Shown: piece after piece, positions 1 through 64,000 of the stretch
How positions within the stretch are numbered: position 1 is the first letter of the stretch
Layout of the letters: every line of letters begins with the position of its first letter
Position numbers and translations under genes: made by a program
Origin: a virus
Lineage: Duplodnaviria > Caudoviricetes
Virus record (IMG/VR): IMGVR_UViG_3300032007_000010
Strand: one strand, 5' to 3'
Length of the DNA: 64,000 bases
The notes under the pieces: model-generated
Told to the model about the DNA's origin: nothing
Database searches by the model: none
Seen by the model: only the letters and a program-made list of their open reading frames with translations

Positions 1-1
1 T

Positions 2-1222
2 GCCTTCAAGGCGGATAACATTGACATTGACCTGTATACGGGTCCACGCGACGATTATCAGAAGGCGGCGTTGACCTTCACCGCGTGCCAGGGTCAATAT
101 TCCAGCAACTCACGCTATACCCAGCTCATGCTGGAGCTGCAGGCTGGCTCGGGAAAGACCTTTCTGGCCATCGCAACCATCGCATTCTATCAGAAACGCT
201 GTGTGATATTTGTGCCCTTCACCAAGCTCCTCGATCAATGGAAGGATTCCTTCAAGGAATACACCAACATCAAGGACAAGGAGATTCTGGTGGTCAAGGG
301 CAGTGACATGTGCGAAAAGATTCGCCGTGGCAAATATGATGGTGTCAAGGTGTTCATCTTTTCCGTGGACACGGTCGCATCCTATCAAAAACGTTACGGT
401 GATCTGAAGACCATGGATATGCTCGAAAGAACCCATGCCTATGTCAAGGTCATAGATGAATGTCACAAGGATATGAAGACAATCTCCATGATAGAGGCGC
501 TGAGCAACTACAGGCTCAATCTATACCTATCAGCTTCACCGGGCCGAGCCGAGAAGAAGGAGGAGTGGATCTTCTCGACGGTGTTCAAGAACGTTCCAAA
601 GTTTGGCGAAAAGTTCCAGACACAGGAAGAGATGCACGTCAACATGATGGTCAAGAAATACTATTGGACACCGGATAGCTATGCGATACGCAGCATGGTG
701 AGCGCAAGAACCGGACTCAATACGAAGGCATACGAGACCGAGCTCATGAACGCCAAACCGAAATCCTTCGAGGATAGCATCGGTGTCATATGCGGATGGA
801 TGAAGAGCATCATAAAACCCGGCAAGAAGATCCTGTTCATGGCCCAGACCGTGGCGATGCTTGGGTATCTCCAAGAACTGATCGAACAGCACTTTCCCGG
901 AGAAACGGCCATCTACTATGGAGGCATGAAGCCGAAGGATAAGGAAACGGCCCTCGAGGCCAGGGTCATCATAGGCACCTCATCATCGTTGGGAACCGGA
1001 GCCGACATCAAGGGGTTGCAGTTTAACTGGAATGTTGGAACCTACGCAAACAAGATCGACGCAAACCAATTTTCCGGACGCACACGTGCCATGATCGATG
1101 CCGAAGTGGTCTATGGCGAATTTGTGAACTTTGGTTGGCTCAAGACCGCGCGGCAGTTCGAAAAACGAAAACCATTCCTGCTCAAGAAGGCCAAGAACGG
1201 GAAGATCATGTTCGTGAACTAG
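2..1222 (+). CDS. Superfamily 2 DEAD/DEAH-type helicase (UvsW-like), 5' end outside window
   Basis: Frame open from base 2 (…PRDDYQ Q-motif); Walker A AGSGKT, DECH, motif III SAS, motif VI QFSGRTR. Confidence 0.9.
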   Translation, partial: AFKADNIDIDLYTGPRDDYQKAALTFTACQGQYSSNSRYTQLMLELQAGSGKTFLAIATIAFYQKRCVIFVPFTKLLDQWKDSFKEYTNIKDKEILVVKGSDMCEKIRRGKYDGVKVFIFSVDTVASYQKRYGDLKTMDMLERTHAYVKVIDECHKDMKTISMIEALSNYRLNLYLSASPGRAEKKEEWIFSTVFKNVPKFGEKFQTQEEMHVNMMVKKYYWTPDSYAIRSMVSARTGLNTKAYETELMNAKPKSFEDSIGVICGWMKSIIKPGKKILFMAQTVAMLGYLQELIEQHFPGETAIYYGGMKPKDKETALEARVIIGTSSSLGTGADIKGLQFNWNVGTYANKIDANQFSGRTRAMIDAEVVYGEFVNFGWLKTARQFEKRKPFLLKKAKNGKIMFVN

Positions 1223-1231
1223 CGGACGAGA

Positions 1232-1243
1232 TATATACTATAG
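1232..1243 (+). promoter_or_regulatory. Class I (early-like) phage promoter motif TATATACTATAG
   Basis: Recurrent intergenic motif, upstream of AAGGAGG RBS of 1266 gene. Confidence 0.7.
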
Positions 1244-1265
1244 CATCGGAAAGGAGGGCTGTCCA

Positions 1266-1520
1266 ATGAATACCACCATTGTGACAGGATATCTCATGGT
1301 CATCGTTCTGCTGCTTGTCTGTCTCATCTTGAGCTTTGGCATCTTGATCAAGGTTGGGGATAAGCTCAGAAAAATGGAGAATGAGGTGTCCGCGATCACA
1401 TCGACGGACCTATTGGATCCCATACCAAAGAGAATCGAAGAAGGTTCAGAAACCGAAGCAATGACGGAAGAGACAACACAGGAGTCCGACAGAGATGAGA
1501 CTACTGGCAACGCTCCTTGA
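1266..1520 (+). CDS. Small membrane protein (N-terminal TM helix, acidic tail)
   Basis: Strong RBS; hydrophobic residues 5-27. Confidence 0.75.
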   Translation: MNTTIVTGYLMVIVLLLVCLILSFGILIKVGDKLRKMENEVSAITSTDLLDPIPKRIEEGSETEAMTEETTQESDRDETTGNAP

Positions 1521-1530
1521 GGGAAGGGGC

Positions 1531-2211
1531 ATGGAATGGAGAATCAAGGTAAACCCAAAGGGTGTGCTGGAAGATTCTCCGAACCGGAGAGTGATCGAGT
1601 TCTGGTCTCCGGAAAATGAACCACAGAATCGCATGTTGCTCTATAATCCAAAGATCGCACTCTGCGGAAGACCGAGCAACCGATTCGAGCGTCAGACTGC
1701 GGAAGAGCTCTACATACCGGTCAACAGGATATACCTGTTTGCCAACAAGCTCACGAATGTCTACCGCGGCTTGAGCGATGACAAACTGAAGATACGCAGC
1801 GAGGAGGGAAAGCTCTACATGGATGGCAATGCCATGGTTGAGAATGCCCAGAAGCTGAATCTCTTCGGCAAATCGGTGATCATCGCACCAACCATTGTCC
1901 GCTATGCCAACGAGGAACTTCTGGGCGTTCAGTTCACCCAGGGAGGAAGCTACTGTGGCATGGTGGATCACTACGAGGCCCGAGAACTCTGCGAGGTGCT
2001 CGGGCACACGGATCTGCAGGTATACGCCATGATGCTTGCCATGGCCGAGAAACTCGATGATATGGATCACAAACTTGATCGGCTCATCGGAGGCCAGGCG
2101 GAACTCATGCGCATGCTCAACGATGCCCTCGGCGGTCCGAAGAAGACTGTCCCGGAACAGAAGAACCCGGACAATCAGAATGGTCTCGACTGGAAAAGAT
2201 TGGAGGTGTAA
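1531..2211 (+). CDS. Hypothetical protein (start moved to ATG 1531)
   Basis: GAGGGAAGGGG upstream of ATG 1531; operon context. Confidence 0.75.
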   Translation: MEWRIKVNPKGVLEDSPNRRVIEFWSPENEPQNRMLLYNPKIALCGRPSNRFERQTAEELYIPVNRIYLFANKLTNVYRGLSDDKLKIRSEEGKLYMDGNAMVENAQKLNLFGKSVIIAPTIVRYANEELLGVQFTQGGSYCGMVDHYEARELCEVLGHTDLQVYAMMLAMAEKLDDMDHKLDRLIGGQAELMRMLNDALGGPKKTVPEQKNPDNQNGLDWKRLEV

Positions 2212-2217
2212 GAGTCA

Positions 2218-3054
2218 TTGACCGATAATTCTAGGAAGTCCCTCGATCTGGAGGTTTTGCTCGTGGACAACACCATGTACCACGTGGAAGACTTCGATGC
2301 CAACCGAGCAGAAAACGAGGGTCCAAACTATCTCAAGAAAAATGGCGCATATCGGCTGAATGGGCAATTTTTCAACGGCATATATCCCTATCGGGGAGAG
2401 ATCATGAAGGGTGATCCCTGGGGAACCGCCTACCCCTTTGGCATCTATCTGAAAAAATCACAGAAGAATCCCGGCAAATGGATCGTTAAAATCTCGCCGA
2501 TGCGCAACGACACGGATCGGAAAAACTACGCACTCGGGTCGGAGCGCAATCTTGCGGCTGCGGTGCTGGGCAATGATATTCCCGCCGATCAGTTCATCAT
2601 GACCGAGGTTACCGCCACGGATGGCGAATGCTTCAATCCGCCCATCAGACCCGGAGATGATCCACTCAACATGCTTGTCAAGGTTGGAATCCGTGAGCAT
2701 CATGCACCCTTTGAGCCCTACGGCCAGCGCATCGAACGCATCGCCACGGATAACTCGAAGAACACGGATGGAACCAACGCCAAGAACAACACCAGACGCG
2801 GCATCATGACCAACACGGCCATGAGCCCGTCCAAGGCTGTGCTCATATGCAATGCCTGGCAGATGAAGCTCGGGATTCTGATCATGGATAAGGAAAATTC
2901 GACGCATCCCATGCGCAAGGATGGCAAGGGGTATGTGATATTTCCGAATAGTCTACCATTCGAAATCAACTCTGAGAATCTGATCGACATCACACCGATC
3001 GTGAATGAAGCGTTCCATGAAAACGACCAGCAAAAGGAGGAGGATGAAGAATGA
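2218..3054 (+). CDS. Hypothetical protein, possible C-terminal HTH-like segment
   Basis: GGAGGT RBS, TTG start, 278 aa; HTH guess is weak. Confidence 0.7.
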   Translation: MTDNSRKSLDLEVLLVDNTMYHVEDFDANRAENEGPNYLKKNGAYRLNGQFFNGIYPYRGEIMKGDPWGTAYPFGIYLKKSQKNPGKWIVKISPMRNDTDRKNYALGSERNLAAAVLGNDIPADQFIMTEVTATDGECFNPPIRPGDDPLNMLVKVGIREHHAPFEPYGQRIERIATDNSKNTDGTNAKNNTRRGIMTNTAMSPSKAVLICNAWQMKLGILIMDKENSTHPMRKDGKGYVIFPNSLPFEINSENLIDITPIVNEAFHENDQQKEEDEE

Positions 3055-3650
3055 ACCAGGCGGTTGCGCTCATCACCACATTGGCAGTGTTCTGCGTGTT
3101 GCTCGTCGGATTGGTGGTGTACCTGGTGCACATGCTGGTAAAGTCCTACCATATCTACAACAAAACGCATCTGATGCTGCGAACTCAACGGCACAAGATC
3201 TCGGCTCAGCAGGATGATATCATGCTGCGAGATAATGCTCTCAAGGCATTGCTCATGATATTCATCGAGCTCCTCTACGGTGATCCCGCAGAACGCGAGA
3301 GGAGAAGCAGTTTGCTCCGATCGGATCTCAGTCTGCTGGAGATCAAGGCCAACGCTGACAGAGATTTGACTCCGAAGGATATCTGTGAGCTAATGATACT
3401 TGCCGAAGATGACGACATGGATCGAACGCTGGATATCATGCACAGCTTCTTCGAAAGACATCTCTCCATGGATGCCGATCTGCGCGAACACATGAGCGAT
3501 GATGATCGTCTCGCGTTTAGGGAGCTCGTCGAGATCATCGATGTTGCTAAGAAATCTCGCGACGAACTGCGTACTTCGGTGGAGTTTGACCGCGTGCTCA
3601 TCAACGATCTCATGACACTCTCAGAGCCGACACCGGAGGAAATAGCGTGA
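3051..3650 (+). CDS. Membrane-anchored hypothetical protein
   Basis: AGGAGG RBS, ATGA overlap, N-terminal TM helix. Confidence 0.8.
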   Translation: MNQAVALITTLAVFCVLLVGLVVYLVHMLVKSYHIYNKTHLMLRTQRHKISAQQDDIMLRDNALKALLMIFIELLYGDPAERERRSSLLRSDLSLLEIKANADRDLTPKDICELMILAEDDDMDRTLDIMHSFFERHLSMDADLREHMSDDDRLAFRELVEIIDVAKKSRDELRTSVEFDRVLINDLMTLSEPTPEEIA

Positions 3651-3652
3651 GC

Positions 3653-3684
3653 AAAAGAAGAGCCCGTCGGCGGCTCTTCTTTTT
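3653..3684 (+). terminator. Intrinsic terminator
   Basis: AAAAGAAGAGCC-cgtcggc-GGCTCTTCTTTTT. Confidence 0.85.
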
Positions 3685-3743
3685 GTAACATTCTGGATAC
3701 ATGTGTATATGTTATGATACGTCTCACGGAAGGATAATGATGT

Positions 3744-6509
3744 ATGTATAGGCTAAAATCCATGAGCGCGACGAATGTGACAGGATTCATGAGTGGTCTT
3801 GGTCGCAAGACCTTTCGAATCGACTTCAGCGAGGCATTGGAGGCGGGAAAAAGCATCTTCCTCGCCTGTGGTGCAAATGCCAGCGGAAAGTCAACCTTTC
3901 TGTCGCTGATTCATCCAACCCATATCCCATCCGATGGGAGAACCAAGTTCATCGTTCCTGGCAAAGAGGGTTCTCTGATTCGCGAATATATTGGCGATGA
4001 TGGAACCATTCTGCTCTCAAAGTGCATAGCAACGCCGAAGGAGGACACGCATCTCTGGAAATGCTATCTCAGCATACGAAAGCCGGGAGACACAGAGGCC
4101 ATTGAACTCAATCCGAACGGGAATGTTACTTCCTACTATGCTCTCCTGGACACATACTTTGGCATCACCAAGGACTTCGTCAACTTCGCATCCTACAACG
4201 ATGCGGTCGAGGGAATGGTGACGATGACGGACATGGAACGCAAGCAGAGTGTCGCAAATTTGGTACCAAACACCGAACGCTTCGAGGTCGCCTATGGTAT
4301 CATAAACGAGCGCCACAAGGAACTTCGTAATCTCATGCGCAATGTGTCGCAGAAGATCATGAACATCAGAGATGCGGATTCGCTGGATGCGGATCTGAGT
4401 CGAGTGAACGCACAGCTCACCAAGGCCCACGAACGCCAGGACGAGCTCAACGAAAAGATCGGTCGTGCCGATGGTCGCATCCGTGAGCTGTCCGGTGGAA
4501 AAGATATCAAGGCCATGGCACAGGCGTACAACGACATGGTCATGGGCATCGCCAACATGGACAGCGAGCTCGGAAGCATGCGCAATCGTCTCCTCCATAT
4601 CTATGCCCAGCTCGGACTGGAGCTGGATGAGAAGACTCCGGTTTCCTTTGTCGGAGAAGACAAGCTGAACGCGCAAATAAGCAGACTCGAGCGCAAGCTT
4701 GCATCGGTTGAAACAACCATCCGCATCAGCTCCGAACGTCGCGAAAAGATTCTGGCCGACATCTCGAAGACCGAAAAGGAGATCGCAGAGTCGGAGAGCG
4801 TTCTATTCGGACTGCAGACACAGGATGTGGCAGAGCTCGAGAAAACTCGCGATGAATACAAGAAGCAGCTCAGGGAGATGCGCTATACCGGCAATGAAAA
4901 GAAGTACGAGGGCATGAGCTATTCAGAATGCATTCGCATGAGTGAGCTCTGTTCGTCGATGATCCAGCTCATCGAGGCGCTCTACGAAGAACATGGAGAA
5001 CTCATAACAGAATACTTCCGAAACATTCACAACCTCGACGAATTCAGAAACGGTTGTCAGCACAACGTCGATATGCTAAGCGTTGAGCTCGAATCGCGTT
5101 CGGCCAAGCGCGACAGCCTCTACCGACAGATCATCGAGAAAGAGCAATACTCGAAGTTCCAGGATATTCTCACGCAACGCCCGCGCAACTGCACGATCGA
5201 CAACTGCCCATTCATCGCCAACGCTCTCAAATGGTCCCACGTGGCCGGAGAGCTGAAGGATCTCCAGGCCCAGTATGACAAGCTCAACGTGGAGATCGAA
5301 CAGGCCAGCGCATCCCAGGACAGCTACCGAAGACAGCTCATGATGGATGAGCATCTCGCACCGTTCATGACACTGCTGCGCAGCTCAGAGGATGGTCTTC
5401 GCAGATATCTTGGCCTGGGTCTGGATGATGTGTACCATGCGATCGTGACCGGTTCTTGGCTGACCGTATTGGATATCATGAAGCTAAAGAGCCTCGCGGC
5501 GATACTGTCGGAGAAGGATTATCACGATAGAATCGTCAATAACCTGCTCCCGGACATCGAGCATGCGATCGAGATGGCCAAGGTATATGGAACCAATCGA
5601 GCGATTCTCGAGTCTCAGATATCGAAGCTTGTGGAAACCAGAGATCTCATGATGTCCGAGCTCGACGAGTCGACGATCAGTCAGACCGCATCCTCCCGCA
5701 TGCGGAGCATATACGCGTTGCAGCTCGAACGCTATCGCGAGATTCGTTCGTTGTTGGATGACTATAACGAACTCGCCAGGAAGCGCATCGAAACCTTCAA
5801 CGATGCCAAATCCAAAGAATCAAACATCACACGCATCACCGAGCTGGTGAAGAAGGCAAACTCCATGAACGAAGAGCTCCGCGAGGTGCATAACAGCATC
5901 GAGGAGCTCGAACCTTTGAAGGATCAGCTCGAGTTTGATATGAAGGAGCTCATCAAGCTCAAGGGTGAAAAAGAACAGATCGACGAAGATTTTCTCGTCG
6001 TTGATATCATGCGTTCCATCGTGCAGCCGGGAAAGGGTATCCGCAAGGAACTGCTGAACATGTACTTCTACGACATATACCAGACCGCCAACGAGCTGCT
6101 CATGAATACCTTCGACGGCAAGCTGAGACTCCATGAATTCATCATCACCGACAAGGAGTTCACCATTCCCTTCGAATATGCTGGAGAAACTGGTTCTGAT
6201 ATATCGTTCGCGTCGAGTTCACAGCGTGCGACCATCGCAATCGCCATATCCATGGCCATCATCAGCAAGCTGATCGATCGCTATTCGATCCTAACCTTCG
6301 ACGAATCTGATCAGACCATGAGTCCGGCCAACAAGGCGGTCTTCATCGACATTCTCACCAAACAGATGAGACAACTTGGGGTTGCACAGACCTTCATGAT
6401 ATCGCATTCACCAGAGTTCTACAGCTCCATAGACAATGTGCAGTTTATCGGGTTTCCAGGCTATGAGGATTTCATCAACACCAAAGAAAACGATGTGATC
6501 GAAATATGA
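3744..6509 (+). CDS. sbcC: SbcC/Rad50-like SMC-family ATPase
   Basis: Walker A GANASGKST, long coiled coils, central CTIDNCPF hook, ASSSQ signature, Walker B LTFDESD, H-loop ISHS. Confidence 0.9.
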   Translation: MYRLKSMSATNVTGFMSGLGRKTFRIDFSEALEAGKSIFLACGANASGKSTFLSLIHPTHIPSDGRTKFIVPGKEGSLIREYIGDDGTILLSKCIATPKEDTHLWKCYLSIRKPGDTEAIELNPNGNVTSYYALLDTYFGITKDFVNFASYNDAVEGMVTMTDMERKQSVANLVPNTERFEVAYGIINERHKELRNLMRNVSQKIMNIRDADSLDADLSRVNAQLTKAHERQDELNEKIGRADGRIRELSGGKDIKAMAQAYNDMVMGIANMDSELGSMRNRLLHIYAQLGLELDEKTPVSFVGEDKLNAQISRLERKLASVETTIRISSERREKILADISKTEKEIAESESVLFGLQTQDVAELEKTRDEYKKQLREMRYTGNEKKYEGMSYSECIRMSELCSSMIQLIEALYEEHGELITEYFRNIHNLDEFRNGCQHNVDMLSVELESRSAKRDSLYRQIIEKEQYSKFQDILTQRPRNCTIDNCPFIANALKWSHVAGELKDLQAQYDKLNVEIEQASASQDSYRRQLMMDEHLAPFMTLLRSSEDGLRRYLGLGLDDVYHAIVTGSWLTVLDIMKLKSLAAILSEKDYHDRIVNNLLPDIEHAIEMAKVYGTNRAILESQISKLVETRDLMMSELDESTISQTASSRMRSIYALQLERYREIRSLLDDYNELARKRIETFNDAKSKESNITRITELVKKANSMNEELREVHNSIEELEPLKDQLEFDMKELIKLKGEKEQIDEDFLVVDIMRSIVQPGKGIRKELLNMYFYDIYQTANELLMNTFDGKLRLHEFIITDKEFTIPFEYAGETGSDISFASSSQRATIAIAISMAIISKLIDRYSILTFDESDQTMSPANKAVFIDILTKQMRQLGVAQTFMISHSPEFYSSIDNVQFIGFPGYEDFINTKENDVIEI

Positions 6510-6524
6510 TAGGGAGGTCATGAC

Positions 6525-6881
6525 ATGTCGAAGATGCACGAGGGTGCGCTCATCTCCACAATCTTCTCCATCTTCTTGGAAAGAAAGGATCGCGCAACTG
6601 TGATATTCACCGATGACGAAGAGGACAAACTCGAGGCACGGGTATATTCGATCGACAGAGTGGATGGTTCCGACGAGAAACTCTACCAGATCGATTTTGC
6701 GATCATCCTAGAGACCGTCAATAAGCATATCGATCCGGTACGCGAGACCATTTCCACCAACTACACGATCAGCGATTTGGTTGCGTTCTGCTACGGGTTG
6801 ACAGCCAGACTAAATGTGTTGGTGAAGCTGAGCCTGAAGGATGGCATCGATGTACCCTGGCCCGAGAAACAGAGTGGATGA
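6525..6881 (+). CDS. Hypothetical protein
   Basis: GGGAGGT RBS, 118 aa. Confidence 0.75.
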   Translation: MSKMHEGALISTIFSIFLERKDRATVIFTDDEEDKLEARVYSIDRVDGSDEKLYQIDFAIILETVNKHIDPVRETISTNYTISDLVAFCYGLTARLNVLVKLSLKDGIDVPWPEKQSG

Positions 6882-6903
6882 TGTGAAACAATACTCCTCG
6901 AGC

Positions 6904-6915
6904 TATATATTATAG
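6904..6915 (+). promoter_or_regulatory. Class I (early-like) promoter TATATATTATAG upstream of RNAP beta'
   Basis: GAGCTATATATTATAGCAA is nearly identical to GAGCTATATATCATAGCAA at 43283. Confidence 0.75.
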
Positions 6916-7023
6916 CAACGAATCGAATGAAAGGAGCATTGCAGCAAATGAAAAAGACAACGAACAGACGGCGGAAACGCTCATTCCCGCCATCGATCAA
7001 TTCAGACAAAGGAGAGGATCCCA

Positions 7024-8283
7024 ATGCCGGCTAAAACCAGGACACCCGGAAGGCTCAACATCATCAACCGAGATTCGTATCCATTGTTTCAGAAATCACC
7101 GGTGTTGGAGTATCCGGTGAAACATCGAATCAAGTCGGTGCACGTGGATCCCATTGACCATGACGCCGAGTATAAGAAACTTAAGGACATGGGGCGCAAG
7201 GTTGACATTCGCACGGCCGACATCTTCGTCAACGGCAATCAGAAACCGGACGACGGCATCTTTAGCCCCTACTTTGGCTCTGACACAACGCAGGATCGGC
7301 CGATCTATTCCTGCGAATGCCAGCGACTCAGCGGTGCCGCACACATCGGTGAGGTCTGCAAGCACTGCGGCAAGAAGGTTGTGCCCGTGATCGACGGAGA
7401 CCTTCGCAACCGAATGTACATTGACATTGCTCCGTATCACATACTCACCTATCATGGGTGGAACGCCATGTGCAAGGCGCTCAAACCAAAGGTCATGCAG
7501 GATATCATAACCTCGGTGAAGCGCATCTGCGTGAGCGGAGAAATCGTGGACGATGGCAAACCGACCATAATGAGTCTCTACGAAGACTATGAGGAGAAGT
7601 ATGAACCTCTGACCAAACTTCCCAAGAAGTATGCCTTCATGAGCAAGATTCCGGTCTACTCGGCAAGACTTCGTCCGCTCATGGTTTTTGGTGTGTCCAT
7701 GACCATGCTCGAATCCAACAAGCGGTATCTGTCCATCGAGAAGAATCGCGAGGCGATGGCGACGGCCCCAATCTTCATGACAAGCCGCAAGACCGAGATC
7801 CAGCGTTCGCTGAACCAGATTCAGCAGGACTGGAATGCGATCATGGAGCAGGTCGAAAACCAGGTCGATCATAAAGCAGGCGTCTATCGCAAGTCCCTCG
7901 CCTCGGGAAGAATTGACTATACCTCCCGCATGGTCATCTCTCTCGGCATTGATCTGATGCCCCACGAGGTGGATATCCCATACCAAACCATGATGGTTCT
8001 CTACGAAGAGAAGATCGCAAACTATCTCTCCAAATCCGAAAACATCCCGATCTCCAAAGCCATTGCGCTGGTCCAGGAGAACGCGATGGAACGCAATGAG
8101 AAGTTTGTCAACATAATCAACCAGATGCTCAAGTCCAAGGAGGGGGTTTGGGCACTGATCAACCGCAATCCGACCATCTCCGAATCGTCCATCCTCCTGG
8201 TGAGGGTGAGAAAAGTCCACAAGGATGGCACAGATTGGACCATGCATCTGCCTCCGGATATTCTCAGCCTCCTGGCCGCGGAT
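7024..8283 (+). CDS. rpoC: Phage multisubunit RNAP beta' N-terminal/middle subunit, exon 1 (probably non-virion RNAP)
   Basis: Zn site CEC…CKHC, SGRIDYTSRMVI (cf. GKRVDYSGRSVI), INRNPTI (cf. LNRAPTL), ends LLAAD at the splice site; spliced product 555 aa. Confidence 0.9.
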
Positions 8284-8642
8284 GATCACCAAACGAAAGT
8301 CCGCCTTGCAGGGTAACCTGCTTGAACAAAATCTGTGAACGCCTAACAAGCGGTGTCAGTGTCGGCTGGCTAACGGTAGAAGAAGAATAAGGTCGGGCAC
8401 AGGCTTAGGCCACCTGTGCTATACCAAACGACACGAAGGATCTTCGTAAGAGACTTTGAAACCAGGGACCCGAAGGCCCCTGGTCAGAATAAGAATACCG
8501 TGCTTGAACCCAGTACCGGAAGGGCTGGTAGTAGAGTGTAGAGACTATCGAAAGATTAGGACTTGGTGGAAGCCAGGCACCGAAGTGCAGATCTCCTGAG
8601 TGTAACGGAACCCAGGATGAAGAGATAGTCCAACCAATATCT

Positions 8643-9338
8643 TTATAACTCTAGCTCCTTAGCAAATTCATCGACAGCTGCAAGCGCATGTTTATATTGC
8701 TGATATTTATTTTGAGCGTCGAGATCATTGCCTCCATTATTCTTAGGGACATTACGCTTGGCATCTATATATTCAGCAAACGTATGACGACGTTCGGTAT
8801 TCGCATAGAATATGAAGTAACGATTCTTAAAAAGTTTTCCTCGTTGACATGCATCTGGAACGTTCTCGCGTTTTCCACCAATAAACTCGTGCACATTGGA
8901 TGTTCCTTTAAGATATAGCATGATAGAATCATCTTCGGTATCATATACGAATAACGCTTTAGGCTTTCGATTGAACGCTTTGCGATGTTTGCTAGCTCCA
9001 GTCTCACCACCCATGGTCGAGTTATATCCATACTCAGGGAGAATAGATCGATATTTCATGATCAACTCAACTTCTTTAAGCGATCTAAGATCAGGATCTT
9101 GCATGTAGATGGAGGCGTCTTCAACCTTAAATTCAAAGTTGTCCCATCCATACTTTACAATATCCTGAATAATTAGACTGCTTACGGCCGGGTCTCTCGA
9201 TCCTTCGGAATAACGCTTGACTGCAGAGATGTATTGCTTGAATCTGTTGGTCAGATTTTTCGTGGAACCGATGTAGATCTTCCCGTTAATCTTATTGGTG
9301 ATACTGTAGACGGCTGGAGTTTTCTCGGCTAATGACAT
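8643..9338 (-). CDS. GIY-YIG homing endonuclease, antisense within the intron
   Basis: AVYSITNKINGKIYIGST, conserved R, E and GYN; AT-richer than flanks; AGAGAGG RBS. Confidence 0.9.
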   Translation of the reverse strand: MSLAEKTPAVYSITNKINGKIYIGSTKNLTNRFKQYISAVKRYSEGSRDPAVSSLIIQDIVKYGWDNFEFKVEDASIYMQDPDLRSLKEVELIMKYRSILPEYGYNSTMGGETGASKHRKAFNRKPKALFVYDTEDDSIMLYLKGTSNVHEFIGGKRENVPDACQRGKLFKNRYFIFYANTERRHTFAEYIDAKRNVPKNNGGNDLDAQNKYQQYKHALAAVDEFAKELEL

Positions 9339-9365
9339 AATAAGCTAACCTCTCTTTCTATGTAA

Positions 9366-9377
9366 TATACAGATGTT
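9366..9377 (-). promoter_or_regulatory. Class II (late-like) promoter AACA-TCTG-TATA for the intron endonuclease
   Basis: Matches recurrent AACA-N4-TATA motif, just upstream of the RBS. Confidence 0.7.
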
Positions 9378-9409
9378 ATGCTCATTCATTTGTTACTAGC
9401 TGCGGGTTG

Positions 9410-9817
9410 TTCGATGGTGATCAACTCAGCTTCATAGCAGTACCGGACCCGACGTTTGTCAAATTGTTTATGCCAATGTGTCCGACATACACATTCATCG
9501 ACAGGGCGAACGGAAGGTTCAATGAAAACATGACCTTCAAGCGCGAATATGCAGCGCTCATCAGCGCAGCCTGGGAGATTGATCGTGCCTACGACGCATA
9601 TCTCAGGGACTTCGACCCGACTCCCGGTGAACCCAACCCACTCCAGAAGATCGGACTCTATCGTGAGGACGACGAGAACGGTCTCGAGAAGCGAGCAGAG
9701 CTCATCAAGAAGCTCGTACGTGCGGACAAGGGCAACGCCTTCCGGAAACGCATCCTCGGTGACTTCAAGGAGGACGCCGATGATAGCGAGATTTTGGACA
9801 TCGCACGGAGCCTGTGA
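9410..9817 (+). CDS. rpoC: RNAP beta' subunit, exon 2 (begins FDGDQ)
   Basis: Completes the catalytic DFDGD motif in frame after splicing. Confidence 0.9.
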   Translation, partial: FDGDQLSFIAVPDPTFVKLFMPMCPTYTFIDRANGRFNENMTFKREYAALISAAWEIDRAYDAYLRDFDPTPGEPNPLQKIGLYREDDENGLEKRAELIKKLVRADKGNAFRKRILGDFKEDADDSEILDIARSL

Positions 9818-9825
9818 CGCAGACA

Positions 9826-9851
9826 ACCCCGGGGAGTAACATCCCCGGGGT
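9826..9851 (+). terminator. GC-rich hairpin after beta' gene
   Basis: ACCCCGGGGA-gtaaca-TCCCCGGGGT; weak U tract. Confidence 0.6.
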
Positions 9852-9878
9852 AATCATTCCAGAAATGAGGTAGTTACA

Positions 9879-10574
9879 TTGGAGAACAGAGAGCCGCTGG
9901 ATATCCGGACGATCAATCTGGAGGGATTCACTCTCATATGTCCAAGATGCTGGCATACGGTACATGTCGACGTTACCGGTTATATGCATTTCGATGGTCC
10001 TGTCATTGCTCCGCTTCCCGAGAGGATGATGGTACATGCGTGCTGTCCAATTTGCTACAACTCCCCGGATGTGGATCAGGAAGATAAGGATGACGATATG
10101 TTTACCTGCGACGATAAGCTGGTTCCTTACATCGTATCCCTTAATAAGGCTGGTTATCGAACCCAGTTCTGTTGCCAGGGTCATATCGAGGTATCTGATG
10201 TTGCCTATGGGATCAGTCGTCCTTATGTTATCTTCCAGGACAGTGTGAAGCATATGAAGCAAATATACTCTATAACCAAAAAGTATATTAACGATTGGCT
10301 GCACGATAGCACCGGTCTCATCGTTGAAATAGATGGAACATCCATCACGCGCAATATCGTAAATCTGAGCATCGGTAAACTTCCCGACAAGATGTCTAGC
10401 ATCAAACGTGGCACCAGACTATATATCGGAGCTGGATCCGAGGAGCTGTACGAGGATTATCAGAGAAGATTTCCTTCGCTCACCGAGCACACGATTAGCA
10501 AAATGGTCTGCGATCGAATGCAGCGTATATTCTTCGGATACCTTGATCATCTCATCACAGAACTTGGCATCTGA
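9879..10574 (+). CDS. Zn-ribbon plus TYW3-like motif protein
   Basis: CPRC…CCPIC; DDKLVPYIVSLNKAGYRTQFCCQGH resembles the TYW3 D..I..L...IN….TTSSCSGR pattern; function uncertain. Confidence 0.55.
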   Translation: MENREPLDIRTINLEGFTLICPRCWHTVHVDVTGYMHFDGPVIAPLPERMMVHACCPICYNSPDVDQEDKDDDMFTCDDKLVPYIVSLNKAGYRTQFCCQGHIEVSDVAYGISRPYVIFQDSVKHMKQIYSITKKYINDWLHDSTGLIVEIDGTSITRNIVNLSIGKLPDKMSSIKRGTRLYIGAGSEELYEDYQRRFPSLTEHTISKMVCDRMQRIFFGYLDHLITELGI

Positions 10575-10603
10575 ATGTACATATTGGCTATGATGGTCAG
10601 AGT

Positions 10604-10635
10604 AAAAAGAGAACAGCCGAAGCTATTCTCTTTTT
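10604..10635. terminator. Bidirectional intrinsic terminator
   Basis: AAAAAGAGAACAGC-cgaa-GCTATTCTCTTTTT between convergent genes. Confidence 0.85.
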
Positions 10636-10638
10636 CGT

Positions 10639-10926
10639 TCAGTGGCTGTAGTTGTCAAGACCATCGGTCTCGCGGATGGCCTCGTTTTCTGTCTTGTAGA
10701 CCTTTGTCGGATGGAGCTTCTCTCCGATCCAATCAATGACCTTGAAGGTCCATTCGACGATCTTCATATAGATGGTGATGTAGCCGACGATGATGCAGGC
10801 GACGATAAAGATCGTGGACATAACATCGCAGACCTTCTCCCAGGTGGACATGGTGTTCCAGTACTTCTTGGCTGCGGCCTGGACCTCGAGCCCGTAGGTA
10901 ATCTTGGCTTCTCTGTTCTTTTTCAT
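10639..10926 (-). CDS. Small membrane protein (95 aa, start at 10926)
   Basis: GAGGAG RBS; single TM helix. Confidence 0.7.
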   Translation of the reverse strand: MKKNREAKITYGLEVQAAAKKYWNTMSTWEKVCDVMSTIFIVACIIVGYITIYMKIVEWTFKVIDWIGEKLHPTKVYKTENEAIRETDGLDNYSH

Positions 10927-10939
10927 TGGTGGTCTCCTC

Positions 10940-11026
10940 GATCCGTTGATCAGGCGGATCATGACGGTCTCTATTGCTACCCGACCGTCAGGGTATGATT
11001 TTCGAAGACATGATTTGCGGTCTTCA
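10940..11026 (-). promoter_or_regulatory. Structured 5' leader with H-type pseudoknot
   Basis: UACCC/GGGUA stem, loop UGACGGUC pairs downstream GACCGUCA; flanking hairpins. Confidence 0.6.
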
Positions 11027-11029
11027 CTT

Positions 11030-11041
11030 CTATAGTATCTA
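11030..11041 (-). promoter_or_regulatory. Class I promoter variant TAGATACTATAG
   Basis: Followed by N3-TGA like other copies. Confidence 0.6.
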
Positions 11042-11087
11042 TTCATAAGAACACACAAAAACGGATTTCCAGATTCAATTTCACGAC

Positions 11088-11099
11088 GACATTATTATA
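11088..11099 (+). promoter_or_regulatory. Class II promoter variant GACA-TTAT-TATA
   Basis: Motif upstream of AGGAG RBS. Confidence 0.55.
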
Positions 11100-11122
11100 G
11101 TTTCAGAGATCAACACAGGAGA

Positions 11123-12316
11123 TTGATGAGCATGGCAGTTGAAGGTTCCATGGCGAAATTCCTGGTGGGACGGTCACGTATCAAGTATGCCGTGCTCGAT
11201 CAGCTATTTCGCCCTATACATATTCCCCAGGATCGGATGGTCATGTATATCGACATGAGCTCCATCCTTCATCGGCTCTACCGCAAGGGAGACCTGGACA
11301 TGATCTACAGCGTTTCGCCCGAAATCGTAACCAAGGATCTCGTGCTTTCCATATTGAACACCGTCGGTCACTACCGTCGCTACATCATGACACGGCTCGG
11401 ATTGACCAACGATATCATCATGATCTACAATCGGCGAGTTCCTGATTTCCAGGGACTGTTGTTCCCCAAATATCGCAGCAAGTGGTACGACGTGATTGAT
11501 CCGAAGAATCCGGAATTCGGTCCGCTGACCCAGGTGGTGGAGACTGCCTATGGGTTCATTGAGAGCATTGTCCCCTACTTCGAGGGTATCTACTGCATGG
11601 ATGCCCAGGGTGTGGATGATTACACCGTAATTCAGCATCTGAAGAATTCTAAGTACTACGGTGAGGGTTGGTATCATCTGATATTCAGTCGCAATGTTCT
11701 TCCAACCCAGCTCGTCGGACCCGATTGTTCGGTGCTCTACAACAAACGAGACGATTCGTATCTAATCTCAAACTTCAATCTATACACAGATGGGCTTCTC
11801 AGGGGCCGTAAAACGGGGGCCAGTGAGAATCTCAGTGCGAATTTGCTTCCATTCATATGGTGCATGGGTGGTTGCTCTGACATAGAGCTGAAACACACAA
11901 AATACTCATCCGGCATAAGTGACATGGTGAAGAAGCTCAATCCGCTCGTTGACCAGGGGCTCATCAGAAATGACATGTCGATCCAGGCCTTTCTCAAGGA
12001 GCTATCCAACCACATGCCCGATCACAAGACGGAACTGCGCAGTCTCCCGGAGGAACTCATCAATCGCCATCGCATTGTCGATCTGAGCCTGTCGGCCAGG
12101 GCCATGACCCAATCCCAGGAGATCGACCTCTGGAAGAATCATGTCGATCTCTTCGACCAAAATGCACTCGAAGATATCAACGAACGTCTCATGGACATAG
12201 ATAGCGACGGCGAGATCATAGACATCGATAATCTCAACATGTCCAACCCCTGCGGTGAATTCCGTGACAGCACCCTCGGTTTTGGAGACTATTTCATATC
12301 CAACTTTTCATTCTGA
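11123..12316 (+). CDS. Hypothetical protein, possibly degenerate 5'-3' exonuclease/PIN fold
   Basis: MYIDMSS, YRSKW, GVDD and IFSRN…QLV echo the FEN/T4 RNase H layout, but several acidic residues are missing. Confidence 0.5.
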   Translation: MMSMAVEGSMAKFLVGRSRIKYAVLDQLFRPIHIPQDRMVMYIDMSSILHRLYRKGDLDMIYSVSPEIVTKDLVLSILNTVGHYRRYIMTRLGLTNDIIMIYNRRVPDFQGLLFPKYRSKWYDVIDPKNPEFGPLTQVVETAYGFIESIVPYFEGIYCMDAQGVDDYTVIQHLKNSKYYGEGWYHLIFSRNVLPTQLVGPDCSVLYNKRDDSYLISNFNLYTDGLLRGRKTGASENLSANLLPFIWCMGGCSDIELKHTKYSSGISDMVKKLNPLVDQGLIRNDMSIQAFLKELSNHMPDHKTELRSLPEELINRHRIVDLSLSARAMTQSQEIDLWKNHVDLFDQNALEDINERLMDIDSDGEIIDIDNLNMSNPCGEFRDSTLGFGDYFISNFSF

Positions 12317-12335
12317 TCATAGGAGGTGATCTTCG

Positions 12336-13574
12336 ATGCCACAGGAAATCTACACATACAGCTATGACGTGAAGAACATGGTCTTCACCATTGGAAACAA
12401 AGAGTACGCGTTTCCGAACGGGAGCGTGGCACGCTTTAGCATAAAGCATGACTATCGGAATCGGAGACTTCCCATCATTCGCATGATTCTCGAAATGGAT
12501 CGATATATGATACAGAGGATCTATGAAAACAAGGATACCGGGAAGGTGACCTTTGATCTCTATGAGTATCAATACAACTCCGATCATGCGGTAATCAATA
12601 CCCAACTATATTGGCAACACTCGTTCCGCTACATTCCGGCAAGGGATCAGACGGAGTACATCACCGCCACCGATGCCACCAGCGAAGTAAACATCGACGA
12701 CATGCGAGATCCGCAGCCCATGGATCTGTTTCTCATAGACATGGATGCGGTCAAGTGGTTTACCCAGAAGCTGAGCGAGACATTTCGAGACACATCCAAG
12801 GCGGCCATCATTCAGAGTCTGTTGCAACTGAGAAACATTCCGAGCGGAATTACGATCGCAACTCCTCCGAAGGATAACAAGGTAATGGATCAGGTGATTG
12901 TTCCGATGGGTGATCTCATCGATAATATCGGGACCATCAATCGTGGATATGGGCTCTGGTCAAGTTACCCGTATATCTATTATGACCTGTTGAATCTGTA
13001 CATCATCGATCGCATCAAACCGAACCTTGTCCTTCCCAAGGCCAAGGACTATGGAAACGTTGTGTTGCTACTGGCAAATCCGACAAAGACCGAGTATCAG
13101 GTCAATGGAAGCTTCGATGATGTAACATCCAGAACTCACTATATAAATCTCACGGTGGAACCAACAATCACCGACTACACCACGGAGATAGGAAGCACTA
13201 AATTTGGAACCGTGGTCAGCGTCAACGGTGAGGGCGATGTGAACAAGACCACCACGGTTCAAAACTCAACGGCGTCGAACTATGTGTATGCATACAGTGA
13301 TCAGACCGAGACCCAGGTCATCAACGAGGCCATGTATGGTCCGACGGTGCATGTGTATGCACAGAACTGTCGGATTAGCACGATCAAACCCTACAAGATC
13401 TTCAGCTTCCAGGTAGACACCCAATACTACAATCTCAACATCGGAAAGGATGACACCTATAGATTGTTGGGTTGGAGTGTTGTGATGGAGCGAGAGGGTC
13501 GCGGAGAGAACAGCAGATATACACACAAGATCGAGATGGACCTACAAAATCCTAACTATAGAGAAAAGACATGA
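12336..13574 (+). CDS. Putative virion (baseplate hub-like) protein
   Basis: AGGAGGT RBS; beta-rich Y/T/N composition; late-like operon. Confidence 0.5.
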   Translation: MPQEIYTYSYDVKNMVFTIGNKEYAFPNGSVARFSIKHDYRNRRLPIIRMILEMDRYMIQRIYENKDTGKVTFDLYEYQYNSDHAVINTQLYWQHSFRYIPARDQTEYITATDATSEVNIDDMRDPQPMDLFLIDMDAVKWFTQKLSETFRDTSKAAIIQSLLQLRNIPSGITIATPPKDNKVMDQVIVPMGDLIDNIGTINRGYGLWSSYPYIYYDLLNLYIIDRIKPNLVLPKAKDYGNVVLLLANPTKTEYQVNGSFDDVTSRTHYINLTVEPTITDYTTEIGSTKFGTVVSVNGEGDVNKTTTVQNSTASNYVYAYSDQTETQVINEAMYGPTVHVYAQNCRISTIKPYKIFSFQVDTQYYNLNIGKDDTYRLLGWSVVMEREGRGENSRYTHKIEMDLQNPNYREKT

Positions 13575-13577
13575 GAA

Positions 13578-13603
13578 AACTCCCCGGGACATCCCGGGGA
13601 GTT
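13578..13603. terminator. Hairpin between convergent operons
   Basis: AACTCCCCGGGA-ca-TCCCGGGGAGTT. Confidence 0.8.
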
Positions 13604-13657
13604 GATTTTATTTCGGAATCCATCTCGATTGGGCCTCGGTGCTGTTGATATCCGAGT

Positions 13658-14686
13658 TCATGCTTTGATCTTCGGTGCAGCCTTCTGTGGTGCTTTGCCC
13701 TTTGGTACGATTCTCGGATTTACCGCGGTGAAGAGCTTGGTCCTCACGAGGATTTCATTGATGAGATTTGTGTCCTCTGCAATCTTGTCGCCGTAGACTT
13801 CGATGGTGGTACGATACGCAGAGGCATAGATCTTGATGAAACCGTCCACAAGTCGTGTTGTCTCCACACTGATGGTGGAGAAACGTTCCTTGTCTGCGGA
13901 ATTGAGTTCTCTCAACCTCGGGTCGCGAATCTCATCGATCTTCCAGGGAGAAGCATCGTAGCCGACCTGACGGAGCTCATCGATGACCTCGGTCTTGAGA
14001 TGCTCATACATATCATTCACCGCAGCTCTGATCATCCCGATGCGTTTCCGCATGGTCTTGATGCCCACAAGAGCTCTGATCTTTAGTGCGACCTGATCCT
14101 GACCGAGCACCTTGACAATTTCACGTCCCTGGAGCTCGTCGCGCATGATATCGGAGACACTATCGGCGATGGCCTGCGGATCAACCACACCACCGGTAAC
14201 CTCTTCTCCGAACTTGGAAATAAGATCATCCACCATGACCCGAACATCGGCCGCATTCGACGATGTATTCACTTTCATATAATCCAATGCTTCCTTCGGA
14301 GAATATATCCTCGGAAACTTCGAATCAAAAAGATGCTCATATCGATAGGTCTTATAGGCGATCGGATCTCCGATGTCCTTATACCGTTCGGCGATGATCT
14401 CCCCATATCGCTCGAGCAGTGTGACCTTGTTGATCACATAGTTATTGAAGCAGCTCGTCAACGTGTCACACATGGAATCGAGAAACTTTTTGGCTCGCTC
14501 GAGGTATTCGATGAGTGTGGTATACGTATACCGATTGGCGGTGGTGATGACATATCGAGTATCGTCACCGGCTCCCTCGTCGAGGGCATCATAGCAGGAT
14601 TCGATGAGGTCAATGCATTCGAAATTGCTCGATGTTTCGGCCATATCATAGAGGAAGGATAATCTCTTCGACATGCGATTCACCAT
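13658..14686 (-). CDS. Putative internal head protein (paralog family)
   Basis: LIES/LDEG motifs followed by an amphipathic helix; basic C-terminal tail; start may be 14674. Confidence 0.6.
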   Translation of the reverse strand: MVNRMSKRLSFLYDMAETSSNFECIDLIESCYDALDEGAGDDTRYVITTANRYTYTTLIEYLERAKKFLDSMCDTLTSCFNNYVINKVTLLERYGEIIAERYKDIGDPIAYKTYRYEHLFDSKFPRIYSPKEALDYMKVNTSSNAADVRVMVDDLISKFGEEVTGGVVDPQAIADSVSDIMRDELQGREIVKVLGQDQVALKIRALVGIKTMRKRIGMIRAAVNDMYEHLKTEVIDELRQVGYDASPWKIDEIRDPRLRELNSADKERFSTISVETTRLVDGFIKIYASAYRTTIEVYGDKIAEDTNLINEILVRTKLFTAVNPRIVPKGKAPQKAAPKIKA

Positions 14687-14695
14687 CCTCCGGAT

Positions 14696-16291
14696 TTATT
14701 TGTCCTCGGAATCGTTGTAGTAACCCTTGGCCCCAACGAGCACCGACTTGACCTTATCATCGACAACGGTAATGCCGATCTGTTTCTTAGCATCGACGCC
14801 GCCCCGATCTTTGTCGCTCTCATGCTCGAGATTGAGGAGCTTATTGACGTCCTCGGAAGACATGCCGATGAGCTCTTTGCCGCGATAGCTAACCTTCTGA
14901 CCGAAGCATTCGACGGCGTTGGCCTTCTCTGCCTCATAGTAGACGTGGAATGTGCCATAGTTGTCGGTGTTGGATTTCGACGCCCTGGTCTTCTTGAACT
15001 CACCCTCCTTGTCGGAGAAGATGGTTGCGATCTCTTCGCGGCTCATTCCAAACTTGATGGGTCCGACAGATTTGCCGGGGCGGATGGGCCACACACCATC
15101 CTTCTTGAAGAAGGCCTCATCGAGGAGATTGTACTCCGCGTTCTCGTCGATCATCTCGGCAGCTTCCTGGACAGGCTTGAGCTCACTGTCTTCCACGTCG
15201 ATGACCTTGCCGGATTCTTTGGCATGGATATCCACATTGGCGCAAAAATCATTGACACGCCCAAGGTCATAGGTGCAGAGCTGCGCCTGGCTGATGATAA
15301 CACATGCGGAAGAGTTGAGACCGGTGGTGAGCACAGAGATCATCTTGGAAATGTCGCGTGCAATCTTTCCCATGAGTTCATTCTTCGCCGGAGCAGTCTG
15401 ATCCTCCGGGCTCTGCTCTTCGGCATACTTATCGAGCGCCACCTTGAGGTCCTCGAAATCATTCTTGAGCTTGCCCACATTGGTGGAAGCTTCACCCATC
15501 ATCTTCTTGAGGTCCTCGATGGTTTTTGCGGGATTCGGAACCGCCTTGAGAATGTTCTCGAGTGTCTCCTGACGATCTTTTGTATCGTCACCGTTGAAGC
15601 AGGATTTGTATACCCGCTCGCGCAGATCGGTGGCGTCTTCGACATCTTCTCCGACACCATACGCCTTGCCGAGACCGCTGATCCATCCTTCGGTGGCGGC
15701 AACAATCTGATCGCTGAGCGCAGCCATGTAGGAGGATTCACCGGCGGACTGGGTCACGTTGCCGATGATCTTGATCAGTTTCATCATCACCTGCACGTAT
15801 GTCTTCATGCGCGAGGCAACGCTGGAGTTGGCCTTGCGCGCTTTGGTGGTCAGGGCTTCGATGTTCCAATCGTGCCAGGTGAATTCCTTATTCTTCATCT
15901 TCGGATCAGTCACCACCGCCTTGTAGTTGGCTGACTTGGTGAACCGATCCTTGAGTTTTGTCAGATAGTCCGTGAACTTCTTCCAGAGTCCGGCGATGAA
16001 CTTGATTGCGCGATCGATGAGCCCACGAATGGTGCCAAGGATTCCCTTGCCGACCGCCTCCTGGAGAGCTTCGAGGTTCTCAGGATTCGTGGTGGCGCAG
16101 GTGATCTGCATGGCTTCAGCCTCGGTGACATACTGTTCGACGAGCACGGCTTCGGCGAGAACTTGTTCATTGACCATGCTGAACGTTTCCACCAACGACA
16201 ACCCAGGAAAGACATCTCTGGCATCGTCGGTGACAACGGCCTCGTTGACCGCATAGTTTGTAATATTCTGAAGAGTTGTGATGCTAAGCAT
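14696..16291 (-). CDS. Putative internal head protein with appended C-terminal globular domain
   Basis: VNEA, LAEA, VTEA, LQEA, VQEA, LDEA motifs; helical core. Confidence 0.65.
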   Translation of the reverse strand: MLSITTLQNITNYAVNEAVVTDDARDVFPGLSLVETFSMVNEQVLAEAVLVEQYVTEAEAMQITCATTNPENLEALQEAVGKGILGTIRGLIDRAIKFIAGLWKKFTDYLTKLKDRFTKSANYKAVVTDPKMKNKEFTWHDWNIEALTTKARKANSSVASRMKTYVQVMMKLIKIIGNVTQSAGESSYMAALSDQIVAATEGWISGLGKAYGVGEDVEDATDLRERVYKSCFNGDDTKDRQETLENILKAVPNPAKTIEDLKKMMGEASTNVGKLKNDFEDLKVALDKYAEEQSPEDQTAPAKNELMGKIARDISKMISVLTTGLNSSACVIISQAQLCTYDLGRVNDFCANVDIHAKESGKVIDVEDSELKPVQEAAEMIDENAEYNLLDEAFFKKDGVWPIRPGKSVGPIKFGMSREEIATIFSDKEGEFKKTRASKSNTDNYGTFHVYYEAEKANAVECFGQKVSYRGKELIGMSSEDVNKLLNLEHESDKDRGGVDAKKQIGITVVDDKVKSVLVGAKGYYNDSEDK

Positions 16292-16317
16292 AGTTAAATC
16301 ACCCCGATTTGCCAGTT

Positions 16318-17526
16318 TTAATAGGCCACTGTTCCGCCAGAGTTGGCGGTGCGATTGGCCTGCCTAGTCTGTTGTTCTTTTTCACGCTGTGCACGCCTCT
16401 GTTCTCGTTCGGCCTTCTTCCGTTCGGCCATATCGGGATCCCGATAGCGAACAAACTCAGCAATCGCTTGGCTATAGTCGGCGAGGCACTTGTTGCAGAT
16501 AGAGTTGCGCACGGCGTTTACTTGATTGATTACCTGTATCTGGAGAGAAAAACGATCCTGAAAAGCATTGGTCTTCTGGGCCACGGCGGCCTGATCATCG
16601 ACGGCCGGCCGCCCATCCATGGTGGTGGACTGTGCCGCCTGGGCTTGTACCTGCTCAGCCTCTTTGGCCACACGATCGATGTTGGCTAGTTCTTTGGTGT
16701 ATACCTCTGAGATTGAGGTAAATACCTCGGGGATCTCCTTGATGGCTGACACCATCGCATCAACATTGAGACGATTGTCGTCGTAGGAACGAACAGTCTC
16801 ATTGGCGTCGCTGATGCACTTCTTGTAAACACCATCAACGATGTGCTGAAGCTCGGTCACCTTGGACGGATCATCGAGGTTCAGATCCTTTGCATATTGC
16901 TGCAATTTACTGATACGATCCTGGTCGGTTTCTTCGTCATTCTCGGGCGCCGAAATCGATTTTACGTTGGCCACGTAGCTATCCTTGGCTTTGATCAGGT
17001 CATCGAGAATATGCTGGAGAGCCATGTCGGCTTCTCCGCCCTTCTTCATGTAATCCAGATCGTATATGGGCATGGCCTGGGAGGTTGTGCGTTTCATCGC
17101 ATCGCGATACTTCTTCACATCCGCCACCTTCGGCTCAACGATCTTGATCCACTCAGCATACTGACCACGAGCAAGGGTGCTACGTTCTCTCGCCTTGGTG
17201 ATGATGCCATTGACAAACTTCTTGACGCCATCGATGAATCGATGCCATGCCTGGATGGCGGTATCCTTTGCGGCCTCAAAGAGCAGTTCTGCGTTATCAT
17301 TGCCCATGATCACCGCCTCGCTCATGAGTTGATGGGCGCCAACCCGGAAGTGAGTACGATCAACCATCTCCGTGAGCAAATACTGTTGGAAATGGTTGAT
17401 CGATTCACCTAGGCTCATGCAACCGAAGTCATATGCTTCGGAAATAGACGGAGCCTCCGGATCGACGTTCAACCGAATATCATTGGCCGCGAGGACCAAC
17501 TCATTCAATCGAAAGATGTCGATCAT
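16318..17526 (-). CDS. Putative internal head protein (paralog family)
   Basis: ISEA, LGES, MSEA, LFEA then AWHRFIDGVKKF amphipathic helix. Confidence 0.65.
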   Translation of the reverse strand: MIDIFRLNELVLAANDIRLNVDPEAPSISEAYDFGCMSLGESINHFQQYLLTEMVDRTHFRVGAHQLMSEAVIMGNDNAELLFEAAKDTAIQAWHRFIDGVKKFVNGIITKARERSTLARGQYAEWIKIVEPKVADVKKYRDAMKRTTSQAMPIYDLDYMKKGGEADMALQHILDDLIKAKDSYVANVKSISAPENDEETDQDRISKLQQYAKDLNLDDPSKVTELQHIVDGVYKKCISDANETVRSYDDNRLNVDAMVSAIKEIPEVFTSISEVYTKELANIDRVAKEAEQVQAQAAQSTTMDGRPAVDDQAAVAQKTNAFQDRFSLQIQVINQVNAVRNSICNKCLADYSQAIAEFVRYRDPDMAERKKAEREQRRAQREKEQQTRQANRTANSGGTVAY

Positions 17527-17550
17527 TTGGATGCCCTCGCTTTCCGTGAA

Positions 17551-18855
17551 TTAGGCCTCGGGCTCTTCGGAACCGCCCTGATTCTTGAGCGCATCATCGA
17601 CCTGGGCGCTGACCTTTTCCTTGGTCTCTTTGCTCGCGGCCTTCTCTGCCTTGGCGGCTTCCTTGGCATTGGCCTTCTCGGTCTTTGCGGCAGCCGCAGC
17701 TTCCTTGCCCTGACCTTTGAGAATGCCACGGAGAATCTTGGCACTGGCGGCATAGCGCTCATTGATGTACGCGACATGCAGCTTATTGACCTTGTTCACC
17801 GCGTTGATGACGCCGGTATACCAGCGCATGTACACGTTGAGGCAGTCGATCATGTCGGAGTTGCTCGCGGCTTCCTTCTCGCCGGCCTCGGCGGCCTGGA
17901 CATCGGAATCATCGGCTTCCTTGACAGATTCGACCGCCTTGGTGAAGTCGAGTTCGGTCTTCTGGAGCTGACGAACCACGCCGTCATAGGTCTTCTGGAT
18001 CGAAGCGAGCTCTTTCTGATCCTTGATGATGGCTTCGATCTGGTTGAAGTGCAGATCCTTGTTGAAGGTGAAGGTCTTTTCCTCACCGAAGATCGCCTGG
18101 CGCAGATTGAGCTCCCAGTTGACCTGAGTCAGATCCACACCGGCACTGTCGGCGAGCAGGAGCGCAGCGGTGTAGCCCTCGATGTCGGACGGTTTCACCT
18201 TGGCGCCAGCTTCCTTGATCTTCTCGGCGTTATCCTTGGACAGGAAGAAATCGAGGAGACCGGAGGCGGGGGTGCTGCCGAAATACTCGGTGCCGGAGAT
18301 GGCATCGGAGAAGAGCTCGTCGATGCTCTCGGAGGTGCCGGTATTCTTGAAGTACTTATTCGCATCATCAAAGAGACCGGCGCGCACGGTGACATCGAAG
18401 TTGCCCTGATAGGACTTGTAGATGTCGATGTTCTGGCGGCTCAGAAGCTGCTCGGTGGTGCCCTTGATCATCAGATAGCGGTCCTTGATCCAGTTCACAA
18501 TGGCCATGGCAGCCTTCTTCATGACCTCCCAGGCGTGGTTCGCGATCTCCTTGAGCTTTTCGCCGGCAGACTCGTAGATAGGAACATAGTTGGCCTCGGT
18601 CTTGGTGCTGATGGCGTTAACCGCAGCCTCCACGAGAGCCTCGTTGGTCTGACCCTCCGAACGATAGAGCTCGATCTGGGTCTCGAGAATCGTCGTGGTC
18701 AGCAGAGACATGCTCTCGTTCAGAGAGAGATTGGGGAAGGGGTTCTCATAGGAAACATTCTCCAGCAGAGACGTCTCCTCGACGGGCTTTTCCCGAGAAG
18801 CGATGTATCCCTTGGAAGCTTCAGAGAGAACCACCAACTTATCAAAACTGATCAT
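17551..18855 (-). CDS. Putative internal head protein (434 aa, start 18855)
   Basis: GGAGGT RBS; LSEA, LNES, LVEA, IYES; AK-rich tail; strong codon bias. Confidence 0.7.
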   Translation of the reverse strand: MISFDKLVVLSEASKGYIASREKPVEETSLLENVSYENPFPNLSLNESMSLLTTTILETQIELYRSEGQTNEALVEAAVNAISTKTEANYVPIYESAGEKLKEIANHAWEVMKKAAMAIVNWIKDRYLMIKGTTEQLLSRQNIDIYKSYQGNFDVTVRAGLFDDANKYFKNTGTSESIDELFSDAISGTEYFGSTPASGLLDFFLSKDNAEKIKEAGAKVKPSDIEGYTAALLLADSAGVDLTQVNWELNLRQAIFGEEKTFTFNKDLHFNQIEAIIKDQKELASIQKTYDGVVRQLQKTELDFTKAVESVKEADDSDVQAAEAGEKEAASNSDMIDCLNVYMRWYTGVINAVNKVNKLHVAYINERYAASAKILRGILKGQGKEAAAAAKTEKANAKEAAKAEKAASKETKEKVSAQVDDALKNQGGSEEPEA

Positions 18856-18906
18856 GTTGAAAGTACCTCCAATCGTACAGTATTGGTTTTCATGAAAATC
18901 AAAGCT

Positions 18907-18993
18907 GGGTATTGGGTAAGATGCCGGAGATGAGGGTAACATCCCCGGCGATAGGGTATTATAGTTTTGTTTTGGGTAGCCCAGGGTGGGCTA
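18907..18993 (-). repeat. GGGTA (TACCC) pentamer array, four copies at exact 20-bp spacing
   Basis: GGGTA at 18914, 18934, 18954, 18974, plus 18907 and GGGTG at 18984. Confidence 0.6.
18960..18971 (-). promoter_or_regulatory. Class II promoter AACA-AAAC-TATA
   Basis: Exact motif upstream of head-protein operon. Confidence 0.7.
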
Positions 18994-19004
18994 TTCCACA
19001 AGGT

Positions 19005-20189
19005 TTACTCCTCGTTGAGATTCTCCATTGCGGATGTGGACTGGGGCACCATCGGTTCCTCGACGGGAGCTTCCGCGGCCGCCGCACGAAGATCATCGTG
19101 GGTAAGAATGTGACCAGGACCAGCCTCATGGTCAGACGTCGTTTCGGGATTCTTGGCCGATTTCGGGAGCAAGAAATCTCTGAGCTGTTCCGCGTATGCC
19201 TTGGTCGCACTCTTGATCGACAGGAGGTTCGCAACCTGATAGGTGTAGTTGAGCAGGCAGAGCGTCGCCACATAGAAGATATCACAGGTGCCGGCGAGGA
19301 GGGGCTGTATCCGAGAGGCAATATCCTCCGGAGCCACATCCGTTTCCTGGCTCATGAGATCATTCAGAAGATCGTAGCACCCAATCTTCACCTGGCGCAG
19401 GCGCTTGGAGATGCCGGTGATGGCCTCGGCACTGGGATAGGTATCAGGGTTGCACTGATCGAAGCGACGACCGGCACGCCGCACCACCTCACGATCATCG
19501 ATGTAGCTACCATCGACGTTGAGCGTGCGGGAGAACCGCTCGTAATCACCGAAGAACGCATCCACGTATTCGGACGTGGTGGACAAACCGGCCTGCTGAT
19601 ACGCATCCATCACGTTGTAGATCGTGGACAGTTCGATAGGATACAGCGGGAGCTTATCCTCGGTTGACACGAAGTACGCACGAATCGCAGACCAAAAATC
19701 ATATTGATCGAGCATGGATGCGTGGGTGTTGACGATGCGATACTTGTCGAGACCATACTCGACCAGCTTCGCATGATTCTTGATGATAAGCCCCATGTAT
19801 GGAAGCAGATCTTCGTAGAGGATGGCCGCATCGTTTTCGGTGAGATACACATAGAATGCGCGCGCCTTGACAAGCATTGTGCGAAGATCCTTGGCGAGAT
19901 TGTCCGCGGTCGAGTCTATGCGCCGCACGAAGGACATGGCCTCGTCGAGGAGCGTGGGATTCATGGGCGACTGCTCAAGACCCTTGGTCATGGCGTAGTA
20001 GGGACGAAGCTTCTCGCGCATGTGTTCGATGTACGAATAGTCAGGCTTTGAGAAGATCTTGTTCAGATCGGTGGTGATCTGATTATTGGTCTCCGGGCTA
20101 TTGGTCAGATGAGCGTTGGTATCATATTCTGCCACCGATTCGCAGAGCATCATTGCTCCACCGGGGCAGAGACTATAGTTGCTAAACAT
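19005..20189 (-). CDS. Putative virion protein (394 aa, start 20189)
   Basis: AAGGAGGT RBS; LCES motif; within structural cluster. Confidence 0.65.
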   Translation of the reverse strand: MFSNYSLCPGGAMMLCESVAEYDTNAHLTNSPETNNQITTDLNKIFSKPDYSYIEHMREKLRPYYAMTKGLEQSPMNPTLLDEAMSFVRRIDSTADNLAKDLRTMLVKARAFYVYLTENDAAILYEDLLPYMGLIIKNHAKLVEYGLDKYRIVNTHASMLDQYDFWSAIRAYFVSTEDKLPLYPIELSTIYNVMDAYQQAGLSTTSEYVDAFFGDYERFSRTLNVDGSYIDDREVVRRAGRRFDQCNPDTYPSAEAITGISKRLRQVKIGCYDLLNDLMSQETDVAPEDIASRIQPLLAGTCDIFYVATLCLLNYTYQVANLLSIKSATKAYAEQLRDFLLPKSAKNPETTSDHEAGPGHILTHDDLRAAAAEAPVEEPMVPQSTSAMENLNEE

Positions 20190-20202
20190 ATTCTCAACCT
20201 CC

Positions 20203-21312
20203 TTAGAGCATGACGCCGGAATCCGCGGATTGGGATGCCTCGTTTCCAGCCTTCTTCTTGATATCTTCATCTTCCTTGCGCTTTGCGGCACGCGCATTTG
20301 CTTCGGCGACATCGTTCTTGACACCGATTTTTCTGGACAGACTTCCGAGGAAGTTCGCCCATTTCAGCTGTCGCGCGATGACCTTATCGCTCACACCGCG
20401 ACGCTTGAGCGCCTCGATGTTTGTGCGAACCATGGCCTCCTGCTGTGCAAGGTAGTCGGAGATCTTCGTTCTTCCGTAGTATACCGCATAGATGATATCT
20501 CGGGAGAAATAGATGAGCGCCGCAATCACAATGATGGGTACGGCAATGCTGGAGGCGACACCGGTCACGGCCGTGATGCCTGCCGAAGTTGTGCTGGCGG
20601 CGGCCGCAGCGACGTTGGGTGCAAACACGCCGACGATGGACTTGATCACACCGGTGATGGCAGCGACGGAGATACTTTCGTTCATGGAACCATTCCGTCT
20701 GGCCGCGGTGACCATGGTCATGTACGTCGAAAAGTTCTCCATGGCCTTCGGAGCGGCGAGCACATTTTTGATGTGCACATGCTTGAAGGTATTGGGGATC
20801 TCATCGAAGAGAACCTCACAGTCTGCGGTCTGTTCGGTGGTGACAAAGCGGATCGTGTTTGCCACAAGGATACCGATCGCGGAGATCATCGAAGTCACGA
20901 GACTCGTGTAGACGATCTGCACCATACCATCGCCGGAACGATAGAGTTCGGAGATGGAACGCTTCATCGCGATGAGCTTTTCGGACACGAGGCCGATCGC
21001 GTCGATGACCTCGAGGTACTTGAGTGCTCCCTGATCCGGCGTGGACTTGTAGATATTGCGGAGTGTTTCGGTGTTCTCCATGATCATGGTTGCATAGCGG
21101 AACTTACTGAAGTCGCCCGCAGACTTCTCGATCTCACGGAAATCGATGGCGTTGTACTTGTCTGTGATGAACTTCATCATATCGCCGAGCACATTGTCGG
21201 CCACGCGGATCTGGTTGGCCTCGTCGAGGCAGAGGAAACTGCTGCGCTGTGCGATATCGAACTCGATGCCTGCTTCTCTGAGCGCTCTCAGGTATACATT
21301 ATCGTGTGCCAT
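20203..21312 (-). CDS. Putative virion protein with C-terminal hydrophobic hairpin
   Basis: AGGAGGAG RBS; LDEA, MNES followed by ~50 hydrophobic/small residues. Confidence 0.7.
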   Translation of the reverse strand: MAHDNVYLRALREAGIEFDIAQRSSFLCLDEANQIRVADNVLGDMMKFITDKYNAIDFREIEKSAGDFSKFRYATMIMENTETLRNIYKSTPDQGALKYLEVIDAIGLVSEKLIAMKRSISELYRSGDGMVQIVYTSLVTSMISAIGILVANTIRFVTTEQTADCEVLFDEIPNTFKHVHIKNVLAAPKAMENFSTYMTMVTAARRNGSMNESISVAAITGVIKSIVGVFAPNVAAAAASTTSAGITAVTGVASSIAVPIIVIAALIYFSRDIIYAVYYGRTKISDYLAQQEAMVRTNIEALKRRGVSDKVIARQLKWANFLGSLSRKIGVKNDVAEANARAAKRKEDEDIKKKAGNEASQSADSGVML

Positions 21313-21330
21313 GTTACAGCTCCTCCTTTC

Positions 21331-23427
21331 TCATCGAGATGCGGCGATGGCGCGATAGAGATCACGCATCTGCCTGTCGGACTCCCGAGTTTCGCGCTCG
21401 AGCATGGCATAGGTATATTGCTGCACACCCGTGGGAACACCGTCGAATGCGACATAGACCACCTCGTTGCTCTGGTCGATGACCACGAAACCAAGCAGGA
21501 AGTCGTGCTCCATGATATAGGAGACCGTATCCCCGCTGAGGATATCGATGCCGTAGTGATCCTTGAGGTAGTTGGCCTCGGAGAGGGTCATCACGAGAGT
21601 TCCATTTGGTGTGTAGTTCTTGAGCAGGAAGATGTTGGAAATTTTGCTCCAGCGACGACGCTGACGGAAGGCAGACTTCCACTTTCCGGTGTCAGATCTG
21701 GCCGCCGCATCGCTCTTGAGTTCCTTGATCCCGAAGAGCAGGTCCGCGAGAGAACGCTCCTCGCCGGTGATGAACTTGATGAACTTGAGCAACGGGCGAC
21801 GATTGATGACACACTGATAGATGTCGTCGACGAGTTCGTTGGCCGGAGCCAGGTGCGTGTATGCTTTGACACCGATGATGATGCCGCGCTTGATCACGTC
21901 GCCGGTCTCCTTGAACTTGAACTGAATCTCAGCCTGCAAAAATAGCGGCATGACCTCGTTGGCCTTCTGCACATCCTGCTGGGTGAATGGACCATTGCGG
22001 AAGGGGTTGCTGTCGCGTCCTTGATCGCGACTACGCCTGAGCTCATCCTCGGCGGCCTGACGCTTTTCGCGCTCATCGTTGGCCTTCTGTTCGGCTTCGC
22101 GGCGTTTCTCACGTTCCTCGTTGGCACGCTCCTTCTCTTCCTTGGCCTTTTCACGAGCGGTTCTGGCCTGATCCTGCGAGCGTTTCGCCTGCTGTTCGGC
22201 ACGCTCCGCATCACGACGAGCGCGGTCAGCAGACTGTCTAGCGCGACGAGCCTTTTCCTCCTCGGAGATAGCCTCGGTGAGATAGAAGACTTCGGTGTCG
22301 GGGGCGGAGAGAAGTTTGTCAATGGTTTCGAGGCAGAAATCCATCGCGTCAAAATCCATCTGCAGAAGACCTTCACCCTCGCTGGACTCACTGATTCCCT
22401 TGCGGGAACGGAGTTCCTCACGACGCTTGTCGACGAGCTGAAGTCTCTTGTTGATGATCTTGATGTAGCCACCATACTGGTGCATGAACGCCTTGGGATT
22501 GGAGATATCCATTCCATTAAATTGGATGTGGAGAGTCTGCTTGGTCCCGTTCTCGGCGTTCTCCTTGACCTTGCGCTTGTAGCGAGTCAGGTACTTGGCA
22601 TACTTGTTCTTGAGTCCGTTGAGTTTGTTCTCATACTTCTGAAGTCTGACGAGCGAATTGCAGGACAGGATCCTGTTGGAGGGCACCGACTCGAGGCTGA
22701 ACTTGATCTTGTCGATGGCTCCCTTCACATTGCCAGACTCGTCCATGGGCGCAAGCTCCTCGTCCGAAACATCGGAGAGATCCTCGGTGGTGTCAAACAT
22801 GTTGGCCGTAGCCTCTCCGAGGAAGCCCCACTCATCGAGCTCCTCACGTGTTTTGATAAACTGTTCCTGGATGACTCGAATCTTGGGGTCGATGGGGCTC
22901 TCGTTGAACATCTCGTAGAGAGGTACGGTCTCCTCGACCAGCTTGATGAAGTTCTGGTTAGTTTTAAGAGACTGCTCCCAGCACTCCTTCAAGAATTGCC
23001 TAGTTTCCTCGATATCGGTTTCGGTGACCGGTGCCGCAGATTCGCTGATGCCTGCTGCGCTCTGGAACTGCCTCACCGCCCAGTTGCCGATGGCCTTGCC
23101 AATGTCACTGCCGGCGGTCCCCATGTTCTGGTGCAGTTGCTGCAGAAAACGACTCACGGCGTCGATGTCACCGGCCTTGATTTCAAAGGGCGGCAGCAGG
23201 TTGATGCATGCGACAACGAAGGAGGCATACTGCCTCTCGAGCATCTTCATGATCATGCCCTGCTCTTCCGGCGTCACCTGATTGCTCACGATGGTCGGAA
23301 AATAGAAGATCGAGTTGGAGCTGTAGCTCGAAATCGACCGAATTCTCGGATTCGACGCGAACTTTTCGGCGAGCTTCGGATCGCCGTGATTCAGCTGCTT
23401 CACGAAGCTGCTGAGTTCACTAAACAT
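21331..23427 (-). CDS. Putative virion structural protein (698 aa, start 23427) with E/R/K-rich helical insert
   Basis: AAGGAG RBS; ISES, FNES, LGEA, LTEA motifs; late-like promoter. Confidence 0.7.
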   Translation of the reverse strand: MFSELSSFVKQLNHGDPKLAEKFASNPRIRSISSYSSNSIFYFPTIVSNQVTPEEQGMIMKMLERQYASFVVACINLLPPFEIKAGDIDAVSRFLQQLHQNMGTAGSDIGKAIGNWAVRQFQSAAGISESAAPVTETDIEETRQFLKECWEQSLKTNQNFIKLVEETVPLYEMFNESPIDPKIRVIQEQFIKTREELDEWGFLGEATANMFDTTEDLSDVSDEELAPMDESGNVKGAIDKIKFSLESVPSNRILSCNSLVRLQKYENKLNGLKNKYAKYLTRYKRKVKENAENGTKQTLHIQFNGMDISNPKAFMHQYGGYIKIINKRLQLVDKRREELRSRKGISESSEGEGLLQMDFDAMDFCLETIDKLLSAPDTEVFYLTEAISEEEKARRARQSADRARRDAERAEQQAKRSQDQARTAREKAKEEKERANEEREKRREAEQKANDEREKRQAAEDELRRSRDQGRDSNPFRNGPFTQQDVQKANEVMPLFLQAEIQFKFKETGDVIKRGIIIGVKAYTHLAPANELVDDIYQCVINRRPLLKFIKFITGEERSLADLLFGIKELKSDAAARSDTGKWKSAFRQRRRWSKISNIFLLKNYTPNGTLVMTLSEANYLKDHYGIDILSGDTVSYIMEHDFLLGFVVIDQSNEVVYVAFDGVPTGVQQYTYAMLERETRESDRQMRDLYRAIAASR

Positions 23428-23473
23428 GATGCATCGCACTCCTTTCTTGAGATTATTTGTGACCATGTCACAT

Positions 23474-23485
23474 TATATAAGTGTT
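23474..23485 (-). promoter_or_regulatory. Class II promoter AACA-CTTA-TATA
   Basis: Exact motif at head of structural operon. Confidence 0.7.
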
Positions 23486-23507
23486 GAATTTTTAGGGCTC
23501 TGCGTAG

Positions 23508-23540
23508 AAAAAGAAACCGAGGCGCGATGGCCTCGGTTTC
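23508..23540 (-). terminator. Intrinsic terminator
   Basis: GAAACCGAGGC/GCCTCGGTTTC stem with U tract on the minus strand. Confidence 0.8.
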
Positions 23541-23549
23541 CGTTATGTA

Positions 23550-23906
23550 TTACTTCTTCGCGGGACGCCTGCCCCAGCGATCGCGCTTCTCCTTCTTGTT
23601 CGTCTTTCCATAGTGGAAATCAAACTGAAGGAAGCCCTCCTCAACATCTAAGGTCGTATCCACTGACTGGAGCACGAGACCCTCGCTGCGGCGATGCTTC
23701 TTCATCGCACGATGCCGATCGCCGGTGAGGTATGTGGCCACACCGGTCGGAGCAACATTGGCGAAGACATCGCAGTTGTTTTCGGGCGCATTGAGCATCG
23801 GATGGATGGATGCGTCGAACACATCCACAATCTGATGCGCAACAATGGAATGCGCGATATCGTTGATGGGAGAATTGTTGATACTAGCCTGGATCATTTC
23901 CTTCAT
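23550..23906 (-). CDS. Hypothetical protein
   Basis: GGAGGT RBS, own class I promoter and terminator. Confidence 0.75.
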   Translation of the reverse strand: MKEMIQASINNSPINDIAHSIVAHQIVDVFDASIHPMLNAPENNCDVFANVAPTGVATYLTGDRHRAMKKHRRSEGLVLQSVDTTLDVEEGFLQFDFHYGKTNKKEKRDRWGRRPAKK

Positions 23907-23996
23907 GTTAATATACCTCCAATTATTTACTGCCTACTGTTATCGTCTTCTTTGGTGAATAGGTCAGAAACAACTGGATCTCTTTCTCCATCACGT

Positions 23997-24008
23997 ATAT
24001 GATATATA
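23997..24008 (-). promoter_or_regulatory. Class I promoter TATATATCATAT
   Basis: Followed by N3-TGA. Confidence 0.65.
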
Positions 24009-24016
24009 TTCGAAAC

Positions 24017-24676
24017 TCAGTTGTTCGAAAAATCGATGTACGACCTGGAAGCCGCGATATCGGTGGAACCCTGGTATTTTCCGGTATACTTTTTCTCGAT
24101 CGGCCCACATGGAGTGATGAAATACACCTGTGCCATCTCGGCATATGGATAGATGCGTGTCGGGAGACTGACATCCATCTGTAAGGTAAAACACCCTTCG
24201 TAGCCGATGTCGCCGAAACCAGCCTCGCGATGAACCTCGATGCCCATGCGACCCATCGAGGATCTTCCGGTGATGATCGGCACATAGCTACCGCATTCGA
24301 TTCTCTCCTCGGTGGATATCAGATATAGTTGATGGGGCTGAAGAACCATGCCATCGGCCGGAATATCATGCACCTCGAGCTCGATGGGTTTCTTGATATC
24401 GAGCTCCCAGATTGGCCGTTCACGCTTCATCATGATAGCATTCACGACCCCGTATTTATCGGGTTCCGGAGATCCCCAGTACTCAACATATCCTGTCGGA
24501 GCAATCGTAGCAACCTTGGATCCGATGCGCAGGTTGTAGCTGTTTGGGTTCAGCTGCTTCTCGTTGAAATCGGAAATAGCAATGTGTCCATTTGCAACCT
24601 CGGAACGAATCATTGCTCCGGTGAGGATTCCTCCGAGCATCTCCGGCACCTCTACGATGGTTTTGTTGGTATTCAT
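24017..24676 (-). CDS. dcd: dCTP deaminase
   Basis: QLNPNSYNLRIG, GRSSMGRMG, AGFGDIGYEG, KYTGKYQG. Confidence 0.9.
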   Translation of the reverse strand: MNTNKTIVEVPEMLGGILTGAMIRSEVANGHIAISDFNEKQLNPNSYNLRIGSKVATIAPTGYVEYWGSPEPDKYGVVNAIMMKRERPIWELDIKKPIELEVHDIPADGMVLQPHQLYLISTEERIECGSYVPIITGRSSMGRMGIEVHREAGFGDIGYEGCFTLQMDVSLPTRIYPYAEMAQVYFITPCGPIEKKYTGKYQGSTDIAASRSYIDFSNN

Positions 24677-25584
24677 AGGATACTAATACACCTTTCCGCC
24701 GCATCAATCACATGTTTCATGAGCACAGCCCGAGTCATGAGTCCGATGCCGCCGGGAACCGGCGTGTAGCTCACGTTGTCGGTCAGTTTTAGCTCCGCCG
24801 GGTTGAAGTCTCCGATCATGCGGCCGTTCTTGTCAAAGGAGATGCCGACATCGACGATGATCTGCTGGTCGGAAGGATCTCTATCCGGATCAACGAGCAT
24901 GCTTGCGTCAAAGCGATGACCCTGTCCGGTGCAGAGACAGACGATGTCGTACTCGGAGAGACCGAGACACATCCTGGTCTTGTCAGACTTCGAGTGGTAT
25001 ACCGTCACCGTAGCATCTTCGTTGGTTAGCATCTGTGCGAGCGGTTGACCAACCAGATTAGACCGACCCACCACCGCAACATTCTTGCCCGCCATGGGAA
25101 CTCGGTAGTAACAGAGCATCTCAATGACGCCCTCGGGGGTGCAGGGCCAGAATGCGCCGTTCACGTCGACCGTTCTGACACCGATCGAACCGGCGGTGAG
25201 TCCGTCCACATCTTTCTCGATTGGTATCACATTGATGAGACGATTCTCGATGTCCTTGGATTCGAAGGGGAGCTGCAGAATGATCCCATGGCATCTTTTA
25301 TCCAGGGCGCACTGTTCGATGGTAAGTTGGATCTTATCAACGTCGCAGCTTGCGAGATCGTATGCTTCCATCTCAGCAAAGTGATGGACAACACATTGGA
25401 TACCAACACTGTCCGCGTCCTTCTGTTTGTTGCGCACATAGCGCTCGCTGGCCGGATCTGCTCCAACACGGATCACATCCAGCCTGGGGATGATATTGGT
25501 TCGTTCCTTGAGCTGCTCAACCCTGCGTCTGTTCATGGTTAGCATCTCGTTGGCGGGTTCCTTCCCTGTGAGATATCTTATCAT
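24673..25584 (-). CDS. folD: Bifunctional methylene-THF dehydrogenase/cyclohydrolase
   Basis: VGADPASERYVRNK, GIILQLP, KDVDGL, PCTPEG, VVGRSNLVG, TPVPGGIG. Confidence 0.95.
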   Translation of the reverse strand: MIRYLTGKEPANEMLTMNRRRVEQLKERTNIIPRLDVIRVGADPASERYVRNKQKDADSVGIQCVVHHFAEMEAYDLASCDVDKIQLTIEQCALDKRCHGIILQLPFESKDIENRLINVIPIEKDVDGLTAGSIGVRTVDVNGAFWPCTPEGVIEMLCYYRVPMAGKNVAVVGRSNLVGQPLAQMLTNEDATVTVYHSKSDKTRMCLGLSEYDIVCLCTGQGHRFDASMLVDPDRDPSDQQIIVDVGISFDKNGRMIGDFNPAELKLTDNVSYTPVPGGIGLMTRAVLMKHVIDAAERCISIL

Positions 25585-25612
25585 GGACAAAGCCCTCCTC
25601 GGTATAATTTGT

Positions 25613-25624
25613 TATAGCCATGTA
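25613..25624 (-). promoter_or_regulatory. Class II promoter variant TACA-TGGC-TATA for folD-dcd
   Basis: Motif variant directly upstream of GAGGAGG RBS. Confidence 0.5.
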
Positions 25625-25668
25625 TTTTGAAGTGTATAATTATAATGATGGTAGCCATGAATGGGCGA

Positions 25669-25680
25669 AACATCCATATA
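25669..25680 (+). promoter_or_regulatory. Class II promoter AACA-TCCA-TATA
   Basis: Exact motif upstream of baseplate operon. Confidence 0.7.
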
Positions 25681-25731
25681 ATGAATCTAGACAGTCTTTA
25701 TTCTGCGTCTAAAAAGGCAGGTGAGAAAGAA

Positions 25732-26904
25732 TTGGCAGAGGACTACTATCCCGTAACCTACGATGATTTGAGAAAACAGAGCAAGACAGACCGGGCCAAG
25801 GTTTTGCAGTCACAGGATGACTACATCAAAGAGGACCACTGGACCGATGCGGTGAAAAGACGCGAACCGCTCGGCATTTCCTATTCCGACGCAAACGATC
25901 TGATCGACTACTTCGACATCAGCAAGATTCCGAATCCCAACAATGCGGCAGAACCGTATCTGGCAACGATTCTCATGTCAAGACCATCGCTGCATCTCGG
26001 ATCGACCAAGTGGGTGAAATATGGTGGCGCGGTGAACGGCGCCGGCGACATCGCAGAACAGAGTCGTATAAACTATGATGCGTTGATACGCAACCCGCAG
26101 CTCGCGGTATGGTCGCATGATCCATACGGAAACCGAATGCTGTGTAATCTGTCACGCTACTCCACGAACAACTGGCTGCCGATAGTGACCACGTCAGCCA
26201 TGACATATAACGTGAGTGACATCGCGATCAAACAGATCGAAAAGGGTAATACCTACTTCGGACATGTGATCAAGTATGGAAAGCATTCGGAGGATCATAA
26301 GATATCCAACACAATATCGATAGATTTCCGCAATGATCGATATCTTCTCGTGCTGAAGATGTGCTATCTCTGGATGATGTACATCTACAACGTCTCGAAG
26401 AACGGCACCATAGTTCCGGCCAAGGATTATCAGCGCAATGGTATTCTGGACTACGCCGGTTCGATCTACTATCTGGTCACACGTCGAGACAATCGTGAGC
26501 TCGTCTATTGGGAAAAGCTGGTTGGTGTTTTCCCCATCAATCTCCCCATGTCGATGTTTAGCTACTCCAACGACATGATCATCGAGCAGAAGAGCACCAT
26601 TGAGTTCTCCTATGGAATCAAGAACGATCCTTGTGATCCTTCGATTCTCATGGATATCAACTCTCTGTCGGGGGATTCGCTCAGCGTGATCGAAACAAAA
26701 ACCACAAGAGGCTGGAATGATCTCGCGAAGGAACGGAGCAAGCGCGTGCTCACCAACGAGGTGATCGCCACCGGCATGCGCTCGAACCCATATGCGAAGA
26801 GCAACGTCTATGCGACGAATCCGTATGTGGTGATGCGCAATGATGGTTCCAGCATTCGCTATTATCTCGTCTGGGAAGATCGAGATCATAAAACAAGAAA
26901 CTGA
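25732..26904 (+). CDS. Virion structural protein, tail tube/baseplate-like (TTG start 25732)
   Basis: AGGTGAG RBS; YWEKLVGVFPINLP…IEFSY resembles tube-fold C-terminus. Confidence 0.6.
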   Translation: MAEDYYPVTYDDLRKQSKTDRAKVLQSQDDYIKEDHWTDAVKRREPLGISYSDANDLIDYFDISKIPNPNNAAEPYLATILMSRPSLHLGSTKWVKYGGAVNGAGDIAEQSRINYDALIRNPQLAVWSHDPYGNRMLCNLSRYSTNNWLPIVTTSAMTYNVSDIAIKQIEKGNTYFGHVIKYGKHSEDHKISNTISIDFRNDRYLLVLKMCYLWMMYIYNVSKNGTIVPAKDYQRNGILDYAGSIYYLVTRRDNRELVYWEKLVGVFPINLPMSMFSYSNDMIIEQKSTIEFSYGIKNDPCDPSILMDINSLSGDSLSVIETKTTRGWNDLAKERSKRVLTNEVIATGMRSNPYAKSNVYATNPYVVMRNDGSSIRYYLVWEDRDHKTRN

Positions 26905-26915
26905 GGTGATATATT

Positions 26916-29762
26916 TTGGCCAAGAAACTCATCGATAGCAAGGATATCATCGAAGATCTGATCGATGTGGTTGCACCGAAGTATTTCCCCGCGGAAACCC
27001 TCGACACATCCAGAACCTCGATCATGGGTTATCTGACCGAGGCAATGGCCGATTCGGTCGAGGATACGGTTACCTTGGAACAACGACGAGCCGCCGAGTA
27101 TTGTCCGGAGCTCTCCAATTCGATTATCCACGTGAACCAGACCGCAAAGCTCCGCGGGGTTGAGGTGCACTATGCACAGCCAGGCATTGTCTACGTTCAG
27201 CTCATGGTGCTGAAGAATGATATCCTTACCAAGGGAACTCCGAGCAGCAACGGGAACGAGGTGACCTTCATCATCGATCATCGTTCCACCATTGTGCACC
27301 AGGGAGTACCATACTCGCTCGACGATGATATTGTCATACGTGCCGTAAAACGCTCGGGCAAAACGATCTATGCAGCAAGCTATGCGGGCGATCGAACGGT
27401 CTATGATTCATATCTGCAGATGTTCGACACCCTGAATGATCAGGATGAGGAAACGATTTCCCTGCTCGTGCTTGCTCGACAGTTCCAGTACAACATCGAG
27501 GAGCATGTGATCACCGATCCTGTGCAGTTTCTCTATGATGGGGAACCCTTTGATTATTCCGACAAGCTTGCGGGCTTCGATGTGTACTACAAAAACTCAT
27601 CCACCGACGAGTTTTCCCATCTCGACAAGACACACTATCTGACCACGGTGGCCACGGACTCGATCTACTACAACGATGATGACACCGGCATCATCTACAT
27701 CATCAACAATCCGAGACTCAACATTGGCACCAACGCCACCATCAAGGTGGAAATCATGGAGACTCTCGGAGAAGATGGCATGGTTCCAATGGGGGACGGA
27801 GAGGCAAGTTTCAGTCTCTACCGCGATGGTTCCTACAACTACACCGGTGTCTATGTCGAGGTACGGATTCTCTCCGATACGGTGAACGCATCCGATGGAG
27901 ACACGATCTCCGATATCAAGAAGGCGCTCATCGATGCAAAGACTCGGCGCGATAACATCACAACCGAACACGACATCGTCACCTATGTCAATGACATCGA
28001 TGCGAACATCCAGATCGTCAAGAAACGCAACGATATCGAAGATCGTCGCTATTATATCTATACGCTTCTGCGCCACAATGACGCGATCGTATCCACGGCG
28101 ACGATACGTGCGATTTTCAAAGGTGTCGTGAATCCGGAAAACTGGGGAGACATGACCATCTACGGCTACAGCACCTACGATCCACGCAGCGATCGCAAGA
28201 TCATTCGGGCTCACAACAAATACAAACTCATGCCCGCGGACAACATCTGCGATACCGAGTATGTGACACCCATCGATCCGGATGAGCCCGAGGAAGAGGG
28301 AGCCTACTACTATACGAGCCCATTCATGCTGTTGCTCAACAAATACAACGTGGCGTCGTACTACTACTGCTCGGTGAATGACAACATTCAGCTCGCGCAG
28401 AAATCACTCGAAACCGTTTTCCCATTCCAGATGATTGTTCGGTCCGTGCAAATCTATCGCAACTCCCATGATTCTGAAAACTTTGATATCTATCGCTTCA
28501 CCATCACCGGAACTCTGAATACATCCTCAGACGAGGATCTCCTCGATGATGACGGTAATATCAAAGATCTCGATGCCATCCGCGCCTGCATCGTGTTTCG
28601 AAAGGACAACACCGGTGTCGCCTACATGATGATGAACATCGATTCCTATGATTCGGAGACGCGCGAATTCACCTTTATCGGAACAATGCGCACGACAGAC
28701 TTCATCACCGAGGATGGGTATCTCGAGATCATCAATGGTCTACTCCAGGTTCGCACCGAGACCAATTACTATTCGGTCATCGACTATGCGAATGCATTCT
28801 TCGACGTATATTTCTTCTACAAGCACGAAGACTACGCCGACTACACTACCGGAGATGTTATTTTCCAGCAGCTGCCGAGCACCCAGACCGATGGGTATGC
28901 GCTCATGTGTGGGTACTACAACACACCGGCAAATCCGTATAACCTCATGCTCGAATATTCGAAGTTCACCTCGTCTCCGGTGCAGGTGATCCCGCGCGCC
29001 GAGAGCGATGATCAGACCATCAGCAACGAGGAGTATCAGAAGATGGTATCTGATCTCGAGGAACTGCAGAATACTCGCAACACAGTTGCGCTGCTGGGCG
29101 GCGATGGTGTTTCGCAGGAAACGGTCGATGCGACGCTCGCCGAGCTCGATGCGTCGATCGAAGAACTCAAGGATGCGATCATAGAGGTGCGCAAGAAAAC
29201 AACCACATCATATCTCTTCTCGGTGGGAGAATTCCCGCTCATCGAATACCAGTTCGGCATCGCAAACATCATCAACATGTATGATACCTTTGAGCATCTC
29301 GCAGAGGTCTATGGAACGTTGATCACGCTGACGACCGATTTCGATGTCTCCCTCAAGTTCATAAACACCTACGGCAGATCGAAATACATCCATCTCATCG
29401 GAGGTCGTAATGGTGAGGGTGCCGAGACGGACGAGATGCTGAACAATCTCAACCCGACCTTCTACTTCAAGATCTATGGGAAGGGTGTGGATGTGGATAC
29501 CGTCCGAGAATTCATCTATGAGTATCTTCGCGATAACTACATCACCGAAGGTCGGTTGTTCATATCAAACGTGTGCACGATCGTGGAGGATACGTTCACC
29601 GCCATCAAATCGATCAAGTACATGGGAGTGGATGATTCCGACGCATCCTATCAGCAGTTCTCCTACGAACCGCCTGAGTTCACAAACATTGAACTCATCA
29701 CCAAATTCATTCCGGAACAGTTGAATGTCACGGACATTCGGATAGAACTCGATGAAACCTAA
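26916..29762 (+). CDS. Baseplate wedge protein (J/gp6-like)
   Basis: 948 aa; GYLTEAMA…AKLRG N-terminus, DGDTISDIK…ITTEHD internal motif. Confidence 0.7.
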   Translation: MAKKLIDSKDIIEDLIDVVAPKYFPAETLDTSRTSIMGYLTEAMADSVEDTVTLEQRRAAEYCPELSNSIIHVNQTAKLRGVEVHYAQPGIVYVQLMVLKNDILTKGTPSSNGNEVTFIIDHRSTIVHQGVPYSLDDDIVIRAVKRSGKTIYAASYAGDRTVYDSYLQMFDTLNDQDEETISLLVLARQFQYNIEEHVITDPVQFLYDGEPFDYSDKLAGFDVYYKNSSTDEFSHLDKTHYLTTVATDSIYYNDDDTGIIYIINNPRLNIGTNATIKVEIMETLGEDGMVPMGDGEASFSLYRDGSYNYTGVYVEVRILSDTVNASDGDTISDIKKALIDAKTRRDNITTEHDIVTYVNDIDANIQIVKKRNDIEDRRYYIYTLLRHNDAIVSTATIRAIFKGVVNPENWGDMTIYGYSTYDPRSDRKIIRAHNKYKLMPADNICDTEYVTPIDPDEPEEEGAYYYTSPFMLLLNKYNVASYYYCSVNDNIQLAQKSLETVFPFQMIVRSVQIYRNSHDSENFDIYRFTITGTLNTSSDEDLLDDDGNIKDLDAIRACIVFRKDNTGVAYMMMNIDSYDSETREFTFIGTMRTTDFITEDGYLEIINGLLQVRTETNYYSVIDYANAFFDVYFFYKHEDYADYTTGDVIFQQLPSTQTDGYALMCGYYNTPANPYNLMLEYSKFTSSPVQVIPRAESDDQTISNEEYQKMVSDLEELQNTRNTVALLGGDGVSQETVDATLAELDASIEELKDAIIEVRKKTTTSYLFSVGEFPLIEYQFGIANIINMYDTFEHLAEVYGTLITLTTDFDVSLKFINTYGRSKYIHLIGGRNGEGAETDEMLNNLNPTFYFKIYGKGVDVDTVREFIYEYLRDNYITEGRLFISNVCTIVEDTFTAIKSIKYMGVDDSDASYQQFSYEPPEFTNIELITKFIPEQLNVTDIRIELDET

Positions 29763-29777
29763 AGGAGGAAAGTTACA

Positions 29778-30563
29778 ATGAATATCATGCAGAGCGAATA
29801 CAAGCGTCGCGTGTTCAACGCTGCGCTGCTCGAATCTCTCGGAAAGTTCAACCTCATCTGCTGTGAGATCGACCCGGAGAAGGAGCCTGACAAGGTCAAG
29901 ATGGCCAAGACCATGACCGATGTCTTCTACACGGATCTGCTCGATCTCAACAATAAGACGATCAAGGCAACTCGACTCGGTCTCCAGGAGGCGGTCAGCT
30001 TTGTGCAGGACATGCTCGACATCTGCGAAGCTGTCGCTGACCAGAAGGCGAGCGATGCTGCCGAGCATGACCTCGAGATCCCCGAGAATCAGAAGATCGA
30101 ACTCTCCGATGAGGACGAAGAGGTCATCGAGCGTCTCTTTGACGAGAAGAAGCCGACGATCCAGATCGATCAGGTCCGCGACTCCACGGTCAAGGCGCTC
30201 ATGGCCGAGAATCGCAAGTCCCAGGAGATCAAGGATGCGCTCGACATCGCCCAGGCCCAGGTCCAGTCCGGCGAAAACAAGAATGCCATCCAGGAGACCA
30301 GCGCCGCCATCGGCAATCGTGGTCCGACAAGTCTCATGAACGCGATCATGAACTCCATGGCCGGTATGGCATTCAAGAGCGTAAACGAGAACTCCTCCAC
30401 GCCGGTTTCGATCAACCAGGTGATGGCCGAGAACGCCGATGAGATCAGAGCCCGGAGTGTCATGGCATACGCCCTCTATGAGGGATCTTCGGTGCTCGGT
30501 ATTCGCGAATGGACCACCGCCGATCTCAAGAACGAAGCCGATCGCATCTACTACGGAAAATAA
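29778..30563 (+). CDS. Putative virion protein
   Basis: AGGAGG RBS; LLES, LQEA, VNEN motifs; strong codon bias. Confidence 0.7.
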   Translation: MNIMQSEYKRRVFNAALLESLGKFNLICCEIDPEKEPDKVKMAKTMTDVFYTDLLDLNNKTIKATRLGLQEAVSFVQDMLDICEAVADQKASDAAEHDLEIPENQKIELSDEDEEVIERLFDEKKPTIQIDQVRDSTVKALMAENRKSQEIKDALDIAQAQVQSGENKNAIQETSAAIGNRGPTSLMNAIMNSMAGMAFKSVNENSSTPVSINQVMAENADEIRARSVMAYALYEGSSVLGIREWTTADLKNEADRIYYGK

Positions 30564-30570
30564 AAAGCTG

Positions 30571-30601
30571 AATCCCCTCCCAATCATGGGAGGGGATTTT
30601 T
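30571..30601. terminator. Intrinsic terminator between convergent genes
   Basis: AATCCCCTCCCA-atca-TGGGAGGGGATTTTT. Confidence 0.85.
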
Positions 30602-30978
30602 CACTGCATATCAATCTCTATCACCACAAGGCGACCGTTGCGATGAATATTGAGAATCTCGAGCGTATACTCATCCGTGAGCAGATCCTTTTTGTACTCG
30701 AAATCGTAGTTATCGTATATGATATCTGCGAAATCATCTAAGCCCTTGATCAGATCTTTGATGCCCTTGGTGATGACATTGGCCAGCTCGGTGTCCAGGA
30801 GCATGTCATCGGTGGCCCGTCTCAAAACGAAACCATCGGACCCCGTCTCGTAGACTGTGGCCAATTCCTTTTTCTTGTTGAGATGTTTCAATGCGGAGTC
30901 TGCAATCTCTTGGGTGCTGAAGAGCTTGGTGACTTCATTCATCACACAAGCTTGCATGTATGTTAGCTTCTTTTTCAT
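30601..30978 (-). CDS. Hypothetical protein
   Basis: GGGAGGTG RBS; AACA-AGTTAT-TA at 31023-31034 upstream. Confidence 0.75.
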   Translation of the reverse strand: MKKKLTYMQACVMNEVTKLFSTQEIADSALKHLNKKKELATVYETGSDGFVLRRATDDMLLDTELANVITKGIKDLIKGLDDFADIIYDNYDFEYKKDLLTDEYTLEILNIHRNGRLVVIEIDMQ

Positions 30979-31049
30979 CCGGTTTCACCTCCCGGAACAC
31001 GTAATTCCCACTGGCTGGTATTTAATAACTTGTTATATGGTATCGCTGT

Positions 31050-31613
31050 TTACTCGTCTTTTTCGTTCGATTGCTTGAATGCCTGCGGATCAAGCCAGGG
31101 AAGAAGCTCCACTCGGAGACCAAGAAGACGTTTGACGAAGTCTCCGAAGCGGATCGTACTAACCACAAAGACGCCGTTGGATGATCCCTCCCGATCGCGA
31201 GTAAATTCGATGACATTCTGATTGACAAGATTCATGTCCGGAAAATTCTGCAACATGGGAGAATTGGAATTCTGATAACAAATCTCCCGATTGTTGCCGG
31301 ACATGCGCACTGCCAGGCAGAGTTCCTTGAGTGTGTTCCATCCGTTATCACCGAGTCCGGGGATATATACCAGCATATGATACACATTGCGCCATGCGTC
31401 ATAGCTCTCAAGGAACCAATCAAAACTGTTATCTTCGATGCGTTGGAGGATCTTGTATTGATAATCAAGGAAGCAGACTCTGCCGCCCTTGGCGATGAAC
31501 TTCCCAAAGGCGGTTTTGGCGAGTTCCTTCTCGTGGGCGAGACAATCGTACATGTTGTCGAAGCTTTTTCCATCATACTCGCTGGTGTATGAAGTTGTTG
31601 TGATCTCTTTCAT
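31050..31613 (-). CDS. Hypothetical phage protein
   Basis: GAGGAG RBS; N-terminal Y….DG..F….C..HE pattern common in phage proteins. Confidence 0.75.
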   Translation of the reverse strand: MKEITTTSYTSEYDGKSFDNMYDCLAHEKELAKTAFGKFIAKGGRVCFLDYQYKILQRIEDNSFDWFLESYDAWRNVYHMLVYIPGLGDNGWNTLKELCLAVRMSGNNREICYQNSNSPMLQNFPDMNLVNQNVIEFTRDREGSSNGVFVVSTIRFGDFVKRLLGLRVELLPWLDPQAFKQSNEKDE

Positions 31614-31616
31614 TTT

Positions 31617-32318
31617 TTATTTCTCCTCATATTCGATTCGATTGACTTCAACTCTGCCGTCCTCGATGGCCTCCTGGATACGCTTGCGCTTGATCACTTT
31701 GTTGTAGATATAGTCACTCTCGTGGGATTTTGGATATGTGATCGTGATCTCTACCCGAGGAAGTACACTATAGTACTTGTTCACATGTGCACTCCAAACA
31801 ACATCGTCATCGGTGAGGATTACCTCGTTCATGATATCGGTGTAGCATTTGAATATGTTATCCGCATCGGGTCCTCCGATGATTGGAATCGCTCGTGCCT
31901 CGAAGAGTATGACCTCATCCGGTTTTACCTGGGCCGGCATTTCGATGAACGCATTAACCTCTATCTCCGCCGGCGTATTGATGAGCCTGAGCTCAGAGAC
32001 CAGCGTTCTAATCGCTTTTTCGAAGTAGCTATGGTTGGCCGCGGCATTGGGTGAATATATGTGACTGAAGCTACCAAAGGACGACACTCGTGGACGCTCG
32101 GTCTTCATTGGATATTCATACATGATGATGCGTATGGTTTCGTAGCTGCGCTCTGAGGCAATCTTTTCAGCTTTTTTGAGAGCTTTCTTTTGCGCCTTAT
32201 CCATATCCCAGTGACGCTGCTCAAAATATTCACGCAGACATCTGTCCGCATCGTAGTATCGACGCGGATATTTATCATTGTAGCGCTTCAGACGCTCTCT
32301 TCGTGACCTTATTTTCAT
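31617..32318 (-). CDS. rusA: RusA-like Holliday junction resolvase
   Basis: RPR…YSP, PDADNIFKCYTD, DDDVV, KYYS..PRVEI. Confidence 0.85.
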   Translation of the reverse strand: MKIRSRRERLKRYNDKYPRRYYDADRCLREYFEQRHWDMDKAQKKALKKAEKIASERSYETIRIIMYEYPMKTERPRVSSFGSFSHIYSPNAAANHSYFEKAIRTLVSELRLINTPAEIEVNAFIEMPAQVKPDEVILFEARAIPIIGGPDADNIFKCYTDIMNEVILTDDDVVWSAHVNKYYSVLPRVEITITYPKSHESDYIYNKVIKRKRIQEAIEDGRVEVNRIEYEEK

Positions 32319-32381
32319 GCAGAAGCCTCCATCGGATGATGTTTCGATATTAAAATATTGTAGTAGATATTGTATAAAATG

Positions 32382-32413
32382 AAATCGGAGGGGTATTATC
32401 CCCTCCGATTTTT
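32382..32413 (-). terminator. Hairpin terminator
   Basis: AAATCGGAGGGG-tattat-CCCCTCCGATTT. Confidence 0.8.
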
Positions 32414-32419
32414 CATTGG

Positions 32420-34963
32420 TCAGATTCCATAGATACGTGTGTTTGCCAGCTGCGCAAGTCGACCGGAGATGAGGTTCATATATCCGCTACCGATCGCCTG
32501 GGTTTGGCGTGCCAGTGATCCGGCGAAGAGCTCAACGCGCAGACCGGGGTCGATGCGAAGCATGTTCACACCAGACATGGTTCCGATGAGATCCACGAGA
32601 CCACTGTTGTTGAAGAAGATCGTTATGGCCTTGGTGCTTGGCATGACTGATGGACTCTGTCCATTCTTAGGAGCCGCCGTGAATTTTGATATGGAGAGCT
32701 GTTGATACAGATCCTGGATCATGACCGATACGTCGATCTCGGTCGGAACACCATCGGCGGAGATCATTTCGCCGTCACCGAAGCGTTTCCACTCCATGCC
32801 GGTGATGATGCCCATCTCAACGTTGAAATATCCCTTGGACGATGCTCTTACCAGAAACGGCGACGAGTAGTTCATGATCGACTCATTGGACTGCGGAGCC
32901 GCGAAGGCAAACCAGTGGAAGAACGGAACCAGCACGTAGCGCCATTTACAGAAGTTTGTTGCGTAGGGTGCGATGAACTTCATGTCTATCGGATAGCTAT
33001 GTGCAAAGTTGGAGCTCTCCCAGATTTCAGGCCAGCGAACATTCATCCCGTGAAATGAATTTGTGAGATATGCGCTCAGACTGCTGGCAATGTTTCTGGC
33101 ACCGTTGATGAGTCCACTCCTGGAGTTTAGATCAGCGATCGCCGTCTCGTAGCTCTGTGTATCGATGGCATCGACGTTGACACCTGCGGATCCGGCGAGA
33201 AAGTCGAGCTCGCGCGCCGTGGCGGATATGTTATTCATCATCGACGCAAACTTTGACTCGCCGGTGCTATTTCCGATGCTATCGCTTATGGCCGAGAGCG
33301 GATCGAAGGCAAAGGATACGCCGATATCCATGCCAACAACTTCCTGGAACCAGTTCCACTTCTTGTCAACGGCCGCATCGAACTTGGACCAGTCGAACTG
33401 GTGACAGTAGTAGGTTGTACCATCGCCACCCGCCATGCGTTCCTCTTCGAGGCCCATGAGCTTGGCCGATGTTTGGCATAGCGCATTCACGTAGTTGTAG
33501 TACTCGACGAAGGCATTGCTCGTATCGAGAGAATAGTATTGATACACATCCGCGGCATTGGCATCGTTGTTCAGCTGGTTGAGCGCATTCTCCACATCAT
33601 CGTACCAGTTGGGGATCCAGTCTCTGAGCAGATTGCGGTTTTGCGTTCCTCTACCGCTGAGCCCGAGCATTCCTCCGAGGAAGGACTCGCTCACCTGGGA
33701 AAGGAACTTTGGACGACCCGGAACCACAACAACGATCGGCATGTTTGCGGCGATCTCTTTGGCAAAGGTTCTACCATAGAAGTCGGTGACACTGTTTACC
33801 GGGGACATCACGTTTCCGTTCTCGTTCCCCGAAGTAACCTCACCGACAGTGTTGTAGCGTCTATCGGTGAGACTCGTGTATTGGAATGGCATGCCATGAA
33901 CAAACATCATGCTTCCGATCGGATTGCTCATGAATGCTGTCTCCAGAGTGTTGTAGATGAATAGCTCTTCGTAGGTGTTTTCCACCGAGGCGGTGACAGC
34001 TGCGCTGCCGCCAAAGCCGCCGAGCCGCCCAGAGTCGCTGCCGAAGGTATTGCTGCTCGAGTATTCACCTCTGCGCGGATTCACCGAACCGGCACGAGAT
34101 GCGTTTGCGATCTTTGTGTTGACGATGCTGCGGTCGATGACGCGATCGGTGACTGGGCCATTGACCCAGCTCGATCCAACCGGTGTTACATTGGAGCTGA
34201 TGCTGGTTCCGGAGATGACCTTGTTCCAGATATCTTTCACCGCGGCCACGATACCGGTGTCGGTGCTCTGACCAGCATTCCGCAGATCTTCTGTGCTCAC
34301 ATTTCTACGAGGATTCACCGAGCCTCTCTTGGTGTTGGTGGAAGATGCCCTGAGAGTCGCTCTCTGTATGGTGCTCGTGAGGGGTTTGACTACTGGATTC
34401 TCGATGATGCGGTCCTTGCCATTGATGGTAATGGAATAGTTCATGAGAATCCAGTTCCCAACCATGTCGGCGGTATCGTTATCATCTATCGCAGCTATGC
34501 GAAAGCGTGTTTGGTAGAGACCGTTCACGTATAGATTAACTCTACGATCAACGGTTATAACATTTCCGATTGTGGAGGCCACAATAAATGGCTCTGTGGA
34601 ATCACTGTTTTCGTATATGATGATTTTTGTACCGTTGACGACAAGTGATTCGGATATTACCTCAGAAATGCCATCATCCGACAAATTGGACGTTTCCGGT
34701 TCATCCGCTGTCTGAATCGGCATAACCTGCAGACCGTCGATGGCTGTCCAGAAACCCTTCAACGTGTCATCGTCAAAGCCCGAAACCATCGTGTCGATGC
34801 GCAGAAACTTTACCGATCCGATGACGATCTCACCATCCGTCACAAAGGTCACGTTTGCCGGGAGCGTGGTTGCGCTGGGCTTGATGTCATTTGGCCTGTG
34901 ATATAGTCGCATCGGCCTCTCCGTGCGACACATGTGGGACGTATTGACAATCGAATATGCCAA
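32420..34963 (-). CDS. Virion tail/baseplate structural protein
   Basis: 847 aa; C-terminal SPFLVRA…MGIIT…GVPTEIDVS..I.DLY tube-like fold; adjacent to tape measure; GACA-TTCT-AATA at 34993-35004. Confidence 0.65.
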   Translation of the reverse strand: MAYSIVNTSHMCRTERPMRLYHRPNDIKPSATTLPANVTFVTDGEIVIGSVKFLRIDTMVSGFDDDTLKGFWTAIDGLQVMPIQTADEPETSNLSDDGISEVISESLVVNGTKIIIYENSDSTEPFIVASTIGNVITVDRRVNLYVNGLYQTRFRIAAIDDNDTADMVGNWILMNYSITINGKDRIIENPVVKPLTSTIQRATLRASSTNTKRGSVNPRRNVSTEDLRNAGQSTDTGIVAAVKDIWNKVISGTSISSNVTPVGSSWVNGPVTDRVIDRSIVNTKIANASRAGSVNPRRGEYSSSNTFGSDSGRLGGFGGSAAVTASVENTYEELFIYNTLETAFMSNPIGSMMFVHGMPFQYTSLTDRRYNTVGEVTSGNENGNVMSPVNSVTDFYGRTFAKEIAANMPIVVVVPGRPKFLSQVSESFLGGMLGLSGRGTQNRNLLRDWIPNWYDDVENALNQLNNDANAADVYQYYSLDTSNAFVEYYNYVNALCQTSAKLMGLEEERMAGGDGTTYYCHQFDWSKFDAAVDKKWNWFQEVVGMDIGVSFAFDPLSAISDSIGNSTGESKFASMMNNISATARELDFLAGSAGVNVDAIDTQSYETAIADLNSRSGLINGARNIASSLSAYLTNSFHGMNVRWPEIWESSNFAHSYPIDMKFIAPYATNFCKWRYVLVPFFHWFAFAAPQSNESIMNYSSPFLVRASSKGYFNVEMGIITGMEWKRFGDGEMISADGVPTEIDVSVMIQDLYQQLSISKFTAAPKNGQSPSVMPSTKAITIFFNNSGLVDLIGTMSGVNMLRIDPGLRVELFAGSLARQTQAIGSGYMNLISGRLAQLANTRIYGI

Positions 34964-35020
34964 GGAGCATTCCTCCTTTCCTTATTGCTCATTATTAGAA
35001 TGTCAAACTTTTGAGAAAGA

Positions 35021-35052
35021 TGAATGGGACACCAAGATCGGTGTCCCATTCA
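35021..35052 (-). terminator. Hairpin after tape-measure gene
   Basis: TGAATGGGACACC-aagatc-GGTGTCCCATTCA. Confidence 0.8.
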
Positions 35053-35056
35053 TGTG

Positions 35057-38000
35057 TCAGCGTGTGGTAAGTCGATCGATGATTTTGGAGCCGGCTTGGC
35101 CCGAAACATCCATGTTAAACGTCGAGGAGAAATCATCAGCTCTCGAGGTGGGAACCGCGGACGATCTTCCGCCAATCGCGGAAGTGCGTGTATCTACCGT
35201 GGTGTTGTCCTTGATGTCACTCAGAAGCTGAATCATCTGACCAAGCGATGTGGTGAGCAGCGAGAGCATGGCTTCACTGTTGCCTCCGGTCGTCGCCTGG
35301 GAGACGGCCCCGGTGATGGCCTTGGTGATTTCCTCGGCGGTGGATTGATCCTTCGCCTCGGTCCGCGCCTGCTCAAACTGATCATTGATTTCTCTGACGC
35401 GCATGTTGAGACTGTTGAGATTGGTTGTGTCATGACCTCTTCCCCAGCGTCTTCCACCACCATACTCGAGTCTCTTGAAGTCGCCGGCAGAACCGTTATA
35501 TCCAGCCGCTTCGGAAACTTCACGGGCATTGGCCGTGGCCTCGGCATCGGAACCGAGAGTCTTGAGCGCATCGTAGATCTGCTGGCCATAGCTGGCACGC
35601 GTATTCTCGACTGCGGCGGACTGATTCTTCGGCTGCTCAAAGTTGTGGAGCACGATGTCGGATGCCTGCTTGACGGTTCCGGCACCCTTGATCGCCCCGA
35701 GCACAGAATCCTTGTAGCTGGGTTTGTTCAGCTCGTTCCAGAGGTGGTCTAGCTGCAGCCCAACATCCGCGATCGAAGAACCTGTGGATTTCTTCAGGTC
35801 ATAGAGTTCCTGCTTGCGTGTGTGGTAGGTCCACTGAGCGAGTCCATATCCTCCGCCTCCGGGTCCGTTGTGAACAAAGTCATGCTCGGATATCGCACCC
35901 GAATCAACCTTGCTGCGATACTCCTCGTCATAGGCCGTGCGATTCTTTTGTCGATAGTCACCTTGTACGGCCTCCGGCCTTATCCCGGATTCGGCATAGA
36001 TGTTGCCCATGAGACCGGCGGTCGCAACCGCGGAGAGTCCCTTGTTGCGCAAATAGTTCCAGACCTTCTCACGGTTTGTGGTGCCGGAGATGTTGCTACC
36101 CTTTGTGCCGGATACGGTCTCCGTGGATCCTGTGGAACCGGCGTTTGCGCTCATGTCGTTGTCGGGGGTGCCGCCCCAGAGTGCATCGTTGGCTGTCTGC
36201 AGAATGCGAGTCAGCTTGCCGAGGAACCCAAGCGACGAATAGTCGTCACCGAAGGGGCTGCTGCTTGCAACGGTGGTGGTTCCGGTAAAACTGCCCGGAT
36301 CAGTGTAGCTGAAGGTTTCACCGTTTATGAATTTCTTGTATCTGCGCACGGCAAATACGCACCTTTGACGACTTTCGTCGAGTCGGACTTCGTTCGGTCC
36401 GGGCTGGGAACCATTCGTACCGCCTCCATGGCTCATGTCGATGCCGTTACCAACGTACATTTCGGTATGATTTGACTTGTACTTTGGATTGTACATGTAG
36501 ACGATGTCGCCGGGCTGGAGCTTGCTTAGATCAAAGGTCCTGCCGGGTGCGGTACCGGGCTGACCGAACCGATAGATATCCTGGAATCTTCCATCCTTGG
36601 ATTGCTCGGCGCTGGAAGCGGACATGTTCATTTCGTTGAGCACCTTGCGATAGGCCCAGCCAACGGTGGATGCACAGGATGCGATGCCGCGGTCTGGATC
36701 CTGGATGGAACTCTTGCAGCTGTACTGGATGCGACCCTTGATGCTATACATCGCGTTGACGAGCGCATTCTGTGCCTCGATGATCTTCGCGGCCTCCGCG
36801 TTGCTATCATTCACGACAACACCATCGAGTCGTACCCTGGCATCGCTGCTGTTGGTGACACCGAGGGATCGCTGAACTCCCACATTGTGCGCATAGAGAG
36901 GATCGTTCATGGCCGCTGCTCTGTTCGCCGCAGCTTCGGTTTGCTTTCCCACATTGTATTGGAGAAGCGGATCAGTCGTCGGTCCGCGACCCCAGCGTCC
37001 ACGGCCGGTGCTGTGCGAATATATGGCATTGTGGGTATTCTTTGCGATGCTGCGAATATTGCCGACACCGAAGGAACCGGTATACGGATCAGCATACTGC
37101 ATCGAATTCCCAGCGATTCTGCGACCAACGATGTAATGCTCATCGGGACCGAATGCGCCACCCTTGCCCATGAGCACGACGGGCTCGTTGCGGTTCAGGT
37201 TGGAGCGAATCGCATGTTCGGAGACCGGACCCTCGTTCATGTAGTAGCCGCGACCCCAGCGTCCACGGCCGAGATTTCCGAAGAACTCGGGATTGGTGCC
37301 GCCATCATTGGCTCGCATGCCCATGCGACGGGATAACGCATCCATGTCAGCGGGTGTGGCCGTATCACCGTAGGCAGATGCCACCATGGCCGCCGCCGTC
37401 GGTCCACAACCATCCCCGGCAAGATTGCTCCAGCGCATGTCGTCCTGACTATACACCTTCATCATGTTGGATCCGCGACCCCAGCGCCCACGACCATGTT
37501 GTCTCCTGTCGGTACCAGTCTTATGCGCAATGAGGCGCTGGAAACCACTCGAATTGACCACCTGCTGGTTCTTTTCGTAGCTGAGGTAATCATCCATCGT
37601 GTAGTCGGAATAATTAACCCAGGGTTTGCTGGAGTCTCCGCCGCTCTGCAGGAATTCGCCGTAGGACTGGCGCGCCGTTTCTTGCTTGGCCGCAAGCTGC
37701 TCGCGTTCCTCGATGGGACCAAGCCAATCCCAGAGCCATCCGGCGATTGACTTGCCGGAGATGATTCCACAGAGAAGACCGGATATTGCTTCGCCGGCGC
37801 CGGCGGCAAAGGTCATACCGGCGGTGACATCGTTGGGGAGAACCTCGAAGTAGTTCTGCGCGTAGTATGACCCCTTGATGAAATCGATGACCGCCATGGC
37901 GATCGTGAAGTACTTGCCAATCAATCTGGCCGTGTTCTGAATTTCGGCCGCGGATAGGGTCTTGATCACGTCATCAACATGACCAAGCACGAGGCTCGTC

Positions 38001-41000
38001 GCTTCCTGCGCCGTGGCTTTTCCGGTCACCTTGGCGAGGGCACTGGCAACCACCTTGTTGCTGAAAAACTTTGTGATGAGTTTCTGTGCCTGGTTGAGCA
38101 ATGCTGGACCGCCTCTCAGAGCAGTTCCGCTGGCCGTGCCACCCGAACGTAACCACGTGGTGAGACCACCGGCAGCGCCGCTGAGATAGCTAATCAAGCG
38201 TGTTCCAATCTTTGGAATGTTTGCGGCTACTCGATAGCCGTCCCCACGGTTGGCAGCCACGGCGGTGCCCGCCAGTGCGCTGAACACACCCAAGCCAGAT
38301 TCCGGTGCTGCGAGCGATCCGGTGTTTCCCGGAAGCGATAGCAAACCACTGCCCGCGGCAGCTCCTGCGCCTGCGGCTCCGGCCGTTGCCGTGCCACCGG
38401 CGAGAGCAGTTGCGGTCCTCAGACCTGCTATGGTGAGCACTGCGTTTTTGATCGTATTGAAGATGCCATCTCCGCTAAACGTGTTGAGCAAATTGCCGAG
38501 CATGTCTAGGATCGACGTTTTCTTCTCAGGATCACCGACAACCTGAAGCATGCGATTGTTGGAATTCATCGATGCGGCGTCGCGGATAGCGATCACCTCG
38601 GTCATGCTCTTGGCATTGGCGATGGCCTTGTCATAGGCCTGACCCTGATCACCGGCACCCTCCGCATCGTGATCAACCTTCGCATAGGTGCGAACATAGT
38701 TTCTGAAATCGACAACCTCATCGGTTCCTGCCGCATTGGCATCGCCGAGACCCTCGATTCCATTTCTTTGCTGCATGAGATCTTGCAGATCAGACGGTTT
38801 GGTCGGTCTATTGATGCTTTGGAGAATACCCTTTGCGGTTCCGAGGATCTCCGCGAGGTATCCATTGCCCTGGTTGAGGGCCACAAGCTCCGTGTCAGCA
38901 TCCGTGAGATCCTGCAACGTTGGATTTACGCGAGTCTTTTTATCCCGAGTTTTGCGTTCGCGCTTCTCCACCTTGCCGGTCGCGATAAACTCGAGGAGCT
39001 TGAACGGAGATGATAGTGCTCCCCCGACCATCTTTGCTCCAAAATTGAACAGACCCTTTGCTCTGCGCTTGAGGAACCCGGAGATACCATCTCGACCTTC
39101 TTCGTCGCCAAAGATTTTACCAACAACCTTTCCCGCGATCTTATCCCCAATGTTTACGAGTCCACCGAAGATCTTAGAACTGGCCTTCTTGAGCTTATCC
39201 TGGAGACCCTTGGCAGATCTGGATAGACGATCGAGGATGTCCTCCTTGAACCAGTCAGAGAATCGCTCGGTGAGTCCCTTGATCTTATCGGCGAGCGGGT
39301 CGATCATTTTCTTCTCGATGGAATCGTAGGCCTTGCCGAAGAGACCGCCTTCCTTGACCTTTTTCTTGGTGACGATTCTCTTGCCAGTCTTCGGGTCAAC
39401 CTCGCTGATCTCACGTTCGACATCCTCACCGAAGAGCATCTTCTGAAATCTGTCCGCGGAACCGAGTCCAACCAATCCGCCCAGGATACCCATGACCGGT
39501 CCGGCCACGGTGAGTCCGGGAAGAAGTCCCATGGAAGATACCGCAGACCACACACCCTTTCCGGCCAGGAAGCCGAGGGTTGCGGGTGGTGCATACTTTT
39601 TCAAATGTGCGGCGATCTTATCGCGCATGTTCTTGGAGATGATGCCGGAATCGCCCGTGACATCATCCTCATCGCCGAACAGGATACGCCTAAACTCGCT
39701 CGAGGATGCACCGAGACCGCCGATCGAGCCGATGAATGCTCCGAGTCCAGGCCCGATGCCAAAGGGTAACAGGCCAATTCCACCGGCGATGGCACCGGCA
39801 ACGAGGCCCTTCTTCATGCCGGGGAGGTATTTTGAATACACGTCCCAGGCTTTGTCTCCGAGCTTTCCACCCTTCCTCGTCTTCCGATCATGGGTGAAGC
39901 TAAGACCGGTCACCGGGTCAACACGAGTCTCCGTCTCGGTCACTTCGTCACCGAAGAGCATCTTCGTGAGATTCTCAGAACCATCGATGAGACCTCTGGT
40001 TGCACCGACGATCGAATGGAAGATTGGACCACCGGGGATGAACAATGATGTCAGAAGGCCGGTGCTCGCGCCGATGACCATGTTTGGCGCAGAACCCCGA
40101 AGCTCGTTCTTAACCTTCTCCAGCTTTTCCTTGGAGTCGTCCGAGCCAAACATCATATCGCCAAATTCATCGAAGCGACGACGGAGATTGCCAACGAATC
40201 CGGAGTATGTTGTCGTGGTTCCATGGGTCGGAGAATTCTCCTCACGTTTACCCTTACCATCCACGTATGCACCATAGAGGAATTTGTCGAGACCATTCTT
40301 GGCTCTGGCATAGGTCAATCCCTTGGATTCTTTGCCTATGTCACCGACAACGTTCATTGCGCCGGAAACCCAGCCTCCCTGGTACTGACCATTCTCATCC
40401 TTGGTTCCGAACACCGTTTCGGCGGCTTTGCGTTTTCTGTCATCCCAGTGCAAGAGATCCTTGAGTTCCTGACCGACTCGGGTGAAGAGTCCGGTATCCT
40501 TGTCAAAGAAGAATCTCTTCATCGGATCCCCGATATTCTTGGAGAACCAGTCCCTCGCCATGACAAAATGTGCCTGAACCGTTTTGGTGAGATAATCGGT
40601 GAGATTCACGTCCTCATCATCGAGATTGAGATGTCCAGCGGTACGTTCACCGTAGAGTATCTTGAACATCGTTTGGTCCGCGATGCGAAGACCGTTCTCG
40701 AAGAGTTTGAAGGGTTCACGTGCCAACCGTTTGAGCACCGCGATGATCCCGTCTTTGCCATCATATTTGACTCGCTGCCCACGAGTTGCGGCATCGCGGC
40801 CGAGAGGGTTATCGGGATCGAGATTCTTGGTCATGTTGAAGATCTCATCAAAGATCTGCTGATTGGTCATGTCACCATTGATCTCGATCGGAGACATGCT
40901 GTCCACGATGTAATCCCGGTGCAACTTCTGAGACGCCTCGCGCTGGATGCGCCGTCTGAGCTGTTCATCGGCATCATAGTCGCGACCCGTGCGTTTCTTG

Positions 41001-43186
41001 TAGTCTTCGCGCATCTTCCGATCTTTTTCTGACGAGGATATGCCTCTTCCGGAGGATGCATCGCGGATCGCATCGGCGAGTTTCTTGTCAAACACGGATT
41101 GGCTCGCAGCCGCATCCGACGCTGCACGGAAGCTATCCATGAGCAATGCGCCATCGGCACCGCCCATGTCATAGGAGTAGGTGATCACACCGCGACGCAG
41201 CATTGCGCGCACATCGGCGAGGAGGCTGTTTGTGGCACTCACGCCACCGGAGGAGAGATATCTCGCGAGATCAGGTCCCTCCATGGTGTTTAGTCGGTTA
41301 TTCTGGCGGAGGCGATATGCATCGAGTCCAGCCTCGCCGAGACCATTTCTCCATTGTTCGGCTTCGCTGATCAGATTCTTGCGCTCGATGTCGGACATGA
41401 AGGAGAATGCTCCGCGTAGACCGCTGTCGGCGAGAAACTGACTCTCGTATTGGACATTGCGTCTACGAGCCGCATGGGCACCGCTGAGACTGGCATCCAT
41501 GGCCATGCGCTCATTGCGAGGCATGGTTCTGAGAAGCTGTGTGAGAACTCTGCGGTAGGTTTCCATCTCGGCCGGAGTGGCTCTTCCCTTTGAGAAGTTG
41601 ATACTATTGATCAGTCTGTTGAATTCCTCGCTACCAGGTTCGGCAAAGCTATCTGCCTCGGCGGCACGCTGTAGATATAGATTGAGAAAGTCGCGAAAAT
41701 CCTCCGATTGTTTCGCGGTGCCAAGGTTTATGCGTTCGCCGCGCTTGATGAGTTTATTCCCAGCTTCGCCAAGGTTCGTGGAGAGATTTCTGGCACGGAT
41801 TCCGCTCTCGGCAACAACCTTATCGGCTCTGACAAGTCTGCCAGACCGGTAGTCGAATACCTGGAGAGGGCCTCCGGTGATGTGCGAGTCGATGCGAGAG
41901 AGCCACATCGGGATGACCTCTTCGATGGCTCGGACCGTCTTGTTGCTGAAGACTGCCCGATCCGTCATGTTCTGGGTCATCGTATTGATCTCGGACTTCG
42001 AAGCGTTGGATACTCCGAGAAGATTGAATAGCCAATCGATCTTATTGTCGGACCGGTAGGCATTCTTACCTCTCTTTGCGAACTGATTGAGTAATGCCGG
42101 GAAGAAGTTCTCGAGATTCTCATTTGTGCGCTTCATTTGCCGCTGAAGACTCTTGGGCGCAAGTTGCTTCCAGACCTCTCCGCCAATGATCTTGCTGAGC
42201 TCCATCCACGGATTGTCCTTGAAGCTATCGAGCATCATGTTGCCCATGCCACCGCCCATCATGCCGGTGACCATCGACATTCCAAACCCAAGCTGGCTTT
42301 CCTGGAAGTTTTTAACAATCTGCTTCCCATAGTTTCGGAGATCGAAGCCAGAACCGCGACCACCGCGGAACACTTCTAGTTCACGACCCTGCCGACGAGT
42401 GTTCACCGGCGGATTGACTCCATGATCGATGTGTTCCAGAAGACCAATGATCTTGTCCATCTTCTCCATGGTCTTGAGATGCGCTTCGCGGGCCACATCC
42501 ATCTGCGCCTGGGTGCTCTTGGATATGAGCTCGAAGGTCGCAGCCTGGGTCGTGATCATGTTGTCCATCTGGTTCATGAGCTGGGCGTGCTGCTTCAGCG
42601 ACATCTGCAGTGTCATCTGAGCATTGGCATTCTGGTTGGTGAGCAATGCCTCGGTGGAGTTGCCAAGTGCATCCACCATCACCTCGGCACGATAGCTCTC
42701 CGCATCCTCCTGGGCCTGCGCAAGACGCATGCTAAAGTCACGCTCATCGGATTCTGGTTTTTCGTCATCACCGATCCAGTTACCCTTATCATCGTACTTG
42801 CTCATGTCCATGCCACCGAAGCTCTCCAGAGCCATCATCTGGGACATGGAACTGCGCGCACGCTTGGGGTCATAGAGGTTGCCGGATCTCAGGTCATCAC
42901 CCATGTTCTTGGCGATTGCTCGAAGATTCTTGAAGGTATCCGAGTCGGTGACCCTGGAGATGGCACGTGCACTCTGCTCCGTCGGATTTCTCAGAAGTCT
43001 GACCGCATCGTTGAGAAGCTCACGATTCGTCTCGTAGAGAGATTTGGAAGCGGGCATCTCGGTTTCCAAGATGCTCTTGCCGGTTTCCAAAAACATGCGC
43101 CCCGCAGATTTTGCGAGGTTGGAACGACGCACGGCCTTTTCCACCTTGGATCGTGTTTCACGAGTGTTCTGATCCTGTCTAGGCAT
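35057..43186 (-). CDS. Tape-measure-like tail protein/tail-associated lysin (2709 aa): C39-like peptidase, NlpC/P60-like and phage tail lysozyme domains
   Basis: Helical N-terminus, Gly-rich TM repeats; YSQDD.RW…GCGPTAAAMV…HYIV (C39); CAS.V.WAY…LQPGDIV…HTEMYVG (NlpC/P60); AGLMGNIYAESG…GYGLAQWT…HNFEQP (Phage_lysozyme2). Confidence 0.85.
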   Translation of the reverse strand: MPRQDQNTRETRSKVEKAVRRSNLAKSAGRMFLETGKSILETEMPASKSLYETNRELLNDAVRLLRNPTEQSARAISRVTDSDTFKNLRAIAKNMGDDLRSGNLYDPKRARSSMSQMMALESFGGMDMSKYDDKGNWIGDDEKPESDERDFSMRLAQAQEDAESYRAEVMVDALGNSTEALLTNQNANAQMTLQMSLKQHAQLMNQMDNMITTQAATFELISKSTQAQMDVAREAHLKTMEKMDKIIGLLEHIDHGVNPPVNTRRQGRELEVFRGGRGSGFDLRNYGKQIVKNFQESQLGFGMSMVTGMMGGGMGNMMLDSFKDNPWMELSKIIGGEVWKQLAPKSLQRQMKRTNENLENFFPALLNQFAKRGKNAYRSDNKIDWLFNLLGVSNASKSEINTMTQNMTDRAVFSNKTVRAIEEVIPMWLSRIDSHITGGPLQVFDYRSGRLVRADKVVAESGIRARNLSTNLGEAGNKLIKRGERINLGTAKQSEDFRDFLNLYLQRAAEADSFAEPGSEEFNRLINSINFSKGRATPAEMETYRRVLTQLLRTMPRNERMAMDASLSGAHAARRRNVQYESQFLADSGLRGAFSFMSDIERKNLISEAEQWRNGLGEAGLDAYRLRQNNRLNTMEGPDLARYLSSGGVSATNSLLADVRAMLRRGVITYSYDMGGADGALLMDSFRAASDAAASQSVFDKKLADAIRDASSGRGISSSEKDRKMREDYKKRTGRDYDADEQLRRRIQREASQKLHRDYIVDSMSPIEINGDMTNQQIFDEIFNMTKNLDPDNPLGRDAATRGQRVKYDGKDGIIAVLKRLAREPFKLFENGLRIADQTMFKILYGERTAGHLNLDDEDVNLTDYLTKTVQAHFVMARDWFSKNIGDPMKRFFFDKDTGLFTRVGQELKDLLHWDDRKRKAAETVFGTKDENGQYQGGWVSGAMNVVGDIGKESKGLTYARAKNGLDKFLYGAYVDGKGKREENSPTHGTTTTYSGFVGNLRRRFDEFGDMMFGSDDSKEKLEKVKNELRGSAPNMVIGASTGLLTSLFIPGGPIFHSIVGATRGLIDGSENLTKMLFGDEVTETETRVDPVTGLSFTHDRKTRKGGKLGDKAWDVYSKYLPGMKKGLVAGAIAGGIGLLPFGIGPGLGAFIGSIGGLGASSSEFRRILFGDEDDVTGDSGIISKNMRDKIAAHLKKYAPPATLGFLAGKGVWSAVSSMGLLPGLTVAGPVMGILGGLVGLGSADRFQKMLFGEDVEREISEVDPKTGKRIVTKKKVKEGGLFGKAYDSIEKKMIDPLADKIKGLTERFSDWFKEDILDRLSRSAKGLQDKLKKASSKIFGGLVNIGDKIAGKVVGKIFGDEEGRDGISGFLKRRAKGLFNFGAKMVGGALSSPFKLLEFIATGKVEKRERKTRDKKTRVNPTLQDLTDADTELVALNQGNGYLAEILGTAKGILQSINRPTKPSDLQDLMQQRNGIEGLGDANAAGTDEVVDFRNYVRTYAKVDHDAEGAGDQGQAYDKAIANAKSMTEVIAIRDAASMNSNNRMLQVVGDPEKKTSILDMLGNLLNTFSGDGIFNTIKNAVLTIAGLRTATALAGGTATAGAAGAGAAAGSGLLSLPGNTGSLAAPESGLGVFSALAGTAVAANRGDGYRVAANIPKIGTRLISYLSGAAGGLTTWLRSGGTASGTALRGGPALLNQAQKLITKFFSNKVVASALAKVTGKATAQEATSLVLGHVDDVIKTLSAAEIQNTARLIGKYFTIAMAVIDFIKGSYYAQNYFEVLPNDVTAGMTFAAGAGEAISGLLCGIISGKSIAGWLWDWLGPIEEREQLAAKQETARQSYGEFLQSGGDSSKPWVNYSDYTMDDYLSYEKNQQVVNSSGFQRLIAHKTGTDRRQHGRGRWGRGSNMMKVYSQDDMRWSNLAGDGCGPTAAAMVASAYGDTATPADMDALSRRMGMRANDGGTNPEFFGNLGRGRWGRGYYMNEGPVSEHAIRSNLNRNEPVVLMGKGGAFGPDEHYIVGRRIAGNSMQYADPYTGSFGVGNIRSIAKNTHNAIYSHSTGRGRWGRGPTTDPLLQYNVGKQTEAAANRAAAMNDPLYAHNVGVQRSLGVTNSSDARVRLDGVVVNDSNAEAAKIIEAQNALVNAMYSIKGRIQYSCKSSIQDPDRGIASCASTVGWAYRKVLNEMNMSASSAEQSKDGRFQDIYRFGQPGTAPGRTFDLSKLQPGDIVYMYNPKYKSNHTEMYVGNGIDMSHGGGTNGSQPGPNEVRLDESRQRCVFAVRRYKKFINGETFSYTDPGSFTGTTTVASSSPFGDDYSSLGFLGKLTRILQTANDALWGGTPDNDMSANAGSTGSTETVSGTKGSNISGTTNREKVWNYLRNKGLSAVATAGLMGNIYAESGIRPEAVQGDYRQKNRTAYDEEYRSKVDSGAISEHDFVHNGPGGGGYGLAQWTYHTRKQELYDLKKSTGSSIADVGLQLDHLWNELNKPSYKDSVLGAIKGAGTVKQASDIVLHNFEQPKNQSAAVENTRASYGQQIYDALKTLGSDAEATANAREVSEAAGYNGSAGDFKRLEYGGGRRWGRGHDTTNLNSLNMRVREINDQFEQARTEAKDQSTAEEITKAITGAVSQATTGGNSEAMLSLLTTSLGQMIQLLSDIKDNTTVDTRTSAIGGRSSAVPTSRADDFSSTFNMDVSGQAGSKIIDRLTTR
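35435..37495 (-). repeat. Four GRGRWGRG-type peptide repeats; two share an identical 24-nt DNA copy
   Basis: CCGCGACCCCAGCGTCCACGGCCG at 36984-37007 and 37248-37271; variants at 37473-37495 and 35435-35458. Confidence 0.85.
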
Positions 43187-43220
43187 AAAATTCACCACCT
43201 TTCCGGTGTCATGTATACTG

Positions 43221-43232
43221 TATAAGGATGTT
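43221..43232 (-). promoter_or_regulatory. Class II promoter AACA-TCCT-TATA
   Basis: Exact motif upstream of tape-measure gene. Confidence 0.7.
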
Positions 43233-43286
43233 CGTTTTGGGCACCGCAAAGGTTTATCGTATTTCCGATTTTTCCCATTGTGGAGC

Positions 43287-43298
43287 TATATATCATAG
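43287..43298 (+). promoter_or_regulatory. Class I promoter TATATATCATAG
   Basis: Followed by CAA-TGAAGGAAGCA; TGAAGGAAGCA also follows the 51217 copy. Confidence 0.75.
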
Positions 43299-43396
43299 CA
43301 ATGAAGGAAGCAAAGAAAGTCTTCCCAATCAACCGGTTCGATGGTGTTTGGGCTCACCTGAGAACACACAAAATTAGATAAATGGAGGAATTCAAA

Positions 43397-44233
43397 ATGT
43401 TTAGCAAGATCATGAGCGCGAAGGACAATATCACCAGGGGTATGTGGACCCTCAAGAACCGTGCCGAGTTCGAGGCCAACGTGCGCGCCGCGAAACGTGC
43501 CATCAAGAAGCAGGAGCGGGAAGCCGAGCGCGCCCGTGCTGCCTGTGACGTGAGCGGGCTCGACGAGATCGACGTCGACAAGCTCATCGACGACATTTGC
43601 ACGGCCAACGTCACCGGCGTCGAGCTTCTCGGTCTGCAGCTCGAGGAGGAGAAGCTTCATAAGCTCTACAAGAAGTTCCACAAGCTGGCCGGAGAAAAGG
43701 GCCTCGATCTCGCCGAGGATGACTTTGTCAAGCTCTACATCATGAAGCAGAAGGAGCTTGATGATCCTGTCGAGAAGGAGACCGCCGCCGACGTCGCCGA
43801 TGATGAACCTGTCATCAAACCCAAGGTGACGCCCAACGTCGATGAGTCCAAGAAGGATGACGGTGAGGCTGAGGAGCTCAAGCCTCGGAAGAGCTTCAAG
43901 GGCTTCGTTGATCTGAAGAAGATCCTCAAGGATGACGGCAAGAAGAATGACGATTCCGCCGCCGAGGAAGAGGAAAAGAAGGTCGACGATGCTCCCAAGA
44001 CCGAGGAAAAGAGCGAGAAGCAGCCCAGATCGAAGAAGGCTGCGAAGAACAAGGACAAGGTCGATTCCAAGAGCGAGCCCACGCCCGTCGAAGCCCAGGA
44101 CGAGCCCAAGAAGGATGAGGAGAAGACCACCAAGCGCAACACTCGTCCCAACGGGAAGAAGGCTCGAAAGGCTGCCCAGGCCGCGGCCAAAGCCGCCGCC
44201 GAGGAAGCCAAGCAGAAGGAGGGGGAGGTGTAA
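43397..44233 (+). CDS. K/E/D-rich low-complexity early protein
   Basis: GGAGG RBS before ATG 43397; highly biased codons; KA-rich C-terminus. Confidence 0.8.
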   Translation: MFSKIMSAKDNITRGMWTLKNRAEFEANVRAAKRAIKKQEREAERARAACDVSGLDEIDVDKLIDDICTANVTGVELLGLQLEEEKLHKLYKKFHKLAGEKGLDLAEDDFVKLYIMKQKELDDPVEKETAADVADDEPVIKPKVTPNVDESKKDDGEAEELKPRKSFKGFVDLKKILKDDGKKNDDSAAEEEEKKVDDAPKTEEKSEKQPRSKKAAKNKDKVDSKSEPTPVEAQDEPKKDEEKTTKRNTRPNGKKARKAAQAAAKAAAEEAKQKEGEV

Positions 44234-44283
44234 TGCCTCCCTCTCTTTGCTGGACTAAAATTTTTGAATCGAGGTAATGTAAC

Positions 44284-44808
44284 ATGAGAACCTACGAATA
44301 TGGCGCGCTGACTCCTATACAGTTCCTCCGGGTCCTCGAGACCAATCCGGATGATGTCTGTATCAACGTGGAGCTTAAGCTTCCGATCTCGCGCAAGATC
44401 ACCACGATCAAGGGAACCGCACCCGCGGTACTCTACCTCTTCGAGAATATTCTCATCAACGACAAGGACATCGCCCAGATGATCCTCGACGGTGTCAGGA
44501 TCGGCCACGATGGTCTCACTCTAACCGTGAGCGCCTTCGATGTGGAGAACGTTATCAGGTTCGCGAGATACGCCTCGGTCGGAGCAGTTCTCGATGTGCT
44601 CTGCATGGACGAGGAAGATCTGATCATCACCGACGCGGACCCGAAGTTCAGAGAGCAATACACCGTCTGCATCGCCAACCACTGCAAGAGCCAGCAGCAG
44701 GTGTTGAAGATTCACTACAGCTCCGACGTGGTACACGACGGCACCGTGGACAATCACCTCATGCAGGAGCTCCACAGCACCAACGGTCTCATCCTCTACA
44801 TTGCGTAA
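44284..44808 (+). CDS. Hypothetical protein
   Basis: GAGGT RBS, 174 aa. Confidence 0.75.
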   Translation: MRTYEYGALTPIQFLRVLETNPDDVCINVELKLPISRKITTIKGTAPAVLYLFENILINDKDIAQMILDGVRIGHDGLTLTVSAFDVENVIRFARYASVGAVLDVLCMDEEDLIITDADPKFREQYTVCIANHCKSQQQVLKIHYSSDVVHDGTVDNHLMQELHSTNGLILYIA

Positions 44809-44820
44809 AAAGAAAAAGAG

Positions 44821-44856
44821 ATCGGAGGAGGCATCAAGCCCCCTCCGATTCTTTTT
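44821..44856. terminator. Bidirectional terminator
   Basis: ATCGGAGG…CCTCCGAT with A-rich and T-rich flanks. Confidence 0.7.
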
Positions 44857-45322
44857 GTAGTCTCTTGCGGCGGTCCACCACCGACTTCTTGTAGGATACC
44901 TCTCCCTCGTGGGAGCCGGTGCGTCGAATCTTTTTGATGGTGAGACGGAGCATGCGATCCTGGAAGAGTCGCATATTCTTGCCACACTCCATGTACTGGT
45001 AGATGGCCTCATCCACCGCATCGGTGAACCATTCGGTGTCACGCGGTGTCATCTCAAAGCTCTCGATGAGCTCCCGACGTTCGCTACGATCGGTCACACC
45101 GGCATGTTTGAGAAACTTATCGAGAAATCGAACGAACCTGTCATGGATCGAATGGTCTACCTCCACGAGTTCACCGTGGCGCAGAAGTATCTTTTTGGCC
45201 TTGAAATCGGGGTCAGAGAGGATGGCATACACCAAGGCCTGATACTTTGTGCGCGAGAATGCTGTGCCGGGATCTTGCTCAAGTTCACTGAGCATTTCTA
45301 CCACATCGATCCTATCCATCAA
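44834..45322 (-). CDS. Hypothetical protein, weak HU-like segment
   Basis: GAGGGG RBS; EAIYQYMECGKNMRL loosely recalls HU helix-strand. Confidence 0.65.
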   Translation of the reverse strand: MMDRIDVVEMLSELEQDPGTAFSRTKYQALVYAILSDPDFKAKKILLRHGELVEVDHSIHDRFVRFLDKFLKHAGVTDRSERRELIESFEMTPRDTEWFTDAVDEAIYQYMECGKNMRLFQDRMLRLTIKKIRRTGSHEGEVSYKKSVVDRRKRLQKESEGA

Positions 45323-45668
45323 GTTTCATCCCCTCGGCAAATAGTCTGGAATCTAGCTCGATGCACTCGATCTTACCGATGTGTCGAATATGACCATCTA
45401 TGTAATCATAGTCGATGGGACCGGTCATGATTCCTATGGTATGGGCGGGTCGACGGTAGATCAGTTCGAACATCTCCATATGGTACGGTTCCCCGGGGAT
45501 GATATCCTCCATTGCCCACTCGCCCTTGAGGTATCGAACCAACACAATGTTTTCCATGGGAATGGGTTCGAGTCTGTTTCCAAGCCGTTGTTGCTCTACG
45601 TAGATTTTATCGCGAAGAGCTTCGTTGCTGGGATATTGATGCGTCATGACAAATGCTCCTTTCTTCAT
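45312..45668 (-). CDS. Hypothetical protein
   Basis: Operon packing; start may be downstream ATG after AAGGAG. Confidence 0.65.
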   Translation of the reverse strand: MKKGAFVMTHQYPSNEALRDKIYVEQQRLGNRLEPIPMENIVLVRYLKGEWAMEDIIPGEPYHMEMFELIYRRPAHTIGIMTGPIDYDYIDGHIRHIGKIECIELDSRLFAEGMKLDG

Positions 45669-45970
45669 CGAGGAATCAGGACCATGAAACCATCGGCATC
45701 GCGATAGTCTCCGCCCTTCTGCTTCTTGATCTCACCGGATTCGATCTGGGCCTGAACCCGATCACGCCATTTCTTGAGCAGTGGCGTATCAATTCCACCA
45801 TTGATGATGATGGTGAGAATATCCTCGTCCCTCGCATCCTTTCCATAGATCGGAAGTGCAAGCAATGCGGTGATGAGCTCGCGATTGATATCCTTCAGCA
45901 CGAGCTCCGATGTCTTCATTCGATCTTCCTGCTTCTTGGCAATGAGCGCCTTCAGATCAACTGTTCCCAT
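45665..45970 (-). CDS. Hypothetical protein
   Basis: GGGAGG RBS. Confidence 0.75.
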   Translation of the reverse strand: MGTVDLKALIAKKQEDRMKTSELVLKDINRELITALLALPIYGKDARDEDILTIIINGGIDTPLLKKWRDRVQAQIESGEIKKQKGGDYRDADGFMVLIPR

Positions 45971-46058
45971 CTACGGTTCCTCCCATAATATGTAATATTT
46001 TTCGTGTATTTGGCCGTCTGGATCAGACAAGCATATGTTCATGCCTGTCATGTCATTG

Positions 46059-46070
46059 ATATAGTATAGA
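46059..46070 (-). promoter_or_regulatory. Class I promoter variant TCTATACTATAT
   Basis: Followed by N3-TGA. Confidence 0.55.
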
Positions 46071-46141
46071 GATGTAAACAGATCATTGAAAAATAAATTC
46101 ATTGGGAAGAATTACCCAGAAGTCAGGATTGAATAACCCCG

Positions 46142-46153
46142 AACATCCCTATA
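46142..46153 (+). promoter_or_regulatory. Class II promoter AACA-TCCC-TATA for RNAP beta
   Basis: Exact motif; a second AACA-GATCAT-TG at 46077-46088. Confidence 0.7.
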
Positions 46154-46205
46154 ATGACATGCGGATGCGAACTTTATTTTCAAAGAAAGGCGGTGGTCTC
46201 GCCCC

Positions 46206-49200
46206 ATGATCAAACTGCAAATGGTGCCCCCATTCAGGGTAAACAGGGTGGTTCCTCCCGTGATCATGCCGGAGAATCCCGGAGATCGTAAAAAGTACCA
46301 AGCTTTCATGGTTCTTGCTCCAAGCCCGGAGCAGGAATTGAATTTTCTTTCGAACAGTTCCTTGCTGCGCTTCAGAAATCTCACGAGATATTTTGTCCCG
46401 AAGCGCTGGAGTCACACCTTCAAGGGACGCGGCGTGGTTGTGTCTAAACCGAATGCAAACGGTGAATACACGGCCCTTTTGAACCAGTATCGAAGAGGAA
46501 ATCTCAGGGGCATCGATGATGTCTCTTCGTTTTTGCCGAGCGCGACAAGTCGAACTCTCATGAAGGGTTACAACCTGCTCCTGGAATGCAATCATGTGAC
46601 CCGTGATATCATGAATAACCCCAAGGATCATCGCCCCATGTATCTGAGGGCCCAGGAAATCTTCGATGAGTGGGTGAAGATCCATGACAGTGCGTCGGTG
46701 AATGGTGGTGATGCGAACTATCTCGGCGCATACAACGTCGACGTGGTCATCCCAATGAATCTCTGGTTCGGGAAGGCTGACTATGCCAATCCGGCGAAGA
46801 TATTCAAGAGGACACCATCGAATACCAACATCATGAGCTATATCATCCAGCTCCTCATAGACCCGATCAACGCCAAACATTTTGGGCGTATCCACTTCAT
46901 CAGCGATGATCTGGTCATGACCTTTGATACGGCGAACTATCCAAACGCCTGGACGAAGAAGGGTAGGATTGAGGAGGAAGCTCACAGTCTCTTTGTGAAA
47001 TTTCTCACAAAGTGCAATGGCAGCATCGATGTCGATGATGAATTGCTTTCCCAGAGTTCGGAGGATGAGGAGCCGAAGACCTTCGATCAGCGCGTGCGCA
47101 TGATCGCCGCCGATCGTCGTGCGAAACAGCTCATGGGAAAGGATCCGGAAGGATCGATGGACGTGACAGATGATGAACCCACTGCGCCGACCATCCCAGT
47201 CCAGAAGAAAACAACTCCAACCTCGGTGTATCAGACACGGGTTAGGCAGCAGGAGCTCCAGCGAGCGCGCGAAGATATCATCGGCCAGCGAAGGGATGAA
47301 TCCCGGGGTCGATACCTCGATGCAAAGACCGATGTGGTCGTCGATACCTTGCTCAAGAAGGTTGGTGCGGATCTCGATGACCAGGAGACGCGCGACGCCG
47401 TCAAGAACGTTGTGCTGAAGAACATCGATGTTGGCAAGGTTCCCATCCAGCGTGATCCGGTGAGTGGGGATCCGGTGGCCATCCTTTCGCATCCTGTCTT
47501 TGATGTGGATCTGCACTCCGCCGAAGACGTGGATGCGCTGCTCGCCGCAAAAACGGCCGGGAATTCTGTGCAATCCAACAAGCGCGACGAGATGCTTCGG
47601 GAGAAGTACAAGGAACTCAACATAGGTGACGTTCCTCTCAAGGATGTGCTCGAACATCAGGCTCAGCTCAAGATCCCGGAGAGCACCATTCCGGCCAGGA
47701 CGGTCAACGAAGACATGAAGACCAACTCATTCAACAACTTCGAGAAGGCCTACATGCAGAATCTCTTTTCGTATGACCTGTCGCGCATCCTCATGCACTT
47801 CAGCCATGTGAACCCGGCAATGTATCTGTACAAAGACATCCAGGTAGAGGATGTTTCCACACCGACGGATCGAATGATCCGTTACACGGTGAACTACGAG
47901 GATACGACCCGCAAACGTCATCGGTTCAGCTTCCTGCTCCCGAAGATGTATAACTACAAGTATCTCTATCTCAATGACCAGAAGATGAATATCAGTCACC
48001 AGAAGCTTCCGTTCCCCGTGACCAAGGTCTCTCCGGATAAGTGTCAGCTTGTTTCCAACTACAACAAGATCTTCACCGAACGCTATGGTGGGAACCTTTC
48101 TCCGCTGATCACCAAGCTCAAGAAGATCTTCGGCGGACCCGAAGCGCCGAATGGTTCCATCGTCACCAAGGGTAACTCCAATCCGCTCAACAAAAACCGA
48201 ATGACAACCATCGAGTATGATGATATCGGATCGATCATCACCCAGATTCGCATGGGCGATCGCCGCAACGATACCACCATATACTTCATCGTGGATGAGG
48301 CGGCGACGGTGATCGATCAGAGCTGGATTGCGAAGGCTCCCGTGCGTGCCGAGATGCGTGAGCACGGCGATACCGCCGATGATTGTTTCCCACTGGCGGT
48401 GCGACATTACCCGAACAAGCAGGTGACCTACTATTTCCTTTCTGGAAGGTCCAATCATGTCTATGCGTGCGGTCCCAATCAGAATGGCGATCCGGCCGGT
48501 GGCGAAGATTGTGGTGAGCTCGCGGAATTTCTGGCGGAGCTGAGCGCCGAAGTTGGCATCATCTCCAGGGAAATGCTGAAGGAGACCACCTCCGGTTCTC
48601 GTTTTGTCTACTCGCGTTCCAAGGCGATGAATCAGTGGATCCCGACGGTTCTGCTCTGTGCGGCGGCCGATCCGGGTGGGCTCACGGCGGTGCTCGAAAA
48701 GGCGCAGATTGAGTTCGAATTCGTGGAGAAGAAACCGACGCTCGGCGACGAGAAGGCCTGCATCGCCTTCGCGGATGGTTATCTGGTATATAACCGGTAT
48801 CCCTACGAGAATTCGTTGCTCCTCAACGGTCTCAACACGTTCCCCACGAAGAACTACTCGTTCTACGATATGGACACCTTCGATGCCTACGTGCAGATCT
48901 TTGACACTATGTTTGGTGCCAGATATCTCAACGAAGGTCTCCGTAATTTCTACTATCTTTTCGTGGATCCCATCACCGAGGATATCCTGGCGCGTCTCAA
49001 GATGCCAACGGATTTTACCAGACTCATGCTCTATTGCAATGATGTCCTCGCGGACAACCATTACCAGATCGACAGCGATTATCACAACAGTCGCATACGC
49101 TCCAACGAGATCATCCTCGCGCATCTCTACTACGAGCTTGCGAGTGCCTGGGGCAAATATCGCACCGGTCGCGCCGAATCTTTCTCGATCCCCGAAAACT

Positions 49201-50765
49201 GTGTGATTAAGTATCTGCTCACGGCCAACATCGTGGATCCGCATTCCGAGCTCAATATTGTGCTCGAGCTCGAGAATGATCGCCTCGTGAAGCTCAAGGG
49301 TCCGTCCGGCATGAATGAGGATCATTCTTTCACCATCGAGAAGCGCGCCTATCATCCCTCCATGAAGGGTGTGGTTGGCATGAACTCGGTTCCGTCGGGC
49401 GAGGTTGGAATCGGTAGACATATGGTGATAAATCCCAATGTGGTGGATGCTCGCGGTTTCATGGATCTGGATAAGAAAGATTATTCCGGTTCCCAGATGG
49501 TAACTCCCGGAGAGGCCATGCAGGTTTTCAGTCCAGAGTCTTCGGATATTGAGCGTCTGGCCATGGCCATCTCCCAGACCAAGCACGTGGTACCTGTTGT
49601 CGACACCGGATCCTGCCCAATCTCGTATGACATGGAGCGTGTGATCCCGTACTACTCCAACGATTTTGCTCGCACCGCAGAAAAGGATGGGACCGTGGTG
49701 TCCATCTCCAACGAGATTTTGATCATCAGGTATGATGATGGAACCATCGAGGATGTGGATCTCTCCAAGAGACCTGCCAAGAACACTGATGGTGGATTTT
49801 TCGTGATGAACCAGATGATAACCAGACTCAAACCCGGAGACAAGGTCACCAAGGGTCAGCTCATCGCCTGGGATCCGAAATACATCAACGAAAAGGATAT
49901 GTTCCATGATCCGCTCGCCAACCTCGGAACCATGGCAAGGGTTGCGGTCGAGACAAACGGTGGTGTCTTCGAGGATTCCTGCTTCATCACAAACAAGTTC
50001 GCACATCGCATCGCCACAAAGATCACACGCCAAAAGAGAGTCATCCTCTCCAAGTATGCGAATGTTAAACACATGGTGAAGCTTGGGCAGGATATCGGAG
50101 CCAATGAGGCGCTGCTGACCTTCGATGACACCGAGGATGCGTTCACCTCGCAGATGCTCGCGGCCATGGCCGATGAGGCGGGGGATGAGGACGAGGTCAT
50201 CGCCACCAACGCTCCGGTTATTTCCAAGATATCCGGAAAGGTTGTGGATATCCAGATCTTCTACACCGCTGACCCCAACGAGATGACACCGTCGCTGCGT
50301 GCGGTGATCGAAGACTATGCAAAACGGGTGGCCAAGCGCGAAAACAGTCTCGAGAAGTACACTTCCACGCTGGATTCGAAAACCATCATTCATCCCTCCG
50401 AGCGATTGATCCCCGATTCCAATGGAAAGGTCAAGGGTGTGAAACTCCCCGATGGAATCATGATCGACTTCTACATCGAATATGAAGATGTGGCCTCGGC
50501 CGGTGATAAGGTTTCCTTCCATAGTGCCATGAAGGGTATCATCTCCAATATCATCCCGGACGAGCTAGCACCCTATCCGATCGATGATCCCGAGCATCCG
50601 ATCGAGCTCGATGTGTCCTGTATCGGCATCTACAAAAGAATGCTGAACGATGTGATCAAGCTCGGTCTGACCTGCAACCTGGTCATCGATAAAAAATATC
50701 AGCTCCGGGACAAGTATGGTTCTCGGATCAAGGAAGAACTCGCAAAATACAGAAACGCAAAATGA
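46206..50765 (+). CDS. rpoB: Phage multisubunit RNAP beta subunit (probably virion RNAP)
   Basis: GPSGMN…RAYHPS, PSGEVGIGRHM, RLAMAISQTKH, FEDSCFI, GDKVSFHSAMKGIIS, IYKRM. Confidence 0.9.
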   Translation: MIKLQMVPPFRVNRVVPPVIMPENPGDRKKYQAFMVLAPSPEQELNFLSNSSLLRFRNLTRYFVPKRWSHTFKGRGVVVSKPNANGEYTALLNQYRRGNLRGIDDVSSFLPSATSRTLMKGYNLLLECNHVTRDIMNNPKDHRPMYLRAQEIFDEWVKIHDSASVNGGDANYLGAYNVDVVIPMNLWFGKADYANPAKIFKRTPSNTNIMSYIIQLLIDPINAKHFGRIHFISDDLVMTFDTANYPNAWTKKGRIEEEAHSLFVKFLTKCNGSIDVDDELLSQSSEDEEPKTFDQRVRMIAADRRAKQLMGKDPEGSMDVTDDEPTAPTIPVQKKTTPTSVYQTRVRQQELQRAREDIIGQRRDESRGRYLDAKTDVVVDTLLKKVGADLDDQETRDAVKNVVLKNIDVGKVPIQRDPVSGDPVAILSHPVFDVDLHSAEDVDALLAAKTAGNSVQSNKRDEMLREKYKELNIGDVPLKDVLEHQAQLKIPESTIPARTVNEDMKTNSFNNFEKAYMQNLFSYDLSRILMHFSHVNPAMYLYKDIQVEDVSTPTDRMIRYTVNYEDTTRKRHRFSFLLPKMYNYKYLYLNDQKMNISHQKLPFPVTKVSPDKCQLVSNYNKIFTERYGGNLSPLITKLKKIFGGPEAPNGSIVTKGNSNPLNKNRMTTIEYDDIGSIITQIRMGDRRNDTTIYFIVDEAATVIDQSWIAKAPVRAEMREHGDTADDCFPLAVRHYPNKQVTYYFLSGRSNHVYACGPNQNGDPAGGEDCGELAEFLAELSAEVGIISREMLKETTSGSRFVYSRSKAMNQWIPTVLLCAAADPGGLTAVLEKAQIEFEFVEKKPTLGDEKACIAFADGYLVYNRYPYENSLLLNGLNTFPTKNYSFYDMDTFDAYVQIFDTMFGARYLNEGLRNFYYLFVDPITEDILARLKMPTDFTRLMLYCNDVLADNHYQIDSDYHNSRIRSNEIILAHLYYELASAWGKYRTGRAESFSIPENCVIKYLLTANIVDPHSELNIVLELENDRLVKLKGPSGMNEDHSFTIEKRAYHPSMKGVVGMNSVPSGEVGIGRHMVINPNVVDARGFMDLDKKDYSGSQMVTPGEAMQVFSPESSDIERLAMAISQTKHVVPVVDTGSCPISYDMERVIPYYSNDFARTAEKDGTVVSISNEILIIRYDDGTIEDVDLSKRPAKNTDGGFFVMNQMITRLKPGDKVTKGQLIAWDPKYINEKDMFHDPLANLGTMARVAVETNGGVFEDSCFITNKFAHRIATKITRQKRVILSKYANVKHMVKLGQDIGANEALLTFDDTEDAFTSQMLAAMADEAGDEDEVIATNAPVISKISGKVVDIQIFYTADPNEMTPSLRAVIEDYAKRVAKRENSLEKYTSTLDSKTIIHPSERLIPDSNGKVKGVKLPDGIMIDFYIEYEDVASAGDKVSFHSAMKGIISNIIPDELAPYPIDDPEHPIELDVSCIGIYKRMLNDVIKLGLTCNLVIDKKYQLRDKYGSRIKEELAKYRNAK

Positions 50766-50766
50766 T

Positions 50767-50803
50767 AAAAAGAAACCCCTCCATGATCGGAGGGGTTTCT
50801 TCT
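50767..50803. terminator. Bidirectional terminator
   Basis: AGAAACCCCTCC-atgatc-GGAGGGGTTTCT. Confidence 0.85.
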
Positions 50804-50819
50804 CTGCATTGTGTTCCGT

Positions 50820-51167
50820 TCATTGATGCGACTTCTGGTAGTCATTCCAGAGCCGCTCGAACATGGTCATCGGATTTACCACCAAGAAATTCGCAGTCTC
50901 CGACTCCATGCGCTGATGTTTTTCGAAGACACGACCCGCGATGGATATCGTACAGTATCTGAAATACCACTGTTCCCGCATCCACTCATGACGACTCATC
51001 TTCTCACCGACATCGCCGTAGAGGTGATCATAGTCCTCACTGTACTCATCGTAGAGTTCGGAGAGCTTGTCGAATCGGCGCTGCCACTTTCTGAGAGTAC
51101 TCTCGACGAGGTTCTTGCGGATGGCATCCATGTTCGCCCTGCGATCTTTCACTGTTTTCTTTGACAT
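50820..51167 (-). CDS. Hypothetical protein
   Basis: AAGGGG RBS, own class I promoter. Confidence 0.7.
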   Translation of the reverse strand: MSKKTVKDRRANMDAIRKNLVESTLRKWQRRFDKLSELYDEYSEDYDHLYGDVGEKMSRHEWMREQWYFRYCTISIAGRVFEKHQRMESETANFLVVNPMTMFERLWNDYQKSHQ

Positions 51168-51216
51168 GACGTTTATCCCCTTTCTGAAATCATAGCATTG
51201 TCTGCTTCCTTCACAG

Positions 51217-51228
51217 CTATGATATATG
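51217..51228 (-). promoter_or_regulatory. Class I promoter CATATATCATAG
   Basis: Followed by CTG-TGAAGGAAGCA. Confidence 0.7.
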
Positions 51229-51254
51229 ATTCCGGAGGCAGATAAAACCAGAAA

Positions 51255-51953
51255 TCAGATCAATTCCTTGAACTCGAAGTATCTGAGCACCTCGTTGAGA
51301 TCGCCCTTGAAGGCCATGCTCGATCCGTCCTCGAACATGACCATGGTCTTGACCTTGCACTCGAATATGCTGTAGCAACAGCACGCCGCCTGGATCTCCA
51401 TCACTCCATCGATGAGCTGGCGATAGTAGTTGATGAAGTGCATGAGCTCACCGATGGTGCTGATGTCTTCGACAAGATCATACACGGTATACAGGTCTTC
51501 GTCACCATCGTAGGATGCGTCCATGCGATATTTGATCGACATCTTTTCTATGGTGGCAAGACGAAGGTAGGTGTTGATCGGAATTTTGGTATAGATACCA
51601 CCGATGCCACTCTGGATAAGAATCATCGCATCCTTGTGCTTTTCGGAGAATTTTTCGAGCTTTGAGTGCATCATGCGGGTGTTGAACGGTTTGAGCTTTT
51701 CTCCGTTCGCCGAAATGAGATAGTTCTCGGATTTGAGAAAATGGAACTCTTGAATTCGGCGATTGTCGATCTTGCGCTTCTTCAGCCGCTTGAAGAGTTC
51801 GTGCTTCCAGCCGCCCTTCTTGTACGGGTTGCCCTTCTGGTGTTTGTTCTTTTCCTTCTGTCTGTCTTCTTTTTCGACGCGTTTCCTATCCTCTGGTGTG
51901 CGCTTGATGAGCGTGTAGAATCCGTCGGAATCTCTGTACTTATCCTTGGCCAT
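51255..51953 (-). CDS. Hypothetical protein, basic N-terminus
   Basis: AAGGAG RBS, 232 aa. Confidence 0.75.
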   Translation of the reverse strand: MAKDKYRDSDGFYTLIKRTPEDRKRVEKEDRQKEKNKHQKGNPYKKGGWKHELFKRLKKRKIDNRRIQEFHFLKSENYLISANGEKLKPFNTRMMHSKLEKFSEKHKDAMILIQSGIGGIYTKIPINTYLRLATIEKMSIKYRMDASYDGDEDLYTVYDLVEDISTIGELMHFINYYRQLIDGVMEIQAACCCYSIFECKVKTMVMFEDGSSMAFKGDLNEVLRYFEFKELI

Positions 51954-52599
51954 GTCTTTTCTCCTTCATGTATTGCAGTGCATCAAAATAGGATCTGCTG
52001 TGCTGTTGCGTGGAATTCCTGGCATGGAGATATGCCGCATAGTCATCGATGATTCGATATATCTCTTCCCAGCTGTGGGCTCGGATGACCGTGGATGTGG
52101 GTCCCTTATCTATGTCGGAGGACCGGTTGTGTGGCATATCTGGCATGATCCCAAGATAGTCACCGAGGAGATTGTGTGGACCATCGTCAACCATGACATC
52201 GCACCGAAGCAACGATTTGTTCCAGATATTCATGATGTTGCGCTCGTTCACGAATGGGAAAAGTTTCAGGAACATATCATAGACCTTGGCATGCCAGCTG
52301 ACATGCTCGGCCGCGGTTGCGAAGTAGATCTCGTGGCCATCGTCCATGAGTCTTCGCAGATATATGTCCGCTTCGGGGACCATCTCCACACCCTTCCAGA
52401 ATCCCGGACGACGGAGGGGTTCGATGATCTCATCGTAGCTATGTCCCGGAAATACCTCAGACAATTCCCAGCTGGTCCAGTCCTCGACGGTCATATCGAG
52501 TCCAAACATGCGATTGGTGTGTGCCACCCAGGCCCTGGTGAGCTGTTCGACCGTGTCGTCCATGTCGACACAGACTATCAGTTTTCTGCGATCTTTCAT
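51940..52599 (-). CDS. 5'(3')-deoxyribonucleotidase (NT5C, HAD family)
   Basis: VDMDDTV, PGFW, FATA, K..L..DVMVDDGPHNL, PHNR, SWEEI. Confidence 0.9.
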   Translation of the reverse strand: MKDRRKLIVCVDMDDTVEQLTRAWVAHTNRMFGLDMTVEDWTSWELSEVFPGHSYDEIIEPLRRPGFWKGVEMVPEADIYLRRLMDDGHEIYFATAAEHVSWHAKVYDMFLKLFPFVNERNIMNIWNKSLLRCDVMVDDGPHNLLGDYLGIMPDMPHNRSSDIDKGPTSTVIRAHSWEEIYRIIDDYAAYLHARNSTQQHSRSYFDALQYMKEKRHGQG

Positions 52600-53330
52600 T
52601 GTCCACCTCCCAAATTCATCAACACACGCAAACTACCATCAACGCTCATGTACCGATCCAGCACCACAAACCCGTCATCGTCGCGGTTCGCCGGAAAGCT
52701 CGCGATGGATAGATTGGCTCCGCCGTGTCTTTTCCGCTCCTTGTCCCACCACAGATACACACGCGCATTGTATATTCTGTTACCCACCGGGAAATCTCTG
52801 ATACCCTTCGGGTCGAGCTTCAGCTTGCCATATCCCGGGAGACGTATGTGCCCATTGCCGAACACCTGTGATTCGATGTCATAGGTGGAGCGGATGTGCA
52901 TGTATGGATATTTGAGGTTGTAGATTCTCCAGAGCTTATGATCATACAGGCTCCAGCGAATCTTCTCGATGGTATCAAAGCGCTCGAGATGATGCTGCAC
53001 ATACTTTTTCATGTGGACCATCATGCTCTCGCCGAATTCCAGATGATCGATGAGCATGGTCTTGGACATGTTCTCCGTCACATGCTCATCAAGGAAGTAG
53101 AACCCGAGGTTGTCCCAGGCCTCGTTCCCATACTCCCGAGCCCGTTTGCATTTTCGACTGCGCAGCGTGCGAATTATGTTTCCCTCCATGTAGTTGGCAT
53201 AGATCTGGTCGTAGGCACGCTGGAGTTCGCCGAGATCATCGAGCTCGCGGTCGTCCAGCTCGATGGCGATGGAATGGTAGGTCAGTGATCTATAATTTTT
53301 ATGGTCATTGCCGTGACGCATAATACTCAC
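52596..53330 (-). CDS. TnpB-like protein retaining only the N-terminal (WED/REC) part; no RuvC or Zn finger
   Basis: TYHSIAIELDDRELDDL…YDQIY matches the IS605 OrfB HTH layout; GHIRLPGYGKLKL…RIYNARV matches the TnpB I.LPK.G.VK motif; 244 aa. Confidence 0.55.
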   Translation of the reverse strand: MSIMRHGNDHKNYRSLTYHSIAIELDDRELDDLGELQRAYDQIYANYMEGNIIRTLRSRKCKRAREYGNEAWDNLGFYFLDEHVTENMSKTMLIDHLEFGESMMVHMKKYVQHHLERFDTIEKIRWSLYDHKLWRIYNLKYPYMHIRSTYDIESQVFGNGHIRLPGYGKLKLDPKGIRDFPVGNRIYNARVYLWWDKERKRHGGANLSIASFPANRDDDGFVVLDRYMSVDGSLRVLMNLGGGQ

Positions 53331-53422
53331 TCCGTTCGTTGTCGATTATTATACTGTAATCGACCCTGTACTTTTCGAAAATATTTTTCATCAAAATTTC
53401 GTATTTATATTATTAAATAAAA

Positions 53423-53755
53423 TGATCAGTGAACAACGGTCTCCCTCTCCGGTCACCGCTCGGATTTTTGCTCTCCAAAAATGCTCGGGTTCCCCGGGGC
53501 CTTACGTACTGGGGAGACGTATCCCGTTCGAGAAACATGTATCTCGGACGATGTGCTCACATCGGTGGTATGACAGAGTCAATCTGTCACCATGACAGTC
53601 GATGGATCGTACGCCGTGTGGCTGCCGAAGGCCGAGCCCATCATCCTACGATACTTCTATGAAATAATGCGCGGCGAAATCTGCCATGGCGTTCCTTGGT
53701 GTACAAAATGATCCGATGAACATGATTGTAACCAAATATCCTTTCCTGATCAGGA
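53423..53755 (+). ncRNA. Candidate structured non-coding RNA or long structured leader (~330 nt)
   Basis: At least 7 consecutive hairpins in the largest intergenic gap; G.U pairs favour + strand; TTTATATTATTA at 53404-53415. Confidence 0.55.
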
Positions 53756-53766
53756 GGTGCCAGAGT

Positions 53767-54312
53767 ATGTTGTATGTGATAACCAGCAATGATGTTCCGA
53801 TCCGAAGTGTCCATGACTACACCGGTGGCTACGAACTATCGTTGCTCCATCAATTTTCGAGTCCCGTGATGCCCGGGAAGATGATCTCATCCTATGATCT
53901 GTTCGTGCAGGATGAAACCTCGCTCGAGGATGGACTCGATTCCTCACATCTGATCGACATCGAAGTGCACGAAAGTCCATCCATCTTCTCCTCGCTCGAG
54001 GAGATGTCGGAGCTACTGCGTGCCGCCGAGCTGAGCGAGGAAGAGAAGGACGAAGATATCAGATCGGAGATCCGAGTTGTGTGCGCTTGCAAGTACCAGT
54101 GGAACAAGGAGATCACCAGGCAACTCGGATCCTATCTCGGTGATCGAGACTCGGAGATCATTCTGATCAACCTGTTTACCGAGTTTCACATACCCTCGAT
54201 GGATCGTCTGGCCAATACGCTGAAAACCACGTTGAACACCACCTTCATCTATCCAGACGATCCCATCTCCTTCGGCTACGCGCTCTACCAGGCGCTGGGA
54301 GGACTGCTATGA
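53767..54312 (+). CDS. Hypothetical acidic protein (181 aa, start 53767)
   Basis: AGGAGGTG RBS before ATG 53767; ATG 53686 has no RBS. Confidence 0.75.
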   Translation: MLYVITSNDVPIRSVHDYTGGYELSLLHQFSSPVMPGKMISSYDLFVQDETSLEDGLDSSHLIDIEVHESPSIFSSLEEMSELLRAAELSEEEKDEDIRSEIRVVCACKYQWNKEITRQLGSYLGDRDSEIILINLFTEFHIPSMDRLANTLKTTLNTTFIYPDDPISFGYALYQALGGLL

Positions 54313-55115
54313 GAGTGCCCAAGGTTCACTATAACCAGGACCTGTCCGATCAGCATCGGAACTCTGCCCCCGGCCCCGCCCGCGAAGCGAACTCGGCGGT
54401 GGCCCTCAGCAAGATACGGCGCGAGGAGTGGAAGGACAAGAAGATGTACGAGTCGGCCCAGGTCACGCTGAAGCCATCCGAATATGTGGACGATGTCTCC
54501 ATGTTCGAGGATGATCCGAAGGAACTCCACAAGTTCGTGGTCAGGACCAAGTTTCTGATCCGAGGGTCCTGGGAGTACACCCAGCTCATGTCGTTTCTCA
54601 AGAAATATCGTGGCATGTATTGCTGTGGCGTGCACAACAACGTCAAGAAATGGGACGGCTTCGACATCTCCATTCACCACCTCGGTCTAACCATCGAGGA
54701 CATCATCTACATCGTTATCAACAAGAGACTCAAGCGCGGCGAGGATCTCAAGCAATCGTCGATCGGAAAGGAGGTCATGTTCGATCACTACATCGGACTG
54801 GTATCCCTCTATCCACTCTGTGACATATGTCACTCGTACATCCACGGCGACAGCAACGATCTCTTCATACCCTTCGATGTGGCCTTCGGCGATCCCGAGG
54901 CTTTCTTCGAGATCTACGACGAATACATCCCCGAGGCCCTCAAGAGCAAGTTCAGAAACATCGTCGAGATGACCAAGGGGTACAACATCATCAAGAACGA
55001 GATACCGGACGAGCTCCGCAAGCATCTGATCTACATCGATTCCGATGCTCAGATCCCCGGGGTGTCCAAGACCAAGCTCTACGACCTCATCACGAACCTA
55101 TCCAAACCCGATTGA
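54309..55115 (+). CDS. HNH-like (beta-beta-alpha-metal) nuclease-fold protein
   Basis: CC…ISIHH…YPLCDICHSYIH. Confidence 0.65.
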   Translation: MRVPKVHYNQDLSDQHRNSAPGPAREANSAVALSKIRREEWKDKKMYESAQVTLKPSEYVDDVSMFEDDPKELHKFVVRTKFLIRGSWEYTQLMSFLKKYRGMYCCGVHNNVKKWDGFDISIHHLGLTIEDIIYIVINKRLKRGEDLKQSSIGKEVMFDHYIGLVSLYPLCDICHSYIHGDSNDLFIPFDVAFGDPEAFFEIYDEYIPEALKSKFRNIVEMTKGYNIIKNEIPDELRKHLIYIDSDAQIPGVSKTKLYDLITNLSKPD

Positions 55116-55133
55116 TTTTATACGGATCGATCA

Positions 55134-55145
55134 AACAATCATATA
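55134..55145 (+). promoter_or_regulatory. Class II promoter AACA-ATCA-TATA
   Basis: Exact motif, directly upstream of a terminator hairpin. Confidence 0.5.
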
Positions 55146-55158
55146 CCGCTACTCTCGG

Positions 55159-55200
55159 AAGACCATGGGACCCATTTTCCACGGGGCCTCATGGTCTTTT
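55159..55200 (+). terminator. Intrinsic terminator
   Basis: AAGACCATG…CATGGTCTTTT. Confidence 0.7.
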
Positions 55201-55217
55201 CTCATTTCCCGATGAAC

Positions 55218-55229
55218 TATATACTATAG
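55218..55229 (+). promoter_or_regulatory. Class I promoter TATATACTATAG
   Basis: Followed by N3-CGA. Confidence 0.7.
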
Positions 55230-55281
55230 AGTCGATATGAAGATTCGGACACAGATAAGAAAAGAAGGGAAGTGACCATTC

Positions 55282-55944
55282 ATGGTTCCGGATTACATCA
55301 TAGCAACGGATGGAAGCGCGAGACCAAATCCGGCCGGTGGCTACTTCACCGGCTATGCATTTGTCATCATGAACTATCACAGCGCACAGTTCATGACACA
55401 CAGTGGACCGCTGGGCGACAGTCCCATCGCCTATGCGGAGGCCTGGGCCCTGTACCAGGCCATACGACAACTCAACGTGGTTGTCGATAATACATACGAG
55501 GAGGATCGAGAGAAATATCGCAAGCGCGGTGTGAACCTGCTCGCGATCACCGACTCAAAGCTCCTGGTGGATACCTTCAACGCATGGATACCCTATGCCT
55601 GGGATACGAGTGATTATTATCATTGGAAGAAGGCCGATGGATCCGAGGTGAAAAACCAGGATGTGTTCCGATACACCATCAAGGCGATGGAGCGTCATCG
55701 GATCAACATGCGCATCGTGCACATCAATTCACATGTGCACGACAAGGCGCTGCGTAATCATATCATCGCGAAGATGAAGCGAAACATGGTGCGCATGGAT
55801 AACTGGACCGCGGATGAGCTCATTCGCATGAATCAGCGCGCGGATGACCTGGCCCAGGAGGTCACCGCGAAGCTCATCGATCGAAATCTCGATACTCTGC
55901 GATTGAGCAGTGACGCCAAAAATCGGAGGTGGAAAGCCACATGA
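55282..55944 (+). CDS. rnhA: Ribonuclease HI
   Basis: ATDGSARPNP, AEAWA, ITDSKLLV, W..…G..VKNQD, HINSH, NQRADDLA. Confidence 0.9.
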   Translation: MVPDYIIATDGSARPNPAGGYFTGYAFVIMNYHSAQFMTHSGPLGDSPIAYAEAWALYQAIRQLNVVVDNTYEEDREKYRKRGVNLLAITDSKLLVDTFNAWIPYAWDTSDYYHWKKADGSEVKNQDVFRYTIKAMERHRINMRIVHINSHVHDKALRNHIIAKMKRNMVRMDNWTADELIRMNQRADDLAQEVTAKLIDRNLDTLRLSSDAKNRRWKAT

Positions 55945-57434
55945 CCGGACATGAAAAGATCATGCAGCTCCGGAAAGAGCTCGATATTCCAGAGCGTGAT
56001 GAATCGGACTACGATGCACGCGATCGTGCCGAGATGAGGGCGAGGGCTGCGCGCATCGAACAGGCGGCGACGCAGGAGGAGTATGTGAAACTCTTCAACA
56101 GATCCTACTGGGATGATCGTTGGCTTGGTGCGCCGGAGGATGATCCGGGATTGCTCTCGACGGTTCCGTTCGTGGAGGCAAAACCAATGAGCAAAAAAGA
56201 GCGAAAACAAGAAGTTGAGAAGGCCCGCCGCGAATGGCGGGCCAAGTATGTCCCGAAGCTCAAGACCATACATCTCGACGCGGAGGAGAAGGAATCCAAG
56301 ACTGTGCGGAAGTTGCGCAGGAAGCGCAGACGTGCCGAGGAACAGCGCGAGTGGCAGAAGAAGATCGATGTGTCCTACTGGTTCCTCGAGCATTGGTGCA
56401 CACCGTTCTATGCGTGGGAGGTCACACGTGAGCACGGATCCAGCACCGAGGAACTCGTGAACTGGTGCTATGACTTCGTGAGTTCCTGGGCCGAGGAAAT
56501 GACCGGCAATCGGGTGCTCAGCGTTGAGGAGGGCTACGAGCGTCTACAGGCTCGGATGCGCGATGCCAGAGACATCGTCGAGGACATTGATGGGATGAAG
56601 TTCAGGCGACTCGAGGTTGCGGAGAAGCGGAGAAAATCCTATGTCTGCGACCCGATGGAAGATCCCTTCCCCGACATTCCCGATGAATATTGGGAGGAAT
56701 TCCTCGCCTGGTCCAAGGAACACAAGCTGAAGAAATTCAAGAAGGAAGCGGAGCGCTATGCGTACTACGGCAAATATCTTGTCTCACCGGAGGGACTTCA
56801 GCGCTGTGCATTCCTGAAGTTCATCAACAAACGCAACAAGACCTGGCGAAACAATCTCATGCTGCATGACCCGATGACCGGTGCATCGTTTGTTTCGGAG
56901 AAACAGATGAAGAAGCACATACATCGACAGCTGCGGAGCTACGACAAGCGTCGCAAGCAATTCGTAGAGATGCTGGATGATCTCGTGGCACGTGGGCAGC
57001 TTTCCCAGGATTATGCGGATCACATGATGGGTGACACGAAGCTCACCCGCGATCGCATCCGCGAGCGCTGGAAGCAGGACTACGAAAGACTCAAGCTCCA
57101 TCAGAAGGAGGAGAAGAAGCGCTACAAGAAACAGAAGGAATCCTACAATGCCCGAAAGAAGTGGTTCGAGAAGTATGGCGGCAACATCGCCCAGGCTCCG
57201 TTCACCATCACCACCGAGGGTGGCGATCGGATAAGCGTGGAGCTCATGGGAAATGATCCGAAACATCCGATCTATAAGATCGATGATCAGGCGCTCGGAT
57301 CGACGAGCTATTCGGAGGGATCGTTGGCGACGGCGCTCGACATCGGTGCTGAACCTGAGCCACCGCGCAAACTCGAGAAACCACACTTTGGTGATGACTA
57401 CTGGGAAGAGTATGCCAGGCTGCCAAATTATTGA
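55941..57434 (+). CDS. Highly charged helical hypothetical protein
   Basis: GGAGGTG RBS, ATGA overlap with RNase H stop. Confidence 0.75.
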   Translation: MTGHEKIMQLRKELDIPERDESDYDARDRAEMRARAARIEQAATQEEYVKLFNRSYWDDRWLGAPEDDPGLLSTVPFVEAKPMSKKERKQEVEKARREWRAKYVPKLKTIHLDAEEKESKTVRKLRRKRRRAEEQREWQKKIDVSYWFLEHWCTPFYAWEVTREHGSSTEELVNWCYDFVSSWAEEMTGNRVLSVEEGYERLQARMRDARDIVEDIDGMKFRRLEVAEKRRKSYVCDPMEDPFPDIPDEYWEEFLAWSKEHKLKKFKKEAERYAYYGKYLVSPEGLQRCAFLKFINKRNKTWRNNLMLHDPMTGASFVSEKQMKKHIHRQLRSYDKRRKQFVEMLDDLVARGQLSQDYADHMMGDTKLTRDRIRERWKQDYERLKLHQKEEKKRYKKQKESYNARKKWFEKYGGNIAQAPFTITTEGGDRISVELMGNDPKHPIYKIDDQALGSTSYSEGSLATALDIGAEPEPPRKLEKPHFGDDYWEEYARLPNY

Positions 57435-57448
57435 GCTTCGGCATGGGA

Positions 57449-57460
57449 TATATATTATAA
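57449..57460 (+). promoter_or_regulatory. Class I promoter TATATATTATAA
   Basis: Followed by N3-CGA. Confidence 0.7.
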
Positions 57461-57491
57461 TCGCGAGGAATGATCACAAAGGAGTGATTTG

Positions 57492-60395
57492 ATGAGCAAG
57501 AAACATAATCACAAAGAAAGGAAGGAGGAATCCAATAGGACTAAATTTTCAAAGATTCTAACCCCCGAGCAGAAGGAGAACTTCAGATCGTTCGGGGAAC
57601 CGAATATGGATCAGAACTGGTTGGAGCTGTTCACGGGAACCGTCATGGAGGATCTCAGGACCATCATGGGATCCTGCAGCGACAATCAGCGCAAGGCCGA
57701 GTATGTGGAGCGGGAGCTCGCAGACTACGGTTTCTATGCGGTTGGGTTGGGGACCAACATTCTGACCATGGCCAATCCGGCCTATCCCGGCGTCGTCTTC
57801 AAGATCGCTCTGGACGATTTCGGGGTTGCAGATAACTTCAACGATGTTGAGCTATCGAAGTTTGTCCCCAGATACAATCGTGTCTTTGCGAGAGATCCAT
57901 CGGCGATGGTTTCGGTTCAGGAACGTCTGGTGCTGCCAACGCATCATCAGATGGAGATGTTTGAGCCGCAGATCATCGCCACGTTGAGAGATCTCAGCAA
58001 GTATTTCCTGGTCGCAGATCTCAGCCCCGATAACTATCTAAACTACGGGGTAACCAGAGATGGAGACTTTCGCTACATCGATGGTTCGGATCTGTATCCT
58101 CTGAGTCAGCTTCGGCACGAGCCTCGCTGCAATCGCATCGTCGGAGAACATAAGCACTCCGGCAAGTTCAAATACTGCGACGGCAAACTGCGCTACAACG
58201 GAGACTACTCGAGGATGATCTGCCAGTCCTGCGGCAAGGAATTCATACCGCTGGAGTTCAGACCAAGAAAGGACGTGAATCGAATGTATCAGGCACTGAG
58301 TGATGGACTGACCGCCGAGGAGCGCAAGGAGCTTGAGAGGGCCGAGCTTGGCTCGACGGTCGAACGAGAGGAGGACAATGACAGATACCGTCTCGGCAAT
58401 GAGGAGATTGCCGAGATGATGGCGGGGATGCATGAGAAGACCCGCAACATATTTGCGAACCGTGGTGAGATCGAGGAATATCGGAACGATATGGACGACG
58501 AGGACGAAGACGAGGAAGTCCATGTGATCCGTCCGAGATCGCGCTGGGATGAGGGCACATCCACGGACAACGCAAACGATGGGGATGTCGAAGATGATCA
58601 TCTCAACGACGAAATGTCGGATGATGCGTCCGATGATCAAGAGGAATCTGAGTTTGAGAATCCCACCTTTGTGGTGAACGAAGATGACGATTCCGAACAT
58701 CCCGTGCATACCGACGAGGACCACGAAGACGACCGCGATTCGGAAGGTTTCTTCGTGCTTCGGCCTCGTCAAGCTCCGCTGCCCACACTGAACGATCCTG
58801 ACCCGGCCGAAGACGGGGAAGACGAGGATCGTGTGGGCCCGCAGGTGAACCTGACCCAGGACGAGGAGGACAGGTCCGAGAATGCGGAGGCTGCCGAAGA
58901 ATCCATCTCCGACGATATTCGCATGAGCGATGAGTATCGATCTCTCAAGGAGAAGATTCTGCGTGCCGAGGGTGCCGTCGAGGAAGGAGACGGTGATGGG
59001 CACGACACGGCCACAGAGGTCCCCGGGGAGGATAGCCCCGTGACCACGGCGATGGGTGATGATTCCCATGGGCCGGGCACAGAAACCGTCTCCACGTTGG
59101 TTGAGGAGGCGTCGGCATTGTCACAGGAGGATGCCGGGTTTACCCTCAGCGGGGACCCGGAGATAGCCCAGTTCCAGAAACTGGTGGCCATCCTCAAGGA
59201 GCGGCAGGGGATCAGCTCCGGTGACCGAGCCGTGTATCGTGGTCTGTTGAAATATGTTCGAGGTGCTAAGCTTCGTGCGGTGCAAAACTTCGTGGATGAT
59301 GCGAAGGTATACTTTACCGGCTCCGACGATGGACATGACATTTCTGAGCTCGAACATGCGCAGTTCGATCAAGTAGGAGAATATGTGACATCTTCTCCGA
59401 AGTTCGATGCGAACCGCGCCGACAATTCCGAGGAACTCAAGTCTCTCCACGGGATCATCGAACGGCAAGGCCACATCAATGAATCGCTCTTGAATGAGCT
59501 AACCGAGAGAGAAAAGCATGTTGTTGAGCTGGAGCACGATCTCGAAGAGCTCCGGTCCGCGGTGGCGAATGACAACGATCCCACCGAGGATGACAAGGAT
59601 GTCCGGATTGCGAATCTCACCGAAAGGTTGACCGGTCTCACCGCCGAGCTGCAGACGGCGCGTGACAGTCTGGATACATATCTTGATCAGTTGACAAAGA
59701 TGCAGGAAGCGCATGACGCGGAGCTCGAGTCTGTTCGCGCAGACGCCGAGGCCCGGCTCGCTTCCCTCCAAACCACCAATGATGCGCTGCGGAGCGAACT
59801 CGACGAAACGCGGAGGTCCGCGGTCAATGTGGATGAGCTCCTCCGGAAGAATGCCGGCTATGAGCTGATGATTCAGCAGCAGCGCAAGGAGAATGAATCT
59901 CTCAAACAGAAGATCGCACAGAATGCCAAGATGCTCAACGAGGCATCGGATTCCGTCGGAGACGATGATTATGACCAGCTCTTCCGGGAGAAGAAGAGTC
60001 TCGAGCTCGAGGTCGAGGAACTTCGTGCCAAGGTCTCCGACAATGATGCGGTCGATACGTTGACCAAGGAGCTCGAAGAGCTTCGTGTTAAAAATGATCT
60101 GGCCAACAAGGTAATATCGGGCGAATCCGAAGAGGATGCACGTCCTGATCGAGCCCACTATCATGTGATCAATGATACGGGCCTCGACATTCCCGGAGGC
60201 TCTGGCCTCTATCCCGGAATCTATGTGGATATCCGTGGTGACTTTGATGCCGCCATGAAAGAGTCCGGTCTCAGCGTCTTTGTGGGTCTGGGTGATCAGA
60301 AGACCTACTACAAAGCGGTGGACTATCACGACATGCTCGACGATCTCAGGGAAACCCATGCCGAACTCGTCGAGGATATCCGGGGCAGGGAATGA
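57492..60395 (+). CDS. Protein-kinase-like domain, Zn ribbon, acidic disordered linker and long coiled coil
   Basis: GLGTN Gly loop, VFKIA, ADLSPDNYLNYG catalytic loop, YIDG; C…C…CQSC; D/E-rich middle; heptad C-terminus. Confidence 0.7.
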   Translation: MSKKHNHKERKEESNRTKFSKILTPEQKENFRSFGEPNMDQNWLELFTGTVMEDLRTIMGSCSDNQRKAEYVERELADYGFYAVGLGTNILTMANPAYPGVVFKIALDDFGVADNFNDVELSKFVPRYNRVFARDPSAMVSVQERLVLPTHHQMEMFEPQIIATLRDLSKYFLVADLSPDNYLNYGVTRDGDFRYIDGSDLYPLSQLRHEPRCNRIVGEHKHSGKFKYCDGKLRYNGDYSRMICQSCGKEFIPLEFRPRKDVNRMYQALSDGLTAEERKELERAELGSTVEREEDNDRYRLGNEEIAEMMAGMHEKTRNIFANRGEIEEYRNDMDDEDEDEEVHVIRPRSRWDEGTSTDNANDGDVEDDHLNDEMSDDASDDQEESEFENPTFVVNEDDDSEHPVHTDEDHEDDRDSEGFFVLRPRQAPLPTLNDPDPAEDGEDEDRVGPQVNLTQDEEDRSENAEAAEESISDDIRMSDEYRSLKEKILRAEGAVEEGDGDGHDTATEVPGEDSPVTTAMGDDSHGPGTETVSTLVEEASALSQEDAGFTLSGDPEIAQFQKLVAILKERQGISSGDRAVYRGLLKYVRGAKLRAVQNFVDDAKVYFTGSDDGHDISELEHAQFDQVGEYVTSSPKFDANRADNSEELKSLHGIIERQGHINESLLNELTEREKHVVELEHDLEELRSAVANDNDPTEDDKDVRIANLTERLTGLTAELQTARDSLDTYLDQLTKMQEAHDAELESVRADAEARLASLQTTNDALRSELDETRRSAVNVDELLRKNAGYELMIQQQRKENESLKQKIAQNAKMLNEASDSVGDDDYDQLFREKKSLELEVEELRAKVSDNDAVDTLTKELEELRVKNDLANKVISGESEEDARPDRAHYHVINDTGLDIPGGSGLYPGIYVDIRGDFDAAMKESGLSVFVGLGDQKTYYKAVDYHDMLDDLRETHAELVEDIRGRE

Positions 60396-60419
60396 CCATC
60401 AACTCATCCAGCGATGCCG

Positions 60420-60461
60420 GATGGGCTTTTCAAAAATGAAGGGCCCATCCACAATTCTATA
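60420..60461 (+). promoter_or_regulatory. Hairpin followed by class II promoter variant CACA-ATTC-TATA
   Basis: GATGGGCTTTTC/GAAGGGCCCATC stem; motif at 60450-60461. Confidence 0.5.
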
Positions 60462-60490
60462 ATACCACAAATCAATAGGAGGATTACATC

Positions 60491-61678
60491 ATGGTATTTG
60501 TTCTGGAAGAACGCTATGCGCGCATGATCTTCAAGAAGTACCACAAGAATGTGGTGGCCTTCGGTCTCAACGGATCCAAGGGTTTCGTCGAGGACGAGAT
60601 GAAGGTTCCCTATCAGCGCCTTGCATGCATGCCCGACCTCGATGAGATCAACGGCGTCGTCGCCGGCCAGATCAAGGGCAAGAAGATCATCAGCAATGCC
60701 CTCAAGGCCCTGCACAAGCCCAGCATGGAGACCGCCGAGATTGGCATCACCATGGCTCAGCTCGTGAACATCATCTCCCCCGAGCACCGCGGTGCGAAGA
60801 AGGAGAAGAAGTATCGCAAGAATGGCCCCAACATCCTCGTCTTCGTGCTCGAGGACAACCTGAGCAAGAAGGATCGCAAGGCCGGCGGCGTGGAGGCCAA
60901 GGCCCACTCCAAGATGATCGAGAGGAAGAACGATTTCCTGACCAAGTACATCGGCGAGCTCTTCGCCGCCTTCGGTGTGCACATCATCGCCGACCCGAAG
61001 GTCGTGAAGAAGATCTTCGACACCAAGAAGAAGAAGGTCCCCGGCCGTGTGGCCGAGTTCATGCAGGACAACGACGAGGTTCGCATCGACGATGACGGCA
61101 TGAATCTCAAGCGGATCCTCTTCGCCTACTATGCGGTGGAGATCAACCAGAGTTCGCTCTCGGGGCTCCAGGGTGCCAACATCCAGCTCTCGAGCAAGTC
61201 CATCGAGAATCTGGCCATGGCGCTGGTGAAGATCTATACCAACAACAATCTGGCGGCGCTGCGCTATCTCAAGAAGAAGGATCTCAAGAAGATGGCAAAG
61301 CGCTTCAAGAAGAAGAACGAAGAGGCGGTCGAGGCCTACGAATCCTTCTCCGATCTCATCGAGGCGGTGCTTCCCGATCAGAAGCTGCCCGTGGTGAAGC
61401 TCGGCTACTCCAAGAAGGAGCGCAAGAAGGAGGATGGTAAGCCCAAGATGAAGGTGAAGAAGTTCATGAAGTTCTTCACCAAGCGCAGCAAGAAGACCAA
61501 CAACTGGTCCATGCTCATCATGCTCTATGCGCACACCGCCGCCCTCGCCACCGGCAACAACATCGGCGACAGCGCCTACAACAAGCAGCTCTCGGCCACC
61601 ATTGGCCGTCTGGAGATGCCCGACGGTTTCTCCAAGGCATTCGTGAGCGCTGCCAAGGCCTACGGCAAAGGCGAATAA
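60491..61678 (+). CDS. Lys-rich basic protein, probably highly expressed
   Basis: AGGAGG RBS; very strong codon bias; monocistronic. Confidence 0.85.
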   Translation: MVFVLEERYARMIFKKYHKNVVAFGLNGSKGFVEDEMKVPYQRLACMPDLDEINGVVAGQIKGKKIISNALKALHKPSMETAEIGITMAQLVNIISPEHRGAKKEKKYRKNGPNILVFVLEDNLSKKDRKAGGVEAKAHSKMIERKNDFLTKYIGELFAAFGVHIIADPKVVKKIFDTKKKKVPGRVAEFMQDNDEVRIDDDGMNLKRILFAYYAVEINQSSLSGLQGANIQLSSKSIENLAMALVKIYTNNNLAALRYLKKKDLKKMAKRFKKKNEEAVEAYESFSDLIEAVLPDQKLPVVKLGYSKKERKKEDGKPKMKVKKFMKFFTKRSKKTNNWSMLIMLYAHTAALATGNNIGDSAYNKQLSATIGRLEMPDGFSKAFVSAAKAYGKGE

Positions 61679-61690
61679 GCTGTGAAAGCG

Positions 61691-61723
61691 AAGAACGGGA
61701 CCGTGGATGGTCCCGTTCTTTTT
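61691..61723 (+). terminator. Intrinsic terminator
   Basis: AAGAACGGGACC-gtggat-GGTCCCGTTCTTTTT. Confidence 0.85.
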
Positions 61724-61742
61724 CATCAAGAAAGGAGAAATC

Positions 61743-62075
61743 ATGGCATCGGTGAAGATGTATCCGGTCTACAAATGTGAGATCTGTGACCGTTTCTTCT
61801 ATCGTCCTGATAAGGTGTTAGAGATTGCTGATGACGTTAATTTTCATATGGATTCGCTGAAGCATAATATCGAATCAAATCACGATACACATCACCGCTC
61901 CAAGGGTAATGGTATACATCTGATGAAGCTTGTGGGACTGCTGACCGAGAAGGACCATGAGCGCGACGCTAGGTCTTGTGAGATCCTAGATCAGGTGGAT
62001 AGTATTACCAAAGGATATGCTGTGCCAAGAATAGAATTGCCGGGTGGTTGGATAGAATGGCCGAGAACGAAGTAA
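61743..62075 (+). CDS. Small putative Zn-binding protein
   Basis: AAGGAG RBS before ATG 61743; YKCEICD…H. Confidence 0.7.
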   Translation: MASVKMYPVYKCEICDRFFYRPDKVLEIADDVNFHMDSLKHNIESNHDTHHRSKGNGIHLMKLVGLLTEKDHERDARSCEILDQVDSITKGYAVPRIELPGGWIEWPRTK

Positions 62076-62908
62076 GAACGGACGGTCTCGAACGAGACTC
62101 CGAAGGGTTCATCATATTGAGGAGGAGGTATTCTGAGCTCTACAAGAAAACCAACTACACCTCGTCGGTGGACAGGGTTCAGAATCGAATCTATGAGTAT
62201 GACCTGCATTCCGCAAACGTATCCGCGTTGAGGGCCACGGGCAAGTTTGATGAGCGCATGCTGGATATCCTTGAAAACTCCGAGAAGCAGGTCCGCGAGG
62301 AAGCCGTCGGCAAGATGATTCGCCGCGACAAGACCAAAACTATCTACGGATATATCTCCCGCGGAATCCAACGAGCCAAGGAGCAGCTCTTTCGTTTCAA
62401 TGGCATCAAGGATGATGAGGTCTTGACCATCAAAAACGATGCGGTCTTCGTGATCGGAAGAAAGCTTCAGCACACGACGTTCGGACCCTACGAGTTTCGA
62501 CTCAAGAATGTCTATGCGGGATACATCCGCATCGACAAGATCGAGATCTACTATGACAAGAAACACAAAAGCATCACGATCAAGGGAGTAAGCGACATGG
62601 TCGTCGAACACCCCGATCACCAGTCCGGCATGCTTTGTTTCTTTCTGCAGGTGTTCCGATACCTCGACCTGGATCAGGTCCAGGATCTGCGAGACTATCT
62701 GATTCGCTTTGCCCGCGATTACAAGGCACTGAAGCTTCCTCATCAGTACTATCGTGAACTGAATTCGAACAACATATACCGAACCAAGATAGAACTGGCC
62801 GGATTCGAGTACAATCTGACCGAGATCGGTCCGGATGACATGGATATGATAAACCCCATCTACAACTATCGACGGTTTGTGTTACCTCTGATTCAACAAT
62901 TCATGTGA
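62057..62908 (+). CDS. Small family B DNA polymerase-like palm-domain protein
   Basis: Motif A-like IYEYDLHSANVS; motif C-like TIKNDAVFVI; KGVS. Confidence 0.65.
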   Translation: MAENEVRTDGLERDSEGFIILRRRYSELYKKTNYTSSVDRVQNRIYEYDLHSANVSALRATGKFDERMLDILENSEKQVREEAVGKMIRRDKTKTIYGYISRGIQRAKEQLFRFNGIKDDEVLTIKNDAVFVIGRKLQHTTFGPYEFRLKNVYAGYIRIDKIEIYYDKKHKSITIKGVSDMVVEHPDHQSGMLCFFLQVFRYLDLDQVQDLRDYLIRFARDYKALKLPHQYYRELNSNNIYRTKIELAGFEYNLTEIGPDDMDMINPIYNYRRFVLPLIQQFM

Positions 62909-62912
62909 GGGA

Positions 62913-63125
62913 GTGGTTCTGTTGACGGACGGTGCAAAGTTGTTTACCCTGCTCATTGCGTTTGTGATCATCGCGCATGCGATGAGCATGATGATTGGAA
63001 CGCTGGTCTCCAGGACCGGAGCCGGGAAGAAAGGAGACGATCGGGATGACCGAAACAATGCTGGGGATGGTGCTGATCTGGATGATACCCGTCCTGGCGC
63101 TGATGATTGTGCTGGCAAGACTTGA
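62913..63125 (+). CDS. Possible small membrane protein
   Basis: GAGGGAG upstream; TM-like N-terminus; overlaps next gene by 80 nt. Confidence 0.4.
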   Translation: MVLLTDGAKLFTLLIAFVIIAHAMSMMIGTLVSRTGAGKKGDDRDDRNNAGDGADLDDTRPGADDCAGKT

Positions 63126-63546
63126 GTTTCAGCTCGTGCGCTGGCAGATTAACCAGGCCAAGAAACTGAAGAATCAGGCGGCGGTGACCAAGAAGAAGAT
63201 CGAGATGGAGTACAACAAGATTGCCACCATGAGCCCGAAGGATCTCGACGAGTATCTGACGAGGATCATGTCCATGATAATCCAGATAACGATCACCACG
63301 GACATCGCCGAGAACGATCCGGACGCTGCGGCCATACTCTACGGGAATCTGGCTATCGGCATCGAGAAACATCTCGGTCCGGAGACCGTCGAGGCCATCG
63401 AGTATTTCTATGGCAAAGATTACATCACCCGCTGGTGTGAGCTCACCTACAACTTCCTCGACAGCGGGGGAGAATTGGCTACGATGGTACGTCGTGCCAA
63501 GAATGCGGTTATGCAGAGCAATGAAACAGAAGAATCCCCGGGTTGA
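63046..63546 (+). CDS. Membrane-anchored hypothetical protein (start 63046)
   Basis: AAGGAG RBS; N-terminal TM helix. Confidence 0.7.
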   Translation: MTETMLGMVLIWMIPVLALMIVLARLEFQLVRWQINQAKKLKNQAAVTKKKIEMEYNKIATMSPKDLDEYLTRIMSMIIQITITTDIAENDPDAAAILYGNLAIGIEKHLGPETVEAIEYFYGKDYITRWCELTYNFLDSGGELATMVRRAKNAVMQSNETEESPG

Positions 63547-63567
63547 TCCCGGGGATTTCTTTTTTTT
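63533..63567. terminator. GC-rich hairpin/terminator between convergent genes
   Basis: AATCCCCGGG-ttgat-CCCGGGGATT then T run. Confidence 0.8.
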
Positions 63568-64000
63568 ATTGCACAACCTCAATGCACGGACGGAACCCAG
63601 ACGTAGCGCCCGGAGTGTGGCTGCTGAAGTAGCCGTCGTAAAGGATGCGCCAGACATAGCTGGAGCTGTACGGACAATCAGAGCACCAATAGTTATAGAT
63701 GTTTTTCACGGCATAGTCATCCTCGGACGAGCCCGTCCACTTGCGAATGCCAGACCAGTCAGAACTGGTCGGGTCGTTGCTATCGGTCCAGCTGGCGATG
63801 TCGGTCTTCTGGGCGATCCACACCTTTGCGGTGACGCTCTGGACTGTCTTCGAGTTGACGACCGACAGCGCGTTCGCCGACATCGCGTTCTGGAAGGTCG
63901 TGCACTTCGACGCGATCGTCGAACCGCTGTAGGTGTTTGACGAACCGAACTCTGTTGTCTCAGAGATAACCTTCTTCATCAACGTGTAGGTGGATCCGGA
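63566..64000 (-). CDS. C-terminus of DUF6273/C-type-lectin-fold protein (5' end outside window); possible DGR target
   Basis: N.Y.GS.I, YW.S…VW.I..DG…GFRPCI C-terminal pattern. Confidence 0.65.
   Translation of the reverse strand, partial: SGSTYTLMKKVISETTEFGSSNTYSGSTIASKCTTFQNAMSANALSVVNSKTVQSVTAKVWIAQKTDIASWTDSNDPTSSDWSGIRKWTGSSEDDYAVKNIYNYWCSDCPYSSSYVWRILYDGYFSSHTPGATSGFRPCIEVVQ

Follow-up and report, generated by a model that had tools for sequence, protein, structure and literature searches.

An antisense GIY-YIG homing endonuclease gene with a late-type promoter in a divergent group I intron of a jumbo-phage RNA polymerase gene

In intron biology, a standing question is what prevents homing endonucleases from doing harm to their host. 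In bacteriophage T4, the endonuclease genes of the introns are served by middle or late promoters embedded in early or middle host transcription units (PMC2988022). In mycobacteriophage LittleE, the capsid gene contains a spliced group I intron with an endonuclease gene, gene 14, which is located on the bottom strand and transcribed leftward (PMC3706429). Antisense homing endonuclease genes are also found in group I introns of eukaryotes, i.e., the I-DirII gene in the rDNA intron of Didymium iridis, which has its own promoter (PMC3073962), and those in the nuclear L2066 introns (PMC9548176). In the jumbo phage PhiPA3, the endonuclease of an intron in the gene for an RNA polymerase (RNAP) subunit targets the intron-less allele of the co-infecting phage PhiKZ (PMC12908238). 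Also close to the locus described here are the introns in the RNAP genes of phage AR9, i.e., those in gp270 (with the HNH gene gp271), in gp145 (with gp147 and gp146) and in g189 (with g190), which belong to the same phage group and share the DFDGD target of the β' genes.

The DNA analyzed here, hereafter called the window, is a stretch of 64,000 nt corresponding to bases 179914-243913 of the 287,660-bp record of an uncultured virus, a ~288-kb AR9-like jumbo phage. Relative to the stored genome record, the window has three single-base substitutions, at positions 21543, 46881, and 47854, where it has T and the genome has G, C, and C, respectively. The RNAP genes are distantly related, with 24-31% identity, to those of Staphylococcus jumbo phages and of AR9/PBS1 and phiR1-37, which are jumbo phages with uracil-DNA, and a megablast search of phage records with the region as query retrieved nothing. 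We consider it probable that this DNA contains a mobile group I intron, inserted in the DFDGD codons of a non-virion RNAP β' gene and carrying, in its P9 loop, an antisense gene for a GIY-YIG homing endonuclease with a late promoter of its own.

The interrupted gene encodes the N-terminal β' subunit of the non-virion RNAP. Its first exon (7024-8283, plus strand) ends with the codons for LLAAD and matches phrog_2987 (RNAP beta subunit) with an E value of 7e-39. The best tblastn matches of this exon include phiR1-37 g274, AR9 gp270, and the "non-viral" RNAP β' subunits of Staphylococcus jumbo phages. AR9 gp270 is annotated as non-virion RNAP β'-N, and the host gene is its homologue. In the corresponding ORF (7024-8316), the β' frame terminates 33 nt past the LLAAD codons. 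The remainder of DFDGD, a universal Mg-binding motif, is found in a second exon at 9410-9817 on the plus strand (FDGDQLSFIAVPDP..., encoding FDGDQLSF..), which is collinear with the β' genes of the two closest relatives, L035 and L036. The β' sequences of these relatives are 71-72% identical to that in the window, and they are continuous here, reading ..ADFDGD|QLSFIAVNDP.. (ADFDGDQLSFIAVNDP). Their uninterrupted reading fixes the junction at 8283/9410 and, thereby, the insert at 8284-9409 (1126 nt), and it places the insertion point in the β' subunit at AAD|FDGD.

The D|FDGD site is empty in both relatives. L035 (4755-5166) and L036 contain a canonical group I intron without an ORF (51.6 bits with RF00028) in the same gene directly after DFDGD|, i.e., 12 nt downstream of the site used in the window. 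The empty site together with the other intron 12 nt downstream implies that these are mutually exclusive neighboring alleles in nature.

Scans with Rfam of the window and of the segment 8100-9700 revealed no match to the group I model (RF00028) at gathering score or at E≤10. The identity of the insert as an intron therefore rests on a structural and covariation analysis based on homologues. These were retrieved with a conserved 22-mer from the IMG/VR viral contig collection, which yielded 26 loci, 20 of which were distinct; a search of the same collection with a second motif pattern, from the P8 region, found nothing. All retrieved loci are located in a β' gene at the first Asp of DxDGD (D|xDGD). 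In addition, a BLAST search of the genome with the intron as query identified a related second element, hereafter called intron-2, in the β' gene of the virion RNAP. With the helices derived from the 20 distinct homologues, the insert at 8284-9409 can be described as a group I, IA-like intron on the plus strand, with the predicted 5' splice site after U8283 and the omega-G at 9409.

The pairings at the predicted splice sites are those of a group I intron. P1 is formed between exon nucleotides 8278-8283 (GCGGAU) and the internal guide at 8299-8304 (GUCCGC), with a U.G pair at the splice site, and P10 between 8294-8297 (CGAA) and the first nucleotides of exon 2, 9410-9413 (UUCG). All eight introns with defined junctions have a P1 with six out of six pairs including the U.G pair, an omega-G, and a P10 of 3-5 bp, and compensatory changes are present. 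P2 is a hairpin with a GNRA loop, defined by comparison with the homologues. P3 (8331-8337, AUCUGUG, with 8586-8592) has 7 bp in ten out of ten sequences, and four of its seven pairs are changed on both sides. P7 is formed between 8543-8549 (GACUAUC) and 8624-8630, the latter within AAGAGAUAGUCC, and covaries in intron-2 and in L027; it is interleaved with P3, which constitutes the group I pseudoknot. A P7.1 helix, a trait of subgroup IA, is located between P7 and the 3' strand of P3. The P8 hairpin (8594-8617, UCCUG ... CAGGA) is changed on both sides at five out of five base pairs in some sequences. Finally, P9.0, as read from the sequence, pairs 8632-8635 (AACC) with 9405-9408 (GGUU), which adjoins the omega-G, and thereby closes the loop that contains the antisense gene. 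Also P9.0 covaries, fully in L027 (AAGG/CCUU) and partly in intron-2.

Some pairings that seemed plausible were abandoned during this analysis. CGGUG/CACCG was dropped as P3, since the 3' partner is absent in relatives, in favor of AUCUGUG/UGCAGAU. GGACU/AGUCC was dropped as P7, because GACUAUC/GAUAGUC covaries instead. The hairpin ACGAAG/CUUCGU looks good in the single sequence, but the comparative data favor GAAGA/UCUUC, a P5 of 5 bp with good covariation. For P4, UACCGU could pair with either ACGGUA or GCGGU; as the candidate strands are invariant, the assignment of P4-P6 is ambiguous. A conserved 50-nt insert is present between P3 and the candidate P4.

In an alignment of ten sequences, 94.1% of the cells form standard pairs, as compared with 27-42% in slid controls, in which the partners were shifted by 1-3 columns. 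Changes on both sides were found in 33 of the 52 pairs, and none of 500 shuffles equalled any of the observed measures. Furthermore, the J8/7-P7 element, AAGAGAUAGUCC, fits the Rfam group I consensus UgAAGAUAUAGUCu, and the half of the intron comprising P7, P3', P8, and P7' is similar to the intron in the close relatives that Rfam does recognize. Judged by structure and covariation, these introns constitute a genuine family of divergent, IA-like group I introns, which goes undetected with the Rfam model.

The loop closed by P9.0 is occupied by an intact gene of 231 codons on the minus strand (8643-9338). Its product matches Pfam PF01541 with 33.8 bits (cut-off 22.6) and PHROG homing-endonuclease families with E values down to 8e-18, and its residues 1-34 align with the catalytic domain of I-TevI (1mk0). 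The motifs VYS..IYIG..R, KEVELI, and YGYN, which cover the GIY, YIG, Arg, Glu, and GYN positions, and a common C-terminal region are present in all 17 family proteins. The GC content of the gene is 0.39-0.42 vs. 0.50-0.57 in the flanks. An earlier note on this DNA had described a GIY-YIG ORF in antisense orientation in P9 with its stop just beyond the P7/P9.0 core, and both statements agree with the mapped helices: the stop codon (8643-8645) is located 7 nt past P9.0. The ATG precedes the 3' splice site by 71 nt. The gene is preceded by a putative ribosome-binding site, GAGAGG (9349-9354, minus strand), as read from the sequence, at 10 nt before the ATG at 9338, a rather long spacer. The closest homologue of the endonuclease, 50% identical, is encoded by L027, which is located in a different β' paralogue, and the endonucleases of the intron at 8284-9409 and of intron-2 are only 21% identical. 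Thus, these elements are old and have moved between genes.

Besides the ribosome-binding site, the earlier note had reported an exact AACA-N4-TATA motif ahead of the gene and had considered it a private promoter of the late type. The motif, AACATCTGTATA, is located at 9366-9377 on the minus strand (AACA-TCTGTA-TA). It conforms to the experimentally defined late consensus of AR9, AACA-6N-TA/G, in which the start site is the last base (PMC5312081); by this rule, transcription would start at A9366. The window contains seven copies of AACA-N4-TATA vs. 0.41 expected, a number reached in none of 100 shuffles, and the entire genome contains 34 copies vs. about 2 expected, mostly 0-60 nt upstream of the start of an ORF; the extended consensus is AACATCCnTATAAT. 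Among the genes downstream of these motifs are those for virion structural proteins, for the virion RNAP beta subunit, and for a 2730-aa protein that contains an endolysin domain, and such gene classes are late genes in AR9 (PMC5312081). The exact motif is also found upstream of the antisense ORF in L027, L031, and L017, and intron-2 has a copy with one mismatch, AACATATATTTA, which still reads AACA-6N-TA. Hence, the assignment to the late class, drawn from the match to AR9, the genes that follow the motif, and its conservation, has held up. The 2730-aa ORF (35057-43249, minus strand), which has a late motif ahead of it and an endolysin-like domain near residues 2350-2530, probably encodes a virion-associated lysin or a tail protein.

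The host gene is preceded by a motif of another class. An AR9-type early promoter motif (cTATATATTATag-N-G) is located on the plus strand at 6904-6920, 110 nt upstream of the start of the RNAP β' gene; the early consensus in AR9 is AAATATATATTAT-6N-G (PMC5312081). Nine copies of TATATATTAT are found genome-wide, as compared with an expectation of 0.18 per strand, and nearly all of them are located upstream of ORFs on the coding strand. The sequence cTATATATTATag is present at 6904-6913 of the window and at eight other sites in the genome, and eight of these nine sites are on the plus strand. By their sequence and positions, these sites probably mark early genes read by the virion polymerase. 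A search of the genome with AR9 gp226, the promoter-recognition subunit, gave no match, which, as the gp226 family diverges fast, does not show that the subunit is absent. An early host gene with a late endonuclease gene inside it is the best-supported reading of these motifs.

The antisense layout is not confined to this intron. Among the 19 family introns with an ORF, 12 contain an antisense GIY-YIG gene directly after the 3' strand of P7, i.e., the intron at 8284-9409, intron-2, L014, L016, L017, L019, L022, L024, L026, L027, L030, and L031. In the remaining seven (L009, L012, L018, L021, L028, L032, and L033), the P6 loop contains a homologous gene in sense orientation, which is frameshifted in L021. 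Outside these 19 are the L015 group and L023, which are ORF-less, and L020, which is cut off. The earlier note had remarked that intron endonuclease genes of phages mostly have the sense orientation. This is true for the annotated RNAP-intron endonucleases of AR9 and Madawaska, all of which are in sense, but within the present family antisense is the majority orientation. A hairpin in L014 that was considered as a terminator after the antisense ORF was rejected, as it sits in the P8 loop.

Several family members have peculiarities of their own. L017 and L019 contain a second antisense ORF (122 and 137 aa, respectively) in a hairpin loop between P3 and P4. In L019, moreover, the 3' splice site is preceded by ~350 extra nt, which comprise a second AUAGUCC element and an arm of tRNA-like sequence, GGTTCGAGTCC, and this segment is possibly a nested element. 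In L031, the closest homologue in the same gene type, there is no G at the position where AAD-IDGD would be restored, and P1 is imperfect; this intron either uses different splice sites or is decaying.

Intron-2 repeats the layout with an antisense GIY-YIG gene and a late-type promoter, and its host gene bears a late-like promoter, GACATTTCTATAAT. The locus is located outside the window, at 82789-84430 of the genome (G000; 1228-2869 of L004), and the same Asp is split by the intron. On the 3' side of intron-2 follow a micro-exon of 10 nt (TATGACGGAG) and a small ORF-less group II intron (RF02004, 66 bits; RF00029, 45.5 bits). The sequence YDGDTVSLRPVFTKEANAECE of the homologues is restored with no junction other than GGAG|...|ACACTG, which puts the 3' splice site of the group II intron 13 nt past the end of D6 in the Rfam match.

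In the reading that we prefer, the injected virion polymerase would transcribe the β' gene early in infection from the promoter at ~6904. The contiguous part of the ribozyme core (8284-8631) would fold, whilst P9.0, the omega-G, and the exon strand of P10 would come from ~770 nt downstream, and the intron would then splice out. Once assembled, the non-virion polymerase would read the AACA-N6-TA motif at 9377-9366 on the minus strand, which would yield an endonuclease mRNA with a short leader. The endonuclease would cut intron-less D|FDGD alleles of co-infecting relatives, resulting in homing of the intron or in exclusion of the rival allele. Most simply, the antisense placement would serve to uncouple expression of the endonuclease from the early host transcript.

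According to the earlier note, the endonuclease is made only after the RNAP it interrupts has become active. This is consistent with a non-virion RNAP gene as the host and with its early promoter motif: in a gp270 homologue with an early promoter and a late motif inside, the endonuclease would be transcribed by the very enzyme whose gene it interrupts. However, intron-2 has the same layout in the β' gene of the virion RNAP, which is not the late polymerase. In the light of intron-2, the dependence resembles ordinary late timing, as with I-TevI in T4, more than a feedback made for the purpose. Late expression from a private promoter would thus be the general rule, as in T4; the dependence on the polymerase that the intron interrupts is probably only incidental to it, and the feedback loop probably a by-product. 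A more far-reaching version of the proposal would be that this is a family of RNAP introns with the endonuclease gene in antisense behind a promoter used by the late polymerase only, and that, in the non-virion gene, production of the endonuclease is conditional on the intron's own splicing, a "splice first, cut later" checkpoint, with the convergent late transcript feeding back on the polymerase mRNA. We regard this version as tentative and rather doubtful.

Similarly doubtful, in our view, is the possibility, raised already in the earlier note, that the endonuclease functions chiefly as a weapon interfering with co-infecting relatives, beyond the spread of the intron itself. Such a role would be analogous to that of the PhiPA3 endonuclease against PhiKZ (PMC12908238), and it would fit with the situation in L035 and L036 discussed above, where the empty D|FDGD site and the ORF-less intron 12 nt downstream are mutually exclusive with the allele in the window. 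However, this downstream intron replaces part of the would-be target in exactly these relatives.

It is less likely still that the late antisense transcript is mainly regulatory. In this scenario, a transcript starting at 9366 would run through the endonuclease gene into the core and exon 1, where base pairing with the β' pre-mRNA, or a collision with transcription of the β' gene, would lower splicing or polymerase synthesis late in infection, the negative feedback suggested in the earlier note. With the stop codon at 7 nt from P9.0, any transcript that reaches the stop enters the ribozyme core. The sole terminator-like site on the minus strand 3' of the endonuclease gene is a weak hairpin at 6967-6994, found in a consensus scan, with a 12-bp stem and a T-rich tail, just upstream of the start of the β' gene; however, the scan uses a bacterial-type consensus, and it counts no more such sites in the region than in shuffles. 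A published antisense RNA in a cyanophage, reportedly described by Millard in 2010, is said to span the psbA intron region. In AR9, seven late promoters drive antisense transcription (PMC5312081). Against a mainly regulatory role, the host gene of intron-2, which shares the layout, is by its promoter GACATTTCTATAAT itself late, and feedback on early expression would be senseless there.

That the ORF is a decaying relic, the promoter match a matter of chance, and the intron now immobile is very improbable: ORF-less members and a frameshifted sense-strand ORF do occur in the family (the L015 group and L023, and L021, respectively), but the 231-aa ORF is intact, has kept every catalytic position and is 50% identical to the L027 protein, and an exact AACA-N4-TATA motif, with a chance of ~0.005 per 80-nt stretch as estimated from base composition, is found at the same place in four related introns.

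With a mobile intron carrying a late-expressed antisense endonuclease gene as the preferred reading, the locus can be compared with the systems described at the outset. In AR9, the intron in gp270 interrupts the motif at DYDG|D, at a distance of 9 nt from the insertion site in the window. The AR9 endonuclease genes are all located on the sense strand and encode HNH, Vsr, or Hef-like proteins, whereas the gene in the window is antisense and of the GIY-YIG type. AR9 g190 also has its own promoter, of a temporal class different from that of its host gene, but in that case an early gene is located within a late gene, which is the reverse of the timing that we infer here. The T4 introns are likewise phage introns of the IA type, and I-TevI and I-TevII are GIY-YIG enzymes. 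However, the T4 ORFs are located on the sense strand and rely on sequestration of their ribosome-binding sites in early transcripts. Moreover, I-TevI represses its own promoter via an operator that resembles its homing site, whereas a comparison of the homing site with the promoter region here gave a best similarity of only 11/20, which was equalled in 283 of 300 shuffles.

The endonuclease gene of LittleE shares the antisense orientation, but it is of the LAGLIDADG/HNH type, is located in a capsid gene without a defined promoter, and is a single reported case, as opposed to the family described here. The I-DirII gene of Didymium and those in the L2066 introns are located in eukaryotic nuclear rDNA and differ by the His-Cys box, the Pol II promoter, the spliceosomal intron, and the poly(A) tail. 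PhiPA3 and PhiKZ belong to the Chimalliviridae, and the target there is a virion RNAP gene instead of a non-virion gene; activity was demonstrated in that system, whereas it is predicted for the present endonuclease.

Antisense endonuclease genes (LittleE and Didymium), late intron promoters (T4), and introns in polymerase genes at DFDGD (AR9) are thus already known. What we believe to be new is that an antisense GIY-YIG gene in P9 is the dominant form in a sizeable, Rfam-invisible intron family at the active site of the polymerase, and that the promoter belongs to a class that can be named. The layout is present in at least 12 distinct introns at the Mg-binding motif of the polymerase, one of the most conserved sites in biology. 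As the group I model of Rfam does not detect this family, phage genomes probably contain more introns of this kind than are annotated. The mutually exclusive neighboring alleles offer a natural system for the study of intron-mediated competition between giant phages. To the question of how homing endonucleases are kept from harming the host, the answer here appears to be inversion of the strand combined with a late promoter, and its well-defined consensus makes this a clean and testable case.
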